Positions 1-64,000 of a stretch of DNA of 64,000 bases are shown here, one piece after another. Source of the DNA: an uncultured Spirochaetota bacterium (lineage in GTDB: Bacteria; Spirochaetota; Spirochaetia; SZUA-6; Fen-1364). Made by a program: the position numbers and the translations under genes. Position 1 is the first letter of the stretch. Every line of letters begins with the position of its first letter. Location of the stretch: contig CAVUXE010000022.1 in the NCBI GenBank assembly GCA_963745235.1, positions 32,001-96,000 of the forward strand, read 5' to 3'. A model generated the notes under the pieces. That model ran no database searches, was not told where the DNA came from, and was given only the letters and a program-made list of their open reading frames with translations.

Positions 1-1
1 A

Positions 2-148
2 GGCGCGACGGGACAGCTCACCTCGAAGGACGGGAAGACCGCTTATGACTACGCGGCTATGAATCCCGACCTGAAGGGAACAAAGCAGCTGCAAGAGCTG
101 AAGACCGCCGCCCAGACGGCCCATGGTCAAGTCGGCCAGCGGGCATAG
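2..148 (+). CDS. C-terminal end of a probable ankyrin-repeat protein (truncated by the window edge)
   Basis: Frame 2 reads GATGQLTSKDGKTAYDYAAMNPDLKGT... and stops at TAG 146-148; 'DGKTAYDYA' resembles a terminal ankyrin repeat. Confidence 0.5.
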   Translation, partial: GATGQLTSKDGKTAYDYAAMNPDLKGTKQLQELKTAAQTAHGQVGQRA

Positions 149-282
149 AGGAGACAGCAGCGGCGGAGGACTGCTGAAGCCGGGGGGAGCGTGGATTGGC
201 GCTCCCCCCATACTGGCTCCACAGCGGCGGTCATTCACCACCCTGTGCCTGCGCGCCGACCCGAACGCTACTTTTGGACATG

Positions 283-310
283 TGTCCTGATTGCGCGCGG
301 CCGGTTCGTC
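283..310 (+). promoter_or_regulatory. Candidate ECF (ECF42-like) autoregulated promoter
   Basis: TGTCCT (283-288) and CGTC (307-310) lie just upstream of the YCII-ECF pair and resemble the TGTC.../CGTC form of ECF promoters. Confidence 0.4.
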
Positions 311-334
311 ATTGATGGCATGGAGGCAGGAACC

Positions 335-683
335 ATGAAGGAATATCTATTCTTTTTCCGCGGCGGGCTGGACTTCCGCACGGCGTCCCCCGAGCAGCTT
401 CAGAAGGCCACGCAGAAATGGCAGGTCTGGCTGGACAAGCTCGCCAAGGAGGGGAGGCTCTCATCTTCGGGCAACCGGCTCTACGGGCACCGGCTCCGTG
501 ATCAAGGGCGAAAAGAAGCAGGTCTTTGAGGGGCCCTACGTCGAGGGGAGGGAAATCGTGGGCGGGTATATCGGAGTGAAGGCGAAAGACCTGAGCGAGG
601 CAGTCGAGATCGGCAAGGAATGCCCCATCTTCGACTTCGGCGGCTCCACCGAGGTCAGGGAAATTGCCGCCACGGGCCCTTGA
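335..683 (+). CDS. YCII-related (DGPF-type) protein, frameshift near 485
   Basis: MKEYLFFFRGG...W..WLDKL..EG joins EGPYVEGREIVGGYIGVKAKDLSEAVEIGKECP in the next frame; SD GGAGG upstream. Confidence 0.85.
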
Positions 684-696
684 GAGGAGCCCGGGA

Positions 697-1978
697 GTGC
701 TGCCGAACGGCGTCGAAGGAAACGTCGGCGGCCTGGTGGACCATCTTTTTCGCCGTGAGGCGGGAAAGATGGTCTCGGCCCTGACGAGGATTCTCGGAAC
801 GGAAAATCTGGAAACCGCGGAAGACGTCGTTCAGGAGACTCTCTTGCGGGCCATGGAGGTCTGGCCCTATCAGGGCGTGCCTGACAAGCCGTCCGCCTGG
901 CTCTTCAGCGTGGCGAGGAACAAGGCCATCGACGTTCTCCGCCGAACCCGTCGCGTGATCCATGTGGACTTTGACAATGAAAGTGTTCCCGACTCGCGTG
1001 GGAGCGGCGGCATGGACGCCGAGGGAGACATGCTGAGAATGATGTTCGCCTGCTGTTCCCCCGGGATCTCCGAAGCAAGCCAGATCGCCATCATCCTGAA
1101 GACTCTCTGCGGGTTCGGGACTGCCGAAATTGCCAGGGCGTTCGTCATACCCGAGGAGACGGTTTCCAAGAGACTGTTCCGCGCCAGGGAGTTCTTCCGG
1201 GAGGAGCCGGTGCGCCTGGAGATCCCGGTGGGAGAGGAGGCCAGGAGACGCATCGATGCGGTCTTGAATGCGATCTACCTCCTGTTCAACGAAGGCTGCA
1301 ATTCGACCAGCTCCGAGGAGCTGATCAGGGGCGACCTGATCGAGGAGGCCATGAGGCTCTGTGGTCTGCTTGCAGAAAATCCCAACACGCAAAGGCCAGA
1401 GGTGTTTGCCCTGATGGCGCTCATGTGCTTTCATTCCTCGCGGATGGAAAGCCGGCTCGACGACCGAGGGAGAGATCATCCTGCTCCCCGACCAGGACCG
1501 AAGCAGGTGGAGCAGGGGGCTCATCGCAGAAGGCAACGCGTACATGAACAGGGCGGCGTTCGGCGATTCGCTCACACGGTACCACCTCGAGGCTGCCATC
1601 GCTTACGAGCACTGCGCAGCGGGGAGTTTTTCGACGACCGACTGGGAGAGGATCCTCCAGTTGTACGGATTGCTGCGGGAGATTTCCCCGTCACCGTTCG
1701 TCGAATTGAACATGGCAGTGGCCATTCTCTGCGCCCGCGGGCCGGCTGCCGCGGCCGAAGCCCTGCAGGGCATCGAGGACAAGCGCAAGCTGGAGAGCTA
1801 CCATCTCTACCACAGTCTTCTCGGGGAGATCGATCTGAGAATGAACCGGGGCGCTCAGGCGGCGCACCATTTTGCCGCGGCCCGGGACATGACGAAATCC
1901 GAGCCGGAAAGGCGGCTCTTGACGATGAAAATTGCCGCGGCAGCTGCCCAGGCGCTCCCCGAAACGCGAAAAATGTGA
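697..1978 (+). CDS. ECF sigma-70 factor with C-terminal TPR-like extension (ECF42-like), frameshift near 1470
   Basis: AEDVVQETLLRA..W, AWLFSVARNKAID, region 4 (AEIARAF...ETVSKRLFRAR), YLLFNEG, and a C-terminal YHLEAAIA...TDW..I..LY in the second frame. Confidence 0.9.
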
Positions 1979-2006
1979 GATTGTCTTTCACGTAAAAGGA
2001 CGGGAC

Positions 2007-2645
2007 ATGGAACATTTATCTTTCGACATCCTCGTGAGGGCGCGGCGATCCTGCAGGAGCTTCCAGGATGGTCTCCTGGATGAAGCTGCCGTAGCGTCCA
2101 TCCTCGAGGCGGGCTGGCTGGCACCACACGCTGGTGCAACCGGCGTTGCGCTCGCCAACAAGCGGAGGTTTTTCGTCATCAGGCGCGCCAGCGCCGCCCA
2201 CGATCGCATCTACGCCCTCGCTCTTGCGAGAGTCAGGGCAAATCGACATCGTCTCATGATCGCGGGGCGTTTCGTGCCCGGCCTGGCAAAAAAGACCGCC
2301 AGCTTCATGAAAAGGCTGGACGCTTTCGACCGAGACGGCATCAGGACGCTCCAGGAAGCGCCGGTCTGGATCATTGTGGCGGAAAGAAAGGGCTTCCCGC
2401 CGGCGGAGGCCAAGTCGATCGCGCACGTGATGCAGAATATGTGGCTCAAAGCCACCGAGTTGGGAGTTGGCTTCATGCTGCTCAGCCTTACCGGGATGCT
2501 CTCCGGGGATGCAGCAATTGCGTCTGCGCTTGGACTCGCACGGGGGGAATGGGAGCTTGACGGCTGCCTCGTCGGGTTGCCTGCAAGACCGTCCGAGCCA
2601 AGCGCCGAACATCTTCCGAAGGATGCGGTGTCGTGGCTGGACTGA
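2007..2645 (+). CDS. Nitroreductase family protein
   Basis: RRSCRSF...ILEAGWLAPHA and QNMWLKATELGVG motifs. Confidence 0.85.
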   Translation: MEHLSFDILVRARRSCRSFQDGLLDEAAVASILEAGWLAPHAGATGVALANKRRFFVIRRASAAHDRIYALALARVRANRHRLMIAGRFVPGLAKKTASFMKRLDAFDRDGIRTLQEAPVWIIVAERKGFPPAEAKSIAHVMQNMWLKATELGVGFMLLSLTGMLSGDAAIASALGLARGEWELDGCLVGLPARPSEPSAEHLPKDAVSWLD

Positions 2646-2653
2646 ACAACCGA

Positions 2654-3754
2654 CTAGATCGCCGCGGCCTTCGACTTTGAGATGCTGATGATCTCATCCG
2701 CGCTGACCTCGCACCCGCGGCCGTCGGATATGTAGATTCCTTCCTGGATCATCATGGAGCGAAGCGCTATCTCCGCGGTGTTGATGAGCTTCACCTTCCC
2801 CTGGAGCGCGGCAATCCAGTGCTTCTGGGACGAGTCGTAGGCGGATTCCAGGGGGTTGACCCGGTGCCACCTCTCGTCCACCCCGTCCATATCGGGTCGA
2901 GACGTCATTTCGATGTCGTCCATGCTCGACATGTAGCTGAACGGATACAGCCGTATTCCCCCGAGGGTGCCCACCACTGAGCTTCCCTCGAACTGGTCCA
3001 GGTGGATGGCCCAGGCTTCGATCACCTCCAGAATAGCGGCGTTTGTGAACCTGACCAGGCCAAGACCCAGCTCCTCGACGTTGTAGCCGCTCGCGAGCTT
3101 TCGATCCTCGTACATCTCCATGGTCTGGAATGTCTTTCCGCTCACACGGGCCACTTCGGGAAGCCCCATCAGGAAGAGCACCTGGGTGAGCCGATAGACG
3201 CCCATGTCGAAGATGGCCCCCCCGCCGGTAAGCTCCTTCTTCACGAAGGAGGGTGAACCGTAACCGTCCACGAAAGGCCTGCCCCGCCGGCGGTAACCCG
3301 AGGCGCGGCCCAGGTAGATGTTCCCGAGCCTGCCACCGTCTATGAGGCGTTTTGCGAGCTTTGTCTCCCGATCGTAGAGCATGCTCAACTGGATGTGAAG
3401 CTTCTTGCCGGTTTCCCGAGCGGCATCCAGCATCATCTTCCCGTCCGCATATGTTCCGGCAATCGGCTTTTCGCAGTAGACGTTTTTCCCCGCTCGAAGG
3501 GCCGCGATGGTGGCAGGCGCATGAAAGTTGTTGTGCAGGCAGACGTCCACGGCGTCCAGGTCATCTCGCTCCAGCATTTTCCTGAAATCGCTGTACCGAT
3601 GGGGTATTCCGTACTTCTCGGATACCGCGTTCAGCTCGCCCTCGTCGATGTCCGCGGCCGCGACGACCTCGGCCTCGGGGATGTCCCTGTAGAAATCGAG
3701 GTGCATCTTCGCGATCTGCCCCACACCGATCATGCCGACCCTGATCTTTTCCAT
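2654..3754 (-). CDS. Gfo/Idh/MocA family oxidoreductase
   Basis: GMIGVGQIA Rossmann motif, YCEKP, GGGAIFDMGVY. Confidence 0.92.
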   Translation of the reverse strand: MEKIRVGMIGVGQIAKMHLDFYRDIPEAEVVAAADIDEGELNAVSEKYGIPHRYSDFRKMLERDDLDAVDVCLHNNFHAPATIAALRAGKNVYCEKPIAGTYADGKMMLDAARETGKKLHIQLSMLYDRETKLAKRLIDGGRLGNIYLGRASGYRRRGRPFVDGYGSPSFVKKELTGGGAIFDMGVYRLTQVLFLMGLPEVARVSGKTFQTMEMYEDRKLASGYNVEELGLGLVRFTNAAILEVIEAWAIHLDQFEGSSVVGTLGGIRLYPFSYMSSMDDIEMTSRPDMDGVDERWHRVNPLESAYDSSQKHWIAALQGKVKLINTAEIALRSMMIQEGIYISDGRGCEVSADEIISISKSKAAAI

Positions 3755-3767
3755 CCCTTCTCCTGTT

Positions 3768-6394
3768 CTATGGTCGCTGCCTGCTGAGGAGGCAAGCAAG
3801 AGTCCGCAGATAGACTGAGCGGTTGTCTCCCAGGAGGCTGACGATCAGCGCGCCTTTTCCCACCGCCGTCTCGAAGAACATGCCCGGGTACGTCAGCGCG
3901 GACCAGGCGTTGTTGCAGACGCCGTACCATCGCAGGGGGGGACCTCCGCCAGGGCCGCCCTCCATGTAGGCAGAGGTGGAGCCGAAGTAGGAGATCGGTG
4001 AGCGACCGACATCCCGGTAGCCTCTCATGATGGGATGGCCTCGATCCACTACCTTCGCGCTCGCGTGCTGGCAGACATTGAAGGAAATCTGCCCGGGCAG
4101 CCGGGATGCGTCGAGCAAAGCGCAGTCAGGATCGTTCAGAAGGACTGCCCCCCGGCTTCCACGAAGCTCATGAGCCTCGCGGAGTTTGCATTGAAAAAGG
4201 CGGTTGCGTAGCGATCTATTACGACCGCCCTGCTTTTGTTGAGGGCCTGGTCCGCTTCTGCTTCAGCGGGGACGTCATGGCGGAGAAAGAGCTGACGCAG
4301 GTACTCGGAGGAAGCACCCGCTCCGAGAACCGCCAGGTCGGTCTCCGATTCACACCAACGGCAGATGCCGTATGCTGCTTCAATGTCGTCGATCAGCGCC
4401 CCGAGATCGGGCGAGCTCCACGGGAAGCCTTGATCGTAGTACACGTGCCTGCTGTCCCCTGACGACGCGGGCAGGCGCGCGTTGGCATCCCTCATCTCTT
4501 CCCCGCCGGTCCGCAGGGAGTCCAGCATCCGCTCTCTCTGGGCGCTGTCTGGCTGCAAAGCGGAGAGAGCCTTCAAGGCGAAGAAGGCTTTTGTGAATCC
4601 TCGCCAGAGCCGGCCGTAGTGGAGGTTGCGCTCCAAATGCCCCGTGATCAGATCCCTGTCAGGCTTCGAGAACCTGTCCTCGATGGCCCTGAAATCCAGG
4701 AGCATCTCTTCCGCCGTGGAGACCCCGCGATCCTTTTCCGCGACGATGCCCTGGATCGACTGGAGGTCCACCCGCTGCTCGAGGTCGGGGAAGAAGGCTC
4801 CGCTGTCATAGCGCACGTAGACCGACTCCCATGTGCGCAGGTCGTACTCGAGATGGCTATGCCCGTTGAACTTCACGTCACGAACGTACAGGTAGTCCTT
4901 CTTGCAGTCCCAGGACCGTGCCAGGATGGGCGCGAGGGCAGCGCCGCCTCTTCCGAACTCCCGTTCGCAGAAGGTCTTCTCGATCACCACCGGATCAGCG
5001 TCCGGGTTCCAGCACAGCTCACCGTAGGCGCGGAAGTTGACAGCGTTGATGCGGTCTTCAAGATTTCCTTCCACGGCAAAAAAGCCCTTCAGCTTCTTCT
5101 GCTGGAACAGGCGGACCCTGTCTGACATGTGGCGCACGATCCAGTCCGGCACCTTGCCCCAGCCCCGATATTCGGGCCAGAGCTGGAACCCCGCGATCTG
5201 GTTCCGATAGCGCCCGATCTGGGGGTGCGGTGGATGTCCCATGCAGAAGTCACCCGCGGTTTCCCAGGTCGCCATGATGATGTTCTCATGCGCGTCGATA
5301 TACTCGAACGAGTCGTCCCAGAACGAATTGTAGCCCGGCCGCGCGGACAACCCCCCGGGCAACCAGTCGAAAATGACAAGGCGTTTCCCGAGCGCCTGGA
5401 CCGTTTCGTTGGTCCGAATGATCGCATCCCGATACCGCTGGCCGTAGGAATAGCTCGCGCACCGTGCGCAGCCGCAGCCCAGCGGGTTGCCGTCATAGAA
5501 AGACAACGCGAGCCCGCTCAGCTCAGGATGCACGGAAAAGAACTCCTCCAGGGCGCTTTGCCAGATCTTCCAGAGTCCCGGCTGCGAAGGACAATATTTC
5601 GGCCTTTCCTGCCACTCGTAGGGAGGCCAGTCAGAAGAGCCCTTGAAACCACGCGCCAGAAGCTCGGAGTGATGCTCCACGATGTGCTCGAAGACGTACT
5701 CCGGAAAGTCCATCAGGTCCCAGCCCGCGTACACGGCCAGGCCCTGCGCGCGGGAGGCGGTGATGAAGCGATGCAGGTCCTCCCTCTCCGCCAGAATCTT
5801 CGCGGCGTGCTCCCGAAACGGGCGCGCGCGGCCGGGGAACGCGTCATCCAGAAACACCTGCGGCCCCACGGTGCCCTTTGCGAAAGTGCCGTACATGACC
5901 GTGTTGAGCCTGAAATCCTGGGCGAGACTCGGCAGGACGTCGCGGCACACGGTGTCAACCGAGCTCGCTACGCCGTAATACAGCCATGACCGAATCTCGT
6001 AAGCTGGAGACTCGCGCACCTCCTCGTCCCACTCCAGTCCATCGGAGGTCTCCCGTACCGTGGTCGTGAACCTTCTGGCTGCATACAGCAGTCCTCTCCC
6101 ATTCTCCGCGGTCAGCGCGAATGACTTGTCCTTCGGCAGCGCACGGATGCAAAAACCGTCCGGCAGTGTCCGTGGCCGTTCCCTGAGCATCCGCGCCGCA
6201 TCCGGACTGTCCGCGCCGCAAAGGATCATGGCAGAGTCTTCCGCCAGGTCGCGGCGGATGCGCGGAGTCCCCGGCACAGCGGGGGCCGCGCTGAGCGCGC
6301 TCAGCCGGTGCACTACCAGCCGGAGCGCTTGCTCCCGCGGGCCGTCGTCCCCGGTGCCGACGTGAATCGAGATTCCTTCATAGGCAAGCTTCAT
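3768..6394 (-). CDS. Large uncharacterised glycoside-hydrolase-like protein (about 875 aa), frameshift in a homopolymer at 4148-4153
   Basis: N-terminal DGFCI...LTAENGRGLLYA resembles the GH20/GH67-type accessory domain; YCPS and CGCARC motifs; adding one G gives FVEAGGAVLLND, joining ORF 3768..4118; lies in a sugar ABC operon. Confidence 0.6.
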
Positions 6395-6417
6395 GGCACG
6401 GTCCCTTCCCTTCCGGA

Positions 6418-7251
6418 TCAACCCTTGAGCGCACCCGTCTCGATCCCCCTCAGGTATTGCTTTGAAATCAGCAGGTACACGATGATCATGGGCAGCGAAG
6501 CCAGGGAAAGCGCGGCGAATACGAGCCCGAAGTCCGTCTGGTACTGGCCGAAGAGGTTGGCCGTTGCCAGCGGGAATGTCTTCTTCGTGTCTGAGCTGAT
6601 CAGGATCAGGGGAAACCAGAAGTCATTCCAGATCGGGAGCGCGTTGATGATTGCCGCGGCGGCGATTGCGGGTCTCAGATTGGGCACGATGATGCGTCCG
6701 AAGATGCTGTATTCGCTGGCCCCATCCATTCTTGCCGCGTTGCTCAGCTCTTCGGGGATCTCCCTGATGAAGCCGGTGAAAATCAGAACGCCGTACGGAA
6801 TGCCGATGGCCGCATAGACAACGATCAGGGCGAGCAGCGAGTCCGTAAGAGACAACCAGTTCATGGTCCGCACAATGTTCAGGGTCCCCAGCCTCAGGGG
6901 AATCATCATGCCTGCCAGAAGGTACAGGTAGACGAGACTGCTTCCTCGGAACTTCAGCTTGGCGATGACGTACGAGGGCAGCAGGGACAAGCCCAGGATG
7001 ACCGTGATGGACGCCGCGGTAACGATCAAGCTGTTGGCGTAGTAGCGCAGATAGCTGCTTTGCGTGATGATGGCGGTATAGTTTCCCGTTACCCAGGTTT
7101 TCGGAAGGCTGTACGGGTGGGTGAAGATCTCGTTGTTGGTCTTCACGGACGTCAGGACCATGAGAACTATGGGATACAGCGCGATAAAGGCCTGGACCGC
7201 GAGAACCGTGTAGAGAGCTATTCTCAGCGGGATGCGCCCGGAGCCGCGCAC
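6418..7251 (-). CDS. Carbohydrate ABC transporter permease (MalG-like)
   Basis: IPEELSNAARMDGA EAA loop, WNDFWFPLI, several TM segments. Confidence 0.95.
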   Translation of the reverse strand: MRGSGRIPLRIALYTVLAVQAFIALYPIVLMVLTSVKTNNEIFTHPYSLPKTWVTGNYTAIITQSSYLRYYANSLIVTAASITVILGLSLLPSYVIAKLKFRGSSLVYLYLLAGMMIPLRLGTLNIVRTMNWLSLTDSLLALIVVYAAIGIPYGVLIFTGFIREIPEELSNAARMDGASEYSIFGRIIVPNLRPAIAAAAIINALPIWNDFWFPLILISSDTKKTFPLATANLFGQYQTDFGLVFAALSLASLPMIIVYLLISKQYLRGIETGALKG

Positions 7252-8174
7252 TACGCGGCTCCTCTTCGCCGCGTGAATCTGAGCACGAGGATCTCACCGA
7301 CAAGCACAATGACGAACATCACGCTGGCAAGCGCCGCGGCCAGACCAAGGTCGGACGTGATACCGGTGTTGTTTGCCCCGAACAACGAGCGATAAAACAG
7401 GGTCCCGAACACGTCCGTGTGATACGCCGGGTCCCCCCAGGCATTTGCCGCGGAATAGATCAGGTCGAACTGGGTGATGTTCCCGATCAGGGCGAGTGTC
7501 GTGACAATTCCGAAGACCGGCAGGAGAAGCGGAATGATGATCCGCCGGGTGACGGCAATCTCTCCGGCTCCGTCAATCCGCGCCGCTTCGATCATTTCGT
7601 GGTCGACGCTGTTGATTCCCGCGAGGAACAGGACAAACGGCAGGCCGAAGTAGACCCAACCCCCAATCAGCGCAATGACCGGGATGGCAAGGTGGGCATC
7701 TCCGAGCCAGGGCCGGACCAGGAGCCCGAGATGGATGAACCGAAGGGCCTTGTCCAGGACTCCCCACACCGGGTTGAGAATCATCTTGAAAAGGAAGCCC
7801 ACCACGATCAGGGGCACCAGGGAAGGAATGAAGAACACGACGCGGAAGAAGGAAGCAAAGCGGACCCGGGAAATAATGACGGCGAAAACGAGCGGGATCG
7901 TGTTCTGGATGGCCGCAAGGATCACGAAAAGCTCTATGGTGTTCCTGAAAGCATTGAAAAACGCCGTATTGAAGGGTGGTACGAAGAACAACCTGTGGAA
8001 GTTTGCGAGGCCGACGAAACGATCGATCCGCAGGAGCTTCCCCGAGTACAGGCTCAACCGAAGGGAGTCGAACACAGGGAGGATGAGGAAGGCCGTATAG
8101 AAAAGAAGGGTCGGCGCAAGGAAAAGGAGAATGACGTGAAGGTTTCCTCTCAGCGCACGCTGTCCTCTCCGCAA
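7251..8174 (-). CDS. Carbohydrate ABC transporter permease (MalF-like)
   Basis: FVGLANF, EAARIDGA EAA loop, TM segments. Confidence 0.95.
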   Translation of the reverse strand: MRRGQRALRGNLHVILLFLAPTLLFYTAFLILPVFDSLRLSLYSGKLLRIDRFVGLANFHRLFFVPPFNTAFFNAFRNTIELFVILAAIQNTIPLVFAVIISRVRFASFFRVVFFIPSLVPLIVVGFLFKMILNPVWGVLDKALRFIHLGLLVRPWLGDAHLAIPVIALIGGWVYFGLPFVLFLAGINSVDHEMIEAARIDGAGEIAVTRRIIIPLLLPVFGIVTTLALIGNITQFDLIYSAANAWGDPAYHTDVFGTLFYRSLFGANNTGITSDLGLAAALASVMFVIVLVGEILVLRFTRRRGAA

Positions 8175-8224
8175 CTTTCACCCTCCTTCACGACGCCCTT
8201 GGAAATCGGTGGGTCACAAGAATC

Positions 8225-8261
8225 GACCTGGCCGGGCCGTCGAAACCGCCCCGGCCAGGTC
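8225..8261. terminator. 12-bp stem-loop between the binding-protein and permease genes (mRNA stabiliser or partial terminator)
   Basis: GACCTGGCCGGG (8225-8236) and CCCGGCCAGGTC (8250-8261) form a perfect inverted repeat 13 nt after the binding-protein stop. Confidence 0.7.
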
Positions 8262-8273
8262 ATCTGTCACAGT

Positions 8274-9560
8274 CTACTTGAACGGAAACCAGGTCGCGAG
8301 CCCTTTCTGGACATAATCCGCGGCCTGCTCAGGGGTGAACTCCCCGAGAACCACTTTCACGGAGGCGTCATCCAGCAGGTCAGTTCCCGTGGGGGCCTTG
8401 TCGGAGAGCTTCTGCGCCATCAATCGCTCCGTCAGCACCGAGCCCTGAACGGCCTTGAGGATGGAGGTGGCCGCAGGGTCGAGCGTGTAGTTGCCGGGCA
8501 TGTAGCTGAAGAAGCCCGGGATGTTCGTCATGAAAAGCTGGGCGAACTCCGGCGTGGAAACCCAGTTGAGATACGTCGCGGCCGCCTCGGTGTTCTTCGA
8601 GTACCTGGAAAGGCTGTACCCCAGGTCGCTCAGGAAGCACAGCTGCTCCTTGTCCCCCGCATTCTGGACGGGCGGCGGGAACCAGCCGAAGTTCACCCCC
8701 GCGGCCTTGAACCCGGCGAGCTCCCAGGAGCCGCCGCAGATCATCATGGCCGCCTGGCCTGTCTTGAACAGCTGCTGCATTGCCACGTAGTCGATGGACT
8801 GGTAGCCGGGAACGAAGTACTGCACAAGGGATTTCATGACCTCGAACGTCTTCACGAACCGAGGGTCCGTGAACTTGATGTCACCGGCCATCAGGGCCTG
8901 CCGGGTCGCCTCCCCTCCGTAAAAGTTGGCGCCCCAGTTCGGGAATCCGCCCTCTCCCAGGGTCCACTTGTCCACCGCGCCCTGTGCGATCACGTTCACG
9001 CCGGCCTGCTTGAGGGTGTCGCAGATCGAGATGAGCTCCACCCAGGTCTGGGGCACCTTCAGGTTGTACTTCGCGAAGATGTCCTTGTTGTAGTAGATGC
9101 CGTGCGCCACGGCTGCCACGGGGACCGCCACCACCGAGCCTCCCGCGGAGTACTTGTCCAGGACGGCCTGAGGAAGGTTGGAGAGATTCTTTACCAGGCC
9201 GTTCAGAGGCTGAATGTAGCCGTTCTTGTTGTAGTTCTCCACCCAGCCGAAGGGGAACACGCCGATCACGTCGTAGCGGTCGGACTTCGTCTCCAGCGCC
9301 GTCTGAAGCTGGGCGGAATACTCGGTGTTCTTGATCGGGTCAAACTTCACGGTGATATTCGGATACTTCTTCATGAAAACCGCGTTGATCGCGTTCACGG
9401 CAGCGATGTCTTCGGTACGCCAGCTGGTCACGACGATGGTTGTCTGCGTCTGCGCCGGCGCTGCCTCTTTGCTCCCCCCTGCGAATGCGCAGGCCAGGGA
9501 AATTGTCAGAAACACCAGGAGAAAGACTCCTGTCTTCCTGAAACTCAGGATACCCCTCAT
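8274..9560 (-). CDS. Sugar ABC transporter substrate-binding protein
   Basis: Signal peptide ending AFAGGSKE; GIYYNKDIF..YNLKVPQTW; FKTGQAAM; SD GGAGG. Confidence 0.93.
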   Translation of the reverse strand: MRGILSFRKTGVFLLVFLTISLACAFAGGSKEAAPAQTQTTIVVTSWRTEDIAAVNAINAVFMKKYPNITVKFDPIKNTEYSAQLQTALETKSDRYDVIGVFPFGWVENYNKNGYIQPLNGLVKNLSNLPQAVLDKYSAGGSVVAVPVAAVAHGIYYNKDIFAKYNLKVPQTWVELISICDTLKQAGVNVIAQGAVDKWTLGEGGFPNWGANFYGGEATRQALMAGDIKFTDPRFVKTFEVMKSLVQYFVPGYQSIDYVAMQQLFKTGQAAMMICGGSWELAGFKAAGVNFGWFPPPVQNAGDKEQLCFLSDLGYSLSRYSKNTEAAATYLNWVSTPEFAQLFMTNIPGFFSYMPGNYTLDPAATSILKAVQGSVLTERLMAQKLSDKAPTGTDLLDDASVKVVLGEFTPEQAADYVQKGLATWFPFK

Positions 9561-9712
9561 GGCGACCTCCATTGTGTCAAAGCGTGTTCCCCCGAGATCT
9601 GCTGGACCGCTCGTGCGGGCAACGACCCGCTGGTGCGCAGATCTCCCCCCTTCATTCCCATGCTCACTTCCCGTGGAGCACGTCGTCAGCCTTCCTTTCC
9701 TTCATCCTCCTT

Positions 9713-9739
9713 TCAGCCGAATCAGCCGAATCAGCCGAA
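9713..9739 (-). repeat. Exact 9-bp tandem triplication (TTCGGCTGA x3) containing the stop codon of the upstream gene
   Basis: TCAGCCGAA at 9713, 9722 and 9731 on the + strand. Confidence 0.9.
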
Positions 9740-10870
9740 CCTCGTGACCGCGGTCTGTTTTCCGTCGGCCATGGCAGATTCATGGGCGTGGATTCCCGGC
9801 GCGGTCCATCGCGCGGCGGTGACGGCATCCACGGCCGGCTTTCGTCCTTCGACGATGCTGGAGACGAACTCGTGCGCCAGGTAGGGATGGGAACCGCTGT
9901 GCCAGGCCTTCACGAGGACAGGCTCCGAGCCGGGTCGCAGTCGGAGCTCGCTGTCCCTGGCGAAAGCCGACACCTCGGGAGGCAGGAGCTCCGTCCAGTC
10001 AGGAGGCTCGAAGGTCCGTTCCCGGCATTTGCGTCCCCGTGAGCCCTCTTCGAGGGGAAGGAGCTCGAAGGTGGAAAGCGGACCTCCCTCGTGCTCAGGC
10101 CACTCCACCCCCATTGCATCGCCGTAGACGGAGAACCCTTCCAGGAAGCTCCGGGCGGTCTGGAAGAACGACATTGTCACGTCCGCAATCACCTCCGAGC
10201 CCTGGAGCCGGAAAAGCCCGACTTCCAGGGGAAAGAGGTTGTCGTAATCACCCACCCTGTCCGGGGTCAGGCGCCCGGAGCCTGTGCACGTCACGCTCTC
10301 CACCCCGGTGTCCAGCAGCGCCAGAAGGGGGGAAAGTGCATGCGTGACATAGGCCATTGGCGGATAGCCGAGCCAGTAGCGTGGGAAGCCGTCGAGGTTC
10401 TGGATGTGGAATCCCCGGTAGAACGTGATCCGACCCAGAGAGCCTTTTCTGTACAGGTCCCGCACAGCAAGGAACTCCCTCCCGTAGACCGACGTCTCCA
10501 TCATCATGTAATTCTTTGCGGAGGACCGCTCTGCCGCGATGACTGCCTGCAGATCGGGAATCCCCGTTGCCATGGGGACGGCGCATGCGCAGTGCCTGCC
10601 CGAGCTGAGGACCGCGATGGACTGCCGGGCATGGTTGGCCACGGGACTGAGGATGTGCACCGCATCGATCCGTTTGTCATTCAGCGCCTGCTCGAGGCTC
10701 TCGAAGCGATCCTCGATGCCGTACCTGTCCCCGACTGACCTGCGGCGCTCCTCGTCAGGCTCGACAATTGCAACATGCGCCACGCGCGGGTGGCGGAGGT
10801 AGATGGGAAGGAACTGCTCCCCGAAGTTCAACCCGACAACCGCCATTCCGATCCCGTCTGTGCCGCTCAC
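9731..10870 (-). CDS. Gfo/Idh/MocA family oxidoreductase (atypical ACAVPM in place of EKP)
   Basis: AVVGLNFG; HCACAVPMA; YMMMET; YPPMAYVTHA; HSGSHPYLAHEFV. Confidence 0.85.
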   Translation of the reverse strand: MSGTDGIGMAVVGLNFGEQFLPIYLRHPRVAHVAIVEPDEERRRSVGDRYGIEDRFESLEQALNDKRIDAVHILSPVANHARQSIAVLSSGRHCACAVPMATGIPDLQAVIAAERSSAKNYMMMETSVYGREFLAVRDLYRKGSLGRITFYRGFHIQNLDGFPRYWLGYPPMAYVTHALSPLLALLDTGVESVTCTGSGRLTPDRVGDYDNLFPLEVGLFRLQGSEVIADVTMSFFQTARSFLEGFSVYGDAMGVEWPEHEGGPLSTFELLPLEEGSRGRKCRERTFEPPDWTELLPPEVSAFARDSELRLRPGSEPVLVKAWHSGSHPYLAHEFVSSIVEGRKPAVDAVTAARWTAPGIHAHESAMADGKQTAVTRFG

Positions 10871-11181
10871 AGCTGGATTTCTTCCTCGAAGCCTGAGACG
10901 AACGTGACATCCCGCGGGGCGAAGTTGGCGAGGTCATCCCGCGCCGCGCGGCCTTCGGGAGAATCAAGGATGCGCTGCATGGCCTCCTTGCTCGTCGCGT
11001 AAAGGTCCGCGATCATGTGATACGGGCGGACCGAGCCGTCATCCGGATTTATGATCGGGGTGATGGTCCACCGGGTGAGGCCCGGCATCCTTCTGGCAAG
11101 CGGGATGTGAAAGCGTCGGTAGTACGCATCGAAGGCAGCAGGGTCCTGCGGGACCCCGTAAAGAACGCTGAGGCGATACAT
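10867..11181 (-). CDS. EthD family reductase-like protein
   Basis: YGVPQDPAAFDAYYRRFHIPLARRMPGL...SPEGRAARDDLANFA. Confidence 0.9.
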   Translation of the reverse strand: MYRLSVLYGVPQDPAAFDAYYRRFHIPLARRMPGLTRWTITPIINPDDGSVRPYHMIADLYATSKEAMQRILDSPEGRAARDDLANFAPRDVTFVSGFEEEIQL

Positions 11182-11186
11182 GCCCC

Positions 11187-12032
11187 TCATCCTTTCTCGC
11201 GGCGTTGCGCGCCCATCGTCAGCCTGGTGAAGCTTTGCATGTGGTCGACCATGGCAACTTCCGTCGGAAGCCGCTCCATGCTGGAGGCGCCCAGGAAGCC
11301 GTGAATCCCGGGCACCGCGGAGAAGACCGTCGCAACCTCGTGCGGCCCCGCGATCGGACCACCGTGGCAAAGGACGATCATGTCTGGATCCGCGCTGACG
11401 GCAACCGCGTGCATGCGGGTGAGCGTTTTGATTGCGCTCTCGAGCGACATGGCCGTCTTCGCTCCGATCATTCCCTGCGTCGTCAACCCCATATGCAGCA
11501 CGATGACGTCCGCACCCGCCTTCATCATTGCGGTCACCTCGGCGTCGTTGGCCACGTATGCCACGGTCAGCAGATCGAGGGCGTGCGCCTGGCGGATCAT
11601 GTCTACCTCACGGTCGAACCCAAGCCCGGTTTCCTCCAGGTTCGCCCGTATGATTCCATCGAACAGGCAGACAGTCGGGAAGTTCTGGACACCCGTGAAC
11701 CCGACGTCCTTCACCTGGCGGAGGAAATGCGGCATGACACGGAAAGGATCCGTGCCGCACACCCCCGCGACGACGGGGATCCGGGTGACCACGGGAAGGA
11801 TTTCCCCGCTCATCTCCATGACGATGGCGTTGGCGTCCCCGTACGGCATGAGACCCGCCATGGAGCTGCGCCCGGCCATGCGGTAGCGTCCCGAGTTGTA
11901 CACCACAATGAAATCCAGCCCCGCCGCCTCCGCGCACTTGGCGGAAAGGCCGGTGCCGGCCCCTCCCCCGATCACGGGATTCCCACGACGGATCTTGTCT
12001 CTGAGGGCCCCGAGGACCTCGCCACGATTCAT
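11187..12032 (-). CDS. Phosphoenolpyruvate-hydrolase-like TIM-barrel protein (TIM-barrel signal transduction family)
   Basis: GGGAGTGLSAKCAEAAG, YNSGRYRMAGRSS, GVQNFPTV, LCHGGPI, GASSMERLP. Confidence 0.92.
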   Translation of the reverse strand: MNRGEVLGALRDKIRRGNPVIGGGAGTGLSAKCAEAAGLDFIVVYNSGRYRMAGRSSMAGLMPYGDANAIVMEMSGEILPVVTRIPVVAGVCGTDPFRVMPHFLRQVKDVGFTGVQNFPTVCLFDGIIRANLEETGLGFDREVDMIRQAHALDLLTVAYVANDAEVTAMMKAGADVIVLHMGLTTQGMIGAKTAMSLESAIKTLTRMHAVAVSADPDMIVLCHGGPIAGPHEVATVFSAVPGIHGFLGASSMERLPTEVAMVDHMQSFTRLTMGAQRREKG

Positions 12033-13321
12033 GTGACCATCATCTCCCTTCTTCGCTCGAGCCATCCGGCGATGAGATCTGCCGCCGCGCCGGAAATCCG
12101 CGGATCGTTGATGTCGGCATCGAACTCCCTGACTTCTATGGACCCTCCGAGGCTGGACAGGAGTGACTCGAAAAGCGCTTCATCCGCCGCGGGGTCGTAA
12201 AAGGGCTGGCCGGCCACGGAGATCTGGGAAAGGCCCCGGCGCGGCACCAGGACAGCCACGGCACCGCGGGAGGCGTTGAGCTTCCGCGAGATGCGCCGAC
12301 CGAGCTCCGCGCATTCTTCCGGGGAGGTTCGCATGAGGGTGACGTTGGGGTTGTGCTGATGGAACAGTCGGTGAGCGAACCGCTCGGGCACCGTCTCCGG
12401 GGGACCGAAGTTCACCATGTCCAGCGCCCCGAGGCTCACGACCTGCGGAATCCCCACACTGGCAGCGGCGGTCAACCGCTCGGGGCCGGCCGAGCATACT
12501 CCGCCCACCAGGTCATCTGCCAGCTCCGTGGTCGTGATGTCCGCCACCGCCTGGATGTGTCCCGAGCGGATCAACGCCTCCATGCTGCGGCCGCCCACCC
12601 CGGTCGCGTGGAACGTGAGCGGCTCGATCTCCTTCAGGGCCAGGCGATCCCGGATTGCCGTACAGCATTGTGTGGTCACGCCGAACATCGAAATCCCCAC
12701 GACCGGCTTGTCCGCTTCGCTGTCCACGCCCGGCGCACGCGCCATGCCCGCGCACGCGGCCGCCGCGTTGGCAAGGACTTTGCGGGAGATCCTGTTCAGT
12801 CCGCTGATGTCGACGATGGGGTACACCAGGGTCATATCCGTGGCCCCGACGTACGCTCTGGTGTCTCCTGAGACGATGGTGGACACGAGCACCTTGGGAA
12901 GGCCCACGGGGAGCGCCGCCGCCACCGCGGACATCACGAACGCCGCGTTGGAGCCTCCCAACCCCATGACGGCATCCAGATTCCCCTCCTGGTGCAGGCG
13001 TCTGGCGATATTCGCGGCGCCGGCAGCCATGGCCGACATGGCCGCACCGCGATCAGCGTCCTCCTTCAGCCGGGAGAGGTCGGCGCCGCCCGCCCGGGCA
13101 ACTTCCTCACGCGTCACGTCGGCGGCGCCGCGCGGGCCGCCCAGGACACCCGTGTCCGCCACGATAACCTTGCAGCCTGCCTCCCGGAGGAGCTGGGCCA
13201 CGTAGCCGTACTCCTCCCCCTTGGTATCCAGCGCGCCAAACAGGCAGACGGAAGGTTGACGGGGGGGCGCCCCCCGGACGCCCCGGGATCCAGGCAAAGC
13301 TCGCCTATTTGATCGCGCCAA
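12029..13321 (-). CDS. Tm-1-like ATP-binding domain protein (UPF0261)
   Basis: GALDTKGEE, LPVGLPKVLVST, DISGLN, SMFGVTT, FHATGVGG, DITTTE, GALDMVNFG, HNPNVTLMRT; start codon uncertain. Confidence 0.92.
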   Translation of the reverse strand: MARSNRRALPGSRGVRGAPPRQPSVCLFGALDTKGEEYGYVAQLLREAGCKVIVADTGVLGGPRGAADVTREEVARAGGADLSRLKEDADRGAAMSAMAAGAANIARRLHQEGNLDAVMGLGGSNAAFVMSAVAAALPVGLPKVLVSTIVSGDTRAYVGATDMTLVYPIVDISGLNRISRKVLANAAAACAGMARAPGVDSEADKPVVGISMFGVTTQCCTAIRDRLALKEIEPLTFHATGVGGRSMEALIRSGHIQAVADITTTELADDLVGGVCSAGPERLTAAASVGIPQVVSLGALDMVNFGPPETVPERFAHRLFHQHNPNVTLMRTSPEECAELGRRISRKLNASRGAVAVLVPRRGLSQISVAGQPFYDPAADEALFESLLSSLGGSIEVREFDADINDPRISGAAADLIAGWLERRREMMVT

Positions 13322-13399
13322 CGGAAAGCCCCCTCACCAACTGCCTCTGGAAGACTGCAGGAGCGGCAACGATGTCAGGAAAGCCAGGGCCATATTGGT

Positions 13400-13560
13400 G
13401 AAGAAACTAGCATTTGTGTCGACAGTCAAGTAATAAATGACATATTCCAACAGATTTATCGCTTAAGGCTCGGGGAGTCGTCTTAAATAACGCTATATTT
13501 AGTGCTTCATCGTCGCATTTATTGACAATGACACCATAATTGGGGTAGCTTCCCTATCGA
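13400..13560. promoter_or_regulatory. AT-rich divergent promoter region between the catabolic operon and the ROK regulator
   Basis: Sharp GC drop; TTGACA-18 nt-TAGCTT on + ahead of the ROK gene; TG-c-TAGTTT extended -10 candidate on the minus strand. Confidence 0.6.
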
Positions 13561-14790
13561 ATGAGCAAGAAGCACGTTCGTCCCCTTGTGACATGGAGCT
13601 TGAAGGATTCTCCTGGAATGTCTCGACGCGACGGCGCAGGAGAAGTGCTGGAGCTGATCCGCAAGGGCCGGGCCGAGAAGATCGGAGATATCGCAACCGC
13701 CATGGGGATGGCGCGCTCCACGGTTGCCCTCCGGGTGGACCGGCTCGTCCGCAAGGGGCTGGTCGTATCCGCCCGCGGAGAGTCAGCCTCCCGCCGCGGA
13801 AGGCGGGCCGTCGTCCTGAGGTTCAATCACGGAGGCGGGATCATCCTTTCGGCCCACATGGGAATGACGGGCGCCCGGGTGGCGGCAACAGACCTCGCCG
13901 GCACCATCCTGGAGCGAAGATCTCTGGGCTTCTCCATTGGCTCGGGTCCCGAGGCTGTGGTGGCGAAGCTCGAAGAGAGTTTCCGGGAGCTCCTGGCCGT
14001 GGTCACGAAGAATGGCGCGCGACTCATGGGGATCGGCATCGGCATTCCGAGCCTGGTAGAGTTGTTCACGGCTCGACAGCCTCTGGTTCACGCCTGGGAC
14101 AACTTTTCCATTGCCGACCGCTTGAGCGCTTCCTTCGGGGCGCGCACCCTGGTTGATCATGATGTCTCACTCATGGCGCTCGCCGAGCAGCGTCTCGTCT
14201 GGCCTGACGCTGAAGTCTTCCTGTGCGTCAAGGTAGGGACCGTCATCGGGTGCGGTGTTGTTGTCGGAGGCCACGTTGTGCGGGGCGCGCAGGGGATGGC
14301 AGGGGAGATCGGTCACGTGCAGGTGAGCGGAAAGGACGCCCCCTGCTGGTGCGGAAATGCAGGATGCCTCGACGCCGTGGCCGGCGGGGGAGTCCTCGCT
14401 TCCGCATTGGGCGCTCGCGGGTTGCCCTGTTCATCCGCGAAAGACCTGGCCACCCTGGCTGCCGCCGGCGTGCCGGAAGCCGTCCAGGCGGTCCGCACGG
14501 CGGGACGCGACATCGGGGAGGTGCTATCGAGCTCAATAAACCTGCTGAACCCGAGCGTGATCGGCTTCTGGGGTTACCTCGCGGAGGCTGAAGAGCCGTT
14601 GTTCGCCGGCTTGCGGGAAACCATCTACCAGCGTTCCCTGCCCGCCGCAACCCGAAACCTGCAGCTCGTCCGCTCCCATCTCGGTGACGATGCCGGGACC
14701 ATCGGGGCTGCACGGATGGCCATCGAGGAAGTCCTGAAAGAGGAGATGGCGGAAGAACCGTCCGCCGCGGTGTCCGAGCCGCCCGCCTGA
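13561..14790 (+). CDS. ROK family transcriptional regulator
   Basis: N-terminal HTH (ARSTVALRVDRL..KGLV...RGRRA), GMAGEIGH, CWCGNAGCLD; alternative ATG at 13618. Confidence 0.93.
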   Translation: MSKKHVRPLVTWSLKDSPGMSRRDGAGEVLELIRKGRAEKIGDIATAMGMARSTVALRVDRLVRKGLVVSARGESASRRGRRAVVLRFNHGGGIILSAHMGMTGARVAATDLAGTILERRSLGFSIGSGPEAVVAKLEESFRELLAVVTKNGARLMGIGIGIPSLVELFTARQPLVHAWDNFSIADRLSASFGARTLVDHDVSLMALAEQRLVWPDAEVFLCVKVGTVIGCGVVVGGHVVRGAQGMAGEIGHVQVSGKDAPCWCGNAGCLDAVAGGGVLASALGARGLPCSSAKDLATLAAAGVPEAVQAVRTAGRDIGEVLSSSINLLNPSVIGFWGYLAEAEEPLFAGLRETIYQRSLPAATRNLQLVRSHLGDDAGTIGAARMAIEEVLKEEMAEEPSAAVSEPPA

Positions 14791-14864
14791 GGGGAAGAGG
14801 CCCTGGGCTGATGAGGACCGCCGCTTCGTGGTAGACTCGGTGGGGAGATCAGGAGAGAGGAGCC

Positions 14865-17800
14865 TTGGCGGATACCATCGAGACGCTGCAGGCGGAGCCC
14901 GCACCGCCTGGCCTGGCTGAAGAGGCCATCCTCACCACCCACCGCATCCTTGCGGCGTTCGGCCGCGACAGCCGTACCTTGGACGTCCTCCACGCTGACC
15001 TGTTCGACTCCCGGTCCGCCGTCGCCCTCTCCGCCCTCGAGGCGGTGAGCGCAATTGCGGACCGCCGCAGCTTCGTGTACGTGGCGCGCCTGTTCAACCA
15101 CCCGGACCCGTCCATCGTTTGCGCTGCCGTGCAGGCGGCGGGAACCATAGCCCTGCCGGAAGGGCTTCCCCTTCTCCTTTCGCTTTCTACCAATACCCGG
15201 GATGAGACTGTGAAGCTGGAAGTCCTCCGCGCGCTCGTCCGCGGCTTTCCGAGCTCACCAGAGACCCGCCAGCTTGCTCTGACGCTGTCCCTTTCAGTGG
15301 CCGTTCAACCTGAGATCCGCACCGCGTGCCTCGAGATGCTTGCCCAGATTCCGGGAACGGGAAGCCCCGTGGAGCTGGCCGCGCAGCACCCCGATATTCT
15401 GCCCTTCCTTCTCAAGAAAGCCAAGAAAGACGACAGCCTCTGCCAGGCGCTCCTTGCCGCATATGAAAGCACCCATGCGCAGAACCCGGTGGCTCTCCGG
15501 GCGGCGCTTGTCTCCCTTGCCGCATCCTTTTCCTCGAAGCCGGCGCTTTCCATCTTCCTCGAATCTCTGCAGGGGGAGAATCCCACCGTGCGGCGGGAGT
15601 GCTACCGCCATCTCGGAGCCCACCCGGGCCAGATACCCGGCTTCGATGCTGTTTGCGCCGTGCTGGTCGGGACGGTGGAAAGCGATCCATCGATGGAGGA
15701 AGAGGCCCTGGCGGCCATCGATTCGATGGAATCCTCCCTGCAGACGGCCGGATCGACCCCTTCCCTGCCGTCCCTCGCCGGCTTGTCCGCGGTCATCGGC
15801 GGATCGTTCGATGAGCTGCGCTCTGCCGTGCGCGCGGATCTTGACACTTCCCACGAGATGGGCCAGCAGATCGCGAGCGCCAAGGAATACCTGGAGTTCA
15901 ATCTCAGTGAGGAGATAAAGAAGGTATTTCTCCAGTCCATCAGGAGCGGAGCAGGCCAGCACTTGAGGCGTGAGTGCGCCCTCGCGTTGAAGGATTCCGC
16001 GGTGCGGCTCGAACCGCGCCATGTCGAGGGATACAAGATCATGGTTTCCCTGCTCGGAGATCCGGGCCGCGCCGGTGTCGCGCTTTTCATGAGGAACCTC
16101 GTGCACGCAGACACCGGCAAGCGAAACATTCTCTGTCGGCTCAAGCGGTCACTCGCCCTGGCGCGACTGGCGCCTCCCGCCGAGTCCAAAGAGCTGTTCC
16201 TCTCTCTTCTGGAGTGGGCGCGGACCATGAAGCTCTTCCGCCTGGCAGAGCTTGCACTGTTCGCCCTGCACCGCGTGGATCCCTCCGCGGCCCTCACCGT
16301 CTGCCGCGAGTTCATGACCCCGCCCGTGGCCAACAAGTTCCTCGCCACCGCGGCCTTCGATCTCCTGAAGGAAATGGACCTCGCGGCAATGGAGCCGGCG
16401 ATAATCGGACTGCTGCACGAGAACGACCGATACATCCGCCTCCTGCTCCTGGAATCCCTCGCCTCCGTGGAGACCTTGCCCGGGCGTGAATCTTTCCCGC
16501 GCCCTCCTTCAGCTCTTCTGCACGGAAGCGGACACGGAGATCACCTCCAAGCTCGTCGATCTTCTGGGAGCGAGGGGAGACGAGGTGGTCGCACGGGCGC
16601 TCACCGAGGTCTATGACCGGCTCGACCCGTGGAAGAAGACGCTCGCGATTTCCCTTCTCAGCCGCATCGCGCAGAGAACGGGTGCGGACAGCAGACCCAT
16701 CCTCACCGAGTTCCTCTACCGTGTCCTCCGCGCCGACTCACCGCCGGTCCTCGCGCGGGTGCCGTCAGCGCTGATCGCCCTGGGGGACGACTACGCTCCC
16801 AACGTGCTGCGCGACCTGCTTCCGCGCCTCGGCGCGGCGGAGCAAGCCACCCTGGTGAGGGACCTGCGGGACACCCTGCGGCCCGCGGTGATAGCCGTGA
16901 TCTGGTCACTCCTGCGGGAAAAGGATCCGGGCCTGCAACAGACCCTCCGTGAGATTCTGCCCCGCACCTCGGATCCCCGCGCTCAGCAACTGCTCGTCAG
17001 CATGGTGCGCACCCTGCGCACGAACATCAGCGAGGTCGAGCCGGAGAAAACAGAGGCAGCCGTGCAGGAGGCCGCCCGTCTTTCTTCGGAGAAAGAGACG
17101 TACCGCTTCGAACGGGAGCACACCATCGAGTGCGCGGTGCTGTTCACCGACATCCAGGACTACTCCGTCAAGGCGCAGGAGATCTCCGCGCTGGAGTTGG
17201 GCGCCCTGCTCCAGGAGTACGAGGGGATCCTCCTTCCCATCCTGGATGCCCACGAAGGGACCCTGGTGAAAAGGATGGGAGACGGACACCTGTTCGTCTT
17301 CCGCAAGCGGCTTTCCGCGGTGCTGGCCGCAATCCGGCTGCAGAAAGCCCTGCGGCGCTACAACCGTTTCCGCCCGGAGAAACAGCGGGTGCAGGTCAGG
17401 ATCGGCATCCACTGGGGGGAGGTGGTCGAAAGACCCGGCGACGTGCTTGGCAACACGGTGAACATAGCCTCCCGTTTGCAGTCCGTGGCATTGGGCGGTT
17501 CCACCTGCATGTCGCACGAGGTGTACAGCAAGGTGGCGGACTGGATTCATGCGAACGATCTGGGTACGCTCAAGATCAAAGGCATCCGGGACCCGATCCG
17601 GGCCTGGGAGCCCACGGAGGCCGCCCTTGGCATGCCTGCGGACCTGGATCCGCTCAAGCGGGGCGGCCCCCGGGACGCTGCGTCCCGCATCAACAGCCTC
17701 GACGGCACCTTTTCCCGCTCTCACGATGATGTGCTGGTGGCAGTCCTTTCGCAGACCTTCCAGCACCTCCAAGCCGTCAGCCGCAAGAGCGCCCGCAGCG

Positions 17801-17919
17801 GAGAAGAGGCCGTTATCGATGACGAGTTCCTCAAGGCGTGGGAGACTCTCCAGTCCCTGTTCCCCTCGATTGCGGACAGCGACAATCAGCCAGGCTCGAC
17901 GGAACCTCAGAACGAATGA
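14865..17919 (+). CDS. HEAT-repeat protein fused to a C-terminal class III adenylate/guanylate cyclase (about 1020 aa), frameshift near 16480
   Basis: Helical HEAT-like repeats (LFNHPDPSIVCAAVQAAG, LQGENPTVRRECY, LLHENDRYIRL); cyclase motifs LFTDIQDYS, VKRMGDG, RIGIHWG, DVLGNTVNIASRLQ. Confidence 0.85.
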
Positions 17920-17933
17920 TCAAGGAGAGACGC

Positions 17934-18632
17934 ATGCGTGAACCAGCGGCAGAGGTGCGCTCCGAACCGCTCTTTCTGGCGGGCGCAATTGCGGCGCTCG
18001 TGACCCTTGTCATGACGATCGTTCCTCTTGCCCTCGTATTCAGCGTGCCGCAGCCTCCGCTCAGCGGCGGCGCAGAGCTTCTGAGGTACATCGGCTCCAA
18101 CAAGGCCGTCTACATCCTCGAGCTTGCAACTTTTGCCGGCCTGGGCCTCCCGGCGCTGGTTGTGTTCCTTTCACTTGCCGTGGCGCTGAAAGACAGGGAC
18201 AGGACCCTTGCCGTGGTGGGAGGGGTCATCGGCGTCGGTTCGGAAATCATCGCGCTGGCCGTCAACAGCAGCCCGCCGTCGCTCCACGCCGGCCTCGTGG
18301 TCCTGAGCGACCAGTTTGCCGCCGCCGCGACGGAGGCGGGGCGGGCCGCACTTGCCGCCGCGGCAGACGGCCTTATGGCCATCGCAAACACGGTCACTCC
18401 GGCAGGCATCATGACGGCACTCGCGATTCTGCTCCTGTCGATCGCCATGGTGAGGGGGCCTTTTCCGAAATGGTTCGCATGGGTCGGCGTTGTGACGGGC
18501 GCCCTTGGAGCCTTTTCCGAAGCGCTTCGCAACCTGATAGGCGCGGCGTACGCCCTCTATGGGCTTCTCCTCCTGGTCTGGTTTGCAGGTGTCGGCCTGG
18601 TGCTGTTCAGGTTGTCAAGGACAGGACCGTAA
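17934..18632 (+). CDS. Multi-pass membrane protein (DUF4386-like)
   Basis: About six hydrophobic helices; MVRGPFPKWFAWVGVVTG; SD AAGGAG. Confidence 0.65.
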   Translation: MREPAAEVRSEPLFLAGAIAALVTLVMTIVPLALVFSVPQPPLSGGAELLRYIGSNKAVYILELATFAGLGLPALVVFLSLAVALKDRDRTLAVVGGVIGVGSEIIALAVNSSPPSLHAGLVVLSDQFAAAATEAGRAALAAAADGLMAIANTVTPAGIMTALAILLLSIAMVRGPFPKWFAWVGVVTGALGAFSEALRNLIGAAYALYGLLLLVWFAGVGLVLFRLSRTGP

Positions 18633-18646
18633 CAGCCCGCTGCACC

Positions 18647-18967
18647 CTACTGCAGGATTGACCACGCGGCCGGGCTGAGGTCCGTCACGACAATCGATGA
18701 AGAATCGAGGACCGAGTCTATCCGGGGAGCGATCACGTTCTTCCACTGGTCGCTCTCGTAGACCTTGCGATACTGGCGTTTCCTTTCCGCCTCGTTCTTG
18801 AATCGTCTGAGCCACACGTAGAGATCCTTCTCCTTCGGAGCGGTGAACCCCGCGGGAATTACCATTCCCTGGGAAGCCTGGAACGGTACGATCTGCTCCT
18901 CCATCAGCTTCATCCACTGCTTCATCTTGCCTTTCTTCACCCGGTACTGTCGAAGCTCGTATATCAC
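18647..18967 (-). CDS. NIPSNAP family protein
   Basis: MIYELRQYRVKKGKM..W...YVWLRRF. Confidence 0.9.
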   Translation of the reverse strand: MIYELRQYRVKKGKMKQWMKLMEEQIVPFQASQGMVIPAGFTAPKEKDLYVWLRRFKNEAERKRQYRKVYESDQWKNVIAPRIDSVLDSSSIVVTDLSPAAWSILQ

Positions 18968-18995
18968 TGCCCTCTCCTTTCCCAGTCGAAAATGC

Positions 18996-19068
18996 TTGAA
19001 TTGTCAGCCGATCCGTGATAGCCTACGATTATCGTAGAAAGTGTGGCTGTTGTCTACACTTTTCGTAG
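18996..19068 (+). promoter_or_regulatory. ald promoter with two 15-bp operator-like sites 31 bp apart
   Basis: TTGAAT-17 nt-TAGCCT with an extended TG; CTACGATTATCGTAG (19023-19037, perfect inverted repeat) and CTACACTTTTCGTAG (19054-19068). Confidence 0.7.
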
Positions 19069-19079
19069 GAGGTGGTCGA

Positions 19080-20192
19080 ATGAAGGTCGGCTGCGTCAAG
19101 GAAATCAAGAAGCACGAGTATCGGGTGGGCATGACTCCGCACTGCGTACAGTCGTACGTCGCCCACGGTCACCAGGTAGTCATCCAGGCAGGGGCGGGAA
19201 CGGATGCCGGGTTCGAGGATGCCGAATACGAGACGGCTGGCGCGCGGATCGAGGCTGACCGAAAGAAGATCTTCGCCGGCAGCGACATGATCATCAAGGT
19301 CAAGGAGCCCCAACCCGAGGAATACCCGATGCTGCGCGAGGGACAGGTCCTCTTCACCTATCTTCACCTTGCGGCGGACGAGCAGCAAACCCGGGCTCTG
19401 CTGGGACGCAAGATCAAGGGCGTTGCATATGAGACCATCCGTTTGCCGGATGGGACGCTGCCCTGCCTCAAGCCAATGAGCGAAATTGCGGGCCGCTTGA
19501 GCGTGCAGGAGGGGGCAAAATACCTGGAGAAGCCGTTCGGGGGGCGCGGTGTGCTCCTGGGAGGCGTGCCCGGCGTGGCGCGCGGCCGCGTGGGCATCCT
19601 GGGCGGCGGAGTGGTGGGCATGAACGCGGCAAAGGTGGCTGTCGGTTTCGGAGCCGACGTGACCGTTCTGGATGTGAACCCGAATCGACTTGCCTACCTG
19701 GACGATATTTTCCGCGGCGAGCTGGCCACACTGTATTCCACGGAGAAGAACATCCGGGACGTGGTGGCTGAGAGCGACCTGGTCATCGGGGCGGTGCTCA
19801 TTCCCGGCACCCAGGCTCCCCGGCTCATCCGGCGCGAGCACCTGCGGCTGATGAAAAAGAGGTCCGTCATCGTCGATGTGGCCGTGGACCAGGGCGGCTG
19901 CGTCGAGACCACCCATCCCACGACGCATGACGATCCGGTCTACGAAGTGGATGGAGTCGTTCACTACTGCGTCGCCAACATGCCGGGGGCTGTCGCCTTG
20001 ACGAGCACCCTCGCGTTGACCAGCAGCACCCTGTTCTACGGGTTGACCATCGCGGATCTTGGGCTGGAGGAGGCGTGCCGCAGGAACCCTGACCTGATGC
20101 AGGGCCTCAACATCTACGAAGGCAACTGCACGTACCAGGGCGTGGCGAAAGCCTTCGACCTTGCCTTCACGTCTCCTGGCACGCTCCTGTAA
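19080..20192 (+). CDS. ald: Alanine dehydrogenase
   Basis: KEIKKHEYRVGMTP, KVKEP, FTYLHLA, PMSEIAGRLS, DVAVDQGGCVET, HYCVANMPGAV. Confidence 0.97.
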   Translation: MKVGCVKEIKKHEYRVGMTPHCVQSYVAHGHQVVIQAGAGTDAGFEDAEYETAGARIEADRKKIFAGSDMIIKVKEPQPEEYPMLREGQVLFTYLHLAADEQQTRALLGRKIKGVAYETIRLPDGTLPCLKPMSEIAGRLSVQEGAKYLEKPFGGRGVLLGGVPGVARGRVGILGGGVVGMNAAKVAVGFGADVTVLDVNPNRLAYLDDIFRGELATLYSTEKNIRDVVAESDLVIGAVLIPGTQAPRLIRREHLRLMKKRSVIVDVAVDQGGCVETTHPTTHDDPVYEVDGVVHYCVANMPGAVALTSTLALTSSTLFYGLTIADLGLEEACRRNPDLMQGLNIYEGNCTYQGVAKAFDLAFTSPGTLL

Positions 20193-20199
20193 GGGACCG

Positions 20200-20634
20200 A
20201 TGCAGCCAGACGACACGGACTGGAAGATCATCTCCATTCTCAAGACGGGCGCCGTTCCCAACAACACGATCGCCCGCAAGCTCGGAGTTTCGGAAGGAAC
20301 CGTGAGGGCCCGCCTCAAGCGTCTCAAGGAGGCGGGCATCCTCCAGATCCGGGCGCTCATCAACCCGGACGTTCTCTCGAACAAGCAGCTTGTCATCGTT
20401 GCCGTCCGCGTGGCGGAGTCCAAGCTCCTGGAGCGGAAAGCCGAGGAGCTTGCGCGGCTGGAGAACGTCCTGTCCGTGTCCATTGCCTCCGGGCGCTACG
20501 ACCTGATCGCGGAGGTGCTCCTGGACTCCAACCGGGGGCTCGTGCGCTTTCTGACAGAGGAGCTTTCTTCCATAGAAGGCATCCTTGCCTCGGAAAGCTT
20601 CATCATGCTGAAGAACTACAACAAGTACGTGTGA
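20200..20634 (+). CDS. Lrp/AsnC family transcriptional regulator
   Basis: DDTDWKIISIL...IARKLGVSEGTVRARLKRL; SGRYDL. Confidence 0.93.
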   Translation: MQPDDTDWKIISILKTGAVPNNTIARKLGVSEGTVRARLKRLKEAGILQIRALINPDVLSNKQLVIVAVRVAESKLLERKAEELARLENVLSVSIASGRYDLIAEVLLDSNRGLVRFLTEELSSIEGILASESFIMLKNYNKYV

Positions 20635-20664
20635 AAAACGGGCGTGGAGCTGTTCGCCGCGGAG

Positions 20665-20682
20665 TGCTACACTGGCGAAATG
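20665..20682 (+). promoter_or_regulatory. Extended -10 leaderless promoter and original ATG of the epimerase gene (5' exon)
   Basis: TG-c-TACACT (20665-20673), 6 nt, then ATG (20680-20682); no SD; same architecture as 61772-61789. Confidence 0.65.
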
Positions 20683-22628
20683 GTGCGTCGTGAAAGCCGT
20701 ACCGTTCCAGCGGATGAAAGTTCCGCCCGGGTAAGCGTCGGAGCGCCCGGTAGCAGGGTCCAGTCAGAGGCCGAAATGTCTCTGACCGAGCGGACCGACA
20801 AAAGCCTCCAAGGAGGAAGCAACACAGCGGGCCGCAACGCGAGTGAACGCCGAGCAAGCCTCGTCAGAGTATCAGCCGAAAGGTGTTCAGGGTGGCCGAG
20901 CCGATCATGCCACGGCGAAGGCAACAGACAACGGACCGAATCCGAAGTGGACGTTGGACGCCCTCGGGGTATTGGCGGCGGCACGTTGTGACGGAATGGT
21001 AGGGAACACGAGAGGCCCTCCCTGGCGGCCCACGTCGGGCAAAGACCACGCGTATAAGGGGGAGACCGAAAGCGCGCGGAGTCAGGAGGGAGTCCGAGGG
21101 GTTCGTAGTACCTGAGAAGGCGGTGAGAAGCCGCTGGAGGGAAGGGACCCTGCTTTGAGTGTGCTGGGGCGTGGAGGTAAGCGCGAGGGCATGGTCGAAA
21201 GACCCAACAACCCCGAAGAAAAAGTGCGAGAACTCCAGCGACGGCTATGGACATGTGCCAAGCGGAGCAGGAGCCGACGTTTTCACGCGCTGTATGACCG
21301 GATCTGGCGGGGTGACGTCCTGCTGGAGGCGTGGAGACGGGTGAAGGCGAACGGAGGTGCCGCGGGGGTGGATGAGGTGTCCATCCGCGACATCGAAGAG
21401 CGAGGGGCGGGAGAGTATCTGAAGGAGATACAGAACGTCCTGAAGGCAGGCAGGTATCGACCGTCACCGGTGAGACGGCGATACATCCCCAAGGGGGACG
21501 GGAGGCAGAGGCCGCTGGGGATACCGACGGTGAGGGATCGCGTGGTGCAGATGGCAACCAAGCTGGTGATCGAACCCATATTTGAAGCCGACTTTCAACC
21601 GTGCAGTTGGGGGTTTCGACCGAGAAGGGGAGCGACGCAGGCAATGGAAGTCATTCGCGAGGCGGGCAACCGAGGGCATAACTGGGTGCTGGACGCCGAT
21701 ATTCGGGATTACTTCGGAAGCATCGACCATGGGAAGCTCATGGTGTTGGTGAAGGAGCGGATCTCGGACAGGCGAGTCCTGAAACTGATCGGTCAGTGGC
21801 TGGCGGCGGGCGTGATGGAAGATGGGACGGTGAGGGAAACGCTTGCGGGAACCCCGCAAGGCGGAGTGATCTCGCCGCTGTTGTCCAACATCTACCTTGG
21901 CTTTCTGGATCGCATCTGGGAGAGCAAGTGCAAACACCTTGGAATCCTGGTGCGTTACGCTGACGACTTCGTGGTGCTGTGCAAGAACAAGTCGCAGTGC
22001 AAGGAAGCCCTCAGGCGCGTAAAGATTGTGATGGAACGCCTGGGGCTGGAAATGCATCCCGAGAAAACGCGCGTAGTGAATCTGGCACTGGGTAAGGAGG
22101 GCTTTACGTTTCTTGGGTGGACGGTGCGCAAGTGCAGGAGCATTCAACGCAACCCACGCTGGCATTTCGTGCAGCGCTGGCCGTCGCCGAAGGCTATGAA
22201 GCGAATCCGATCCCGCGTGCATGAGATCACTGAGGCGCGAGGAAGGCAAGCGAAGGGCATAGGGGAGCTGATCGACAAGCTAAACCCGGTGCTTCGTGGA
22301 TGGGGCAACTACTTCCGAACGGGCAACGCGGACCGAGAGTTCAACCGAGTGGATGACTACGTGTACGGCCGTGTGCTCCAATGGCAGTGGCGACGGGGCG
22401 GACAGCGAACGCGCTTCCGTTTCGACCGATGGCCCCAGAAACGCCTGTACGAGATGGGCCTGCAGCGACTGAGGGGGACTACGCGATATCCCCAGGCAGC
22501 CACTCCGCGCAAGCACGGTCAGGAGAACTCATCGGTAAGCTGTGTGCCGGAAAACGGCACGCACAGTTTGAAAGGAGGTGCTGGGAACGGGTCGCTCTGA
22601 GCGATACCGCACCAGCTATCGACCAATG
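20683..22628 (+). mobile_element. Group II intron, full length, endonuclease-less IEP, inserted at a start codon
   Basis: 5' GTGCG at 20683; domain V AAGCTGTGTGCCGGAAAACGGCACGCACAGTTTG near 22537-22570; domain VI ending ACCAAT(G) at 22622-22628; encloses an RT ORF. The boundary is ambiguous by one base (20682-22627 gives the same spliced product). Confidence 0.92.
21191..22600 (+). CDS. ltrA: Group II intron reverse transcriptase/maturase
   Basis: RPLGIPTVRDRVVQ, DADIRDYFGSIDH, GTPQGGVISPLLSNIYL, RYADDF, LNPVLRGWGNYF (domain X); no HNH endonuclease domain. Confidence 0.97.
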   Translation: MVERPNNPEEKVRELQRRLWTCAKRSRSRRFHALYDRIWRGDVLLEAWRRVKANGGAAGVDEVSIRDIEERGAGEYLKEIQNVLKAGRYRPSPVRRRYIPKGDGRQRPLGIPTVRDRVVQMATKLVIEPIFEADFQPCSWGFRPRRGATQAMEVIREAGNRGHNWVLDADIRDYFGSIDHGKLMVLVKERISDRRVLKLIGQWLAAGVMEDGTVRETLAGTPQGGVISPLLSNIYLGFLDRIWESKCKHLGILVRYADDFVVLCKNKSQCKEALRRVKIVMERLGLEMHPEKTRVVNLALGKEGFTFLGWTVRKCRSIQRNPRWHFVQRWPSPKAMKRIRSRVHEITEARGRQAKGIGELIDKLNPVLRGWGNYFRTGNADREFNRVDDYVYGRVLQWQWRRGGQRTRFRFDRWPQKRLYEMGLQRLRGTTRYPQAATPRKHGQENSSVSCVPENGTHSLKGGAGNGSL

Positions 22629-23639
22629 AAAGCCCTCTTTATCGGCGGCACCGGCCTCATCAGCTCAGCGGTTTCCCGGCTGGCCGTGGAGCGCGGGGTG
22701 GAGCTCACGCTCCTCAACCGCGGCCAGAAGGGAGAGTTCTTCCCTCGCGGCGCCCGGCAGATCGTCGCTGATCACCGGGACCCCGAGGCCGTGCGGAAAG
22801 CGCTCCAGGGACAGACCTTCGACATCGTGGCGGACTGGATAGCTTTCACGCCGGAGCAGGCCGCCCGGGATGTCGAGCTTTTCTCCGGCCGCGCGGGACA
22901 GTTCATCTTCATCAGCTCCGCGAGCGTCTACCAGAAGCCGCCGTCCAACTACCTGATCACGGAATCCACGCCCCTTGCAAACCCGTACTGGCAGTACAGC
23001 CGGGACAAGATCGCGTGCGAGGACCTGCTGATGCAGGAGCACCGCGCGAGCGGGTTCCCGCTGACCATCGTCCGTCCGAGCCACACCTACGGCGTCACCC
23101 AGATCCCCGCCGCCGTGAGCAGCTGGGGCCACCCCTGGACCCTCGTTGACCGCATGAGGCGCGGGCGGAAGGTCGTCGTGCCGGGAGACGGGACCTCCCT
23201 ATGGACGTTGACGCACAATTCAGACTTCGCGAAGGGATTCGTCGGGCTGATGGGGAACATCAGGGCCATTGGCCACGCCTTCCATATCACCTCCGACGAA
23301 GTCCTGACCTGGAACCAGGTCTACCGCCTCATTGGCGCGGCAGCAGGGGCGCAGCCGGACATCGTTCACCTCAGCTCGGATTTCATCGGGGCGTTCGACG
23401 CCGAACAGGCGGCGGGCCTCATCGGGGACAAGGCCAATTGCGGGGTGTTCGACAACGCGAAGATCCGCGCCTTTGTGCCCGGTTACGTTGCCACGGTCCC
23501 GTTTTCCGAAGGTATTCGGGAGACGGTGCAGTGGCTCGAAAAGCATCCTGAACGCTGCACCATCGACGAGGCCTTCAACGCCGTCTGTGACCGCATGATC
23601 CGGGCGAACGAAGCGGCGCTCAGGGCAGCCGGGAGCTGA
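22626..23639 (+). CDS. NAD-dependent epimerase/dehydratase (SDR); intron host gene
   Basis: MKALFIGGTGLIS, FISSASVY, YSRDK (YxxxK), VRPSHTYG. Confidence 0.92.
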   Translation: MKALFIGGTGLISSAVSRLAVERGVELTLLNRGQKGEFFPRGARQIVADHRDPEAVRKALQGQTFDIVADWIAFTPEQAARDVELFSGRAGQFIFISSASVYQKPPSNYLITESTPLANPYWQYSRDKIACEDLLMQEHRASGFPLTIVRPSHTYGVTQIPAAVSSWGHPWTLVDRMRRGRKVVVPGDGTSLWTLTHNSDFAKGFVGLMGNIRAIGHAFHITSDEVLTWNQVYRLIGAAAGAQPDIVHLSSDFIGAFDAEQAAGLIGDKANCGVFDNAKIRAFVPGYVATVPFSEGIRETVQWLEKHPERCTIDEAFNAVCDRMIRANEAALRAAGS

Positions 23640-23648
23640 GCGCCTTTC

Positions 23649-24820
23649 TCACCGGACCTCGGCGCCCCGGCGCGCGGCGGTCTCCTGGTTGACGTGAACC
23701 ACCTTTGCCGGCGGAAAGCCGTTGAAGTACGTCGCGGAGGCGTGGCTGTATGCGCCGATCATGTCGCTGTACACGAGATCCCCGCGGCGCAGCGACGGGA
23801 GATTCTCCGCCATGGAGATCACGTCCAGCGCGTCGCAGGTTGGACCGAACACCGCGCTTATCTGCGTCGGGCCGCTCGTGAATGCTTTCACGGGGTACTG
23901 GCAGTGGTCGAAGATGATGCCCGAGTAGGTGTGGTAGACCCCGTCGTTGATGTAGTAGCACTTCTTGCCGTCCCGAACGGCGGTCCCGATCACCTCCGAG
24001 ATGGCATACCCCGAGGAGGCAACGAGAAAACGGCCGGGCTCCGCGAGGACCTCGATATCCTTCGGAAAGAGCCGGTCCAGCTCGGAGTTGATGATGGCGG
24101 CAAGCTCGTGGAAGGGCTTGACCGTTTCGTTGTACGCGACGGGGAAGCCGCCGCCGATGTCGATGAGGTTCATGGCCGTATATCCGCGGTCCCGAGCCTC
24201 CTGGAAAACGTTCGCGCTGAGAGTCAGCGCCTGCACGTAGTTGCCGAAGTTGGTGGTCTGGCTGCCCACGTGGAAGCTGATGCCCTCAACGGTCAGCCCG
24301 GCGCGCTCGGCCTCCAGGATGAGATCCACCGCTTCCCCCGGGGAAGCGCCGAACTTTGATGACAGCTCCACCATTGCCCCCGTGTTCGGGACACGCAGCC
24401 GGAGGGCGAGCCCCGCATGGGGCGCAAACTCCTTGATCTTCTGGATCTCGTCCGCGTTGTCGAAGGTGACCAGCGGCTTGTATTGGTCCAGCTCCGCCAG
24501 GGTCTGCGGCGTCTTGGTCGGGTTGGCGTAGATGATCTTGTCCCAGATCCAGTCCTGCCGCTCCCTGGCAGGCATCTTTGCGATGTTGTCATAGACGATC
24601 ATGAACTCCGGCATGGATGCCACGTCGAAGCTTCCCCCTCCTGGAAAAGGGTGCGCACGATCTCCGGGTCAGGGTTCGCCTTGACGGCGAAATAGGCCTG
24701 GACGCGCGGCAGATGCTGCCGGAAAGTGCGATAGCTCGCGCGGATCTCGTCATGATCAACGACGAACAAGGGTGTCCCGTACTCGCGGGCGAGTCCCTGC
24801 AGGCGGTCCAGAGAGATCAA
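23649..24820 (-). CDS. Type III PLP-dependent ornithine (or lysine/ornithine) decarboxylase, frameshift near 24635
   Basis: YGTPLFV, YFAVKAN (PLP lysine), SKFGA, SFHVGSQ, DIGGGF, AEPGRF, GPTCDALD; TTG start after AGGAG is tentative. Confidence 0.88.
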
Positions 24821-24839
24821 GAAAAGGCTCCTGTTTTGA

Positions 24840-26297
24840 TCACTCACCCTCCCTGATGAGAAAGTTCCTGAATTGCCACGGGTCCGCGAGGTCGAAGTCC
24901 GGGTTGTTGTATCCCTCGAAAGTCCTGGGAATCTCCTGCAGAGGGGTCCAGTCCGACGGGGTGGAGATGAACCGCCCCAGATACGGACGGGCAATATCCA
25001 GGACGAAGTCATGGGGCAGGTCCTCCGGCACCATCACGCCCTTGCGGGGATTCTGGATCATCCAGCTCGCCGCCGCGACCACGGAAATAGCCACCTGCAT
25101 CGTGGTTGCGTTGTGGTGGGGCAGCAGCCGGCGCGACTCTTCGACGCTCAAGTCGCTTCCGATCCACCAGGAGGTGAACGGATGGCCCATGAGCAGCGCG
25201 CCCAGGGCGTCGCTCCCCGTCGTTACCTCGTCGGAGACGATCCGCTGCCGGGACTGCAGCGTGTAGTTGTTGCCGCGCAGCTCCGTCAACGAGGCAATTG
25301 CGCTGTCGCAGGGGCAGTAGGCGTAGTGGACGGTGGGACGATAGGCTGGCCTGCCATTTTCCGTAACAGTCAGCCGCTCCGAGAGGGTGAATGCCTCTCC
25401 ATGGCGAATGACCATGCCGTGGATTGGCCCCGAGGGGACCCAGGACCGCACCCAGGTATTGATGCCCATGCGGGCCAGGCAAATCTGGTTGCGCGGGCCC
25501 TCCGCATGCTGGAAGGCAAGCGGCGGGAGCCGCTTTTCGTGGGTGCCCCATCCCATTTCGGCGGTGGTGGTGCCTTCCTCGTGGAACCCCTCGACGCTCC
25601 ACGTGTTGACGAACTCATCCACCGCCTTCGGAACGCTCGAAAGCTGCGTGTCCCGCTCGCTGACGTGAATGACCTTGACGCCAAGCGACCGGGCGAGGTG
25701 GTTGAAGCTTCGGGACTCCAGGTGCTGCCGGAGGGCATCACCGGCCTTCCCGTTCACCTTGCCGTCGGACAGCGCGGCCTCCGCGATGTCGATGAGACCC
25801 TGCTTGGTGAAATGGCTGATCAGCCCCGGGTTGGCTCCATGCTCCAGCACGGCAGTCGGGCCCGGCTCCGCCCAGCGCGCAAGCCTCTCGCGGAGCTTCA
25901 TGTGACGCCAGTACAACGTCCTCTCCGTCGGGGGCGTGGCGCCGCTGACGGCATAGGGATCCCACACTTCCGTGGAGGTGTTGACGTACAGGACGCCGTG
26001 GTCGTGGCACCATTGCAGGATCTCACCCGCATCGATGTTCCATGCAAGGTCGACAACCAGGTCACCCTGCGAGACATGCTTCCCCAGGAGCGCGCCGAGG
26101 TTGTCCGGCGTCACCCGGCTCTGCACCACGGTTGCCCCCTTTGCGGTCCATTCCCGCAGGCGGGGGGCCCGATCCTCGAAGTCGATGACCGTGAGCTTCC
26201 CGGGAGCGGTGTCCAGGTGACGGAAGAGGATGGGGAGCGTGCATTCGGCAACGGCGCCATACCCGAGGAAAAGAATTCTGTTTGGGAAATGAGTCAT
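24840..26297 (-). CDS. hss: Homospermidine synthase
   Basis: LGYGAVA, HGANPGLISHF, HVSERDTQ, EFVNTWSVEGF, YRPTVHYAYCP, NATTMQV, DPWQF. Confidence 0.93.
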   Translation of the reverse strand: MTHFPNRILFLGYGAVAECTLPILFRHLDTAPGKLTVIDFEDRAPRLREWTAKGATVVQSRVTPDNLGALLGKHVSQGDLVVDLAWNIDAGEILQWCHDHGVLYVNTSTEVWDPYAVSGATPPTERTLYWRHMKLRERLARWAEPGPTAVLEHGANPGLISHFTKQGLIDIAEAALSDGKVNGKAGDALRQHLESRSFNHLARSLGVKVIHVSERDTQLSSVPKAVDEFVNTWSVEGFHEEGTTTAEMGWGTHEKRLPPLAFQHAEGPRNQICLARMGINTWVRSWVPSGPIHGMVIRHGEAFTLSERLTVTENGRPAYRPTVHYAYCPCDSAIASLTELRGNNYTLQSRQRIVSDEVTTGSDALGALLMGHPFTSWWIGSDLSVEESRRLLPHHNATTMQVAISVVAAASWMIQNPRKGVMVPEDLPHDFVLDIARPYLGRFISTPSDWTPLQEIPRTFEGYNNPDFDLADPWQFRNFLIREGE

Positions 26298-26354
26298 GAT
26301 ACGCGGCTGCCCCCTCTCCTGCGCTGCTCGTGTCTCACGGCTTATCAGTGACGC

Positions 26355-26383
26355 ACTATAGGAACATTCACGGGGCTTTGCAA
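26355..26383 (-). promoter_or_regulatory. Sigma70 promoter for hss and the decarboxylase
   Basis: TTGCAA-17 nt-TATAGT on the minus strand. Confidence 0.75.
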
Positions 26384-26425
26384 TAGGGAAGGAACTGTCT
26401 TCACAGGACCGGGCGCGACCCGCCG

Positions 26426-28873
26426 TCAGTACGTGTCGCGCAGGTGCATGACGGACAGCGCGCGCCTGAGCTTCTCCAGCGTGACGGCCTTGCGCGGCGT
26501 GAACTCAATGACCCGCGGCGCGGAGGGCAGGAGAACAAAACAGTTGTCGGAGAACTCTCCGGGGATGCCGCGAGCCGTGAGCGCAACATGGAATGCCGGC
26601 CTGTCAGCAGCAAGTCGGACGGAGAATCCGTCCTCCGTGGTCCCGAAGCAGTCCATCGTCACCTTTGCCCGCGCCAGATCGCAGCGCTTCGGCTCGGTCA
26701 GGAACAGCTCGCTTTCGACCTCGGTTGATCCCTGCACGAGGGAGACGTGCATGAACGCCTTCTCTGGAGCGGCGCCCAGGTCCGCCAGCCTGTGGCTCTT
26801 CACGAGCTTTGCGCTTCCCGCGGGCGCCCGGACGGTCTTCTCTTCCCGACGAATGACATTCCCTTGGAAGTCGAGGAGGGAAATGACGGCCATGCCGACC
26901 GCTTCCGTCGGAAGGTCGTTCGTAATCCAGGTCTCCACCGTTTCATGCAGCAGATGCGCGGAGACAAGCACGGGAGCGAAGAACCGCTTTGCCGCGTAGT
27001 GCAGGAGCTTCCAGGAGCCGTCGTATTCGATGGAAGACCACGAGCAGACGGGCCAGGTGTCGTTGAGCTGCCAGTACAGCGTGCCCATGCAGGTGGGCCG
27101 CATGCTCCGCCAGTACTCCACCGCGGTCCTGATGGCCACCGCCTGCTGCACCTGGCTGAGGTACACGAAACTTTCGAATCCTTCGGGCATCCGGAAATAG
27201 CGCGTGAACATCTCCGTGATGATCGAATTGCCCCGGGGATGACGCTGGTGATGCTCCATCACGGGGGAGGTGACGTTCAGGTCCCCGGGTGCCGCGTACG
27301 AGCGGATGGTGTCAATGGAGGGAAAGGACTGGTAGCCGAACTCGGAGCAGAATCGCGGAGTGACCTCGAGGAAGGCGCTGAAAGGCTTTCCCTCGTGCCA
27401 GACGCTCCAGAAGTGCATGTCGCCGCGCCTGTCATCGTGCCAGTTGTCCGAGTAGTCTCCCCGGCCCGCGGACGGGGAGCTGGGCCAGAAGGTCCGGGCG
27501 GGATCGCACTCGTCCACTGTCCGGCCGATGGCCCCCTCGTTGAGCCTGTCGTAGTCCACGAGGTAGCGGTCACGGTCCTGGCGCGACTCGGGAAACCACG
27601 TGAGGGCGCCGACGTCCTCGTTGTTCCCGCACCACAGGGCGATGCAGGGATGGTCGCGGAGGCGCTTCACCTGGTGGCGGATCTCCCCTTCCACGCTCGC
27701 AAGGAACTCCCGGGTTGCCGGATACAGCGCGCAGGAGAACATCATGTCCTGCCAGATGAGGATCCCTTTCTCGTCGCACAGGGAATAGAAGTCGTCGCTC
27801 TCGTACTTCCCGCCTCCCCAGACGCGGAGCATGTTCATGTGGGCGGCCGCGGCGCTGGAGAGCAGGTGCTCCAGCCGGTCGCGAGACTCGCGCTGGGGCA
27901 GGGCATCCTGGGGGATCCAGTTTGCGCCCTTGCAGAAGATGTCCACGCCGTTCACGCGGAAGGTCATGGAGAGCCCCTGGGCGTCCTCCCGGTTGACGAG
28001 TCGGAGGCTCCGAAGGCCGATGCGCTTCCAGACGGAATCGCCGCCCAGGCGGACCGACAGCTCGTAGAGGGATTGCGGCCCGTAGCCGTTGGGCCACCAC
28101 AAGGCCGGATTTTCGAGGGTGATGTCCAGGCTCGGGCTGTTGGAACCCCGGCTCAGCATCACCTTTCGGGAGGCTCTTTTCTCCCCGAGGGCCACCTCCA
28201 GCGTGTATGGACCTTCCCGTGCCGCGGTGCATTCAGCGAAGACCCGGACCGTGCATTTCCCTTTGCCGTGCTTCTGTTCGGTCGCGACGTAGTCTATCCT
28301 CACGTCGGAGAATGCCCCCAGGGAAATCTCACCCGCGATGCCGGCAACCATGAGGCAGGGCCCCCAATCCCACCCGCTGTGGCACTGGACCTTTCGGACA
28401 AGGTTCCGGTTCGGTGACTGCACGGGGTTTCTGACGTGGGGGACGGGGTAGGGGAGGCGCGCGGCCCGCTCGGTTGCCGTTCTCTCCGACGAGGCGAAGG
28501 GGACCCTGATGGTGTTCGCGCCGCTGCGGAGAAACGGCTTCGCATCGAAACAGAGCCGGGTGAACATGTTGTCAGAGCTGCCGATTTTCTTCCCGTTCAG
28601 GAAAACCTCGGCCACCGTGTCCAGGGAATCACAGGACAGGAAGACCTGGTCTTCCAACAGGAACGCGACGTCCACCTGGAATGACCTCTCGTAGGACCAG
28701 TCCTCCCGGCCGACCCACTGCACGGAAAGCTCGTTCATCCCGACGTAGGGGTCCGGAATCCTGCCGGCAGCCAGGAGCGCGGAGTGCGTGTCCCCCGGGA
28801 CGAGCGCCGGCACTCCTTCCTTCGTTCCAGCTCTCAGGAGCTGCCATTCTCCCGCCAGGTCGATTCTTCTCAA
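26426..28873 (-). CDS. GH2 beta-mannosidase
   Basis: GWDWGP, WWPNGYG, KGANWIP, MLRVWGGG, WCGNNE, RFCSEFGYQSFP, YWQLND. Confidence 0.93.
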   Translation of the reverse strand: MRRIDLAGEWQLLRAGTKEGVPALVPGDTHSALLAAGRIPDPYVGMNELSVQWVGREDWSYERSFQVDVAFLLEDQVFLSCDSLDTVAEVFLNGKKIGSSDNMFTRLCFDAKPFLRSGANTIRVPFASSERTATERAARLPYPVPHVRNPVQSPNRNLVRKVQCHSGWDWGPCLMVAGIAGEISLGAFSDVRIDYVATEQKHGKGKCTVRVFAECTAAREGPYTLEVALGEKRASRKVMLSRGSNSPSLDITLENPALWWPNGYGPQSLYELSVRLGGDSVWKRIGLRSLRLVNREDAQGLSMTFRVNGVDIFCKGANWIPQDALPQRESRDRLEHLLSSAAAAHMNMLRVWGGGKYESDDFYSLCDEKGILIWQDMMFSCALYPATREFLASVEGEIRHQVKRLRDHPCIALWCGNNEDVGALTWFPESRQDRDRYLVDYDRLNEGAIGRTVDECDPARTFWPSSPSAGRGDYSDNWHDDRRGDMHFWSVWHEGKPFSAFLEVTPRFCSEFGYQSFPSIDTIRSYAAPGDLNVTSPVMEHHQRHPRGNSIITEMFTRYFRMPEGFESFVYLSQVQQAVAIRTAVEYWRSMRPTCMGTLYWQLNDTWPVCSWSSIEYDGSWKLLHYAAKRFFAPVLVSAHLLHETVETWITNDLPTEAVGMAVISLLDFQGNVIRREEKTVRAPAGSAKLVKSHRLADLGAAPEKAFMHVSLVQGSTEVESELFLTEPKRCDLARAKVTMDCFGTTEDGFSVRLAADRPAFHVALTARGIPGEFSDNCFVLLPSAPRVIEFTPRKAVTLEKLRRALSVMHLRDTY

Positions 28874-29532
28874 TGGCCATGTCCCCGCGCGGCCGCCCAG
28901 CGCAGTCCCCGCGCAAGAACATCGCGGTAGCCCGAATGGGAAAGCACTTCTTCCCTGTGCCCGGGGGTGAAGCAGAAGACCCTGCCTCTGCCTGCCGTGT
29001 GGGCCCAGGCGGCCGCCGAGCTGCCATAGTCCGGCGAAAAGGATTCCAGGAGCACGGTGGTCTCCGCGGAGTCGATTCGCACGAAATACATTTCATCACG
29101 GATGGAAAACTCTTCGACGTCCCGCGATGATCTCGTGACGCGCAGGGGCGAGGCGCAGCCTGAACTCGGGATGCTCCACGGGATGGTTGATGAAGCTTCC
29201 ATGGATTGTGCGGCCGTAGTCCCCGTCGTGACCATACGAGGCAAGCCCGGCGTGAAGCGCCACCAGCGCCCCGCCGGAATGAACGAAGGACGCGAGAGCC
29301 TTCTGGTGATCATCCGTGAACCAGACCTTCGGGTCCGGGGGCGAATCCTGCCCTCTCGCGCCATGACGATCGCGTTCCACCGCGAGATCTCCTTCCAGGG
29401 CACTCCACGCGGGTCCGTGAAGACATCCATGGTGGCGTCCAAGTCTCGAATCACCGTTTCGAGGGCCCGACGCTGGGCATCCGGCGTGTGATAGAAGTCC
29501 CCCAGGAGCGAGAGAATTTGAATCTCCGGCAC
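28870..29532 (-). CDS. ThuA-like (class I GATase-fold) protein with two compensating frameshifts near 29340 and 29120
   Basis: LLGDFYH N-terminus and GRGRVFCFTPGH C-terminus share one frame; the protein-like middle (LASFVHSGGALVALHAG...GSFINHP) is in another frame. Confidence 0.8.
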   Translation of the reverse strand: MPEIQILSLLGDFYHTPDAQRRALETVIRDLDATMDVFTDPRGVPWKEISRWNAIVMAREGRIRPRTRRSGSRMITRRLSRPSFIPAGRWWRFTPGLPRMVTTGTTAAQSMEASSTIPWSIPSSGCASPLRVTRSSRDVEEFSIRDEMYFVRIDSAETTVLLESFSPDYGSSAAAWAHTAGRGRVFCFTPGHREEVLSHSGYRDVLARGLRWAAARGHGH

Positions 29533-29544
29533 CCTGCCCGCTCC

Positions 29545-30315
29545 CTATGATTCCTGCGACCGCGCCAGGTAGTCCCAGCTTGCGCGAAGTGATTCCAGGG
29601 GATCCCCGGTTGTCCAGTGGTCGTCCTGCTCCACGATCAGCCACCGGCAGCCGACTTTCCAGGCAGCCGAGAGGATCCCGTCCCAGTCGAGGTTCCCCGC
29701 CCCGATCTCCTTGAACTTCGGCTTGCCCTCCGGGTCCACGCCATAGTCCTTGATGTGGAGCAGCTCTTCTCTTTGCGCGCAGCTCTCGATCCATCGCGCC
29801 GGGTCGACGCCGCCCGCCTGGAGCCAGTACGTGTCCAGCTCCACCTGCAGGAGCTTCGGATCCGTCCGCTCGAGGATCGTCTGCAGGATGGTCTTGCCGC
29901 CCAGTTTCTGCAGCTCGAGGTTGTGATTGTGGTAGGAGAAGATGATCCCCTCCGCCGCGAAGACCGCGCCGGCGCTCGACAGGAGGCTGCACAGGCGCGC
30001 GACTCCCTCGGGGCTCGAGAGATCCTGGTTCCGCGGGTAGGGATAGACGGCAGAGGCGCAGCCGAGGGTATGGAGGGTTGCTGCCACCGCGCCCGGGTCC
30101 CGCAGGATCAGCTCCGCGTCCGCGTGCGCGGCGCATGCCGCAATCCCAGTGTCATCCAGGATGCGCCTCACGTCGGCCGGGGGGATGGCCGCGAGGCCGG
30201 CAAGCTCCACGGCGTTGTAGCCGATCGAGCGCAGGGCCATGAGGGTGGAGGCAAGACCGCGCGCGTCCCCGCAGAGGGAGCGGACCGTCCAGAGCTGGGC
30301 TGCAAAGTTTTCCAT
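29545..30315 (-). CDS. Sugar phosphate isomerase/epimerase (xylose-isomerase-like TIM barrel)
   Basis: QLWTVR, YHNHNLE, ELDTYW, HIKD, EIGAGNLDW, IVEQD. Confidence 0.92.
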   Translation of the reverse strand: MENFAAQLWTVRSLCGDARGLASTLMALRSIGYNAVELAGLAAIPPADVRRILDDTGIAACAAHADAELILRDPGAVAATLHTLGCASAVYPYPRNQDLSSPEGVARLCSLLSSAGAVFAAEGIIFSYHNHNLELQKLGGKTILQTILERTDPKLLQVELDTYWLQAGGVDPARWIESCAQREELLHIKDYGVDPEGKPKFKEIGAGNLDWDGILSAAWKVGCRWLIVEQDDHWTTGDPLESLRASWDYLARSQES

Positions 30316-30464
30316 AGCAGCACGGTAATGTCATTTTCCCGAACGGGTCAAGGTTGCGGATACAGGCCTGCAGAGAGCGACTTGCCGGCCCGAGGCACGG
30401 GCCGCCATTTTGTTGACCGGGCTTCGCGAGTGCTGTACCGTGCAGTGCAGGGGGAGGATCGAAG

Positions 30465-30920
30465 GTGAAGAAGAACATCCTCGGAACGAGCGCCGTCACG
30501 CAGATAGGGATTCTCGTGCGTGACATCGAAAAGGCCGCGCAGGTCTATGCCGACCTCCTCGGGGTGGACAAGCCCGAGATACGGACCACGGATGGCCCGG
30601 AAAAGTCCCAGGCCCGGTTCAAGGGAAAGCCCACCGCGGCCCGCGCGAAGCTTGCGTTCTTCGATATTGGCCCGTCCCTGCAGCTGGAGCTGATCCAGCC
30701 CGACGACCAGCGCAGCACGTGGAGGGAAGACCTCAGCCGCGCGGGGGAGGGTGTTCATCATATCGCATTCCAGATCAAAGGGATGAAGGAAAAGATCGAG
30801 GCGCTGGGAGCAGAGGGTCTTCCCCTCCTGCAGACGGGAGAGTACGCAGGCGGCCGTTATGCCTACCTGGATGGATCGAAAGACCTCAAGGTGACGATCG
30901 AGCTCCTGGAGAACGACTGA
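30465..30920 (+). CDS. VOC family protein (methylmalonyl-CoA-epimerase-like)
   Basis: QIGILVRDIEKA, LELIQP, GEGVHHIAF, IELLE. Confidence 0.88.
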   Translation: MKKNILGTSAVTQIGILVRDIEKAAQVYADLLGVDKPEIRTTDGPEKSQARFKGKPTAARAKLAFFDIGPSLQLELIQPDDQRSTWREDLSRAGEGVHHIAFQIKGMKEKIEALGAEGLPLLQTGEYAGGRYAYLDGSKDLKVTIELLEND

Positions 30921-30981
30921 ACCGCGGTATTTTGTTATATTAGCCTGTGCATATTCGGCTTTCCTTATACGGAGGTGACTG

Positions 30982-32581
30982 ATGCGACACAAATCATCCA
31001 TTGTCCTTGCCCTCCTGGGCGCTGGTCTCCTTCTGCTGTCGGTCCCCGCATTCGCCGCCGGCCCGACCACGCTGCGCGTCACTTTTGCGTGGCCGAACGT
31101 CATCGACCCGGCAATCGGGAACGACTACGCCAGCTCCTCTTCCATCGTGAATCTCTATGACACGCTGGTATTCCCGAACGCGAAGGGAGGGGTGGACCCC
31201 TGGCTGGCCACATCCTGGAACGTCTCCGCGGACGGCCGGACCTACACCTTCCATCTGCGCAGCGGCGTGCGCTTTCATGATGGCACTCTCCTCAAGGCAA
31301 GCGACGTCGTAGCCAGCTACAACCGGCTTTCGACAATCGGCCGGGGCTTCGCGTACCTGCTGACTCCGAACATCGCGGAGGTCAGAGCGCCGAACGCACG
31401 CACGGTGGTGATCACGCTGAAGGAGCCCAGCGCGCTGTTCCTGCCCAGCCTTGTCCGCCTGTACGTTGCGGATGAGGCGCTCATCAAGAAGAACACGAAG
31501 GCCGAAGGCCCGTACGGGGCAAACGGAGACTACGGGACCACGTGGCTCCAGACCCATGACGCCGGCTCGGGCCCCTACATGGTGAAGGAGTTCCCGCTGG
31601 AGCAGTACCTCCTGATGGCGAAGAACACCCGGTGGTGGGGAAAGTTCAACCCGAATGCGGCTGACACGGTCCGATTCATCGGCACCACGGAGGGCGTCAC
31701 CGTGCGGACCCTGATGCAGAACAAACAGCTGGAGATCACGGACCAGTGGCAGAGCTTCGAGGCCTACCAGGCCCTGGAGAAGATGGACGGCGTGAAGGTG
31801 GCGGCATTGCCATCCATGACGTCGTTCTATTACATGGTGAACACGAAGAAGGCCCCCACGGACGACCTGCATTTCCGCCTGGCCATGGAGTACGCCTTCG
31901 ACTACGACGCCGCCGTCGGGCTTGAAATGGCCGGGCACGAAGCAGATGGTCGGCCCTGTACCGGCCTCCCTGGCGGGGCATGACCCGAATGTCCTTGTCT
32001 ACAAGCGTGACCTGGACAAGGCCAAGGCGGAGCTTGCGCAGAGCACGTACGCGGGATCACTGGATCAGAACCCCGTGGTCGTTCAGTGGGTGTCGGAAGT
32101 GCCGGACGAGGAGAAGTACGCCCTGCTGTTCCAGTCCAACATGGCGGACGTCGGCATCAAGGTGAACGTGGTCAAAGTGCCCTGGCTCAGCCTGGTGGAG
32201 AACACGAGCAAGCTCTCCAGCAGCCCGAACATCGCCACGATCTACGTCTCCTCCGACCTCCCCGAGGCCGGACTCATGCTGAAGCAGCGCTACAGCTCCA
32301 GCACGGCCGGCACGTGGCAGCAGAACGAGTGGCTGCAGGACAAGAGCCTGGATGACCAGATCAACGATGCGCTGGGGACCCTCAGCGAGCCCGCGCGGTT
32401 TGCCAAGTACGCAAAGATCCAGGAGGAGCTCGTTGGCCTTGCCCCATCGGTCTGGATCTACGACCAGATCGAGAAGCATGCGTATCGCACGAACGTTGAC
32501 TGGCCCGCCACCCGGGGGGAGACCAGCCTTATCCAGGGGTACGCGTTCTTCGCCGCCGCCATCGGGGTGACTGGGCCGTAG
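30982..32581 (+). CDS. Peptide/nickel-family ABC substrate-binding protein, frameshift near 31920
   Basis: Signal peptide; NLYDTLV...PWLATSWNVSADGRTYTFHLRSGVRFHDG; GSGPY; continues in ORF 31922..32581. Confidence 0.9.
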
Positions 32582-32603
32582 GGGGCGGGGGAAAGCTCTT
32601 CGG

Positions 32604-33632
32604 ATGCCCCTGCTGAGCTTCATAGCGCGACGCCTGGGCTACTCCATCCTCGTGCTCCTGGGGTTGTCGATCGTGATCTTCGTCATCGCCCGCATCATGC
32701 CGGGAGACCCCGCGCGGATGGCGGTGGGCATGATGGCCCCCCAGTGGGTGGTCGACAGGCTGCGTGAGCAGATGCATCTCAACCAGTCCCTGCCGGTGCA
32801 ATACGTGTTCTGGCTGCGGGATGCGCTGCACGGGGACTTCGGGCTGTCCCTGGTCACGCAGCGTCCGGTGATGAGCGACATCGTGGAGTTCTTTCCCGCG
32901 TCGCTGGAGCTGGTGCTTGCCGCGGGCCTCCTGGCCGCAGTCGGGGGGATCGGCCTGGGGGTGCTCTCCGCGCGCCACAAGGATACCTGGATCGACAGCG
33001 TTGTGCGTGTCTTCTCCTACACGGGAGTGGTCACTCCCTCCTTCGTGTTTGCCATTCTCTTCGTGCTTCTGTTCGGCTGGGTCCTTCGCGCCTTTCCCGT
33101 CATCGGCAGGCTGAGCGAACAGGTCGCTGCGCCTCCGGTCGTCACCGGGCTGATGACCGTGGATTCGCTTCTGGCCGGCCGCCTGGACGCGTTCGTCGAC
33201 GCGCTTCATCACCTGGTGCTCCCTGCCCTCGCGCTGGCGATGGGCTCCATTGCGCAGGAATCCCGGATCACGAGGGCCTCAATGGCGGACAACCTGGGCC
33301 GGGATTACATCACGGCTGCCCGGGCGCTGGGGGTCTCCGAGCGCGTCGTGATGGGCCGCTTCCTCCTCAAGCCTTCCCTGATCCCCACGGTCTCGATCCT
33401 TGGCCTGGATATCGCGTCCCTGTTCAGCATCGCCTTCCTGGTGGAGCTGATCTTCAACTGGCCGGGGCTTGCGCGCTATGGCCTGAGCGCGATGCTCCAC
33501 AAGGACCTGAACGCAATCTCCGCGGTGATCCTCGTGCTGGGAGCGGTGTTCGCGCTCGTCAACATCGTGGTGGACCTCATTGTCGCGGGGCTGGACCCCC
33601 GCATCCGCCTTGCCGCAACGAGGAGCCAGTAA
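32604..33632 (+). CDS. Peptide ABC permease (DppB-like)
   Basis: MPGDPA, GDFGLS, DYITAARALG, IFNWPGLAR. Confidence 0.95.
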   Translation: MPLLSFIARRLGYSILVLLGLSIVIFVIARIMPGDPARMAVGMMAPQWVVDRLREQMHLNQSLPVQYVFWLRDALHGDFGLSLVTQRPVMSDIVEFFPASLELVLAAGLLAAVGGIGLGVLSARHKDTWIDSVVRVFSYTGVVTPSFVFAILFVLLFGWVLRAFPVIGRLSEQVAAPPVVTGLMTVDSLLAGRLDAFVDALHHLVLPALALAMGSIAQESRITRASMADNLGRDYITAARALGVSERVVMGRFLLKPSLIPTVSILGLDIASLFSIAFLVELIFNWPGLARYGLSAMLHKDLNAISAVILVLGAVFALVNIVVDLIVAGLDPRIRLAATRSQ

Positions 33633-33637
33633 AAGTC

Positions 33638-34571
33638 ATGGGCGAATCAGCTGACATAGCACGAGAGCTCAGCATCGAGGCCTCCGCCCGGCGGATCCGG
33701 GAGCTCGAGCGCGCCTCCCGGCGTGAAAACCTGGGACGCGCGTGGTACAAGTTCTCGCGAAACCCCCTGTCAGTGGTCGGTCTTGTCCTTGTGGCGGCGG
33801 TCATCCTGCTTGCGGTGTTCGCCCCCTACGTCACCCCTTTTCCGAGGCACGCGGGGGCGTTCACGGATTTCGCGCATGCCAAGGTCCCTCCCGGCGTGAA
33901 GTACATCTTCGGCACTGACCAGATCGGCCGCGACATCCTGACCCGGATCATCTTCGGCCTGCGCTCGTCGCTCCTCATGGGCGTGCTGGTCCTTGCCCTG
34001 GTGGTGCCGCCCGGCGTCCTCCTGGGGCTCCTTGCCGGGTACTTTCGGGGCACATGGGTCGACGTGCTCATCATGAGAGTGACGGACGTGTTCCTGGCCG
34101 TGCCGCCGCTCATCCTCGCGCTGGCGGTGGCCTCGGTCCTGCAGCCCAGCCTCTGGCACGGAATGATGGCCGTCTCCCTGATGTGGTGGCCATGGTACAC
34201 GCGCCTGGTCTACGGCCTGACCAGCCAGCTGAGGAACGAGTACTTCGTGGCCGCCGCGGAGATCAACGGCGCCAGCCTCTGGCACATCCTGTTCCGGGAG
34301 ATCCTTCCCAACACGGTCTCCTCCGTGTTGACCAAGATGAGCCTGGACGTCGCGTGGGTGATCATCATCGGGTCCATGTTGAGCTTCGTCGGCCTGGGAG
34401 TTCAGCCTCCCGAGCCGAGCCTCGGCTCGAATGGTTGCCGACGGCGCGCGCTACCTCCCCGACCAATGGTGGATCGCCGTTTTTCCCGCGCTTGCCATCG
34501 TGGTGGTCGTCATGGGTTTCAACCTGCTGGGAGACGGCATTCGCGACATGTTCGCCTCTGAGCAGGCCTGA
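33638..34571 (+). CDS. Peptide ABC permease (DppC-like), frameshift near 34430
   Basis: FGTDQIGRD, LSFVGLGVQPPEP; the shifted frame gives QWWIAVFP...FNLLGDGIRD, stop at 34569-34571. Confidence 0.92.
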
Positions 34572-34572
34572 C

Positions 34573-35597
34573 ATGCCCGCGTCCCGGGAACCCTCCGCCC
34601 CGCTCCTGGATGTCAGGGATCTCCACGTGCACTTCGCCGTCTACGGGGGACGGCTCATGGTGCTTGACGGGGTCAACCTGTCGGTGGGCCGGGGGAGAAG
34701 GTCGGGTTGGTGGGGGAGACGGGGTGCGGGAAGACGACCACCATGAAAGCCATCCTTCGCGTGCTTCCCGCGACGGCCAGGGTCCCGTCCGGGCAGGTCC
34801 TTTTCAAGGGAAGGGATACCCTCGCAATGAACGCTCGGGAGCTCTCCCACGTGCGCGGCCGGGGCATCTCCATGATCTTCCAGGACCCGACGGCGGCCCT
34901 CAACCCGGTCTTCACCGTGGGCGAGCAGCTGGAGACCGTCATTGCACACTCGGCCGCCGTCAGGGGCGAGCCCCTGTCCAGAGCGGCAGTGCGTGACAGG
35001 GCCGTGACTTCCCTCCAGGAGGTCGCGCTCGCGGACCCGAAACGGCTGCTCGGAAGCTATCCCGTCCAGCTCAGCGGGGGCATGCGCCAGCGTGTGTGCA
35101 TCGGGATGGCGCTGGCAACCGGGCCCGGCCTCCTGATTGCGGACGAGCCGGGCACGTCGCTGGACGTGACCATCCAGGACCAGATCCTCCGTCTCCTGCA
35201 GGCCCTGGTGACCGAAAGGGACACCTCTGTCATCCTCATCACCCATACCCTCGGGGTGGTGCGCGAGCTGACCGACCGTGTGTACGTCATGTACGCGGGA
35301 ACCATTGTGGAGACGGCCACCACGGCCAGGCTCTTCGCAAAGCCGTCTCACCCGTACACGCGGGGGCTTCTGCAGACGGTGCCGAAGCTGAGCGGCGGCG
35401 GCATTGCAAGCGGGATTCCAGGCCGGATCCCCGACTACCTCCATCCCCCCGCCGGCTGCAGGTTCCATACCCGCTGTCCGCATGCCATGGACATCTGCCG
35501 CGTCACGAAGCCGCCCTTTTTCAGGATCGATGACGACCACGAGGCGGCCTGCTTCCTGTATGCGCCCGGGCATGCAGGCGAGAGGAAGGAACCGTGA
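34573..35597 (+). CDS. Peptide ABC ATP-binding protein (DppD-like), frameshift near 34695
   Basis: LLDVRDLHVHF; VGETGCGKT; LSGGMRQR; HPYTRGLL; GCRFHTRC. Confidence 0.93.
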
Positions 35598-36583
35598 CCG
35601 GGGAAATCCTGACTGTCACTGATCTGAAAAAGCATTTCGTCGTCGGTCACGCCAGGCTGCCGCGGCGCACGCCAATCACGGTCAGGGCAGTTGACGGCAT
35701 TTCCTTCGGGATGCGGGAAGGGGAGACCCTCGGCCTCGTCGGAGAGTCAGGCTCCGGGAAGAGCACGGTGGCCTATACGACAGTCGGGATGTATCGGCCC
35801 ACGTCCGGACGCCTCACTTTCCGCGGGCAGGAGCTGTTCGGGGAGAGGGGAGCCCGGCCGCGGCATCTGCGCAAGGAGATCCAGATCGTCTTCCAGGACC
35901 CGGGCTCTTCCCTGAACCCTCGGCACACCGTGCGGGAGATCCTCTCCATGCCGCTGCGCGTGCATCAGCCGGGAAGGAACAGGGTGGAACAGATCGTGCG
36001 CCTGCTCGAAATGGTGGACCTCCCGCCGGAGTACATGTACCGGTACCCGCATACGCTGAGCGGGGGGGAGAAGCAGATCGTCGGGATTGCCCGCGCGCTT
36101 GCCAGCGACCCCACGCTCGTCATCCTGGACGAGCCGACATCAGCGCTGGACGTGTCCGTCCAGGCGAAGACCATCACCTTGCTCCTCCGCCTGCAGCGGG
36201 AGCTGCACCTGTCCTACCTCTTCATCACGCATGACCTGAGCCTGATGCGCAATGTCGCCTCCCGCGTGGCAATCATGTACCTGGGCAGGATCTGCGAGGT
36301 GGCGGAGACGGCGGAGTTCTTCAACAATCCTCTCCATCCCTACACCCAGATGCTTCTCTCCTCCATTCCCGTGATCTCGGAGGCGGAGGAGAAGCTGCTG
36401 CCGCGCAAGGTGGTTTCCCGCGGAGAGATACCCAGCCCCGTCGACGTGCCCAGCGGGTGCAGCTTTCGCACACGGTGCCCTTTCGTCATGGATGTCTGCC
36501 GGCGCGTGGACCCCGTGATGGTGGACGGGGCTCCGGGGCACCAGGTGAGGTGCCACCTGTTCACGCAACCGGGCGGCGCCTGA
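35594..36583 (+). CDS. Peptide ABC ATP-binding protein (DppF-like)
   Basis: [32 protein letters not shown]. Confidence 0.95.
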
Positions 36584-36603
36584 GCGTTACAAGGAGGAGC
36601 CAG

Positions 36604-38670
36604 ATGCTGAGAGTGGCAACCGACATAGGAGGGACCTTCACGGACCTCGTCTTTGTCCGCCCGGACGGGACCGTGGGCACGGGCAAGAGCGACACCACTC
36701 CCGACCAGTACGAAAAGGGCGTCATGGACGTGATCCAGGCCAGCAGCATTTCCCCCGCGGAGTTCGTTTCATTCGTGCACGGGACGACAATCGTCATCAA
36801 CGCGATTACAGAGCGCAAGGGCGCGCGCGCCGCGCTGATCACAACGGAGGGGTTCCGCGACGTCCTGGAGATAGGCCGCGGGAACCGGCCGGACTTCTTC
36901 AACCTGGAATACCGCAAGCCCCGGCCGTTTGTCTCGCGCTATCTGCGCCGCACGCTCCCGGGGCGCATCTCCTACAAGGGCCAGGAGACCATGCCGCTGG
37001 ACATGTCTGCCTTGCCTGCCATCCTGGAGGACTTCCGACGCGAGGGAGTGGAGGCCATTGCCGTCTGCCTGATCAACTCCTACGCCAACCCCGCCCATGA
37101 GGAGGCAGTTGTTGCGCGGATCCGGGAGCTGTGGCCCGAGGTCTCCACGGTCGCCTCCCACCAGATCACCCGCGAATGGAGGGAGTACGAGCGTACGACC
37201 ACGGCGGTGCTGTCCGCGTACGTGCAGCCCATAGCCCACCGCTACCTGGACCAGCTCACCCGGCGCCTGTCGCAGGCGGGCATGAGCTGCACACCCTACA
37301 TCATGCAGTCCAACTGCGGCGTGGATACCGTCAGGAACGCGCGCGAGGTCCCCATCACGATGATCGAATCCGGACCCGCCAGCGGCGTCTGGGGAGCGGC
37401 CGCCCTTGGCCGGATGATCGGCCGGCAGAACGCCATCGCCATTGACATCGGAGGCACCACCGCGAAATGCGGGCTCATCATCGGAGGCCAGGTCAAGCTC
37501 AACACCAACTACATGGTGGAGCGAACGGAGCTCTCGGCGGGATATCCGGTCATGGTGCCCGTGGTGGACCTCGTTGAGATCGGCAACGGAGGCGGGTCGA
37601 TCGCCTGGGTGGACGAGTTCCAGAGGCTCCACGTCGGGCCGCAAAGCGCCGGGGCGGTGCCGGGGCCCGCCGCCTATGGCGCCGGAGGAACCGAAGCCAC
37701 CACCACGGACGCGAACCTCGCGCTGGGCTGCATCAATCCGCACTACTTCTGCGGCGGCAAGGTGGAGGCTGACATGAGCGCCGTGGACACGGCGCTCGGG
37801 AAGCTGGCGGCAACTCTGAAAACGGACCGCCGGGAGGCCGCGCGCGGGATCCTCCGCATCGCGAACAACAACATGGTGAACGCCATCAAGCTGATATCGA
37901 TCAACCGGGGCCTGGACCCCCGGGATTTCACCTTGATCGCATTCGGAGGAGGCGGAGGCATGCACGCCTGCGCGCTTGCCGCGGACCTGGGGATCAGGGA
38001 CATCGTGATCCCCAGTCTCTCCGGAGTTTTCTCCGCGTGGGGCATGCTGCTGAGCGACCTTCGGCGGGACTACCTTCTCACGCGGATCGTCGACCTTGCG
38101 GACCCCTCCGCCGCGGAGCGGCTGAACGAGGCGTTCAACGCCCTGGAGCAGGAATCGATCCGCCAGTTCACGGCAGAGACCATTGACAGGGGGCGCGTGC
38201 GCTTTCAGAGGTTCGCGCGGTGCCGCTACCAGAACCAGGAGCACTCGGTGGAGATCGACCTGCCTGACGGCGGCATCACCACCGCGCGCCTTGACGCCAT
38301 CCGGGAGCATTTCCACGCCACCTACGAGCGTGAGTACACGTATCGCCTTCCCGCGCCCGTGGAGCTCGTGTGTTTCCACCTCGTGGCCTTTGCGGAGGTG
38401 GACAAGCTGTCCCCGCGAAAGCGCGAAGCCACGGGGCGGGCGGTGAAGGACGCGGTGAAAGGTCGGCGGGACGTGGACTACGCGGAAGCCGGCGGCCACA
38501 GCGCCACGATTTACAACGGAGATCTCCTGGAGCCGGGGATGAGCTTCGCGGGTCCGGCCATCATGGAGGAGGCGGGCACAACCGTCGTCATTCCTCCCGG
38601 GATGCCCTGCAGGATCGACGACTACGGCAACTACGTCATCGAGACCCCGCGCGAAGGAGGACGTGTATGA
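36604..38670 (+). CDS. Hydantoinase/5-oxoprolinase subunit A
   Basis: DIGGTFTD, HGTTIVINA, ESGPASG, DIGGTT, VGPQSAGAVPGP, FGGGGGMHA. Confidence 0.93.
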   Translation: MLRVATDIGGTFTDLVFVRPDGTVGTGKSDTTPDQYEKGVMDVIQASSISPAEFVSFVHGTTIVINAITERKGARAALITTEGFRDVLEIGRGNRPDFFNLEYRKPRPFVSRYLRRTLPGRISYKGQETMPLDMSALPAILEDFRREGVEAIAVCLINSYANPAHEEAVVARIRELWPEVSTVASHQITREWREYERTTTAVLSAYVQPIAHRYLDQLTRRLSQAGMSCTPYIMQSNCGVDTVRNAREVPITMIESGPASGVWGAAALGRMIGRQNAIAIDIGGTTAKCGLIIGGQVKLNTNYMVERTELSAGYPVMVPVVDLVEIGNGGGSIAWVDEFQRLHVGPQSAGAVPGPAAYGAGGTEATTTDANLALGCINPHYFCGGKVEADMSAVDTALGKLAATLKTDRREAARGILRIANNNMVNAIKLISINRGLDPRDFTLIAFGGGGGMHACALAADLGIRDIVIPSLSGVFSAWGMLLSDLRRDYLLTRIVDLADPSAAERLNEAFNALEQESIRQFTAETIDRGRVRFQRFARCRYQNQEHSVEIDLPDGGITTARLDAIREHFHATYEREYTYRLPAPVELVCFHLVAFAEVDKLSPRKREATGRAVKDAVKGRRDVDYAEAGGHSATIYNGDLLEPGMSFAGPAIMEEAGTTVVIPPGMPCRIDDYGNYVIETPREGGRV

Positions 38671-40341
38671 GCGGCACCTACGACCGGATCACCCTTGAGA
38701 TCATCCAGAGCTCGCTGCAGGCGGCCGCGGATGAGATGTTCGCGGCCCTCCGGCACACCGCAATGAGCGCGATCATCTATGAGGTCCTGGACTGCGGCAC
38801 CGGGATCACGGACAGGAACGGGGATCTGGCCGGCTCGGGGGCCGGGATCCCGGCTTTCGTCGGCGTCCTGGACAAGACGGTGAAGAAGGTGCTCTCGAAG
38901 TTCGACAAGCCCGGCGACATCGAGCAGGGGGACATCTTCATGACAAATGACCCGTACAACGGGGGCGTGACTCACTTGAACGACGTCATCCTCGTGATGC
39001 CCGTCTTTGCCGGTCCGGACATCGTGGCCTGGACGGCAAATATCGCTCACTGGAACGACGTGGGCGGCATGGTGCCCGGGAGCATGTCCACCAACGCAAA
39101 AGAGATCTTCCAGGAAGGCATGATCCTTGCCGGCATCAAGCTCTTCTCACGGGGCCAGCCCTTACGTTCCGTGCTGGACATTCTCACCGCCAACTGCCGC
39201 ATGCCGGACTTCCTCATCGGCGACCTGTGGGCGGGAGTCGCTTCCGTCAGGGTGGGAGAGCGCCGGGTGCTGGAGATCGTCACGAAGTACGGGAAGGATG
39301 TATTCCTGCACGCCGTCGAAGAATACCTGGACTACGGGGAGCGGGTGAGCCTCGCGGCGTTGAAGAAGCTCCCCAAGGGCAGGTACTCACTCGTGGAGGA
39401 GCAGGACCAGGGGCTCCCCTGGAAAGTGGTCGTTGAGGTCAGCGACACGCAGTTCATCGTCGACCTGCGCGAAAACCCGGACCAGGACAGGGGGCCCTTC
39501 AACATGAGCCGCGACGAGGCCATCGTGTCCTGCCAGATGGCCTTCAAGTGCGCCACCTCCCCCGAGCGCGTCGCCAACGGCGGCACGTTCCGTCCTCTCA
39601 CGGTGCTGACGCGAAACGGCAGCATCTTCGACCCGGCGTTTCCCGCGGCCATGGGGATCTACTACGAGATGACGATCAGGCTCGAGGACCTGGTCACCCG
39701 CTGCCTGGCCCAGCGGCTGCCTGACCGCCTGCCCGCCGGCAGCTTCGCCTCCGTCTGCGGGACCCTCTTCGGCGGCATCCATGCGGACACCGGCCGCACC
39801 TACGCGGTCATCGAGCCCGAGCTGGGCGGCTGGGGTGGATCTCCCCACTCCGACGGCAACCCCGGCCAGTTCTCCGCCCTCCACGGGGAGACCTATAACT
39901 GTCCCGCTGAGGTGGCTGAAGCCCGCTACGGCGTGACGGTGGACTACCTCAGCTTCCACGACGAGGACGGCGGCGCGGGCCTCCATCGAGGCGGCAAGGG
40001 TGTTCGCATCGACTATCGCATGAGATCCGATAATGCGTGGCTCACGGTTGCCTACACCAGGTCGAAGGTCCTTCCCTGGCCGCTTTCCGGCGGGTGCCAG
40101 GGATCGCCCAACCACGTCGTGATTGTGCGCGCGGACGGCAGCACGGAGGACCACTCGGTGGTGAGCGGCCTCACCGTCAACCGCGGAGAGGTCATCAGGA
40201 TCATCACCGGGCACGGGGGCGGGCTGGGGAGACCCCATGAAGCGGGACCTGGAGCTGGTGAAGGAGGACCTGAAAAACGGCTACATCTCCCGGGAGCAGG
40301 CGAACAAGTACTACCGGCTGGAAGAACGGCTGAAGGGTTGA
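38667..40341 (+). CDS. Hydantoinase/5-oxoprolinase subunit B, frameshift near 40210
   Basis: NDPYNGGVTHLND, AHWNDVGG, FQEG; the shifted frame ends GAGWGDPMKRDLELVKEDLKNGYIS...KG, stop at 40339-40341. Confidence 0.92.
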
Positions 40342-40342
40342 C

Positions 40343-41216
40343 TCAGGGAGCCGCCCCGGACCCCCAGATAGGACTCCCTTCCCTCACGCGTGCCGCCGGC
40401 GCGATGGTTTCGCTCATGGCATCGATGTATCGCGTGGCGGACGACACGAGCGACTTCTTTGCCCCGCCGGGAATGACCGCATCCCACCAGGCCCCATAGA
40501 TCCGATCGAATCGGAACTGGGCAATCGCGTTCGCTATTCGACGCACGGCCGAGGCCGGCAGCGGGATGAGGTTCGGATAGCTGTACATGAAGCTGACATA
40601 CCTCTTGTCAGCAACGACGTAGACGGAATCTCCCGTGTGCAGGGTGCCCCTGCCGCTGGCGCCTCCCTGCCAGTGCAGGACGGTCGAGCCCGGGGAAGTG
40701 CCCGCCCACCCGGATGAGGGTCGCGCCCGGGAGGATTTCCAGCTGTCCGCCCTCCCAGTGCACAATGGCGGGATCCGGCCGCATCGACCACCGCGCGTCG
40801 TCAGCGTGCAGATACACGGGGGCGCCGCCGAGCCGGCGGCTCCATTCGACCACGGAGGAGTAGTAATGGGGATGTGAGATGGCGATGGCCGCAAGCCCTC
40901 CCCTGGATTTCACCCACTGTACTGTTTCATCGTCGATGAAAGAGATACAGTCCCACACGATGTTCCCGTCGGTCGTTTCGATGAGCATGGCACGCTGGCC
41001 GATTGCGAAGACCGGCTCCGTGGAGATACCGGAGATGCCGGGCTCGACGGGGCGGATGACGTTGCGGCTGGTCCTTGCCAGCTCCTGCAGGCTGGTCCAT
41101 TCCTGCCCGCCGGGCCCGACGTACTGCCGTGGGTCCCGGCAGACTGGGCAATGCGCCGGGGGGGCCTCACTCTCAGGGAACTGCATCCCGCACGCGGCGC
41201 AGATGAAGCACGTCAT
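40343..41216 (-). CDS. MBL-fold metallo-hydrolase with N-terminal Cys pairs, frameshift near 40700
   Basis: ICAACG...CPVCRDPRQY, FAIGQRA, ISHPHYY, GGHFPG, SFMYSYPNLIPL. Confidence 0.88.
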
Positions 41217-41285
41217 GCATGGAAGCTACTTCGGCCGGGCAGGAGCGGCAAATCAGGGGAGGAAATTCTCGGGAGGAGCCCTCAC

Positions 41286-41678
41286 GTGAAGAGGCAGATC
41301 GCCCAGTTTGCCCTGGTCGTTCGTGATTATGATGAGGCCATACGGTTCTACACCGAGCGGCTGGGCTTCGACCTCGTTGAAGACACCGCGCTTGACAGCC
41401 GGAAGCGCTGGGTCGTGGTGGCACCCCGCGGGTCCACCGCCACGCTCCTCCTCGCGAAGGCGTCATCCGACTCGCAGTCGAGCAGGGTGGGGGACCAGAG
41501 CGGCGGCCGCGTGCTCCTCTTCCTGGAGACCGACGATTTCTGGCGTGATTACCGGGACATGCGCTCGCGCGGGGTGGAGTTCCTGGAGGAGCCGCGCGAA
41601 GAGGAATACGGCGTCGTGGCCGTGTTCCAGGACCTCTACGGAAACAAGTGGGACCTCCTTGAGCCGCGCGGACGCTGA
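41286..41678 (+). CDS. VOC/glyoxalase family protein
   Basis: LVVRDYDEAIRFY, KRWVVVAP, VFQDLYGNKWDL; GTG start after GGAGGAG. Confidence 0.92.
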   Translation: MKRQIAQFALVVRDYDEAIRFYTERLGFDLVEDTALDSRKRWVVVAPRGSTATLLLAKASSDSQSSRVGDQSGGRVLLFLETDDFWRDYRDMRSRGVEFLEEPREEEYGVVAVFQDLYGNKWDLLEPRGR

Positions 41679-41693
41679 ACGGGGGAATCAGGA

Positions 41694-43862
41694 ATGAGCG
41701 AGGCAGCGACCCTCGAAGACCGCCTGGAGAGGCTGCTCCAGGTTGCCGGGACCGACGAAGGATTCTACGTCCTGGCGCTGCACTCCTTCATCGAGGCCTA
41801 TATCTGCGACGAGGTGCCGACCATCCGGGGGAGAGAGGGCTTCTCGGAGCGCCTGCGCGCATTCGCTGACCATCTTGCGGCGCACGGGGCGCCGGCGGAG
41901 GGCCCGCGGACCATTTCCCGCATCATCCAGGAGCACGCCATCACCAACCGCGTGCGCCATTCGTTCACCCGGCTCGACAGGGAGGAGGCGCTCGCGGCGA
42001 CGCACAACTTCCTGCGCTTCTGCTCCCTCTGCGGAATCGGCTCCGCCGCGCTCTCGAAGCTCTCGCAATCCCTTTCTCTCTGGGAGGAGAAACGCTCCCC
42101 GCTTTCACAGAGCCAGGAGCTCCAGCGGATCCAGGTCGAGCTTCGCGCGGCCCAGCAGGACACGACGAAGCTCCTTGCCCAGACGGAGGCGTGGGCGAAG
42201 GACAAGCTGCGTCTCGCCGAGCTGGAGGGGGAGGCGCTTCGCCTGTCATCGCAGCTTGCCCGGGAAAAAGCCCGCGCGGACGCCAAGGCGGAAAGGCTCG
42301 ACCAGCTTCGCAAGGACCTGAACGATATCGCCATGGAGAAGCGGAAGCTCGGCGAGCAGCTGGCGAGCTACCGGGACCTCGACCTGTACGTGGACCATGT
42401 CAGCAGGTTCTCCCTGTACACGCGCACACGCATGGACTACGAGCGCAGCGTGATGAAGCTCACCCCTGAGCAGTCCGAGGCGGTGGACGGCATCAGGCCG
42501 GGATTCGACTTCCTCATCCGCGGGGGGGCCGGGACGGGAAAGACAATCGTCCTCCTGCACGCGCTGGAAAAAGTGCGGCGCGCCAGGGAAACGGAGCTCG
42601 ATCTCGGGCCGGGGATGCGCATCCTCTTTCTCACCTACACCAACACCCTGGTGAAATATGACCGTTACGTCGCGGAGATCCTCCGGGAGAAGGACGCGGA
42701 TGACCTGATCATCACCGCGGACAGCTTCTTCCTTTCACGGCTTCGCCTCCTGGGCCAGAGGCAGAGGGTGGATTATGCAGTCCTCCCCCGTCTTGCGGAG
42801 AAGCACAACACAACGGGCTTCTTCTCCCCCCCGGAGCTTGCCCTGGAGATCGAGGAGCTGATCTTCGGCAACCTCGTGACCCGCCGGGAATACGTGGATG
42901 AAATGATCCCCCGCCGGGGCATGCGCCAGCCGCTCACCGCGGGGCAGCGGGAGGCGGTGTGGAAGATCCGGGACGCCATCGTTTCAGAGATGGAGCATGA
43001 CGGGGTCCTGAGCAAGAACTACTCCCGGATAAAGCTGATCGACCACCTGGAGTCTCATCCCCAGGACCCCCGGCTTCGAGACCTGGACGTCGCGTTCGTG
43101 GACGAATCCCAGGACCTGAGCCCCGCGGACCTGAAGGCCCTGAAGCTCATGACGCGACGCGGCCTTGTCATGGCCGGGGACACGGGGCAGAGCATCTACG
43201 GCATCAGCTCCCCCTACAGGCGGGCCGGGGTCGACATCACGGGCAGGTCGCGCGTGCTTCGCACGAGCTTCCGCAATACCGTGCCCATCCACGATGTGAC
43301 GGAGGCCTACCGCCGGCTCTCGGGGCTTGACGACGAGGATGCCGGGGGCACCGTCGCATTTCGGGAAGGACCGGGCCCTGAGCTGTACACCGCGCCGACC
43401 CGCCAGGACCTCATGAGGCTGCTCCTGAGAAAGGCTTCACTTTTCATCGAAAGGCTCGGCTACGACCCGGAGAACCTGGCCGTGCTGGCCCCGACAAAGA
43501 CCGACCTCGCGGCCATTGGCGACATGCTCGGGCACGCGGGCTACCAGCATGCAAACATCCGTGATGAAGATTTCTCCTTCAAGCACGAAAAGACCATCCG
43601 GCTCTCCAGCCTCCACTCCAGCAAGGGCCTGGATTTCCCCGTGGTCCTCCTGTTCCTTCCCTCCCTGCCTCCGCGGACGGAGTACGACGGGAAGGCCGGG
43701 GACACCCTCGTCAGGAACCTCATCTACGTTGCGATGAGCCGCGCGATGGACAACCTGAACGTGTTCACCCTGGAAGGAGCTCACGATGGCCAGCAGGAAG
43801 AGCCGCTCCAGGACCTCGTGCGCGTCTTCCGGCAGTCCTCATCTTCCCCTGGCCCCTCCTGA
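41694..43862 (+). CDS. SF1 (UvrD-like) helicase with an N-terminal helical (HEPN-like) domain and coiled coil
   Basis: GGAGTGKT, FVDESQD, GDTGQSIY, SFRN, HSSKGLDF, YVAMSRA; coiled coil at roughly aa 135-230. Confidence 0.85.
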   Translation: MSEAATLEDRLERLLQVAGTDEGFYVLALHSFIEAYICDEVPTIRGREGFSERLRAFADHLAAHGAPAEGPRTISRIIQEHAITNRVRHSFTRLDREEALAATHNFLRFCSLCGIGSAALSKLSQSLSLWEEKRSPLSQSQELQRIQVELRAAQQDTTKLLAQTEAWAKDKLRLAELEGEALRLSSQLAREKARADAKAERLDQLRKDLNDIAMEKRKLGEQLASYRDLDLYVDHVSRFSLYTRTRMDYERSVMKLTPEQSEAVDGIRPGFDFLIRGGAGTGKTIVLLHALEKVRRARETELDLGPGMRILFLTYTNTLVKYDRYVAEILREKDADDLIITADSFFLSRLRLLGQRQRVDYAVLPRLAEKHNTTGFFSPPELALEIEELIFGNLVTRREYVDEMIPRRGMRQPLTAGQREAVWKIRDAIVSEMEHDGVLSKNYSRIKLIDHLESHPQDPRLRDLDVAFVDESQDLSPADLKALKLMTRRGLVMAGDTGQSIYGISSPYRRAGVDITGRSRVLRTSFRNTVPIHDVTEAYRRLSGLDDEDAGGTVAFREGPGPELYTAPTRQDLMRLLLRKASLFIERLGYDPENLAVLAPTKTDLAAIGDMLGHAGYQHANIRDEDFSFKHEKTIRLSSLHSSKGLDFPVVLLFLPSLPPRTEYDGKAGDTLVRNLIYVAMSRAMDNLNVFTLEGAHDGQQEEPLQDLVRVFRQSSSSPGPS

Positions 43863-44936
43863 CGGCGCCCCTCCTGATGGCGGTGCTCCCGACGGCGCCG
43901 CTCCCGGCTGCGCGGCGGACACCGAGCTCTCATCAGGCATCTTGTTCTTTCTCTTCTCTGCTCTTCGAGCCAGCATCCTGGCCTGCGCTTCCGGCGAGCC
44001 GTCATGCCAGGTGCCGAACCACTGGTCCAGCGGCACCGCTTCCGTGCCGAAATTGACGGTGAAGAAGCGATGGTGCAGGTAGTGAAAGTAGTTGTCGTTT
44101 CTCAAGCCGCGTTCTTCCTGCGTCACGAACTTGTCGAAACCGGCGTGGCCGAGCGCCGGCGTCAGGCCCGCGTGCTGGAGGTTGAAGATCAGGTGAATCG
44201 GGTGCGAGGGGACGATCCAGTGGATCATGGCCACGGAGAAGTACAGGAGGTGCTCGAGGGGATGCATTGCAAGTCCCGACCAGGGCCCGACGTTGACGTT
44301 CTTGTGATGAACGAAGTGGATCAGGTTGTACATCGGCTTCCAGTGGATGAACCGATGGATCCAGTAGAAGTGGAACACGCGCCAGAGGACGATCCCGATG
44401 AACAGAAGAACGAAATACACCGGGTGCGAGCGGAAGTCCACGTACGGTATCAGCCTGTTCGCGTACGCCCACAAGGTCACCGCCTCGTACGCGGACCAGA
44501 TGGTGCACGCGCTCACGAGGTTCCAGAAGATGTTGTCCCACGTCTGGTTTGCGAACAGGAACTTTGGATCATGGGTTGCGAGCCACTTGTTGGAGTATTT
44601 GTACTTCATCCCCTGCCCGCGCGTGGCGTACAGCCTCAGGTGCAGCCCTCCGGCCATCAGGATCAGGAGCACGGCATTGCGCGCATAGATCTCCAGCATC
44701 CACCCCGGGGCAAAGCGGACAGTGCGATCGAATCCCGGCGTGAAGAACAGCCAGCTGACGACCGCAAGGACAACCAGAACAAGGTTCACCGGCCAGAGGA
44801 AGCCTTCCGGCGCGAACAGGTACGTGGCGATCCTTGAAAGGTTGAAGGGCCATCCGAACAGCGGGCTCGGCTTGGGAAGCGGATCCGGGACCCATTCTCC
44901 GCGAGAGTCGCGCTTGCCCCACTCGGTATCAGCCAT
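43839..44936 (-). CDS. Sterol desaturase/fatty acid hydroxylase family membrane protein
   Basis: His boxes HFYWIHRFIH, HFVHHK, HPLEH, HYLHHR. Confidence 0.9.
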   Translation of the reverse strand: MADTEWGKRDSRGEWVPDPLPKPSPLFGWPFNLSRIATYLFAPEGFLWPVNLVLVVLAVVSWLFFTPGFDRTVRFAPGWMLEIYARNAVLLILMAGGLHLRLYATRGQGMKYKYSNKWLATHDPKFLFANQTWDNIFWNLVSACTIWSAYEAVTLWAYANRLIPYVDFRSHPVYFVLLFIGIVLWRVFHFYWIHRFIHWKPMYNLIHFVHHKNVNVGPWSGLAMHPLEHLLYFSVAMIHWIVPSHPIHLIFNLQHAGLTPALGHAGFDKFVTQEERGLRNDNYFHYLHHRFFTVNFGTEAVPLDQWFGTWHDGSPEAQARMLARRAEKRKNKMPDESSVSAAQPGAAPSGAPPSGGAPSGGARGR

Positions 44937-44958
44937 GGCAGCACCTCCACCAGAGAAG

Positions 44959-46458
44959 CTACGGCTCCCCGGGAGGGCGGTCAACAGATTCCGCCTTGAC
45001 CCATCGGAGAATCGCAGTCATGGCGTGAAGGTCTTCCTGGTTGTAGCGCGCAATCTCCGCCATGATCTGCGAGCGCTCCTGTTCGTCCTTGCTCTCACAG
45101 GCGCGAACGTAGCGGCCAATGGACCAGTCCCCGCCGTAATCATCCATGGTTCGCGTGTAGCCGCTCAGGCCCTCGACGACCTTCAGACCGTAGCTGGGAA
45201 CCGGAAGGGCAAGGGAGTCTCGAACGGCCCTCAGCAGGTCGAAGCAGCATTCCAGGACCCGCGCGGCCACACCAGTCGGATCCCCGAACCTGTCGATGTA
45301 GGATCTTATCTTTGCCTTCTCGTAGTCTCCCCAATGGACGAAAGGGATCCGGCTGTGCACCTGAAAGATCTTTCCGGTGATCTCCAGGAACTTCTTCCAT
45401 CCCTCCCGGTCCGCGTCGGGACCGAAGCCGGCCATGGCAGGGCTGTACGGGCCCTCCGGTCCGCCCTCCCCGTACACCTGCGTGCCCCAGAGATACACCG
45501 TGTCCAGCTCGTCGTGCTGCGGCGGCATTCCTTCGAGGTCCAGCATGACCATGGGCGTGTCAGGCACGGTGAGCGGGCCGAGCTTGATCACCTTCCGTGA
45601 GGCGAGCGCCTGCGCCTGGGAAAGGATCCTGCCTGCCGCCGCGCCCACGCGCCGCGAGGCGCCTCCCCGCGTGCGGGTGAGCCCTGCCAGGCGCTTTGCG
45701 TCCATGGTCTCCAGGAGCTTGTCGTACGTGCGTATCCCCAGCCCTCGAAGGACGCGCGCCGTCCCCTGGTCCACGCCGTAGACAAGGGACACATCATGCT
45801 CCGCGGCGGCCTTTGTCCAGCACCTCTGCTGGAACAGGCACGCCCCGCATTTGGACCACCCCAGCGGCTCCCACGGCTCGTCGGCCAGAAGGAGCAGGTG
45901 GCGGATCCCGCCCAGGTCCTTCTCCGCCTGAGCGGCGCCGGCGTAGGCCACTGCCTCGATTGTTCGATCTCCCAGATACACCTCCAAAGCCGCCGGCGGG
46001 CGACTGAAGGTCTTTTCGAAAAGCCATCCGTACGTCTGGAGCTGGTGTCGGATTTCCGGGTGACTTTCTCCCCGTATGCTGCGGGAGAGCTTGCAGTCTC
46101 GTATCCGATAGGAATCATTCGACAGCAGCATGAAGTCCGGTATGCCGGTGACGATGTCGCGGGAGCCGGGCAACGCCGCGCGGAGCACTCCCTGGTAGAT
46201 GACGGGGGCCCGGTTCTGCGCGGCTTCCCGGGTCCTCTGCGCCCTGTCCGCGAGGCTGCCTTCCGCAAGGTTCCTGGGCGCGGGGAACGTGGCCAGGTGC
46301 TCCTTCTCGTGGCGCTCACCGAGGTCCCTCATGACCTGGTCCAGCTCGGTCGGCTCTCCGCCTGGCTCCGCGGCCGCAAGGAGAAACACCCGCTTCTCGC
46401 AGGTGCTGGGGCGATAGAGACCGTAGAAGCTGGATGCGGACAGGTGCACCGACTTCAT
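44959..46458 (-). CDS. TM0106 family RecB-like nuclease (PD-(D/E)XK domain plus RNase H-like C-terminus)
   Basis: IYQGVL, GIPDFM, IRDCK, QLQTY, CGACLFQQRC, LDLEG, YLWG, SYGLKVVE, YNQEDL. Confidence 0.88.
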   Translation of the reverse strand: MKSVHLSASSFYGLYRPSTCEKRVFLLAAAEPGGEPTELDQVMRDLGERHEKEHLATFPAPRNLAEGSLADRAQRTREAAQNRAPVIYQGVLRAALPGSRDIVTGIPDFMLLSNDSYRIRDCKLSRSIRGESHPEIRHQLQTYGWLFEKTFSRPPAALEVYLGDRTIEAVAYAGAAQAEKDLGGIRHLLLLADEPWEPLGWSKCGACLFQQRCWTKAAAEHDVSLVYGVDQGTARVLRGLGIRTYDKLLETMDAKRLAGLTRTRGGASRRVGAAAGRILSQAQALASRKVIKLGPLTVPDTPMVMLDLEGMPPQHDELDTVYLWGTQVYGEGGPEGPYSPAMAGFGPDADREGWKKFLEITGKIFQVHSRIPFVHWGDYEKAKIRSYIDRFGDPTGVAARVLECCFDLLRAVRDSLALPVPSYGLKVVEGLSGYTRTMDDYGGDWSIGRYVRACESKDEQERSQIMAEIARYNQEDLHAMTAILRWVKAESVDRPPGEP

Positions 46459-47144
46459 TCCCGCCCGCGCTCCTGCAGCATCCTTTCCAGCTTTTCCTTG
46501 ACCTTCGGCCACTCCTCCCGGGTGATGCTGAAGTACACCGAGTGCCTGATCCGTCCCTCCGCCGTGATGAGGTGATTGCGGAACACCCCCTCCTGGACCG
46601 CCCCGATGCGAAGCAGCGCGGCGCGCGAGCGGTCGTTCAGGGAATCCGTCTTGAACTCGATGCGGATGCACTGCAGCGTTTCGAAGGCGTGCCGGAGCAT
46701 CACGTATTTTGCCTCCGTGTTGACCCGCGTGCGCTGCCACGCCTTCCCGATCCAGGTCGCGCCGATCTCCATGCGGCGGTTGCGGGAGTCTATGCTCATG
46801 AACCGGGTCGTTCCGACGACGCGCGCCCCTGGGCCGTCGGAAAGGAGCACCGTCACGAACGGGATTGCGCTCATCGCGGCGCGCGCCGCCAGGGCGTCCC
46901 TGATGAACGCGGCCATCTGTTCACGGGTCGTGAGGCTGTTCGGCATGAGCCGGGAGATATCAGGATCCAGGCCTATCCCGCACAGCCCGTCAAGGTGATC
47001 TTCCCGCATCGGCTCCAGCCTGATGCCCGGGCCCTCCAGCACCGGCATGAACTCGTCCGGCCGGGGCCGGGGGGCGGTCGTCGTAAAGCGCACGGCAAGC
47101 CCGTCCGCGTCAACGGATGGCCAGCCGCCTTTCCTGTCGCTCAT
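46455..47144 (-). CDS. GNAT N-acetyltransferase (RimJ/RimL-like)
   Basis: EIGATW...QRTRVNTEAK, AFETL, RSRAALLRIGA..EG. Confidence 0.92.
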   Translation of the reverse strand: MSDRKGGWPSVDADGLAVRFTTTAPRPRPDEFMPVLEGPGIRLEPMREDHLDGLCGIGLDPDISRLMPNSLTTREQMAAFIRDALAARAAMSAIPFVTVLLSDGPGARVVGTTRFMSIDSRNRRMEIGATWIGKAWQRTRVNTEAKYVMLRHAFETLQCIRIEFKTDSLNDRSRAALLRIGAVQEGVFRNHLITAEGRIRHSVYFSITREEWPKVKEKLERMLQERGRE

Positions 47145-47219
47145 CGCTTCACCATACCCATGCCGCGGCCATCTTGACTACTCTCCCCGTCACGCGAAAC
47201 GATGCCGGGGGAGCAGCGT

Positions 47220-48065
47220 GTGACAAGGCTTATCGAGGCGCTTTGCGTGCGAACGGACGCAGAGGGCTGCTGGAAAATATCCGCGGGAGAGGTCGCGGGG
47301 CTTCTCGGCATCGAGCAGGTCCCGTTCTGGCGTGCGGTCCACGAGGTGCGGGACAGGATCAGCTTCTCAGAGGCCATCGACGGCTGGAACCAGGACACCG
47401 TGGGAGACCTGGTCACTCTGCTGGAAAAGCTGGTCGGCGCGGAGGCCGAAGAAAGGATGACGCAGGCAGGGTTGTTCCTGCCCTATGCGCTGGGCATCGA
47501 GCTGACGGAGGAGGTGGTGTTTCGCGCGCGCCGGCTCGCGGCGGCGCACGACGTGCGTTCGGATGAGCTTGGGGCCATGCTCCGCCACACCGGGAACGTC
47601 CGCGCGGCAATCGGGATCTACCTGGACGAGTACATCGATCTCGAAGAGCTCTTCCAGGCCAGCGTCGAGTCGTTCCTCGCCCTGCAAGGTCTGCCCGTTC
47701 GCGGGAGGACGACGGCGCGGCGCTACCTGCGCACCATGCTCGAACGCCACGTTCTGGAGCGGGCAGGACTGCTGGTGGGCCTCGCGGAAAGGCTGCGGCT
47801 GGCTGCGGCGCAGCTGGGGTACGGGGATGCCGAGGACCAGCCCCGCTCGAGCACCGGCAAAGCGCGCAGGACGGATGCGCGGACGTGGGCGCGTGTGGTC
47901 ATGGGCGTGGACGGCAGGAGCTATTCAGCGGAAGACCTGCGCCTTCTCTACAGAAGGCTCATGATGCGGCATCACCCCGACGTGGACCCCTTCGGCCTGG
48001 AGCGGTGCAAGGACGTGAACGCGGCATACGCCGTCCTGATCTCGGACCTCAGGGACCAGGGCTGA
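47220..48065 (+). CDS. Protein with a C-terminal J-domain
   Basis: LYRRLMMRHHPDV...KDVNAAYAVL. Confidence 0.8.
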   Translation: MTRLIEALCVRTDAEGCWKISAGEVAGLLGIEQVPFWRAVHEVRDRISFSEAIDGWNQDTVGDLVTLLEKLVGAEAEERMTQAGLFLPYALGIELTEEVVFRARRLAAAHDVRSDELGAMLRHTGNVRAAIGIYLDEYIDLEELFQASVESFLALQGLPVRGRTTARRYLRTMLERHVLERAGLLVGLAERLRLAAAQLGYGDAEDQPRSSTGKARRTDARTWARVVMGVDGRSYSAEDLRLLYRRLMMRHHPDVDPFGLERCKDVNAAYAVLISDLRDQG

Positions 48066-48360
48066 CGAGAGCCTTTTCGACGAGCTCCCGGTTCACCCGG
48101 AAGTGGTTCCAGACCTGCTCCAGCTTTCCCCCGGAGATGAGGATGAGCTGCGGGGATTCATGGGTGACGTTGTAGGCCTCTGCTATCCAGTTTGACAGGT
48201 CACGCTGCTCACGGACGTTCACCCAGTAGATGGGAAGGCCGGTCTGGAGCGCCTCCACCTCCCTGGCCGCGCGAGCGGACACGCCGCACGTGGTGGAATG
48301 CTTGTAGACGAGGCACTCCGCAGGCAAGGTCTTTTCGGAAAGCGGGATGATGCTGCTCAC
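48049..48360 (-). CDS. ytxJ: YtxJ/BrxC family monothiol redoxin
   Basis: YKHSTTCGVS, V.EQRDLSN.IA, HESPQ. Confidence 0.88.
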   Translation of the reverse strand: MSSIIPLSEKTLPAECLVYKHSTTCGVSARAAREVEALQTGLPIYWVNVREQRDLSNWIAEAYNVTHESPQLILISGGKLEQVWNHFRVNRELVEKALVSPGP

Positions 48361-48405
48361 GTGTTCTCCGATGGGGAGGAGGTTAGCAGAGCCGCAGCCC
48401 GCGGC

Positions 48406-48884
48406 TCAACCCCCGGCCGCGATGAAGGAGACTTTCTGTCGGATTGCCCCGAGATGGTACGCCACGTGGGCCAGGGCGCCCACTGCCCCTGCCATGGCCT
48501 CTTCGCTTTCCATCGCAAAGATCTCCACGGCGCGCCGTATGTCCCTGTATGCGGTGCGCAGCCGTCTTTGGCCCGCACCCACTCCTCACCGTCCACTGAG
48601 CTCACGCTCCAGCTCTCATCCCACTTGTGCGTGGTGCGGTCACCCTCGATCCATCGCGCGGAAGCGTGCAGCCCGAACGTCACGTGATTGACGTGCGCGG
48701 CTATGGTGGTCCTGCCCAGGACGCGGGAGGCCACCTCTGCGTCCAGTCTCTCCAGGGTGCCGAACAACCCCCCGTCCCGGCCGCTGTCGGTGAAGTAGCT
48801 CCACGTCTCCTGGGGGCCTTCAAAAGCCTCCGACAGGACTCCCAGGACCTGCTCCACCATTTCCCGCATTCCTATGACAGCCAT
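48406..48884 (-). CDS. DinB-superfamily protein, frameshift near 48570
   Basis: TIAAHVNHV; WDESW; the shifted frame gives AHVAYHLGAIRQ, stop at 48406-48408. Confidence 0.8.
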
Positions 48885-48969
48885 CAGATGCCGACCCTCC
48901 ACGTCGCATAGAATGTATGCACGGCCGGGCACGGAGGCAAAGCAAAGACACCCTCGGATCGGCATTTCG

Positions 48970-48998
48970 TTGACTTTTCCCCGGGGGCTCCGTATCAT
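48970..48998 (+). promoter_or_regulatory. Sigma70 promoter ahead of the small RHH-like gene and hut operon
   Basis: TTGACT (48970-48975)-17 nt-TATCAT (48993-48998). Confidence 0.8.
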
Positions 48999-49010
48999 GC
49001 CCGGGAGCGT

Positions 49011-49190
49011 ATGAAGCAGGTGACGATTCGGCTGGAGCTCCGCGTCTCGGATGAAATGAATGAGTTCATGCAGAACGAGGCGCAATCCCGCAAGCTGAGC
49101 TTCGAGGGGCTGATCCTGATGCTGATCGAAGAGCAGATGAAGCGGGTCCGGCAGGAGAACCAGCGGGTCAGCCCGCCCAAGAGCACATAG
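49011..49190 (+). CDS. 59-aa ribbon-helix-helix-like protein (absent from the ORF track)
   Basis: [65 protein letters not shown]; alternating beta strand followed by two helices. Confidence 0.7.
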
Positions 49191-49225
49191 AAAACCGAAA
49201 TCCGCCCGAATTTCGAGGTGAATCC

Positions 49226-50954
49226 ATGGCTGGATCAGCGAGGGCAAGACTTGAGGAGGAGCTGCGCATCGGATGCGGGGCTCCACGCCCCGTGCGCGCG
49301 CCGCGCGGCACGGAGCTCGCCTGCAAAGGCTGGCATCAGGAAGCAGCTCTGCGCATGCTGTGCAACAACCTGGACCCGCAGAACGCGGAGAAACCGGATG
49401 AGCTGATCGTGTACGGCGGCACGGGGAAAGCGGCGCGGGACTGGCGCTGCTTCGACGCGCTGGTCAGATCCCTGCTCGACCTGGAAGGCAACGAGACGCT
49501 GCTGGTGCAGTCCGGAAAGCCGGTCGGCATCCTGAGGACGCTTCCCCTGTCTCCCCGGGTCCTGATTGCAAACTCCAACCTCGTGCCGAAGTGGGCAACT
49601 TGGGAGCACTTCCACGAGCTGGAGGCGCGGGGCCTCATGATGTACGGGCAAATGACCGCCGGCTCATGGATCTACATCGGCACGCAGGGGATTCTCCAGG
49701 GCACCTATGAGACGTTCGCCGCGCTGGCGGAGAAGCACTTCGCCGGGACCCTTGCCGGCAGGATGGTCGTCAGCGCGGGGCTCGGCGGCATGGGGGGCGC
49801 CCAGCCCCTGGCGGTCACGATGAACGGCGGCGCGGTGATCTGCGTGGAGGTGGACCCGCACAGGATCCAGCGGCGGCTGCGACACCGGCTATCTCGACAG
49901 GAAGGCGGAGACCCTGGAGGAGGCCCTCTCCCAGGCGCGGGAGGCCGCGGCGCGAAAGGCGCCCCTCTCCATCGGCCTGCTGGGAAACGCGGCGGAGATT
50001 CTCCCCCGCATGGTGCGGGAAGGCGTCATTCCGGACGTGGTCACGGACCAGACCAGCGCCCATGACGAGCTGGCAGGCTATGTGCCGGATGGCATGCGCC
50101 TGGAGGCCGCCCTCGAGCTTCGACGCTCCGACCCAGCGCGGTATTCCGAGCTTGCCCTGGACGCGATGGCCCGGCACTGCAGGGCCATTCTGGACATGAA
50201 GGCGCGCGGCGCCGTGGCTTTCGACTACGGAAACAACCTCCGCGGCCAGGCCCTGAGAAGGGGCGTCGCAAACGCTTTCGACTATCCCGGCTTCGTGCCG
50301 GCGTATATCCGTCCGCTCTTCTGCCAGGGCGAAGGTCCTTTTCGCTGGGTCGCGCTCTCCGGCGACCCGAGGGACATCGAGGCCACGGATGAGGCGCTGA
50401 TCAGGACATTCCCCGAGAAGAAACGGATGGTGCAGTGGCTGGAGCTCGCGGCAAAGCGCGTGCGGCACATGGGGCTTCCGGCGCGCATCTGCTGGCTGGG
50501 GTACGGTGAGAGAGACAGGGCGGGAAAGCTTTTCAACGACATGGTGAGGGACGGTCGGCTCAGGGCGCCCATTGTGATCGGGAGAGACCACCTGGACGCC
50601 GGATCCGTCGCATCGCCAAACAGGGAAACAGAGGCCATGCTGGATGGATCGGATGCGGTGGCTGACTGGCCGCTTCTCAACCTCATGGTCAACGTTGCCT
50701 CCGGAGCCAGCTGGGCGTCCTTCCATCACGGCGGCGGAGTCGGGATGGGGTATTCGCTGCACGCGGGACAGGTCACGGTGGCGGACGGCACCGCTGACGG
50801 GGAGCTGCGGGTGACCACGGTGCTGAGAAATGACCCTGCGACCGGCATCCTGCGCCACGCGGATGCGGGGTACGAGCAGGCGGCCCAGGCTGCCGCCGCG
50901 CGAGGCGTGAAGATTCCCCTGGTCGGCACGGGCGGGCATGGTGAGGCTCGATGA
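49226..50954 (+). CDS. hutU: Urocanate hydratase, frameshift near 49880
   Basis: [58 protein letters not shown]. Confidence 0.96.
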
Positions 50955-51868
50955 GCCGCGGCCTCTTCGAATGCGTGCCGAACTACAGCGAGGGGCGGAG
51001 GCCGCAGGTCATCGACCGGATCATTGCCCCCTTCCAGGCCCGTGCGGGTGTCCATCTCCTGGATCATCGGGCGGACGCTGACCACAACCGGCTGGTGGTG
51101 ACCCTGGTGGGAGAGGCCGAGCCGCTCCAGGAGGCGCTCCTGGAATCCGCAATCGCTGCAATCGCCGCAATTGATCTTCGCGTCCATGCGGGCGAGCATC
51201 CAAGGATCGGGGCGGTGGACGTCATCCCGTTCGTCCCGCTGCGCGGCGTCGGCATGGGAGATGCCGTTTCCCTGGCTCGTTCCTTTGCGGCGAGATACGC
51301 CCGTGAGACATGCGTGCCCGTCTATCTCTACGAAGAGGCCGCCCTTCGTCCGGAGAGAAGGAACCTGGAGCTAGTCAGAAAAGGGCAGTTCGAAGGCCTC
51401 CAGGCTCAGATCTCCCTTCCCGAACGCGTGCCGGACTTCGGAGAGCCGAGGCTGCATCCCAGCGCGGGGGCCACCGCAATCGGTGCCCGGCAATTCCTGA
51501 TTGCCTTCAACATCAATCTGGATTCACGAGACGCGGGGCTTGCGCGGCGGATTGCCCGCGCAATCAGGGCGTCCAGCGGGGGGCTTCCCAAGGTCAAAGC
51601 CGTGGGAGTGGACCTGGCCGCCCGCGGGCTGGTGCAGGTGAGCGTGAACCTCACGGATTACCGCGTCACCCCGCTTCGCACGGTCCTGGAGCTCGTGCGC
51701 GCCGAGGCGGGGCGCGTCGGTGTGCGCGTCGTTGAGACGGAGATCTACGGCCTGGTGCCGGCGGCCGCGCTGCTCAAGGAGGCCGTGACAGACCTTCAGG
51801 TCGCGGGGTTCGACGAGGCCCAGGTGCTCGACCTGAGGCTCCTGGACATGGCCGCGGGGACGGAATGA
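50951..51868 (+). CDS. ftcD: Glutamate formiminotransferase
   Basis: [43 protein letters not shown]. Confidence 0.93.
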
Positions 51869-53115
51869 CGACCAAGCTGTTTCGCAACGCCCGCATCTGG
51901 ACCCCCGTGGACAAGGGCGGAGGCACCCCTGTTTCGGGCCCGCGGCAGGGCGAGCTTTCGCGGTGGGACCCCGGCGCCCTCGTGTGCCATGAGGGCAGGA
52001 TCACCGCGATCGGCGACGAGCGGGATGTTGTAAAGGGAGTCGCCGCGAGCGACATTGAGGAGATCGATTGCCGCGGGCGCTGCCTCGTGCCCGGCTTCGT
52101 GGATCCCCACACGCACATGTGCTTCTGTCGGGCGAGGGAAGAGGAGTTCAGCGCCAGGCTGGACGGCGCTGACTACCTGGAGATCCTGAAGGCCGGGGGC
52201 GGGATCCTCTCTTCTGTCCGGGAGGTGCGTTCTGCTTCCGAGGAGGAGCTCTTTCGGCTGACACGCGCGCGCGCGTTGTCCGCGCTGCGCCACGGGACAA
52301 CCACCGTCGAAATCAAATCAGGGTATGGCCTGGACGTCGGGTCCGAGCTCAAGCAGCTTCGCGTCATTGCGAGGGTTGCACGCGAGACTCCGCTTCGCGT
52401 GGTTCCGACTTTCCTCGGCGCGCACGCGGTCCCGCCCGAGTATGAGGGCAGGGCGGACGCCTATGTCGACCTCATCATCTCCGAGATGATCCCGGCGGTG
52501 TCCGAGGCAGGCCTTGCAAGGTTCTGCGATGTCTTCTGCGAGCAGGGAGTCTTCACGGTTTCGCAAGCCCGCAGGGTCCTGGGGGCGGCGCGCGCGGCCG
52601 GCTTGGGCCTCAAGCTGCACGCGGATGAGCTTTCCGGGACGGGCGGCGCCGAGCTTGCCGCCTCCCTGCAGGCGGCCTCCGCGGATCACCTCCTTGCGGC
52701 ATCCGAGTCCGGGCTCAGGGCCATGGCGGGCGCGGGAGTCGTGGGCGTTCTCCTGCCCGGCACCGCCTACGCCATGAGAAAGCCATACGCGCCTGCCAGG
52801 AAGATGATTGCCATGAACGTCCCCGTGGCGGTCGCCACGGACTGCAATCCCGGCTCGTCGTTCACCGAGTCAGTGCCTTTCATCTTCGGCCTGGCGGTGC
52901 TGCAGATGGGCCTGAGCGCAGCGGAAGCGCTCAACGCCTGCACCCTGAACGCGGCGTGCGCGGTGGGGATGGGGCGGGAAACGGGAAGTCTTTCACCGGG
53001 GAAAAGAGCGGACTTCCTCCTCCTTGAAGGGGAGACCCCCGCCATCCTGGCGTTCCATGCAGGGGTTCCGCCCGTTTCCCAGGTGTACGTTGAAGGAAAG
53101 GTCGCATGGCAGTGA
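51865..53115 (+). CDS. hutI: Imidazolonepropionase
   Basis: PGFVDPHTH, GGGILSSV, EIKSGYGL, DVFCE, HADEL, ATDCNPGSS. Confidence 0.96.
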   Translation: MTTKLFRNARIWTPVDKGGGTPVSGPRQGELSRWDPGALVCHEGRITAIGDERDVVKGVAASDIEEIDCRGRCLVPGFVDPHTHMCFCRAREEEFSARLDGADYLEILKAGGGILSSVREVRSASEEELFRLTRARALSALRHGTTTVEIKSGYGLDVGSELKQLRVIARVARETPLRVVPTFLGAHAVPPEYEGRADAYVDLIISEMIPAVSEAGLARFCDVFCEQGVFTVSQARRVLGAARAAGLGLKLHADELSGTGGAELAASLQAASADHLLAASESGLRAMAGAGVVGVLLPGTAYAMRKPYAPARKMIAMNVPVAVATDCNPGSSFTESVPFIFGLAVLQMGLSAAEALNACTLNAACAVGMGRETGSLSPGKRADFLLLEGETPAILAFHAGVPPVSQVYVEGKVAWQ

Positions 53116-53750
53116 GCCTCATCACGATGTCACTGGAAGACTTCCTGAAGGAGCTGGGCTCCTCGTCTCCCGCGCCCGGGGGTGGCAGCGTTGCCGCGCT
53201 CGCGGGCGCGCTGGCAGCGGCGCTGTGCGTGATGGTGTCGGGTCTGACCGCCGGAAAAGAAAAGTGCCGGGATTCCTGGGAGGACATGGAGAAGGTCGGC
53301 CGCGAAGCCGCGGCCCTGGAGGAGCGGTTGCGGAATCTCGTTGACGAGGACACGGCGGCGTTCCGCGCGGTCATGGACGCGCGCAGGCTTCCACGCGGGA
53401 CGACGGCGGAGCGTGAAACCAGGGAGCGCGCGCTTCGGGAAGCGGTCCTCCGATCCGCGAGAGCTCCGTTTGCAACGCTTTCCGCCCTGCGGGAGCTGTC
53501 CATGCTCGCCCGGCTTGCCGCGGACAGGGGCAACCCGGCCTGCGTCACGGATGCCGGCTCGGCCGCCCAGCTGATCCGGGCCGGTGCCATGAGCGCTGCC
53601 TACAATGTCCGCGTCAATCTGCCCGCCCTCGCGGACCCTGCCGTTCGGCAGGAGCTTTCCGGCAGGACAACGAACATCCTTCAGGAGGTGCTGGATGAGA
53701 GCCAGAGGACAGAAGCCATTGTCGAAACCCGGCTCGCCCTCGCTCCCTGA
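53106..53750 (+). CDS. Formiminotetrahydrofolate cyclodeaminase/cyclohydrolase family protein
   Basis: SSSPAPGGGSVAAL, LVDEDTAAF, GNPACVTDA, NVRVNL. Confidence 0.9.
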   Translation: MAVSLITMSLEDFLKELGSSSPAPGGGSVAALAGALAAALCVMVSGLTAGKEKCRDSWEDMEKVGREAAALEERLRNLVDEDTAAFRAVMDARRLPRGTTAERETRERALREAVLRSARAPFATLSALRELSMLARLAADRGNPACVTDAGSAAQLIRAGAMSAAYNVRVNLPALADPAVRQELSGRTTNILQEVLDESQRTEAIVETRLALAP

Positions 53751-53760
53751 GGAGACGCGG

Positions 53761-55290
53761 ATGGAAACCATCACGATCGGCGGAAAGCCCCTGGACATCG
53801 AGGCACTCGTTGCCATTGCACGACGCGGAGCGCCTGTTCAGCTGGATGAGTCCGCGCGCCAGCGGGTCACCCGGGCGCGGGAGCTGGTGGAGAAATGGGT
53901 TCACGAGGGGAGGGCGGTCTACGGCGTGACCACGGGCTTCGGCGCGCTGTGCGAGGTTGCCATTGCGGAAGACCAGACACGAACCCTGCAGGAGAACATC
54001 CTCATGAGCCACGCCGCGGGTGTCGGAAGCCCTTTCCCCGCGGAGGTGGTGCGCGCGGCGCTGGCAACCCGGGTGCAGGACCTCTCCCAGGGCCATGCGG
54101 GAGTGAAGCTTGAGACCCTCCAGGCCCTTGTGGACCTCCTGAACTCCGGAGTGTGCCCTGTTGTGCCGGAGAAAGGCTCGGTGGGCGCCAGCGGAGACCT
54201 TGCTCCCATGGCGCACGCCGCCCTGGTCCTCATCGGCAAGGGGGAAGCGTTCTACCGCGGCGCTCGCATGAGCGGCCGGGAGGCGCTTTCCGCCGCGGAC
54301 CTGCACCCTGTCCTCCTGGATGCGGGTGAAGGCCTTGCGCTCATCAACGGCACCCAGTTCATGGCCGGCATCGGCGGGCTTGCCGTGAACGACGCGGCCC
54401 GGCTCGCCCGGACAGCGGACATCGCCTGCTCCATCAGCCTGGAGGTCCTGATGGGGACCAACGTGGAGTTCGACCCCCGCATCCACAAGGCCCGTCCTCA
54501 TCCCGGGCAGGCGGCGGTGGCCGACAATATGTATCGGATCACGCAGGACAGCGCCATCATGTCATCTCACAAGGACTGCCACAGGATCCAGGACGCCTAC
54601 ACGCTGCGCTGCTCCCCGCAGGTCCACGGGGCAAGCCGGGACGCCATCTCGCACGTGAGAGGCGTGTTCGAAACGGAGCTCGCCTCCTGCACGACGAACC
54701 CGTTGATCTTCCCCGAGACGGGGGACTTCCTCCTGGGCGGCAATTTCCACGGCCAGCCCCTTGCCCTTGCGGCGGACTACCTGTGCATGGCCGCCTCGGA
54801 GCTTGCCAGCATCTCCGAGCGGCGCATCGAGAGACTCGTCAATCCGCAGCTGAGCGGGTTGCCGGCCTTCCTTGTTACGGACTCCGGGGTGAACTCGGGC
54901 TTCATGATTGCGCAGTACACGGCCGCGGCGCTCGTCTCGGAGAACAAGGTGCTGTCCCACCCGGCGTGCGTGGACTCCATCCCGACCTCAGCGAACAAGG
55001 AGGACCACGTCAGCATGGGCACCATCTCGGTGCGCAAGTGCAGGTCCGTCATCGCGAACGCGGAGGCGGTGATCGCCATCGAGCTGTTGTGCGGCTGCCA
55101 GGCTCTGGACCTTCTCACGAAGGGCAGACCGGGCCGGGGAACCGAGGCTGCCTACCGGGTCGTCCGCGAGCGTGTCCCGCGGCTCGACGCGGATCGCGTT
55201 CTCTCACAGGACATCGAGACCATGGTGGAGCTGCTGCGTGACGGCGGGATCATCCAGGAGGTCCAGCGGGCGGTCGGACCGCTCACATGA
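53761..55290 (+). CDS. hutH: Histidine ammonia-lyase
   Basis: YGVTTGFG, GSVGASGDLAP (MIO ASG), QDAYTLRC, GGNFHG, EDHVSMG. Confidence 0.96.
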   Translation: METITIGGKPLDIEALVAIARRGAPVQLDESARQRVTRARELVEKWVHEGRAVYGVTTGFGALCEVAIAEDQTRTLQENILMSHAAGVGSPFPAEVVRAALATRVQDLSQGHAGVKLETLQALVDLLNSGVCPVVPEKGSVGASGDLAPMAHAALVLIGKGEAFYRGARMSGREALSAADLHPVLLDAGEGLALINGTQFMAGIGGLAVNDAARLARTADIACSISLEVLMGTNVEFDPRIHKARPHPGQAAVADNMYRITQDSAIMSSHKDCHRIQDAYTLRCSPQVHGASRDAISHVRGVFETELASCTTNPLIFPETGDFLLGGNFHGQPLALAADYLCMAASELASISERRIERLVNPQLSGLPAFLVTDSGVNSGFMIAQYTAAALVSENKVLSHPACVDSIPTSANKEDHVSMGTISVRKCRSVIANAEAVIAIELLCGCQALDLLTKGRPGRGTEAAYRVVRERVPRLDADRVLSQDIETMVELLRDGGIIQEVQRAVGPLT

Positions 55291-58200
55291 CCTCCGCGTT
55301 GTGCAGGTATTTCTGATACTCCTCCCGGACCCTCTCCAGCCGGCGTGACAGCCGGGAGACGAGCTGGTCCGCCGTTGCTGCGCCTCCCAGCATCAACCGC
55401 GCGAGGGCCCGCAGCTGACCGGGATCGCTGGGAAGGCTGTGCGTCTGTCGGTCCTCGTAGATCTGGAGGAAATGCTCCACGCGCCGCAGGAAGATGTAGT
55501 CCCCGGAGAGGCCCTCCACTGTCTCCCGGGAGAGGATGCCTGCCGCGCCCAGCGCACGCAAGGCGGGAAGCGTTCCGCCCTGCAGGAGCTCGGGCATCTT
55601 CCGCGCGTGGACAAGCTGCAGTCCCTGGGCAAGGAACTCTATGTCGCGCAGCCCGCCGAGGCCGGTCTTGATGTCGGTGGTTGTGAGGATGCTTCGCGAC
55701 AGAGCGCGCAGCGCTTCCGTTCGCAGCCGGTCGATGGATGAGGCGATCTCTGCCGGAGCGTGGGCGGACAGGAGCACTTCCTGCGCCGAGCGGAGAAATG
55801 CCCGCCCGAGCTCGGCGTCCCCCGCCACCGGTCTTGCCTTGAGAAGCGCCTGCACCTCCCAGAGCGCGGCATGGCGGGAGTAATACGTGCGAAGCGATTC
55901 CAGGGAGAACACGAGCTGCCCTGAGCTGCCGTAGGGCCGCAGGCGGAGGTCGACGCGATACGCGTACCCCTCTGTCGTGTGGGCGGAGAGGTCGGCTCGC
56001 AGCGCCTCCATGACGGGCGCGGCGGCCTCCGCGTCAGTCTCATCTCCGCTGCAGAGGCCCAGGAGATCGATGTCGGAGCTGTAGTTGAGCTCCCGGCCGC
56101 CGAGCTTTCCGAATGCGACGACACAGAATGCCGGCAGGCGGCCTGCGCCGGTTGCGCGCGCGGCCTTCAGCCTTCTCTCCAGGGCCGCCCCTATGACGCC
56201 GTCCGCCAGGTCCGAGATTTCCTCCATGATCCGCTGCGTTGGTGCGCCGAGGCACATGTCCCGGGCACCGATGCGCAGGATCTCCCGCCTGCGGTAGCGC
56301 CGCAGCGCATCCACCCAGGCGGCGTGCTCCGGAGTCTGCTCCGAAATATCGGCAAGCTCCGCGGAGATCTCCTCCGCGTTGCGGGGCACGTTCAGCACGT
56401 CCCGTCTCCCGATGTAGTCGAGAAACTCTGGATTTCGCACCAGCGTATCCGCGAGAAACTGGCTGGCGGAACAGATGGAAAGAAGGATCTCCAGCCGCAT
56501 GGGCTGGGACAACATCTGGCGAAGGTGGGCGGCGGGGTCGGAAAGGGAATGGAGGAACCTCTCCCAGTTGTTGAGCGCCATGTCGGGATCCGGCCGCTGG
56601 GCCAGGACATCCGTGGCAAGGATTGCAAGCCGCGCAAAGAGCGCGCGCCTGTCCGCCTCTCCCGCGATCTGGCGCAGGTTGAGCACGGCACGGGCCGGAT
56701 TTGCAAAACCCTTTTCCGCCAGGGCGGCCTCCGCCAGCTCGAAGGGAACCGTATTCGAGAGGACGATGTCCGCAACGGTGATCTTGGGAACGCCGGGGAG
56801 CGTTTCCCGGCCGAAGTATCGTTCCACGAACGCGCGCACCTCCGCGCTGTGCGTCTCGAAGTCCAGGTGAAGCTTTCTCGCGGGACCGATGTCGGGGTCG
56901 GGCGGGTACCCCATGCGGCGCGCGAGGTGCAGATACTCGTCCGAGTCCAGCCCGGGAAGAAACAGGTCCTGCGCCGAGCCGCGCAGCATCCGCAGGCCGT
57001 TGATCAGGTGCCGGAAGAACCTGTACGCGGACACCAGCTCCTCCGCCTCTCCCGCGTCGAGCACGCCGATGGAGGCGAGGGCATCCAGCGCCTCGTGGAT
57101 GCGGGGCGTGCGCAGCCGCGCCTCCGCCGCTCCATAGGTGACCTGGAGGGCCTGGACCGCGTACTCCAGGTCTACCAGGGCCCCGGGGCTGAACTTTGCG
57201 TTCAACCTGCCGCGCTGGACCTTTTCCTGCGCCTGCTTGAGCCGGATGTCGCGCAGCTCCGCGAGGTCGATGCTGCGCGCCGCGTACACCATCTCGTCAC
57301 GGAGGCGCTCAACCTGGCGGCCGAATGCCTTGTCTCCCCCCACGGCGCGCAGGCGCACCAGGGAGAGCCGCTCATAGGAATGGGACCCTCCCCCCGGGAC
57401 GTAATAGGTGCAGAAGCTCTCCAGGCTGCATGCGAGCGGGCCGGATGCGCCGAAGGGCCGCAGGCGAAGGTCCATATGGAAGATCCCTTCGCGCTTGGCG
57501 TGCACCAGCCGCAGCACCTCCCGCACGAGGCTGTCGAAGAACTCAGCGTTGCCGATGACCTCCGGGCCCTCCGTGAAGCCGCTGTCGCTGTACACGAACA
57601 GAAGCTCGATGTCGGATGCGTACCCCAGGGCCGCGCCGCCGAGCTTCCCGAGCCCCATGATGGCGAGCCTCACCGGCAGCCCGGCAACGGTGCGCGGCTG
57701 TCCGAATCTCGCGGCGAGCTGGCGCCAGGCGCATGAGGCCGCCGCGTCGACCACCACTTCCGCAAGCGCCGTGAGCCGCCTGCTCAGCGTGAGGAAGTCC
57801 GAGATGAAGGACTCCTCGTTTGCGGAAGACCTGCGCTGCGGAGCAAGGATGTGGTCCAGATCGAAGAGATAGATTTCCCTGTCCTTGAACTCGTTCAACC
57901 TCCGTGCAAGCTCCTCGGGGTTGGCAGCGCCGGCCAGGGCCATCTCCAGTCTCTCGGGGAGGAGCTCGAGAGGCTCGACGAGACTCTTTCCCGGGACACC
58001 GGGTCCGAGGAGCGGAATCAGCTCCTCGTACTGCAGGCGGACAAAATCCTCCCAGAGAAAGGAGCTTGCGCCCAGGAGCTGCGCGAGGTCCCGCAGGACG
58101 CTCTGGCTGGAGAGAAGCTCCACCCAGCGGGCCTGCCCCGGTGCGGAAACGATGTCCTTCACGAGCTGCTCGAATCTCAGCAGCGCCGCCAACGGGTCCG

Positions 58201-59051
58201 ATGCGCTGCCCAGGAACGAGGTGAACTGCTTTGTGAGAAGGACCGAGAGCTTGATGCCATCCAATCGGGACTGGTCCGTTATCGGTCTCCCCGCCCCGTC
58301 CACGAGCTCCAGCTCGTCCTCGATCCTTCCCTGCTCCGTCCTGATGATGACGCTTTCAATGGAAACGTCCTGCAGGGAAAGGGCGGTGGAGAAGGCATAG
58401 AGGAAAAAGGGGGTATCCTGCGCCTTCACGCGCATGCGGGTGCGCGCCACCGGTGATCCGTCAAAGCCCAGCTCAATTCGCACGGGGTAGAGAACGCCCT
58501 GGGCTTCCAGCTTCAGATCGGCAAGCTTTTCGGCAGCCATCTCGTTCACCGTTTGCCGCGCGCGCGCCGCGGCTTCCCCGCCCTGTTCCAACGCCGCGAA
58601 GATTCCCGGCAAGGGTGGCGGACAGTCTTTCCAGCCACGTCTCGTCTTCGGCGGCACCGGCTCCCGTCACCGTGAGCTGGTCGATGATACGCTTGCGCCG
58701 AAGCGCCCCGTCACGGGGAGTTCGCTCGTCAGGGGGGGCCCAGGTGAAGATGTCCCCGGACAGGATGTTGAAGCCCATGGCGGAGAGGACCCCGGCGATG
58801 AGGGAGAAGGCCCCCAGGTGGTCGAAGGCGAGGACCGTGCAGACGAGCGCGCCCGGTTCCCGCCGGCTGCCCAGGACCTTGACCGGCACTCCGGTTCCCA
58901 GGCTCGCGAGCCCCGCGATCTGAGAGGCGATCTCATCCTCGGAAAACCGCGTGAAGTAGCGCTCATCCAGGCGCCGCAGGTGCTCGTCCACGACGCGCGG
59001 ATCCACCGTGGCGAGGCGGGCCTTGATGCGCTCCACGAGAGCCGCAGGCAT
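55283..59051 (-). CDS. glnE: Glutamine synthetase adenylyltransferase with two N-terminal GlnD-like ACT domains (about 1255 aa), frameshift near 58605
   Basis: Two NTase repeats (GLGKLGGAALGYASDIEL...DLRLRPFG; FGKLGGRELNYSSDIDL...DLRLRPYG; KTGLGGLRDIEF); ACT-like TVLAFDHLGAFSLIAGVL..MGFNILSGDIFT and VKAQDTPFFLY...IRTEQGRIED. Confidence 0.88.
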
Positions 59052-59139
59052 GCGGCAAGCATACGTGGGCTGGCGGCCGTTGCCAAGGGAGGCCGGAGCG
59101 GTCGCGGAGAGTGCATATTCATGGGAGGATGCGTCACGT

Positions 59140-59763
59140 ATGCCGCGACAGAACCGAGTCAACCCATTCGGGGAGCTGATAGCCGCGGATTCCCGCGGCA
59201 CTTTGATGGGCAACCGCGGCTGCCTGCATGACGGAGAGCAGCGCATCCGACGGGCATTTGCCTGCGCGAGGTGGATCATCTGCGTGCTGGAGTTTCGTGG
59301 TCGACATCGAACCATCATGAGGCCCGGCCATTACACCGAGCTGTTCTTCCTCGATGAGGCCACGGCGCTGGCCGCCGGCCACCGGCCGTGCGCCGAGTGC
59401 CAGCGCGCGCGGTACAACCTCTTTCGCGAGACCTGGGCAGCGTCCCGACCGCAAGCCGACGAGATCGATCGGGTTCTCCACGCTGAGCGGCTGAACGCCG
59501 AGCGGCGGAAGCGCACGTACCTCGCCCCCGTGTCCGAGCTGCCCGCCGGCGTGTTTGTGGCGGATGGCGAGGGTATCCCGTACCTTGTGCTGGATGAGCG
59601 GCTCGTGCGGTGGGAGCCGGGTGGGTACACGCGGAGCATTCCCAAGCCTCCCGGCGCCGATTTTCAGGTGCTGACCCCGGCGTCGACCGTGCGGGCCATT
59701 TCGCTGGGATATCCGGTCACCTTCCATCCCTCGGCAAAGACGGCCGCGTCGCGGTCCGGGTGA
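59140..59763 (+). CDS. Conserved hypothetical protein with an Ada-like Cys motif
   Basis: QNRVNPFG...GNRGCLH...YTELFFLDEATALAAGHRPCAEC; SD GGAGG. Confidence 0.7.
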   Translation: MPRQNRVNPFGELIAADSRGTLMGNRGCLHDGEQRIRRAFACARWIICVLEFRGRHRTIMRPGHYTELFFLDEATALAAGHRPCAECQRARYNLFRETWAASRPQADEIDRVLHAERLNAERRKRTYLAPVSELPAGVFVADGEGIPYLVLDERLVRWEPGGYTRSIPKPPGADFQVLTPASTVRAISLGYPVTFHPSAKTAASRSG

Positions 59764-59773
59764 GGGGACGACT

Positions 59774-59942
59774 CGCCCCCGCGAAAAAGCGCCCCCGCGA
59801 AAAGCGCCCCCAGTGCAGGGAGGCACAAGGGGCGCTGAGACAGGGATGCGTAGCACGCCCGCCAGGGCGTGCGGAGGGCGGCAGCCGCTTGCGGAGCAAA
59901 CGGCGGGAGCCTCGAAAAGCGCCCCCCGCGCTTGCGGGGGGC
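59774..59942. repeat. Short direct repeats and stacked hairpins between convergent genes, including the probable glnA terminator
   Basis: CGCCCCCGCGAAAA(A)G at 59774 and 59790, partial copy at 59805, related GAAAAGCGCCCCCCGCG at 59914; hairpins at 59803-59836, 59853-59872 and 59921-59942 (the last is followed by a short T run on the minus strand). Confidence 0.7.
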
Positions 59943-59981
59943 AAAGAGGATAGGATCAGGAAGCTGAGGAGAAACGCCTTT

Positions 59982-61406
<1,425 letters not shown>

Positions 61407-61548
61407 TGTAAATGCCTCCTTGCCCATAATGCCCCTCCCGATCCCACGGCGTGCGGCGTACCCGCCGAACGGGTACGCCCGTACCGCGGGGGGCCACGGC
61501 CGAACGCCACAGGAGGGGTTGCGGGAAACACGTTCCCACCCGCCAGAA

Positions 61549-61685
61549 TGCAAACGCCATGCCAGGAGATGCCAGAGAGAGTAATTTATTACCACTAAAA
61601 GAAATAGGACGATTTCAAGTCCGGAATTCTGAGCCCACGGGGTACATAAATGTAGGACCGAAAACCGGGGGTATACGCAATTGTA
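61549..61685 (-). promoter_or_regulatory. Sigma54 promoter of glnA with an AT-rich spacer and two upstream palindromes
   Basis: TGGCATGGCGTTTGCA (-24/-12) at 61564-61549; AT-rich 61580-61620; TACATAAATGTA (61643-61654) and TACGCAATTGTA (61674-61685). Confidence 0.8.
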
Positions 61686-61786
61686 GCTTTCGTCGAACAC
61701 CTGTAATGCGACTCATCGCCGGGCGGCCAAACCGGCCAAACCACCCTTTGTTGCGCCGCCAGATCGCATGATGCTACACTCTGGCA

Positions 61787-62425
61787 GTGGAAAGCTACCT
61801 GGATGAGCTGCTGCAGCGGCACCCCGTGCTTGTCCCCTGCAGGGGCCATATCGAGAAGGCGTACGGTCTTCTTGTGGACTGCTATGAGAAAGGCGGCAAG
61901 CTTCTCCTGTGCGGAAACGGCGGCAGCGCCGCTGACTGCGAGCATATCGTTGGCGAGTTGATGAAGGGCTACCTGCACGCGCGGCCCCTGCCGGGGGAAG
62001 TCCGCGCGCGACTGGCGCAGGCTGATCCTGAGATGGGCAAGGCCCTGGGGGACACTCTCCAGGGTTCACTCCCCGCAATCGACCTCACCGCGGGGGTTTC
62101 TCTCAACAGCGCCTTCGGCAACGACGTTACCCCAGTGCACGCCTACGCGCAGGCAGCCTACGGACACGGGAAGCGCGGCGACGTTCTTCTCGGGTTGAGC
62201 ACCTCCGGCAACGCCGCGAACGTTCGGGCCGCCCTCTGCGTTGCGCGGGCCATGGGCATCTCCACCATCGGGATGACGGGGCTGGGGGGAGGCAGGATGG
62301 CCGGCCTGTGCGACGTGCTGATTGCGGTGCCTGCCCGCCGGACCTTCGAGATCCAGGAGCTGCATCTCCCCGTGTATCACTGCCTCTGCGCAATGGTGGA
62401 GGCCCATTTCTGGAGTGAGCGCTGA
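61787..62425 (+). CDS. SIS-domain phosphosugar isomerase (GmhA-like)
   Basis: CGNGGSAADCEHIVGELMKG, LSTSGNA, IQELHLPVYH. Confidence 0.88.
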   Translation: MESYLDELLQRHPVLVPCRGHIEKAYGLLVDCYEKGGKLLLCGNGGSAADCEHIVGELMKGYLHARPLPGEVRARLAQADPEMGKALGDTLQGSLPAIDLTAGVSLNSAFGNDVTPVHAYAQAAYGHGKRGDVLLGLSTSGNAANVRAALCVARAMGISTIGMTGLGGGRMAGLCDVLIAVPARRTFEIQELHLPVYHCLCAMVEAHFWSER

Positions 62426-63560
62426 CATCGAAAACACGGGGATCGACACCACCGAGATCGTGATAGAGAAGCTCGTGGCCGGCGGTGAGGGCCTCGGGTT
62501 CCTGGACGGCAAGGCGGTATTCGTGCCGGGGACGCTTCCCGGAGAGAAAGTCCGGGTGCGCCTGACCCAGCGCCACAGGGACTTCGACCGCGCATCCCTG
62601 CTTTCGGTGCTGGTCTCTTCCCCTGCCCGGCAGGAGCCGCCCTGCGCTCTTGCGGGGATATGCGGCGGCTGCGACTGGCTCCACGTGCGCTACGAAGAGC
62701 AGCTTGCGCAGAAAGTCTCGATAGTCCGGGAGGCCTTCCGAAGGGTCGGGCGGTTTGACTGGAAGGAAATCAGCATCCATGCAGGTCCCTCACTCGGCTA
62801 CCGCAATCGCGTGCAGATGCACCGCGATGGAGCCGGCCGGCTCGGGTTCATGGGCGCCGGCAGCCGCCGCGTGGTCCCCGTGGAAACCTGCCCCGTCTCT
62901 GACCGCGCAATCAATCGCGTTTTCGATTCGCCCGGGCTTGCGCCGGCGGATATGGACAGGTTCACCGTCTGGGGATGCGCAGACACAACCGCCGTCCAGG
63001 GAATGGACCGTGATGGCGAGGTCGCAGTCCGGGTGCTGGAGAAGGAGATTGTCTTTTCCGTTGACTGCTTCTTCCAATCCAACCTCTCCCTGGTGTCGCA
63101 GCTGGTTCCCTTCGTCATGAGCGGGCTGAGCGGGGAATCCGCGGCAGACCTCTACTGCGGGGTGGGCCTCTTCGGCGCGTTTCTGGCGGATCGTTTCTCG
63201 CGGGTGACCGCGGTGGAGTCCAGCTCTCTCAGCCTGTCATATGCCCGGCGGAACATGTCCGGCCCGGCGCATGACTTCTACCCAATGAGCGTCGAGCAAT
63301 GGATGGAATCCGGGGCGGCGCGGGGGAGGCTGGATGCGGTTGTCGTGGATCCTCCGAGGTCGGGGCTTGGCCCGGAGGTGCGCCGCTGGCTCACGCAGGC
63401 CATGCCGGGCAGGCTCATCTACGTTTCCTGCAACCCGGTGACGCTGGCGCGGGACCTGGGTGAGCTTGTGCGCTCCGGATTGACGCTGGAGGAGGTCGGG
63501 CTCTTCGATTTCTTTCCCCAGACCTCGCACATCGAAACGGCAGCCAGGCTTCGCATATGA
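62415..63560 (+). CDS. TRAM-domain RNA (uracil-5)-methyltransferase (RlmD/TrmA family)
   Basis: VFVPGTLPGE, CGGCDW, YRNR, FFQSN, DLYCGVG, DPPRSG, YVSCNP, FFPQTSHIE. Confidence 0.92.
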   Translation: MSADIENTGIDTTEIVIEKLVAGGEGLGFLDGKAVFVPGTLPGEKVRVRLTQRHRDFDRASLLSVLVSSPARQEPPCALAGICGGCDWLHVRYEEQLAQKVSIVREAFRRVGRFDWKEISIHAGPSLGYRNRVQMHRDGAGRLGFMGAGSRRVVPVETCPVSDRAINRVFDSPGLAPADMDRFTVWGCADTTAVQGMDRDGEVAVRVLEKEIVFSVDCFFQSNLSLVSQLVPFVMSGLSGESAADLYCGVGLFGAFLADRFSRVTAVESSSLSLSYARRNMSGPAHDFYPMSVEQWMESGAARGRLDAVVVDPPRSGLGPEVRRWLTQAMPGRLIYVSCNPVTLARDLGELVRSGLTLEEVGLFDFFPQTSHIETAARLRI

Positions 63561-64000
63561 AGAAGCCCGAGCTCCTTTCGCCCGCCGGGAGCTTTGAGGC
63601 GGCGTACCAGGCCTTCGAAGCGGGAGCGGATGGCGTCTACCTGGGCCTGACCGAGTTCTCTGCCCGAAAGTCGGCGACGAACTTCGACCTTCCCCAGCTT
63701 CGACGAATCCTCGGGCTCGCGCGGCAGAAAGGCCGCAGGATCTACGTCACGGTGAACACGGTGATCCGCGAGGCCGAGATGCCGCGGGTCGCTTCCCTGT
63801 GCGGAGGGCTTCAGTCCCTCGACGTGGACGGGGTGATCGTGCAGGACGTCGGCCTGTGCGCTCTCCTTGCCCGCGGCTTTCCACACCTGGCCATCCATGC
63901 CTCCACCCAGATGGCAATTCACAACGACAGCGGTTTGCGGTTCGCCCGGGAGGTGGGGATCCGCCGCGTCGTGCTCTCCCGCGAGCTGACCCTGGAGAAA
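63557..64000 (+). CDS. U32 family peptidase-like protein (RNA-hydroxylation type), runs off the window
   Basis: Own translation: MKKPELLSPAGS...GADGVYLG..FSAR...YVTVNT...DGVIVQD...HASTQM...RVVLSREL. Confidence 0.92.
   Translation, partial: MKKPELLSPAGSFEAAYQAFEAGADGVYLGLTEFSARKSATNFDLPQLRRILGLARQKGRRIYVTVNTVIREAEMPRVASLCGGLQSLDVDGVIVQDVGLCALLARGFPHLAIHASTQMAIHNDSGLRFAREVGIRRVVLSRELTLEK

Follow-up and report, generated by a model that had tools for sequence, protein, structure and literature searches.

A mobile group II intron lineage that appears to home to the starts of leaderless genes

How can a group II intron occupy the start codon of a gene and still leave that gene with an in-frame ATG? 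The question is raised by a locus in the window, the stretch of 64,000 nucleotides from an uncultured Spirochaetota bacterium analysed here, in which an earlier note had placed such an intron on the start codon of an epimerase gene, with the ATG rebuilt at the intron's 3' end. Profile matches and the junction sequences bear this out. The host locus is laid out as follows:

20161 to 20634, + strand: Lrp/AsnC-type regulator gene, upstream and on the same strand (ORF, Pfam)
20665 to 20673, + strand: extended -10-like box TGcTACACT, presumed promoter of the epimerase gene and also IBS2 (sequence, homologues, covariation)
20680 to 20682, + strand: 5' junction ATG, the host start codon (IBS1; sequence, junction survey)
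22626 to 22628, + strand: 3' junction ATG (intron AAU plus G), in the epimerase frame (sequence, homologues)
22626 to 23639, + strand: host gene of the NAD-dependent epimerase/dehydratase family, 337 aa, beginning MKALFIGGTG (ORF, Pfam)

With slashes marking junctions here and below, the 5' junction reads GGCGAAATG/GTGCG (ATG at 20680-20682, GTGCG at 20683-20687) and the 3' junction reads GACCAATG/AAAGCCCTC. The open reading frame that starts at the second ATG, at 22626, matches PF01370 over residues 4-217 (E 6.4e-22). Six nucleotides lie between the end of TGcTACACT and the 5' ATG, a spacing that the earlier note had given and that is read directly in the sequence. The Lrp/AsnC-type gene ends 45 nt before this ATG, and no terminator-like site was found on the + strand between it and the epimerase gene; read-through from this gene may give rise to transcripts that would carry a full 5' exon.

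Between the two junctions, the parts of a complete intron were recognized:

20683 to 22627, + strand: group II intron with canonical ends GUGCG...AAU, 1945 nt (profile matches, copies, empty sites)
20708 to 20842, + strand: domain I core motif (Rfam group-II-D1D4-4, RF02003; 96 bits against a gathering score of 49)
20866 to 20872, + strand: EBS2, AGAGUAU, a variable stretch between conserved CCUCGUC and CAGCCGAAAGG (alignment of 38 distinct intron 5' parts)
20900 to 20916, + strand: EBS1 hairpin GCCG-ATCATGCCA-CGGC (GCCG-AUCAUGCCA-CGGC; sequence, alignment, compensatory variants)
20906 to 20908, + strand: EBS1 triplet CAU, opposite AUG (in the loop at 20904-20912)
21191 to 22600, + strand: intron-encoded protein (IEP), 469 aa, with reverse transcriptase (RT) and maturase domains (Pfam RVT_1, GIIM)
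22536 to 22570, + strand: domain V (D5), with AGC triad and AC bulge (RF00029 alignment, alifold)
22574 to 22624, + strand: domain VI (D6), with basal GG/CC pairs, bulged A and inner hairpin (alifold covariation)

Positions 20683-22627 are thus confirmed as a full-length group II intron with an intact RT/maturase. The D5/D6 profile RF00029 matched 22535-22627 with 36.4 bits (E 6e-5), slightly below its gathering score of 40. In an alifold of 34 sequences, all 14 of the 14 D5 pairs were preserved, five of them with compensatory changes, and D6 showed a bulged (U/G)A, GG/CC basal pairs and covariation in its upper stem; the bulged A at 22622 is the presumed branch point. The ribozyme comes to about 535 nt in all, with a D5 of 34 nt. 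The IEP gave strong matches to RVT_1 (E 5.6e-37) and GIIM (E 3.7e-17), its YADD motif is intact, its reading frame extends through D5 into D6, and its relatives in the PDB are group II RTs (7uim, E 9e-61). Pfam detected only these two domains in the 469 residues, and no HNH/En endonuclease. A single-sequence fold of the EBS region was no better than those of shuffled sequences (z = -0.55) and paired EBS2 internally.

The source genome holds three near-identical copies at different sites, all at TAYACT-N6-ATG. Compared with the window copy, one differs at a single position and the other by five substitutions and one inserted A, which suggests recent mobility of an apparently active element. The empty site can be read from 19 homologous loci in the genus that carry no intron: all 19 start with ATG or GTG followed by AAR GYN CTN TTY (MK[AVI]LF), and 12 have TAnnnT 6-7 nt 5' of the ATG. 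Intron-less orthologues read TAnnnT-N6-ATG AAA GCC, and the closest intron-less locus, which shares the end of the upstream AsnC-type gene, reads TATCCTgccgacATG AAAGCCCTT. Since these loci start in this way, exactly 1946 nt must leave (20682-22627 or 20683-22628), in agreement with the earlier claim that only these two removals restore the frame; the orthologues likewise show that canonical boundaries put the gene one nucleotide out of frame. Both end motifs, a 5' GUGYG-type and a 3' AY, are present, yet the insertion is one nucleotide longer than GUGCG...AAU, which leaves G-GUGCG...AAU or GUGCG...AAUG as the RNA that is excised and mobile. This extra nucleotide, together with a 5' exon of perhaps only 2-3 nt, poses a mechanistic puzzle.

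We surveyed about 59 5' junctions (44 found by script and 15 read by eye) and about 52 3' junctions from Spirochaetota, Acidobacteriota, Planctomycetota, Actinomycetota and other phyla. Most records were metagenome bins; the complete records of Conexibacter and Embleya contribute a 5' junction only. ATG directly precedes the intron at 51 of 59 junctions. By script, the triplet was ATG at 40 junctions, GTG at two, and GCG and AGG at one each; by eye, it was ATG at 11, ACG at two and GGG at two. The 3' junctions read CCAAT/G (45), CCAAC/G (4), CCAAT/T (2) and CCTAT/G (1), and AAY/G followed by an ORF was seen at 50 of the 52. Unrelated sites with varied bases after AAT, the pattern named beforehand as contrary to a start-codon lineage, were not what we found: G follows AAY at 47 of 49 sites. 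Judged by GC3, the frame of the junction ATG ranks first at 41 of 49 sites and a different frame at eight; the junction-ATG frame also has the longest ORF at 38 of the 49. Several host ORFs have conserved-looking N-termini, which we take by eye to be ProRS-, WecB-, MurA-, MnmE- and RsmI-like. One branch of the IEP tree, with 44 rows and a local support of 90, contains this site type only, while a sister clade in Firmicutes (21 rows) occupies other sites; two 'ATG' labels in that clade were rejected as false regex matches. The survey therefore upholds the view that this is a lineage bound to start codons and no accident of one locus. Exceptions in position occur: one member sits at the start of a leadered gene, with a Shine-Dalgarno sequence and ATG downstream (L081), and one, in the complete genome of Engelhardtia (L090), is not at a gene start but within a PAP2-like gene, at an ATG that is out of frame. 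Some members from Planctomycetota and Steroidobacteraceae carry an insert of 30-55 nt at the base of domain I.

How the site is recognized is suggested by base pairing between intron and 5' exon, in which covariation supports both the EBS1/IBS1 and the EBS2/IBS2 pairing. The reading of the CAU loop as an EBS1 that pairs ATG gains support from compensatory variants, with CGU where the triplet is ACG (L085 and L086) and CCC where it is GGG (L081); such compensation is absent at three aberrant triplets (GCG in L071, AGG in L130, GGG in L074). Further 5', the pairing extends to CAUGCC opposite GGUAUG at the source genome's other two copies and opposite GGCAUG at L007; in multi-copy genomes, pairing 5' of AUG is weak. 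An additional U-A pair across the ligated junction, as had been proposed, did not hold up, the first nucleotide of the second codon being variable (C20/A15/T8/G6 at 49 sites). New in this analysis is that the '-10 box' itself appears to be paired by the intron, through EBS2. In the window, ACACU of the box pairs with AGUAU of EBS2 with one mismatch. Across the 38 distinct intron 5' parts, EBS2 covaries with the box, differing between sublineages and fitting their own sites: AGAGUAU matches TATACTCT at 7/7 positions, CAGUAU matches GATACTG at 6/6 and AAUUAU matches ATAATT at 6/6, and in one genome an EBS2 of AGUGU faces TACACT at five sites and TAGACT at three. Over the 39 of 44 sites that were usable, mean complementarity to the intron's own EBS2 was 5.19 of 7, against 4.63 +/- 0.10 after shuffling, and none of 5000 shuffles reached the observed value, a significance that is overstated because sites in one genome are not independent.

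Is the box then a promoter, or simply a stretch of target? At 41 of the 44 script junctions TAnnnT stands 4-10 nt upstream, with a spacer of 6 in 25 cases and of 7 in seven; among 2794 control ATGs from the same flanks, 67 (2.4%) have such a box. Because of this difference, and because all three copies in the source genome share the arrangement, it is more than chance. It could nonetheless reflect only an 8-10 nt target (A-N-A-N-U, a gap, AUG) that in GC-rich genomes falls mainly at real leaderless starts, with promoter function playing no part in targeting or expression. We judge this rather unlikely. It would account for the covariation of EBS2 with the box, for the member that uses GATACTG without any TAnnnT box (L103) and for the insertion internal to the PAP2-like gene, and A[CT]ACT-N6-ATG occurs only 96 times in the source genome, with 38 occurrences opening at least 100 codons. 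What it leaves unexplained is the enrichment of bases that EBS2 does not pair, namely a T in the first hexamer position, present at 41 of 43 sites, and a TGn upstream, present at 13 of 43. The position-1 T is found in 31 of the 96 pattern matches in the source genome but in three of the three occupied sites, and every EBS2 variant across phyla remains complementary to -10-like sequences. Ahead of ATGs in the source genome that begin a frame of 150 codons or more, TAnnnT is also commoner at spacer 6 (5.8 per 1000) and spacer 7 (5.9 per 1000) than at other spacers (roughly 2-4 per 1000). Because of this enrichment and of the unpaired T and TGn, we presume that the sites are real promoters rather than mere sequence matches, and the lineage appears to home to the starts of leaderless genes. 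A consensus promoter scan of 20500-22760 returned no sigma-70 site.

The data directly show the intron's anatomy and its copies, the pattern of its sites and their covariation with it, the empty sites, and the clade to which it belongs. On these grounds we consider it likely that the window holds an apparently active mobile group II intron, IIB-like and with an endonuclease-less RT/maturase, of a lineage specialized to the starts of leaderless genes. The intron RNA would read the coding strand through base pairing, with EBS2 (20866-20872) pairing positions 2-6 of the -10 hexamer and the next 1-2 nt, and EBS1 (CAU and up to 3 nt, 20906-20911) pairing the start codon and the nucleotides before it, so that the usual IBS2-IBS1 geometry would match the -10-to-+1 spacing of a leaderless promoter. 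Retrohoming would proceed at replication forks, without an endonuclease. Once the intron is inserted, an ATG stands at both junctions and the host ORF retains an in-frame ATG; the host promoter would then transcribe the intron behind a 5' exon of only 2-3 nt. Excision of G-GUGCG...AAU, with the start codon split AU/G, or of GUGCG...AAUG would in either case yield the native mRNA.

The first of these two RNAs requires that the intron begin at the G of the 5' 'ATG' and end at a canonical AAU. We give this somewhat less than an even chance. Given that first G and the AU end, both junction ATGs follow automatically. The base before GUGCG is G at 59 of 59 junctions, while the G of GUGCG itself is replaced by U in three members (L083, L084 and L115); at the 3' end the penultimate A is invariant and the last nucleotide is U or C, and the G that follows at 47 of 49 sites behaves like a conserved +1. 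The groEL introns split a stop codon in the same manner, UA/A, between nucleotides 2 and 3, as described in the relevant part of PMC12584367. Against it, an extra nucleotide after G1 would be required, the distance from the bulged A to the last intron nucleotide would be only 5 nt, against 6 in the RF00029 consensus, and the partner of the conserved EBS1 C would be a nucleotide of the intron itself. We know of no group II intron with such an extra nucleotide. Moreover, the two members with AAT/T (L003 and L008) would start with AUU, whereas their homologues start with ATG (ATG AAT CCA after TACCCT-N6 for the host of L003).

The second RNA, for which our confidence also stops a little short of even, implies a canonical AUG/GUGCG 5' site and a 3' site one nucleotide beyond AY (...AAUG/), with a spare AUG at the intron's 3' end. 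GUGCG is canonical in most members, EBS1 can pair all three nucleotides of the triplet, the two AAT/T members still yield AUG and an in-frame ORF, and 6 nt would follow the bulged A, the number found both in the RF00029 consensus and in the sister clade (...A-CUC-UAU/), with neither intron end carrying an indel. Its cost is an intron that ends in YG or UU instead of AY, that has U as its first nucleotide in three members, two of which (L083 and L084) are identical copies at different sites, and whose 3' exon recognition would be nil.

A further reading keeps canonical GUGCG...AAU splicing, which would leave an extra G and a frameshifted mRNA, the host protein being made from the unspliced junction AUG or lost; the intron would then be a parasite of gene starts and no neutral passenger. 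Both canonical end motifs are indeed present, and in the Engelhardtia genome the halves of the PAP2-like gene are in frame only after canonical removal, with a C-run 10 nt upstream whose missing C looks like a compensating -1. Short 3' remnants (D6 and ATG) kept before ProRS-like and WecB-like genes in another genome (G018) show that the junction ATG can be a gene's only start. We nevertheless find this reading improbable: an RNA of 1945 nt that reverse-splices into DNA cannot bring in the extra nucleotide seen wherever the empty site can be deduced, essential-looking genes carry the intron, no Shine-Dalgarno sequence or promoter was seen before the 3' junction ATG, and the C-run may be an assembly error or the PAP2-like gene a pseudogene.

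To return to the specialized lineage, a more tentative extension, possible in our view but not the likely case, is that splicing proceeds from transcripts begun at the A of the start codon. The whole 5' exon would be pppAU(G), the boundary would be shifted and an intact leaderless mRNA regenerated, and EBS2 would be kept -10-complementary so that new copies land behind promoters; targeting may even take advantage of the coding strand being single-stranded in the open promoter complex. If so, pppAU(G) would be the shortest natural exon known, and each copy would flag a leaderless promoter in phyla whose leaderless genes are uncharted. Dozens of genes in Acidobacteriota, Planctomycetota and Spirochaetota, phyla in which leaderless initiation has received little study, are marked by the copies as likely leaderless. 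As a tool for genetics, a retargetable intron that lands at +1 to +3 of a promoter of choice could be useful. Cultured hosts exist in Conexibacter sp. S30A1, Engelhardtia mirabilis Pla133 and an Embleya sp.

Among group II introns that target signals, we propose a third kind, after the IIC introns of terminators and attC and the IIB1 introns of start and stop codons, in which a -10 promoter element and a start codon would both be read via RNA-DNA base pairing. We found no report of targeting to -10 boxes or leaderless genes in the literature, in which Michel et al. (2007) is known to us via PMC12584367, and the passages of PMC12584367 on the IIB1 lineage make no mention of -10 pairing or leaderless genes. 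That lineage, represented by Avi.groEL and EcKTE56.groEL, occupies initiation and termination codons in housekeeping genes (Michel et al., 2007, Biochimie, via PMC12584367). According to the same passages, it is proteobacterial, has a CL1-type RT and always carries an insert of 300-700 nt at the base of domain I, and its groEL intron, inserted between nucleotides 2 and 3 of the stop codon, which the intron's first G rebuilds, is an active retroelement expressed from the host gene transcript (PMC12584367). It may be considered a partial precedent: it is likewise tied to translation signals, the window intron too being inserted within or next to an initiation codon, and its rebuilt stop follows the same logic as the ATG at both junctions here. 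CL1-type RTs, close to EcI5, carry D/En domains. By description, the window intron is set apart by its 469-aa RT without an endonuclease domain and by the missing 300-700 nt insert, GUGCGUCGUGAAAGCCGUAC adjoining the RF02003 core at intron nucleotide 26. Its relatives occupy many unrelated genes in Spirochaetota, Acidobacteriota, Planctomycetota and others, whereas the groEL type occupies one conserved gene in a lineage described as proteobacterial.

Group IIC introns recognize a DNA hairpin and lack EBS2. They target terminators and attC sites, as parts of PMC12584367 and PMC3753933 describe. The likeness lies in a generic expression signal rather than a gene as target, an endonuclease-less RT, a short effective IBS1 and many sites per genome. 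Membership in IIC was rejected, however, as a covarying EBS2 is present and the flanks are -10-like boxes, not hairpins; the 34-nt D5 with AC bulge and the position at the beginning instead of the end of transcription units differ as well. IIC-attC introns contain an outward promoter (PMC3001079) and so also supply an expression signal to the downstream gene, but here that signal is the start codon at the 3' junction, and the consensus scan of 20500-22760 found no outward promoter. Also comparable by description are classes D, E and F (RmInt1, Cl.be.I2, Pe.th.I2), which share a small IIB-like ribozyme and an endonuclease-less RT but have ordinary gene or IS targets and canonical ends. Sections of PMC3753933 give 450-700 nt for IIE/IIF ribozymes and describe EBS1 as decisive in these three classes, with EBS2 dispensable for splicing and thought to serve homing.

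The intron interrupts the gene for an NAD-dependent epimerase at its start codon, and the end of a same-strand gene for an Lrp/AsnC-type regulator lies 45 nt upstream of the site. Its 5' junction (window 20665-20698) reads …TGcTACACTggcgaaATG/GTGCGTCGTGAAAGCC… and its 3' junction (22616-22637) …CTATCGACCAAT/GAAAGCCCTC…, the slash marking the junction here and below. The features of the intron (20683-22627, plus strand) and its host gene are as follows.

20680-20682: 5' ATG
20708-20842: group II intron domain I motif, RF02003 (Rfam), 96 bits against a gathering score of 49
20866-20872: EBS2 loop, AGAGUAU, between CCUCGUC and CAGCCGAAAGG
20900-20916: hairpin with a UCAU loop, proposed as EBS1 in the earlier note
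21191-22600: intron ORF, Pfam RVT_1 and GIIM, no further domain
22535-22627: D5/D6, RF00029, 36.4 bits, slightly below the gathering score of 40, E 6e-5
from 22626: host ORF opening at the junction ATG, NAD-dependent epimerase with the usual MKALFIGGTG start

The RF02003 match was the sole gathering-level RNA hit within the 64 kb. Since RVT_1 and GIIM are the only domains in the intron ORF, its product is a reverse transcriptase (RT) with a maturase domain and without an endonuclease domain; its closest solved structures are group II intron RTs. Judged by eye, the flanking ORFs resemble alanine dehydrogenase (19041-20192, plus strand), a PLP-dependent ornithine/diaminopimelate-type decarboxylase (23649-24623, minus strand) and a saccharopine/homospermidine-synthase-like dehydrogenase (24840-26297, minus strand), which might form a polyamine cluster.

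Canonical boundaries would break the epimerase frame, as had been claimed from the window alone, and intron-less orthologues agree. Of the genus's 20 other genomes, 16 supplied the 19 intron-less epimerase homologues that we retrieved, all of which open with ATG (GTG in one) AAR GYN CTN TTY. The nearest, L036, is 84% identical at the protein level and shares the end of the upstream gene (sequence agtgcTATCCTgccgacATG AAAGCCCTT). From L036 and the homologue starts it follows that the insertion in the window is 1946 nt, that is, GUGCG…AAU plus one nucleotide. At every locus with an inferable empty site the inserted DNA was likewise the canonical intron plus one nucleotide, so a length of 1946 nt is expected for the mobile RNA after excision.

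The window's own genome (104 contigs) holds three copies of the intron. The copy on C99 differs from that of the window at one position and the copy on C54 by five substitutions and one inserted A; the three sets of flanks read GCTACACTGGCGAAATG/…AAT/GAAAGCC, GTTATACTAATGGTATG/…AAT/GAAAAAAGC and GATATACTCCTGGTATG/…AAT/TAACCCAAG. A DNA search found full or partial relatives, at 66-91% identity, in 7 of 60 related genomes, and a protein-guided scan that took one genome from each species yielded 80 loci. After removal of duplicate flanks, 44 5' junctions and 52 3' junctions were located by script and 15 further 5' junctions by eye. The 5' triplet was ATG at 51 of these 59 sites (GTG 2, ACG 2, GGG 2, GCG 1, AGG 1) and the 3' junction was CCAAT/G at 45 of 52 (CCAAC/G 4, CCAAT/T 2, CCTAT/G 1), which upholds the proposal that relatives share an ATG-GTGCG / AAT-G pattern at gene starts. 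The frame of the junction ATG ranked first for third-position GC in 41 of 49 cases and for ORF length in 38 of 49, and many of these ORFs open with conserved-looking N-termini, for example MRMSALFGTTLREAPA and MLITHVVGARPNFMKV, which by eye look ProRS-like and WecB-like, respectively. Upstream of the 5' triplet, a TAnnnT hexamer lay at a distance of 4-10 nt in 41 of the 44 scripted sites, compared with 67 of 2794 (2.4%) other ATGs in the same flanks; the spacer was 6 nt in 25 sites and 7 nt in 7.

Several loci carry further traces of the family. In locus L068, a second intron 3' end (…AATCTACCAATG, locus nt about 290-300) lies upstream, followed by an ORF that starts MDKLAEIARRRK…, contains GNCESCMQWH and has an AhpD/CMD-like look; it represents another occupied site, outside the junction counts. 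L063, L064 and L073 end in CCAAC/G and share a downstream ORF, (T/M)RDLVILF(I/V)H(L/V)(I/M)A…, which by its look is a repeated, perhaps IS-like, gene start; since their junction triplet is ACG, only the 5' ATG is usable as a start. The related intron in genome G008 (L147, G008:C13:188900-193000) is a twintron, whose inner element of about 1.85 kb starts GGTGCGCC…, has its own RT of about 438 aa and sits at the YADD codons of the outer RT gene, which it splits. Two 3' remnants of 65-75 nt occur in genome G018, one comprising D6 only and the other half of D5 plus D6 (L012, G018:C10, minus strand, about 337116-337181; L025, G018:C15:136302-136376). They end …CGACCAATG or …CGATCATG and abut the ProRS-like and WecB-like ORFs; the intron body is gone, which leaves the junction ATG as the start of the gene.

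The site appears to be recognised by base pairing with the intron RNA. An alignment of intron 5' parts (38 distinct of 50 extracted) showed two variable loops amid fixed surroundings. The first, the EBS2 loop, conforms in every case to A-N-U-N-U, which is complementary to positions 2-6 of the -10 hexamer, and it follows its own site: AGAGUAU pairs with TATACTCT at 7 of 7 positions, AAUUAU with ATAATT at 6 of 6, and CAGUAU with GATACTG at 6 of 6, although that site is not TAnnnT. AGUGU matches TACACT at five sites and TAGACT at three in one genome, and AUUUU matches AAAAT, AGAAT and AAGAT. Across 39 usable sites, the best 7-mer complementarity to the own flank averaged 5.19 against 4.63 +/- 0.10 with loops shuffled among sites; the observed mean was reached in 0 of 5000 shuffles, a test that overstates significance because sites within one genome are not independent. 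In the second loop UCAU is invariant save in three members: L085 and L086 have UCGU and the 5' triplet ACG, and L081 has UCCC and the triplet GGG. These two independent compensatory changes identify CAU as the EBS1 that pairs with the start codon, just as the earlier note had supposed from the hairpin in the window. GUG sites pair with EBS1 through a U-G wobble, and pairing farther upstream of the triplet is weak in multi-copy genomes. Folding the EBS region as a single sequence did no better than folding shuffled versions (z = -0.55). Most often a 7-nt IBS2 is followed by a 4-nt gap and then by the triplet; this spacing is usual for IBS2 and IBS1, and a leaderless promoter has the same distance between -10 and +1. 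Across the lineage, EBS2 is matched to the -10 hexamer and EBS1 to the start codon, and the copies stand where genes begin, flanked by an ATG at either end.

The extra nucleotide can be placed at either end of the intron. One reading, a serious possibility though somewhat short of an even chance, is an intron G-GUGCG…AAU that splits the start codon as AU/G. The first G is invariant at 59 of 59 junctions, while the next G is U in L083, L084 and L115; this choice keeps the canonical A-Y end, followed by a conserved +1 G (47 of 49), and mirrors the groEL introns, for which PMC12584367 describes a stop codon split between nucleotides 2 and 3. Against it, homologues of the gene hosting L003 start with ATG. 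Placing the boundaries at GUGCG…AAUG instead is also plausible, if a little less than an even bet: it gives a canonical 5' end in most members, leaves all three codon nucleotides free to pair with EBS1, puts the 3' end 6 nt after the bulged A, matching the Rfam consensus and the sister clade, and yields AUG with an in-frame ORF at the AAT/T sites L003 and L008 too. At ATG…ATG sites both choices give an identical mRNA. We also sought a gamma-gamma' change in J2/3 matching the AAC or AAUU ends in an alignment and alifold of 29 sequences (intron nt 200-560) and found none; the comparison is uninformative because the GGGAGUCCGAG stretch is invariant there.

A third and less probable reading, canonical excision with an extra G left behind, fits one odd case, L090 (Engelhardtia mirabilis NZ_CP036287, locus nt 916-2920), a copy inside a PAP2/haloperoxidase-like gene at an out-of-frame ATG. 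The halves of this gene are in frame only with canonical removal (…YPLPM/GCASAAA), its homologues having YTSGHSTFS in place of YPLPMGCAS. The family's PSxH motif returns (PSAHGCAS) only if one more nucleotide is removed and one more C is present in a C-run 10 nt upstream, a region that reads FPEYTSGHSTFSAAAA in the homologues. Pfam gave no hit for the two exon translations taken singly. The discrepancy could stem from a -1 deletion that compensates, from the gene being a pseudogene or from an error in the homopolymer.

The TAnnnT boxes may be real promoters, as three indirect lines of sequence evidence suggest. T occupies hexamer position 1 in 41 of 43 cases and TGn precedes the hexamer in 13 of 43; both are enriched and neither is paired by EBS2. 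Intron-less orthologues keep the same box at the same spacing. The hexamer lies 6-7 nt before the ATG in 12 of the 19 intron-less epimerase homologues, the remaining 7 having, by eye, a Shine-Dalgarno-like leader, and the epimerase gene is predicted to be of the leaderless type in the genus. In the window's genome, TAnnnT precedes ATGs that open at least 150 codons at 5.8 (spacer 6) and 5.9 (spacer 7) per 1000, compared with roughly 2-4 per 1000 at other spacers and about 3.3 before short-frame ATGs. The motif A[CT]ACT-N6-ATG has 96 matches there, of which 38 open at least 100 codons, 31 have the leading T and 3 are occupied. A consensus scan of 20500-22760, which requires a -35 element, returned no promoter, and its two minus-strand terminator-like sites were at chance level. 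In L081 (a Bryobacteraceae bin, locus nt about 960-2945), a sublineage with EBS1 CCC occupies TATACT-ataaac-GGG/GCGCG…CCAAC/G-AAAGGAGACCGC-ATG; a leadered transcript is predicted to begin at this site, its Shine-Dalgarno sequence and ATG lying downstream. This suggests that the promoter-proximal position may be conserved more than the start codon itself.

For the RT phylogeny, 73 of 81 rows were used, the 8 left out having ORFs under 330 aa. The 44 rows with the start-codon site type form one branch (local support 90). Members from Conexibacter, Steroidobacteraceae and Elusimicrobiota are few and deeper, and stand without resolution beside a Firmicutes clade that has different, conserved insertion sites and an intron end …CUCUACUCUAUC. 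Two 'ATG' labels in the Firmicutes clade were discarded as chance pattern matches outside the intron. Hosts include Spirochaetota (the window's near relatives), Acidobacteriota (Bryobacterales, Terriglobia), Planctomycetota, Pseudomonadota, Actinomycetota, Myxococcota, Elusimicrobiota and others.

Together, these data are consistent with a mechanism in which the RNP would reverse-splice into the coding strand at a start codon. Other endonuclease-less introns use replication-fork primers, and the same priming would be expected here because the RT has no endonuclease. The new copy would then be transcribed from the host's own promoter. Transcripts may start with the first base of the 5' ATG, in which case the 5' exon would be only 2-3 nt; the full 5' exon would come from RNAs that read through from genes farther upstream, in the window the AsnC-type gene. 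Excision of 1946 nt would restore the native leaderless mRNA, and the junction ATG could act as a start after loss of the remaining intron. On a leaderless transcript, ribosomes that set out at the 5' ATG could enter the ribozyme. This ATG opens a 103-codon frame into domain I (20680-20991, plus strand), which is 161-162 codons in Bryobacterales relatives and 9-266 elsewhere, running off the locus end in one; we rejected it as a coding feature, its length not being conserved across the clade. The motif AAGGAGG at the 5' base of D6 was considered as a split ribosome-binding site that might serve the junction AUG and was set aside; it is AGGGG in most members and lies within the D6 helix.

A search of the main texts of openly accessible papers gave no account of group II introns at leaderless genes and none of an EBS2 that pairs with -10 boxes; on the literature searched, their targeting of -10 boxes or leaderless starts is not in print. 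Among systems already described, the proteobacterial IIB1 lineage that occupies start and stop codons comes closest (Michel et al. 2007, via PMC12584367, Costa laboratory 2025). Like that lineage, as this source portrays it, the window intron is tied to a translation signal; unlike it, it is without the defining 300-700 nt insert and its RT is without an endonuclease. Six members from Planctomycetota and Steroidobacteraceae (L079, L083, L086, L090, L091, L122) carry an insert of 30-55 nt directly after GUGCGUCCUGA (alignment columns 13-65), the position at which the IIB1 lineage is said to carry a 300-700 nt subdomain Ia. Group IIC introns likewise target a generic expression signal, but theirs is a hairpin, and they recognise it with no EBS2.
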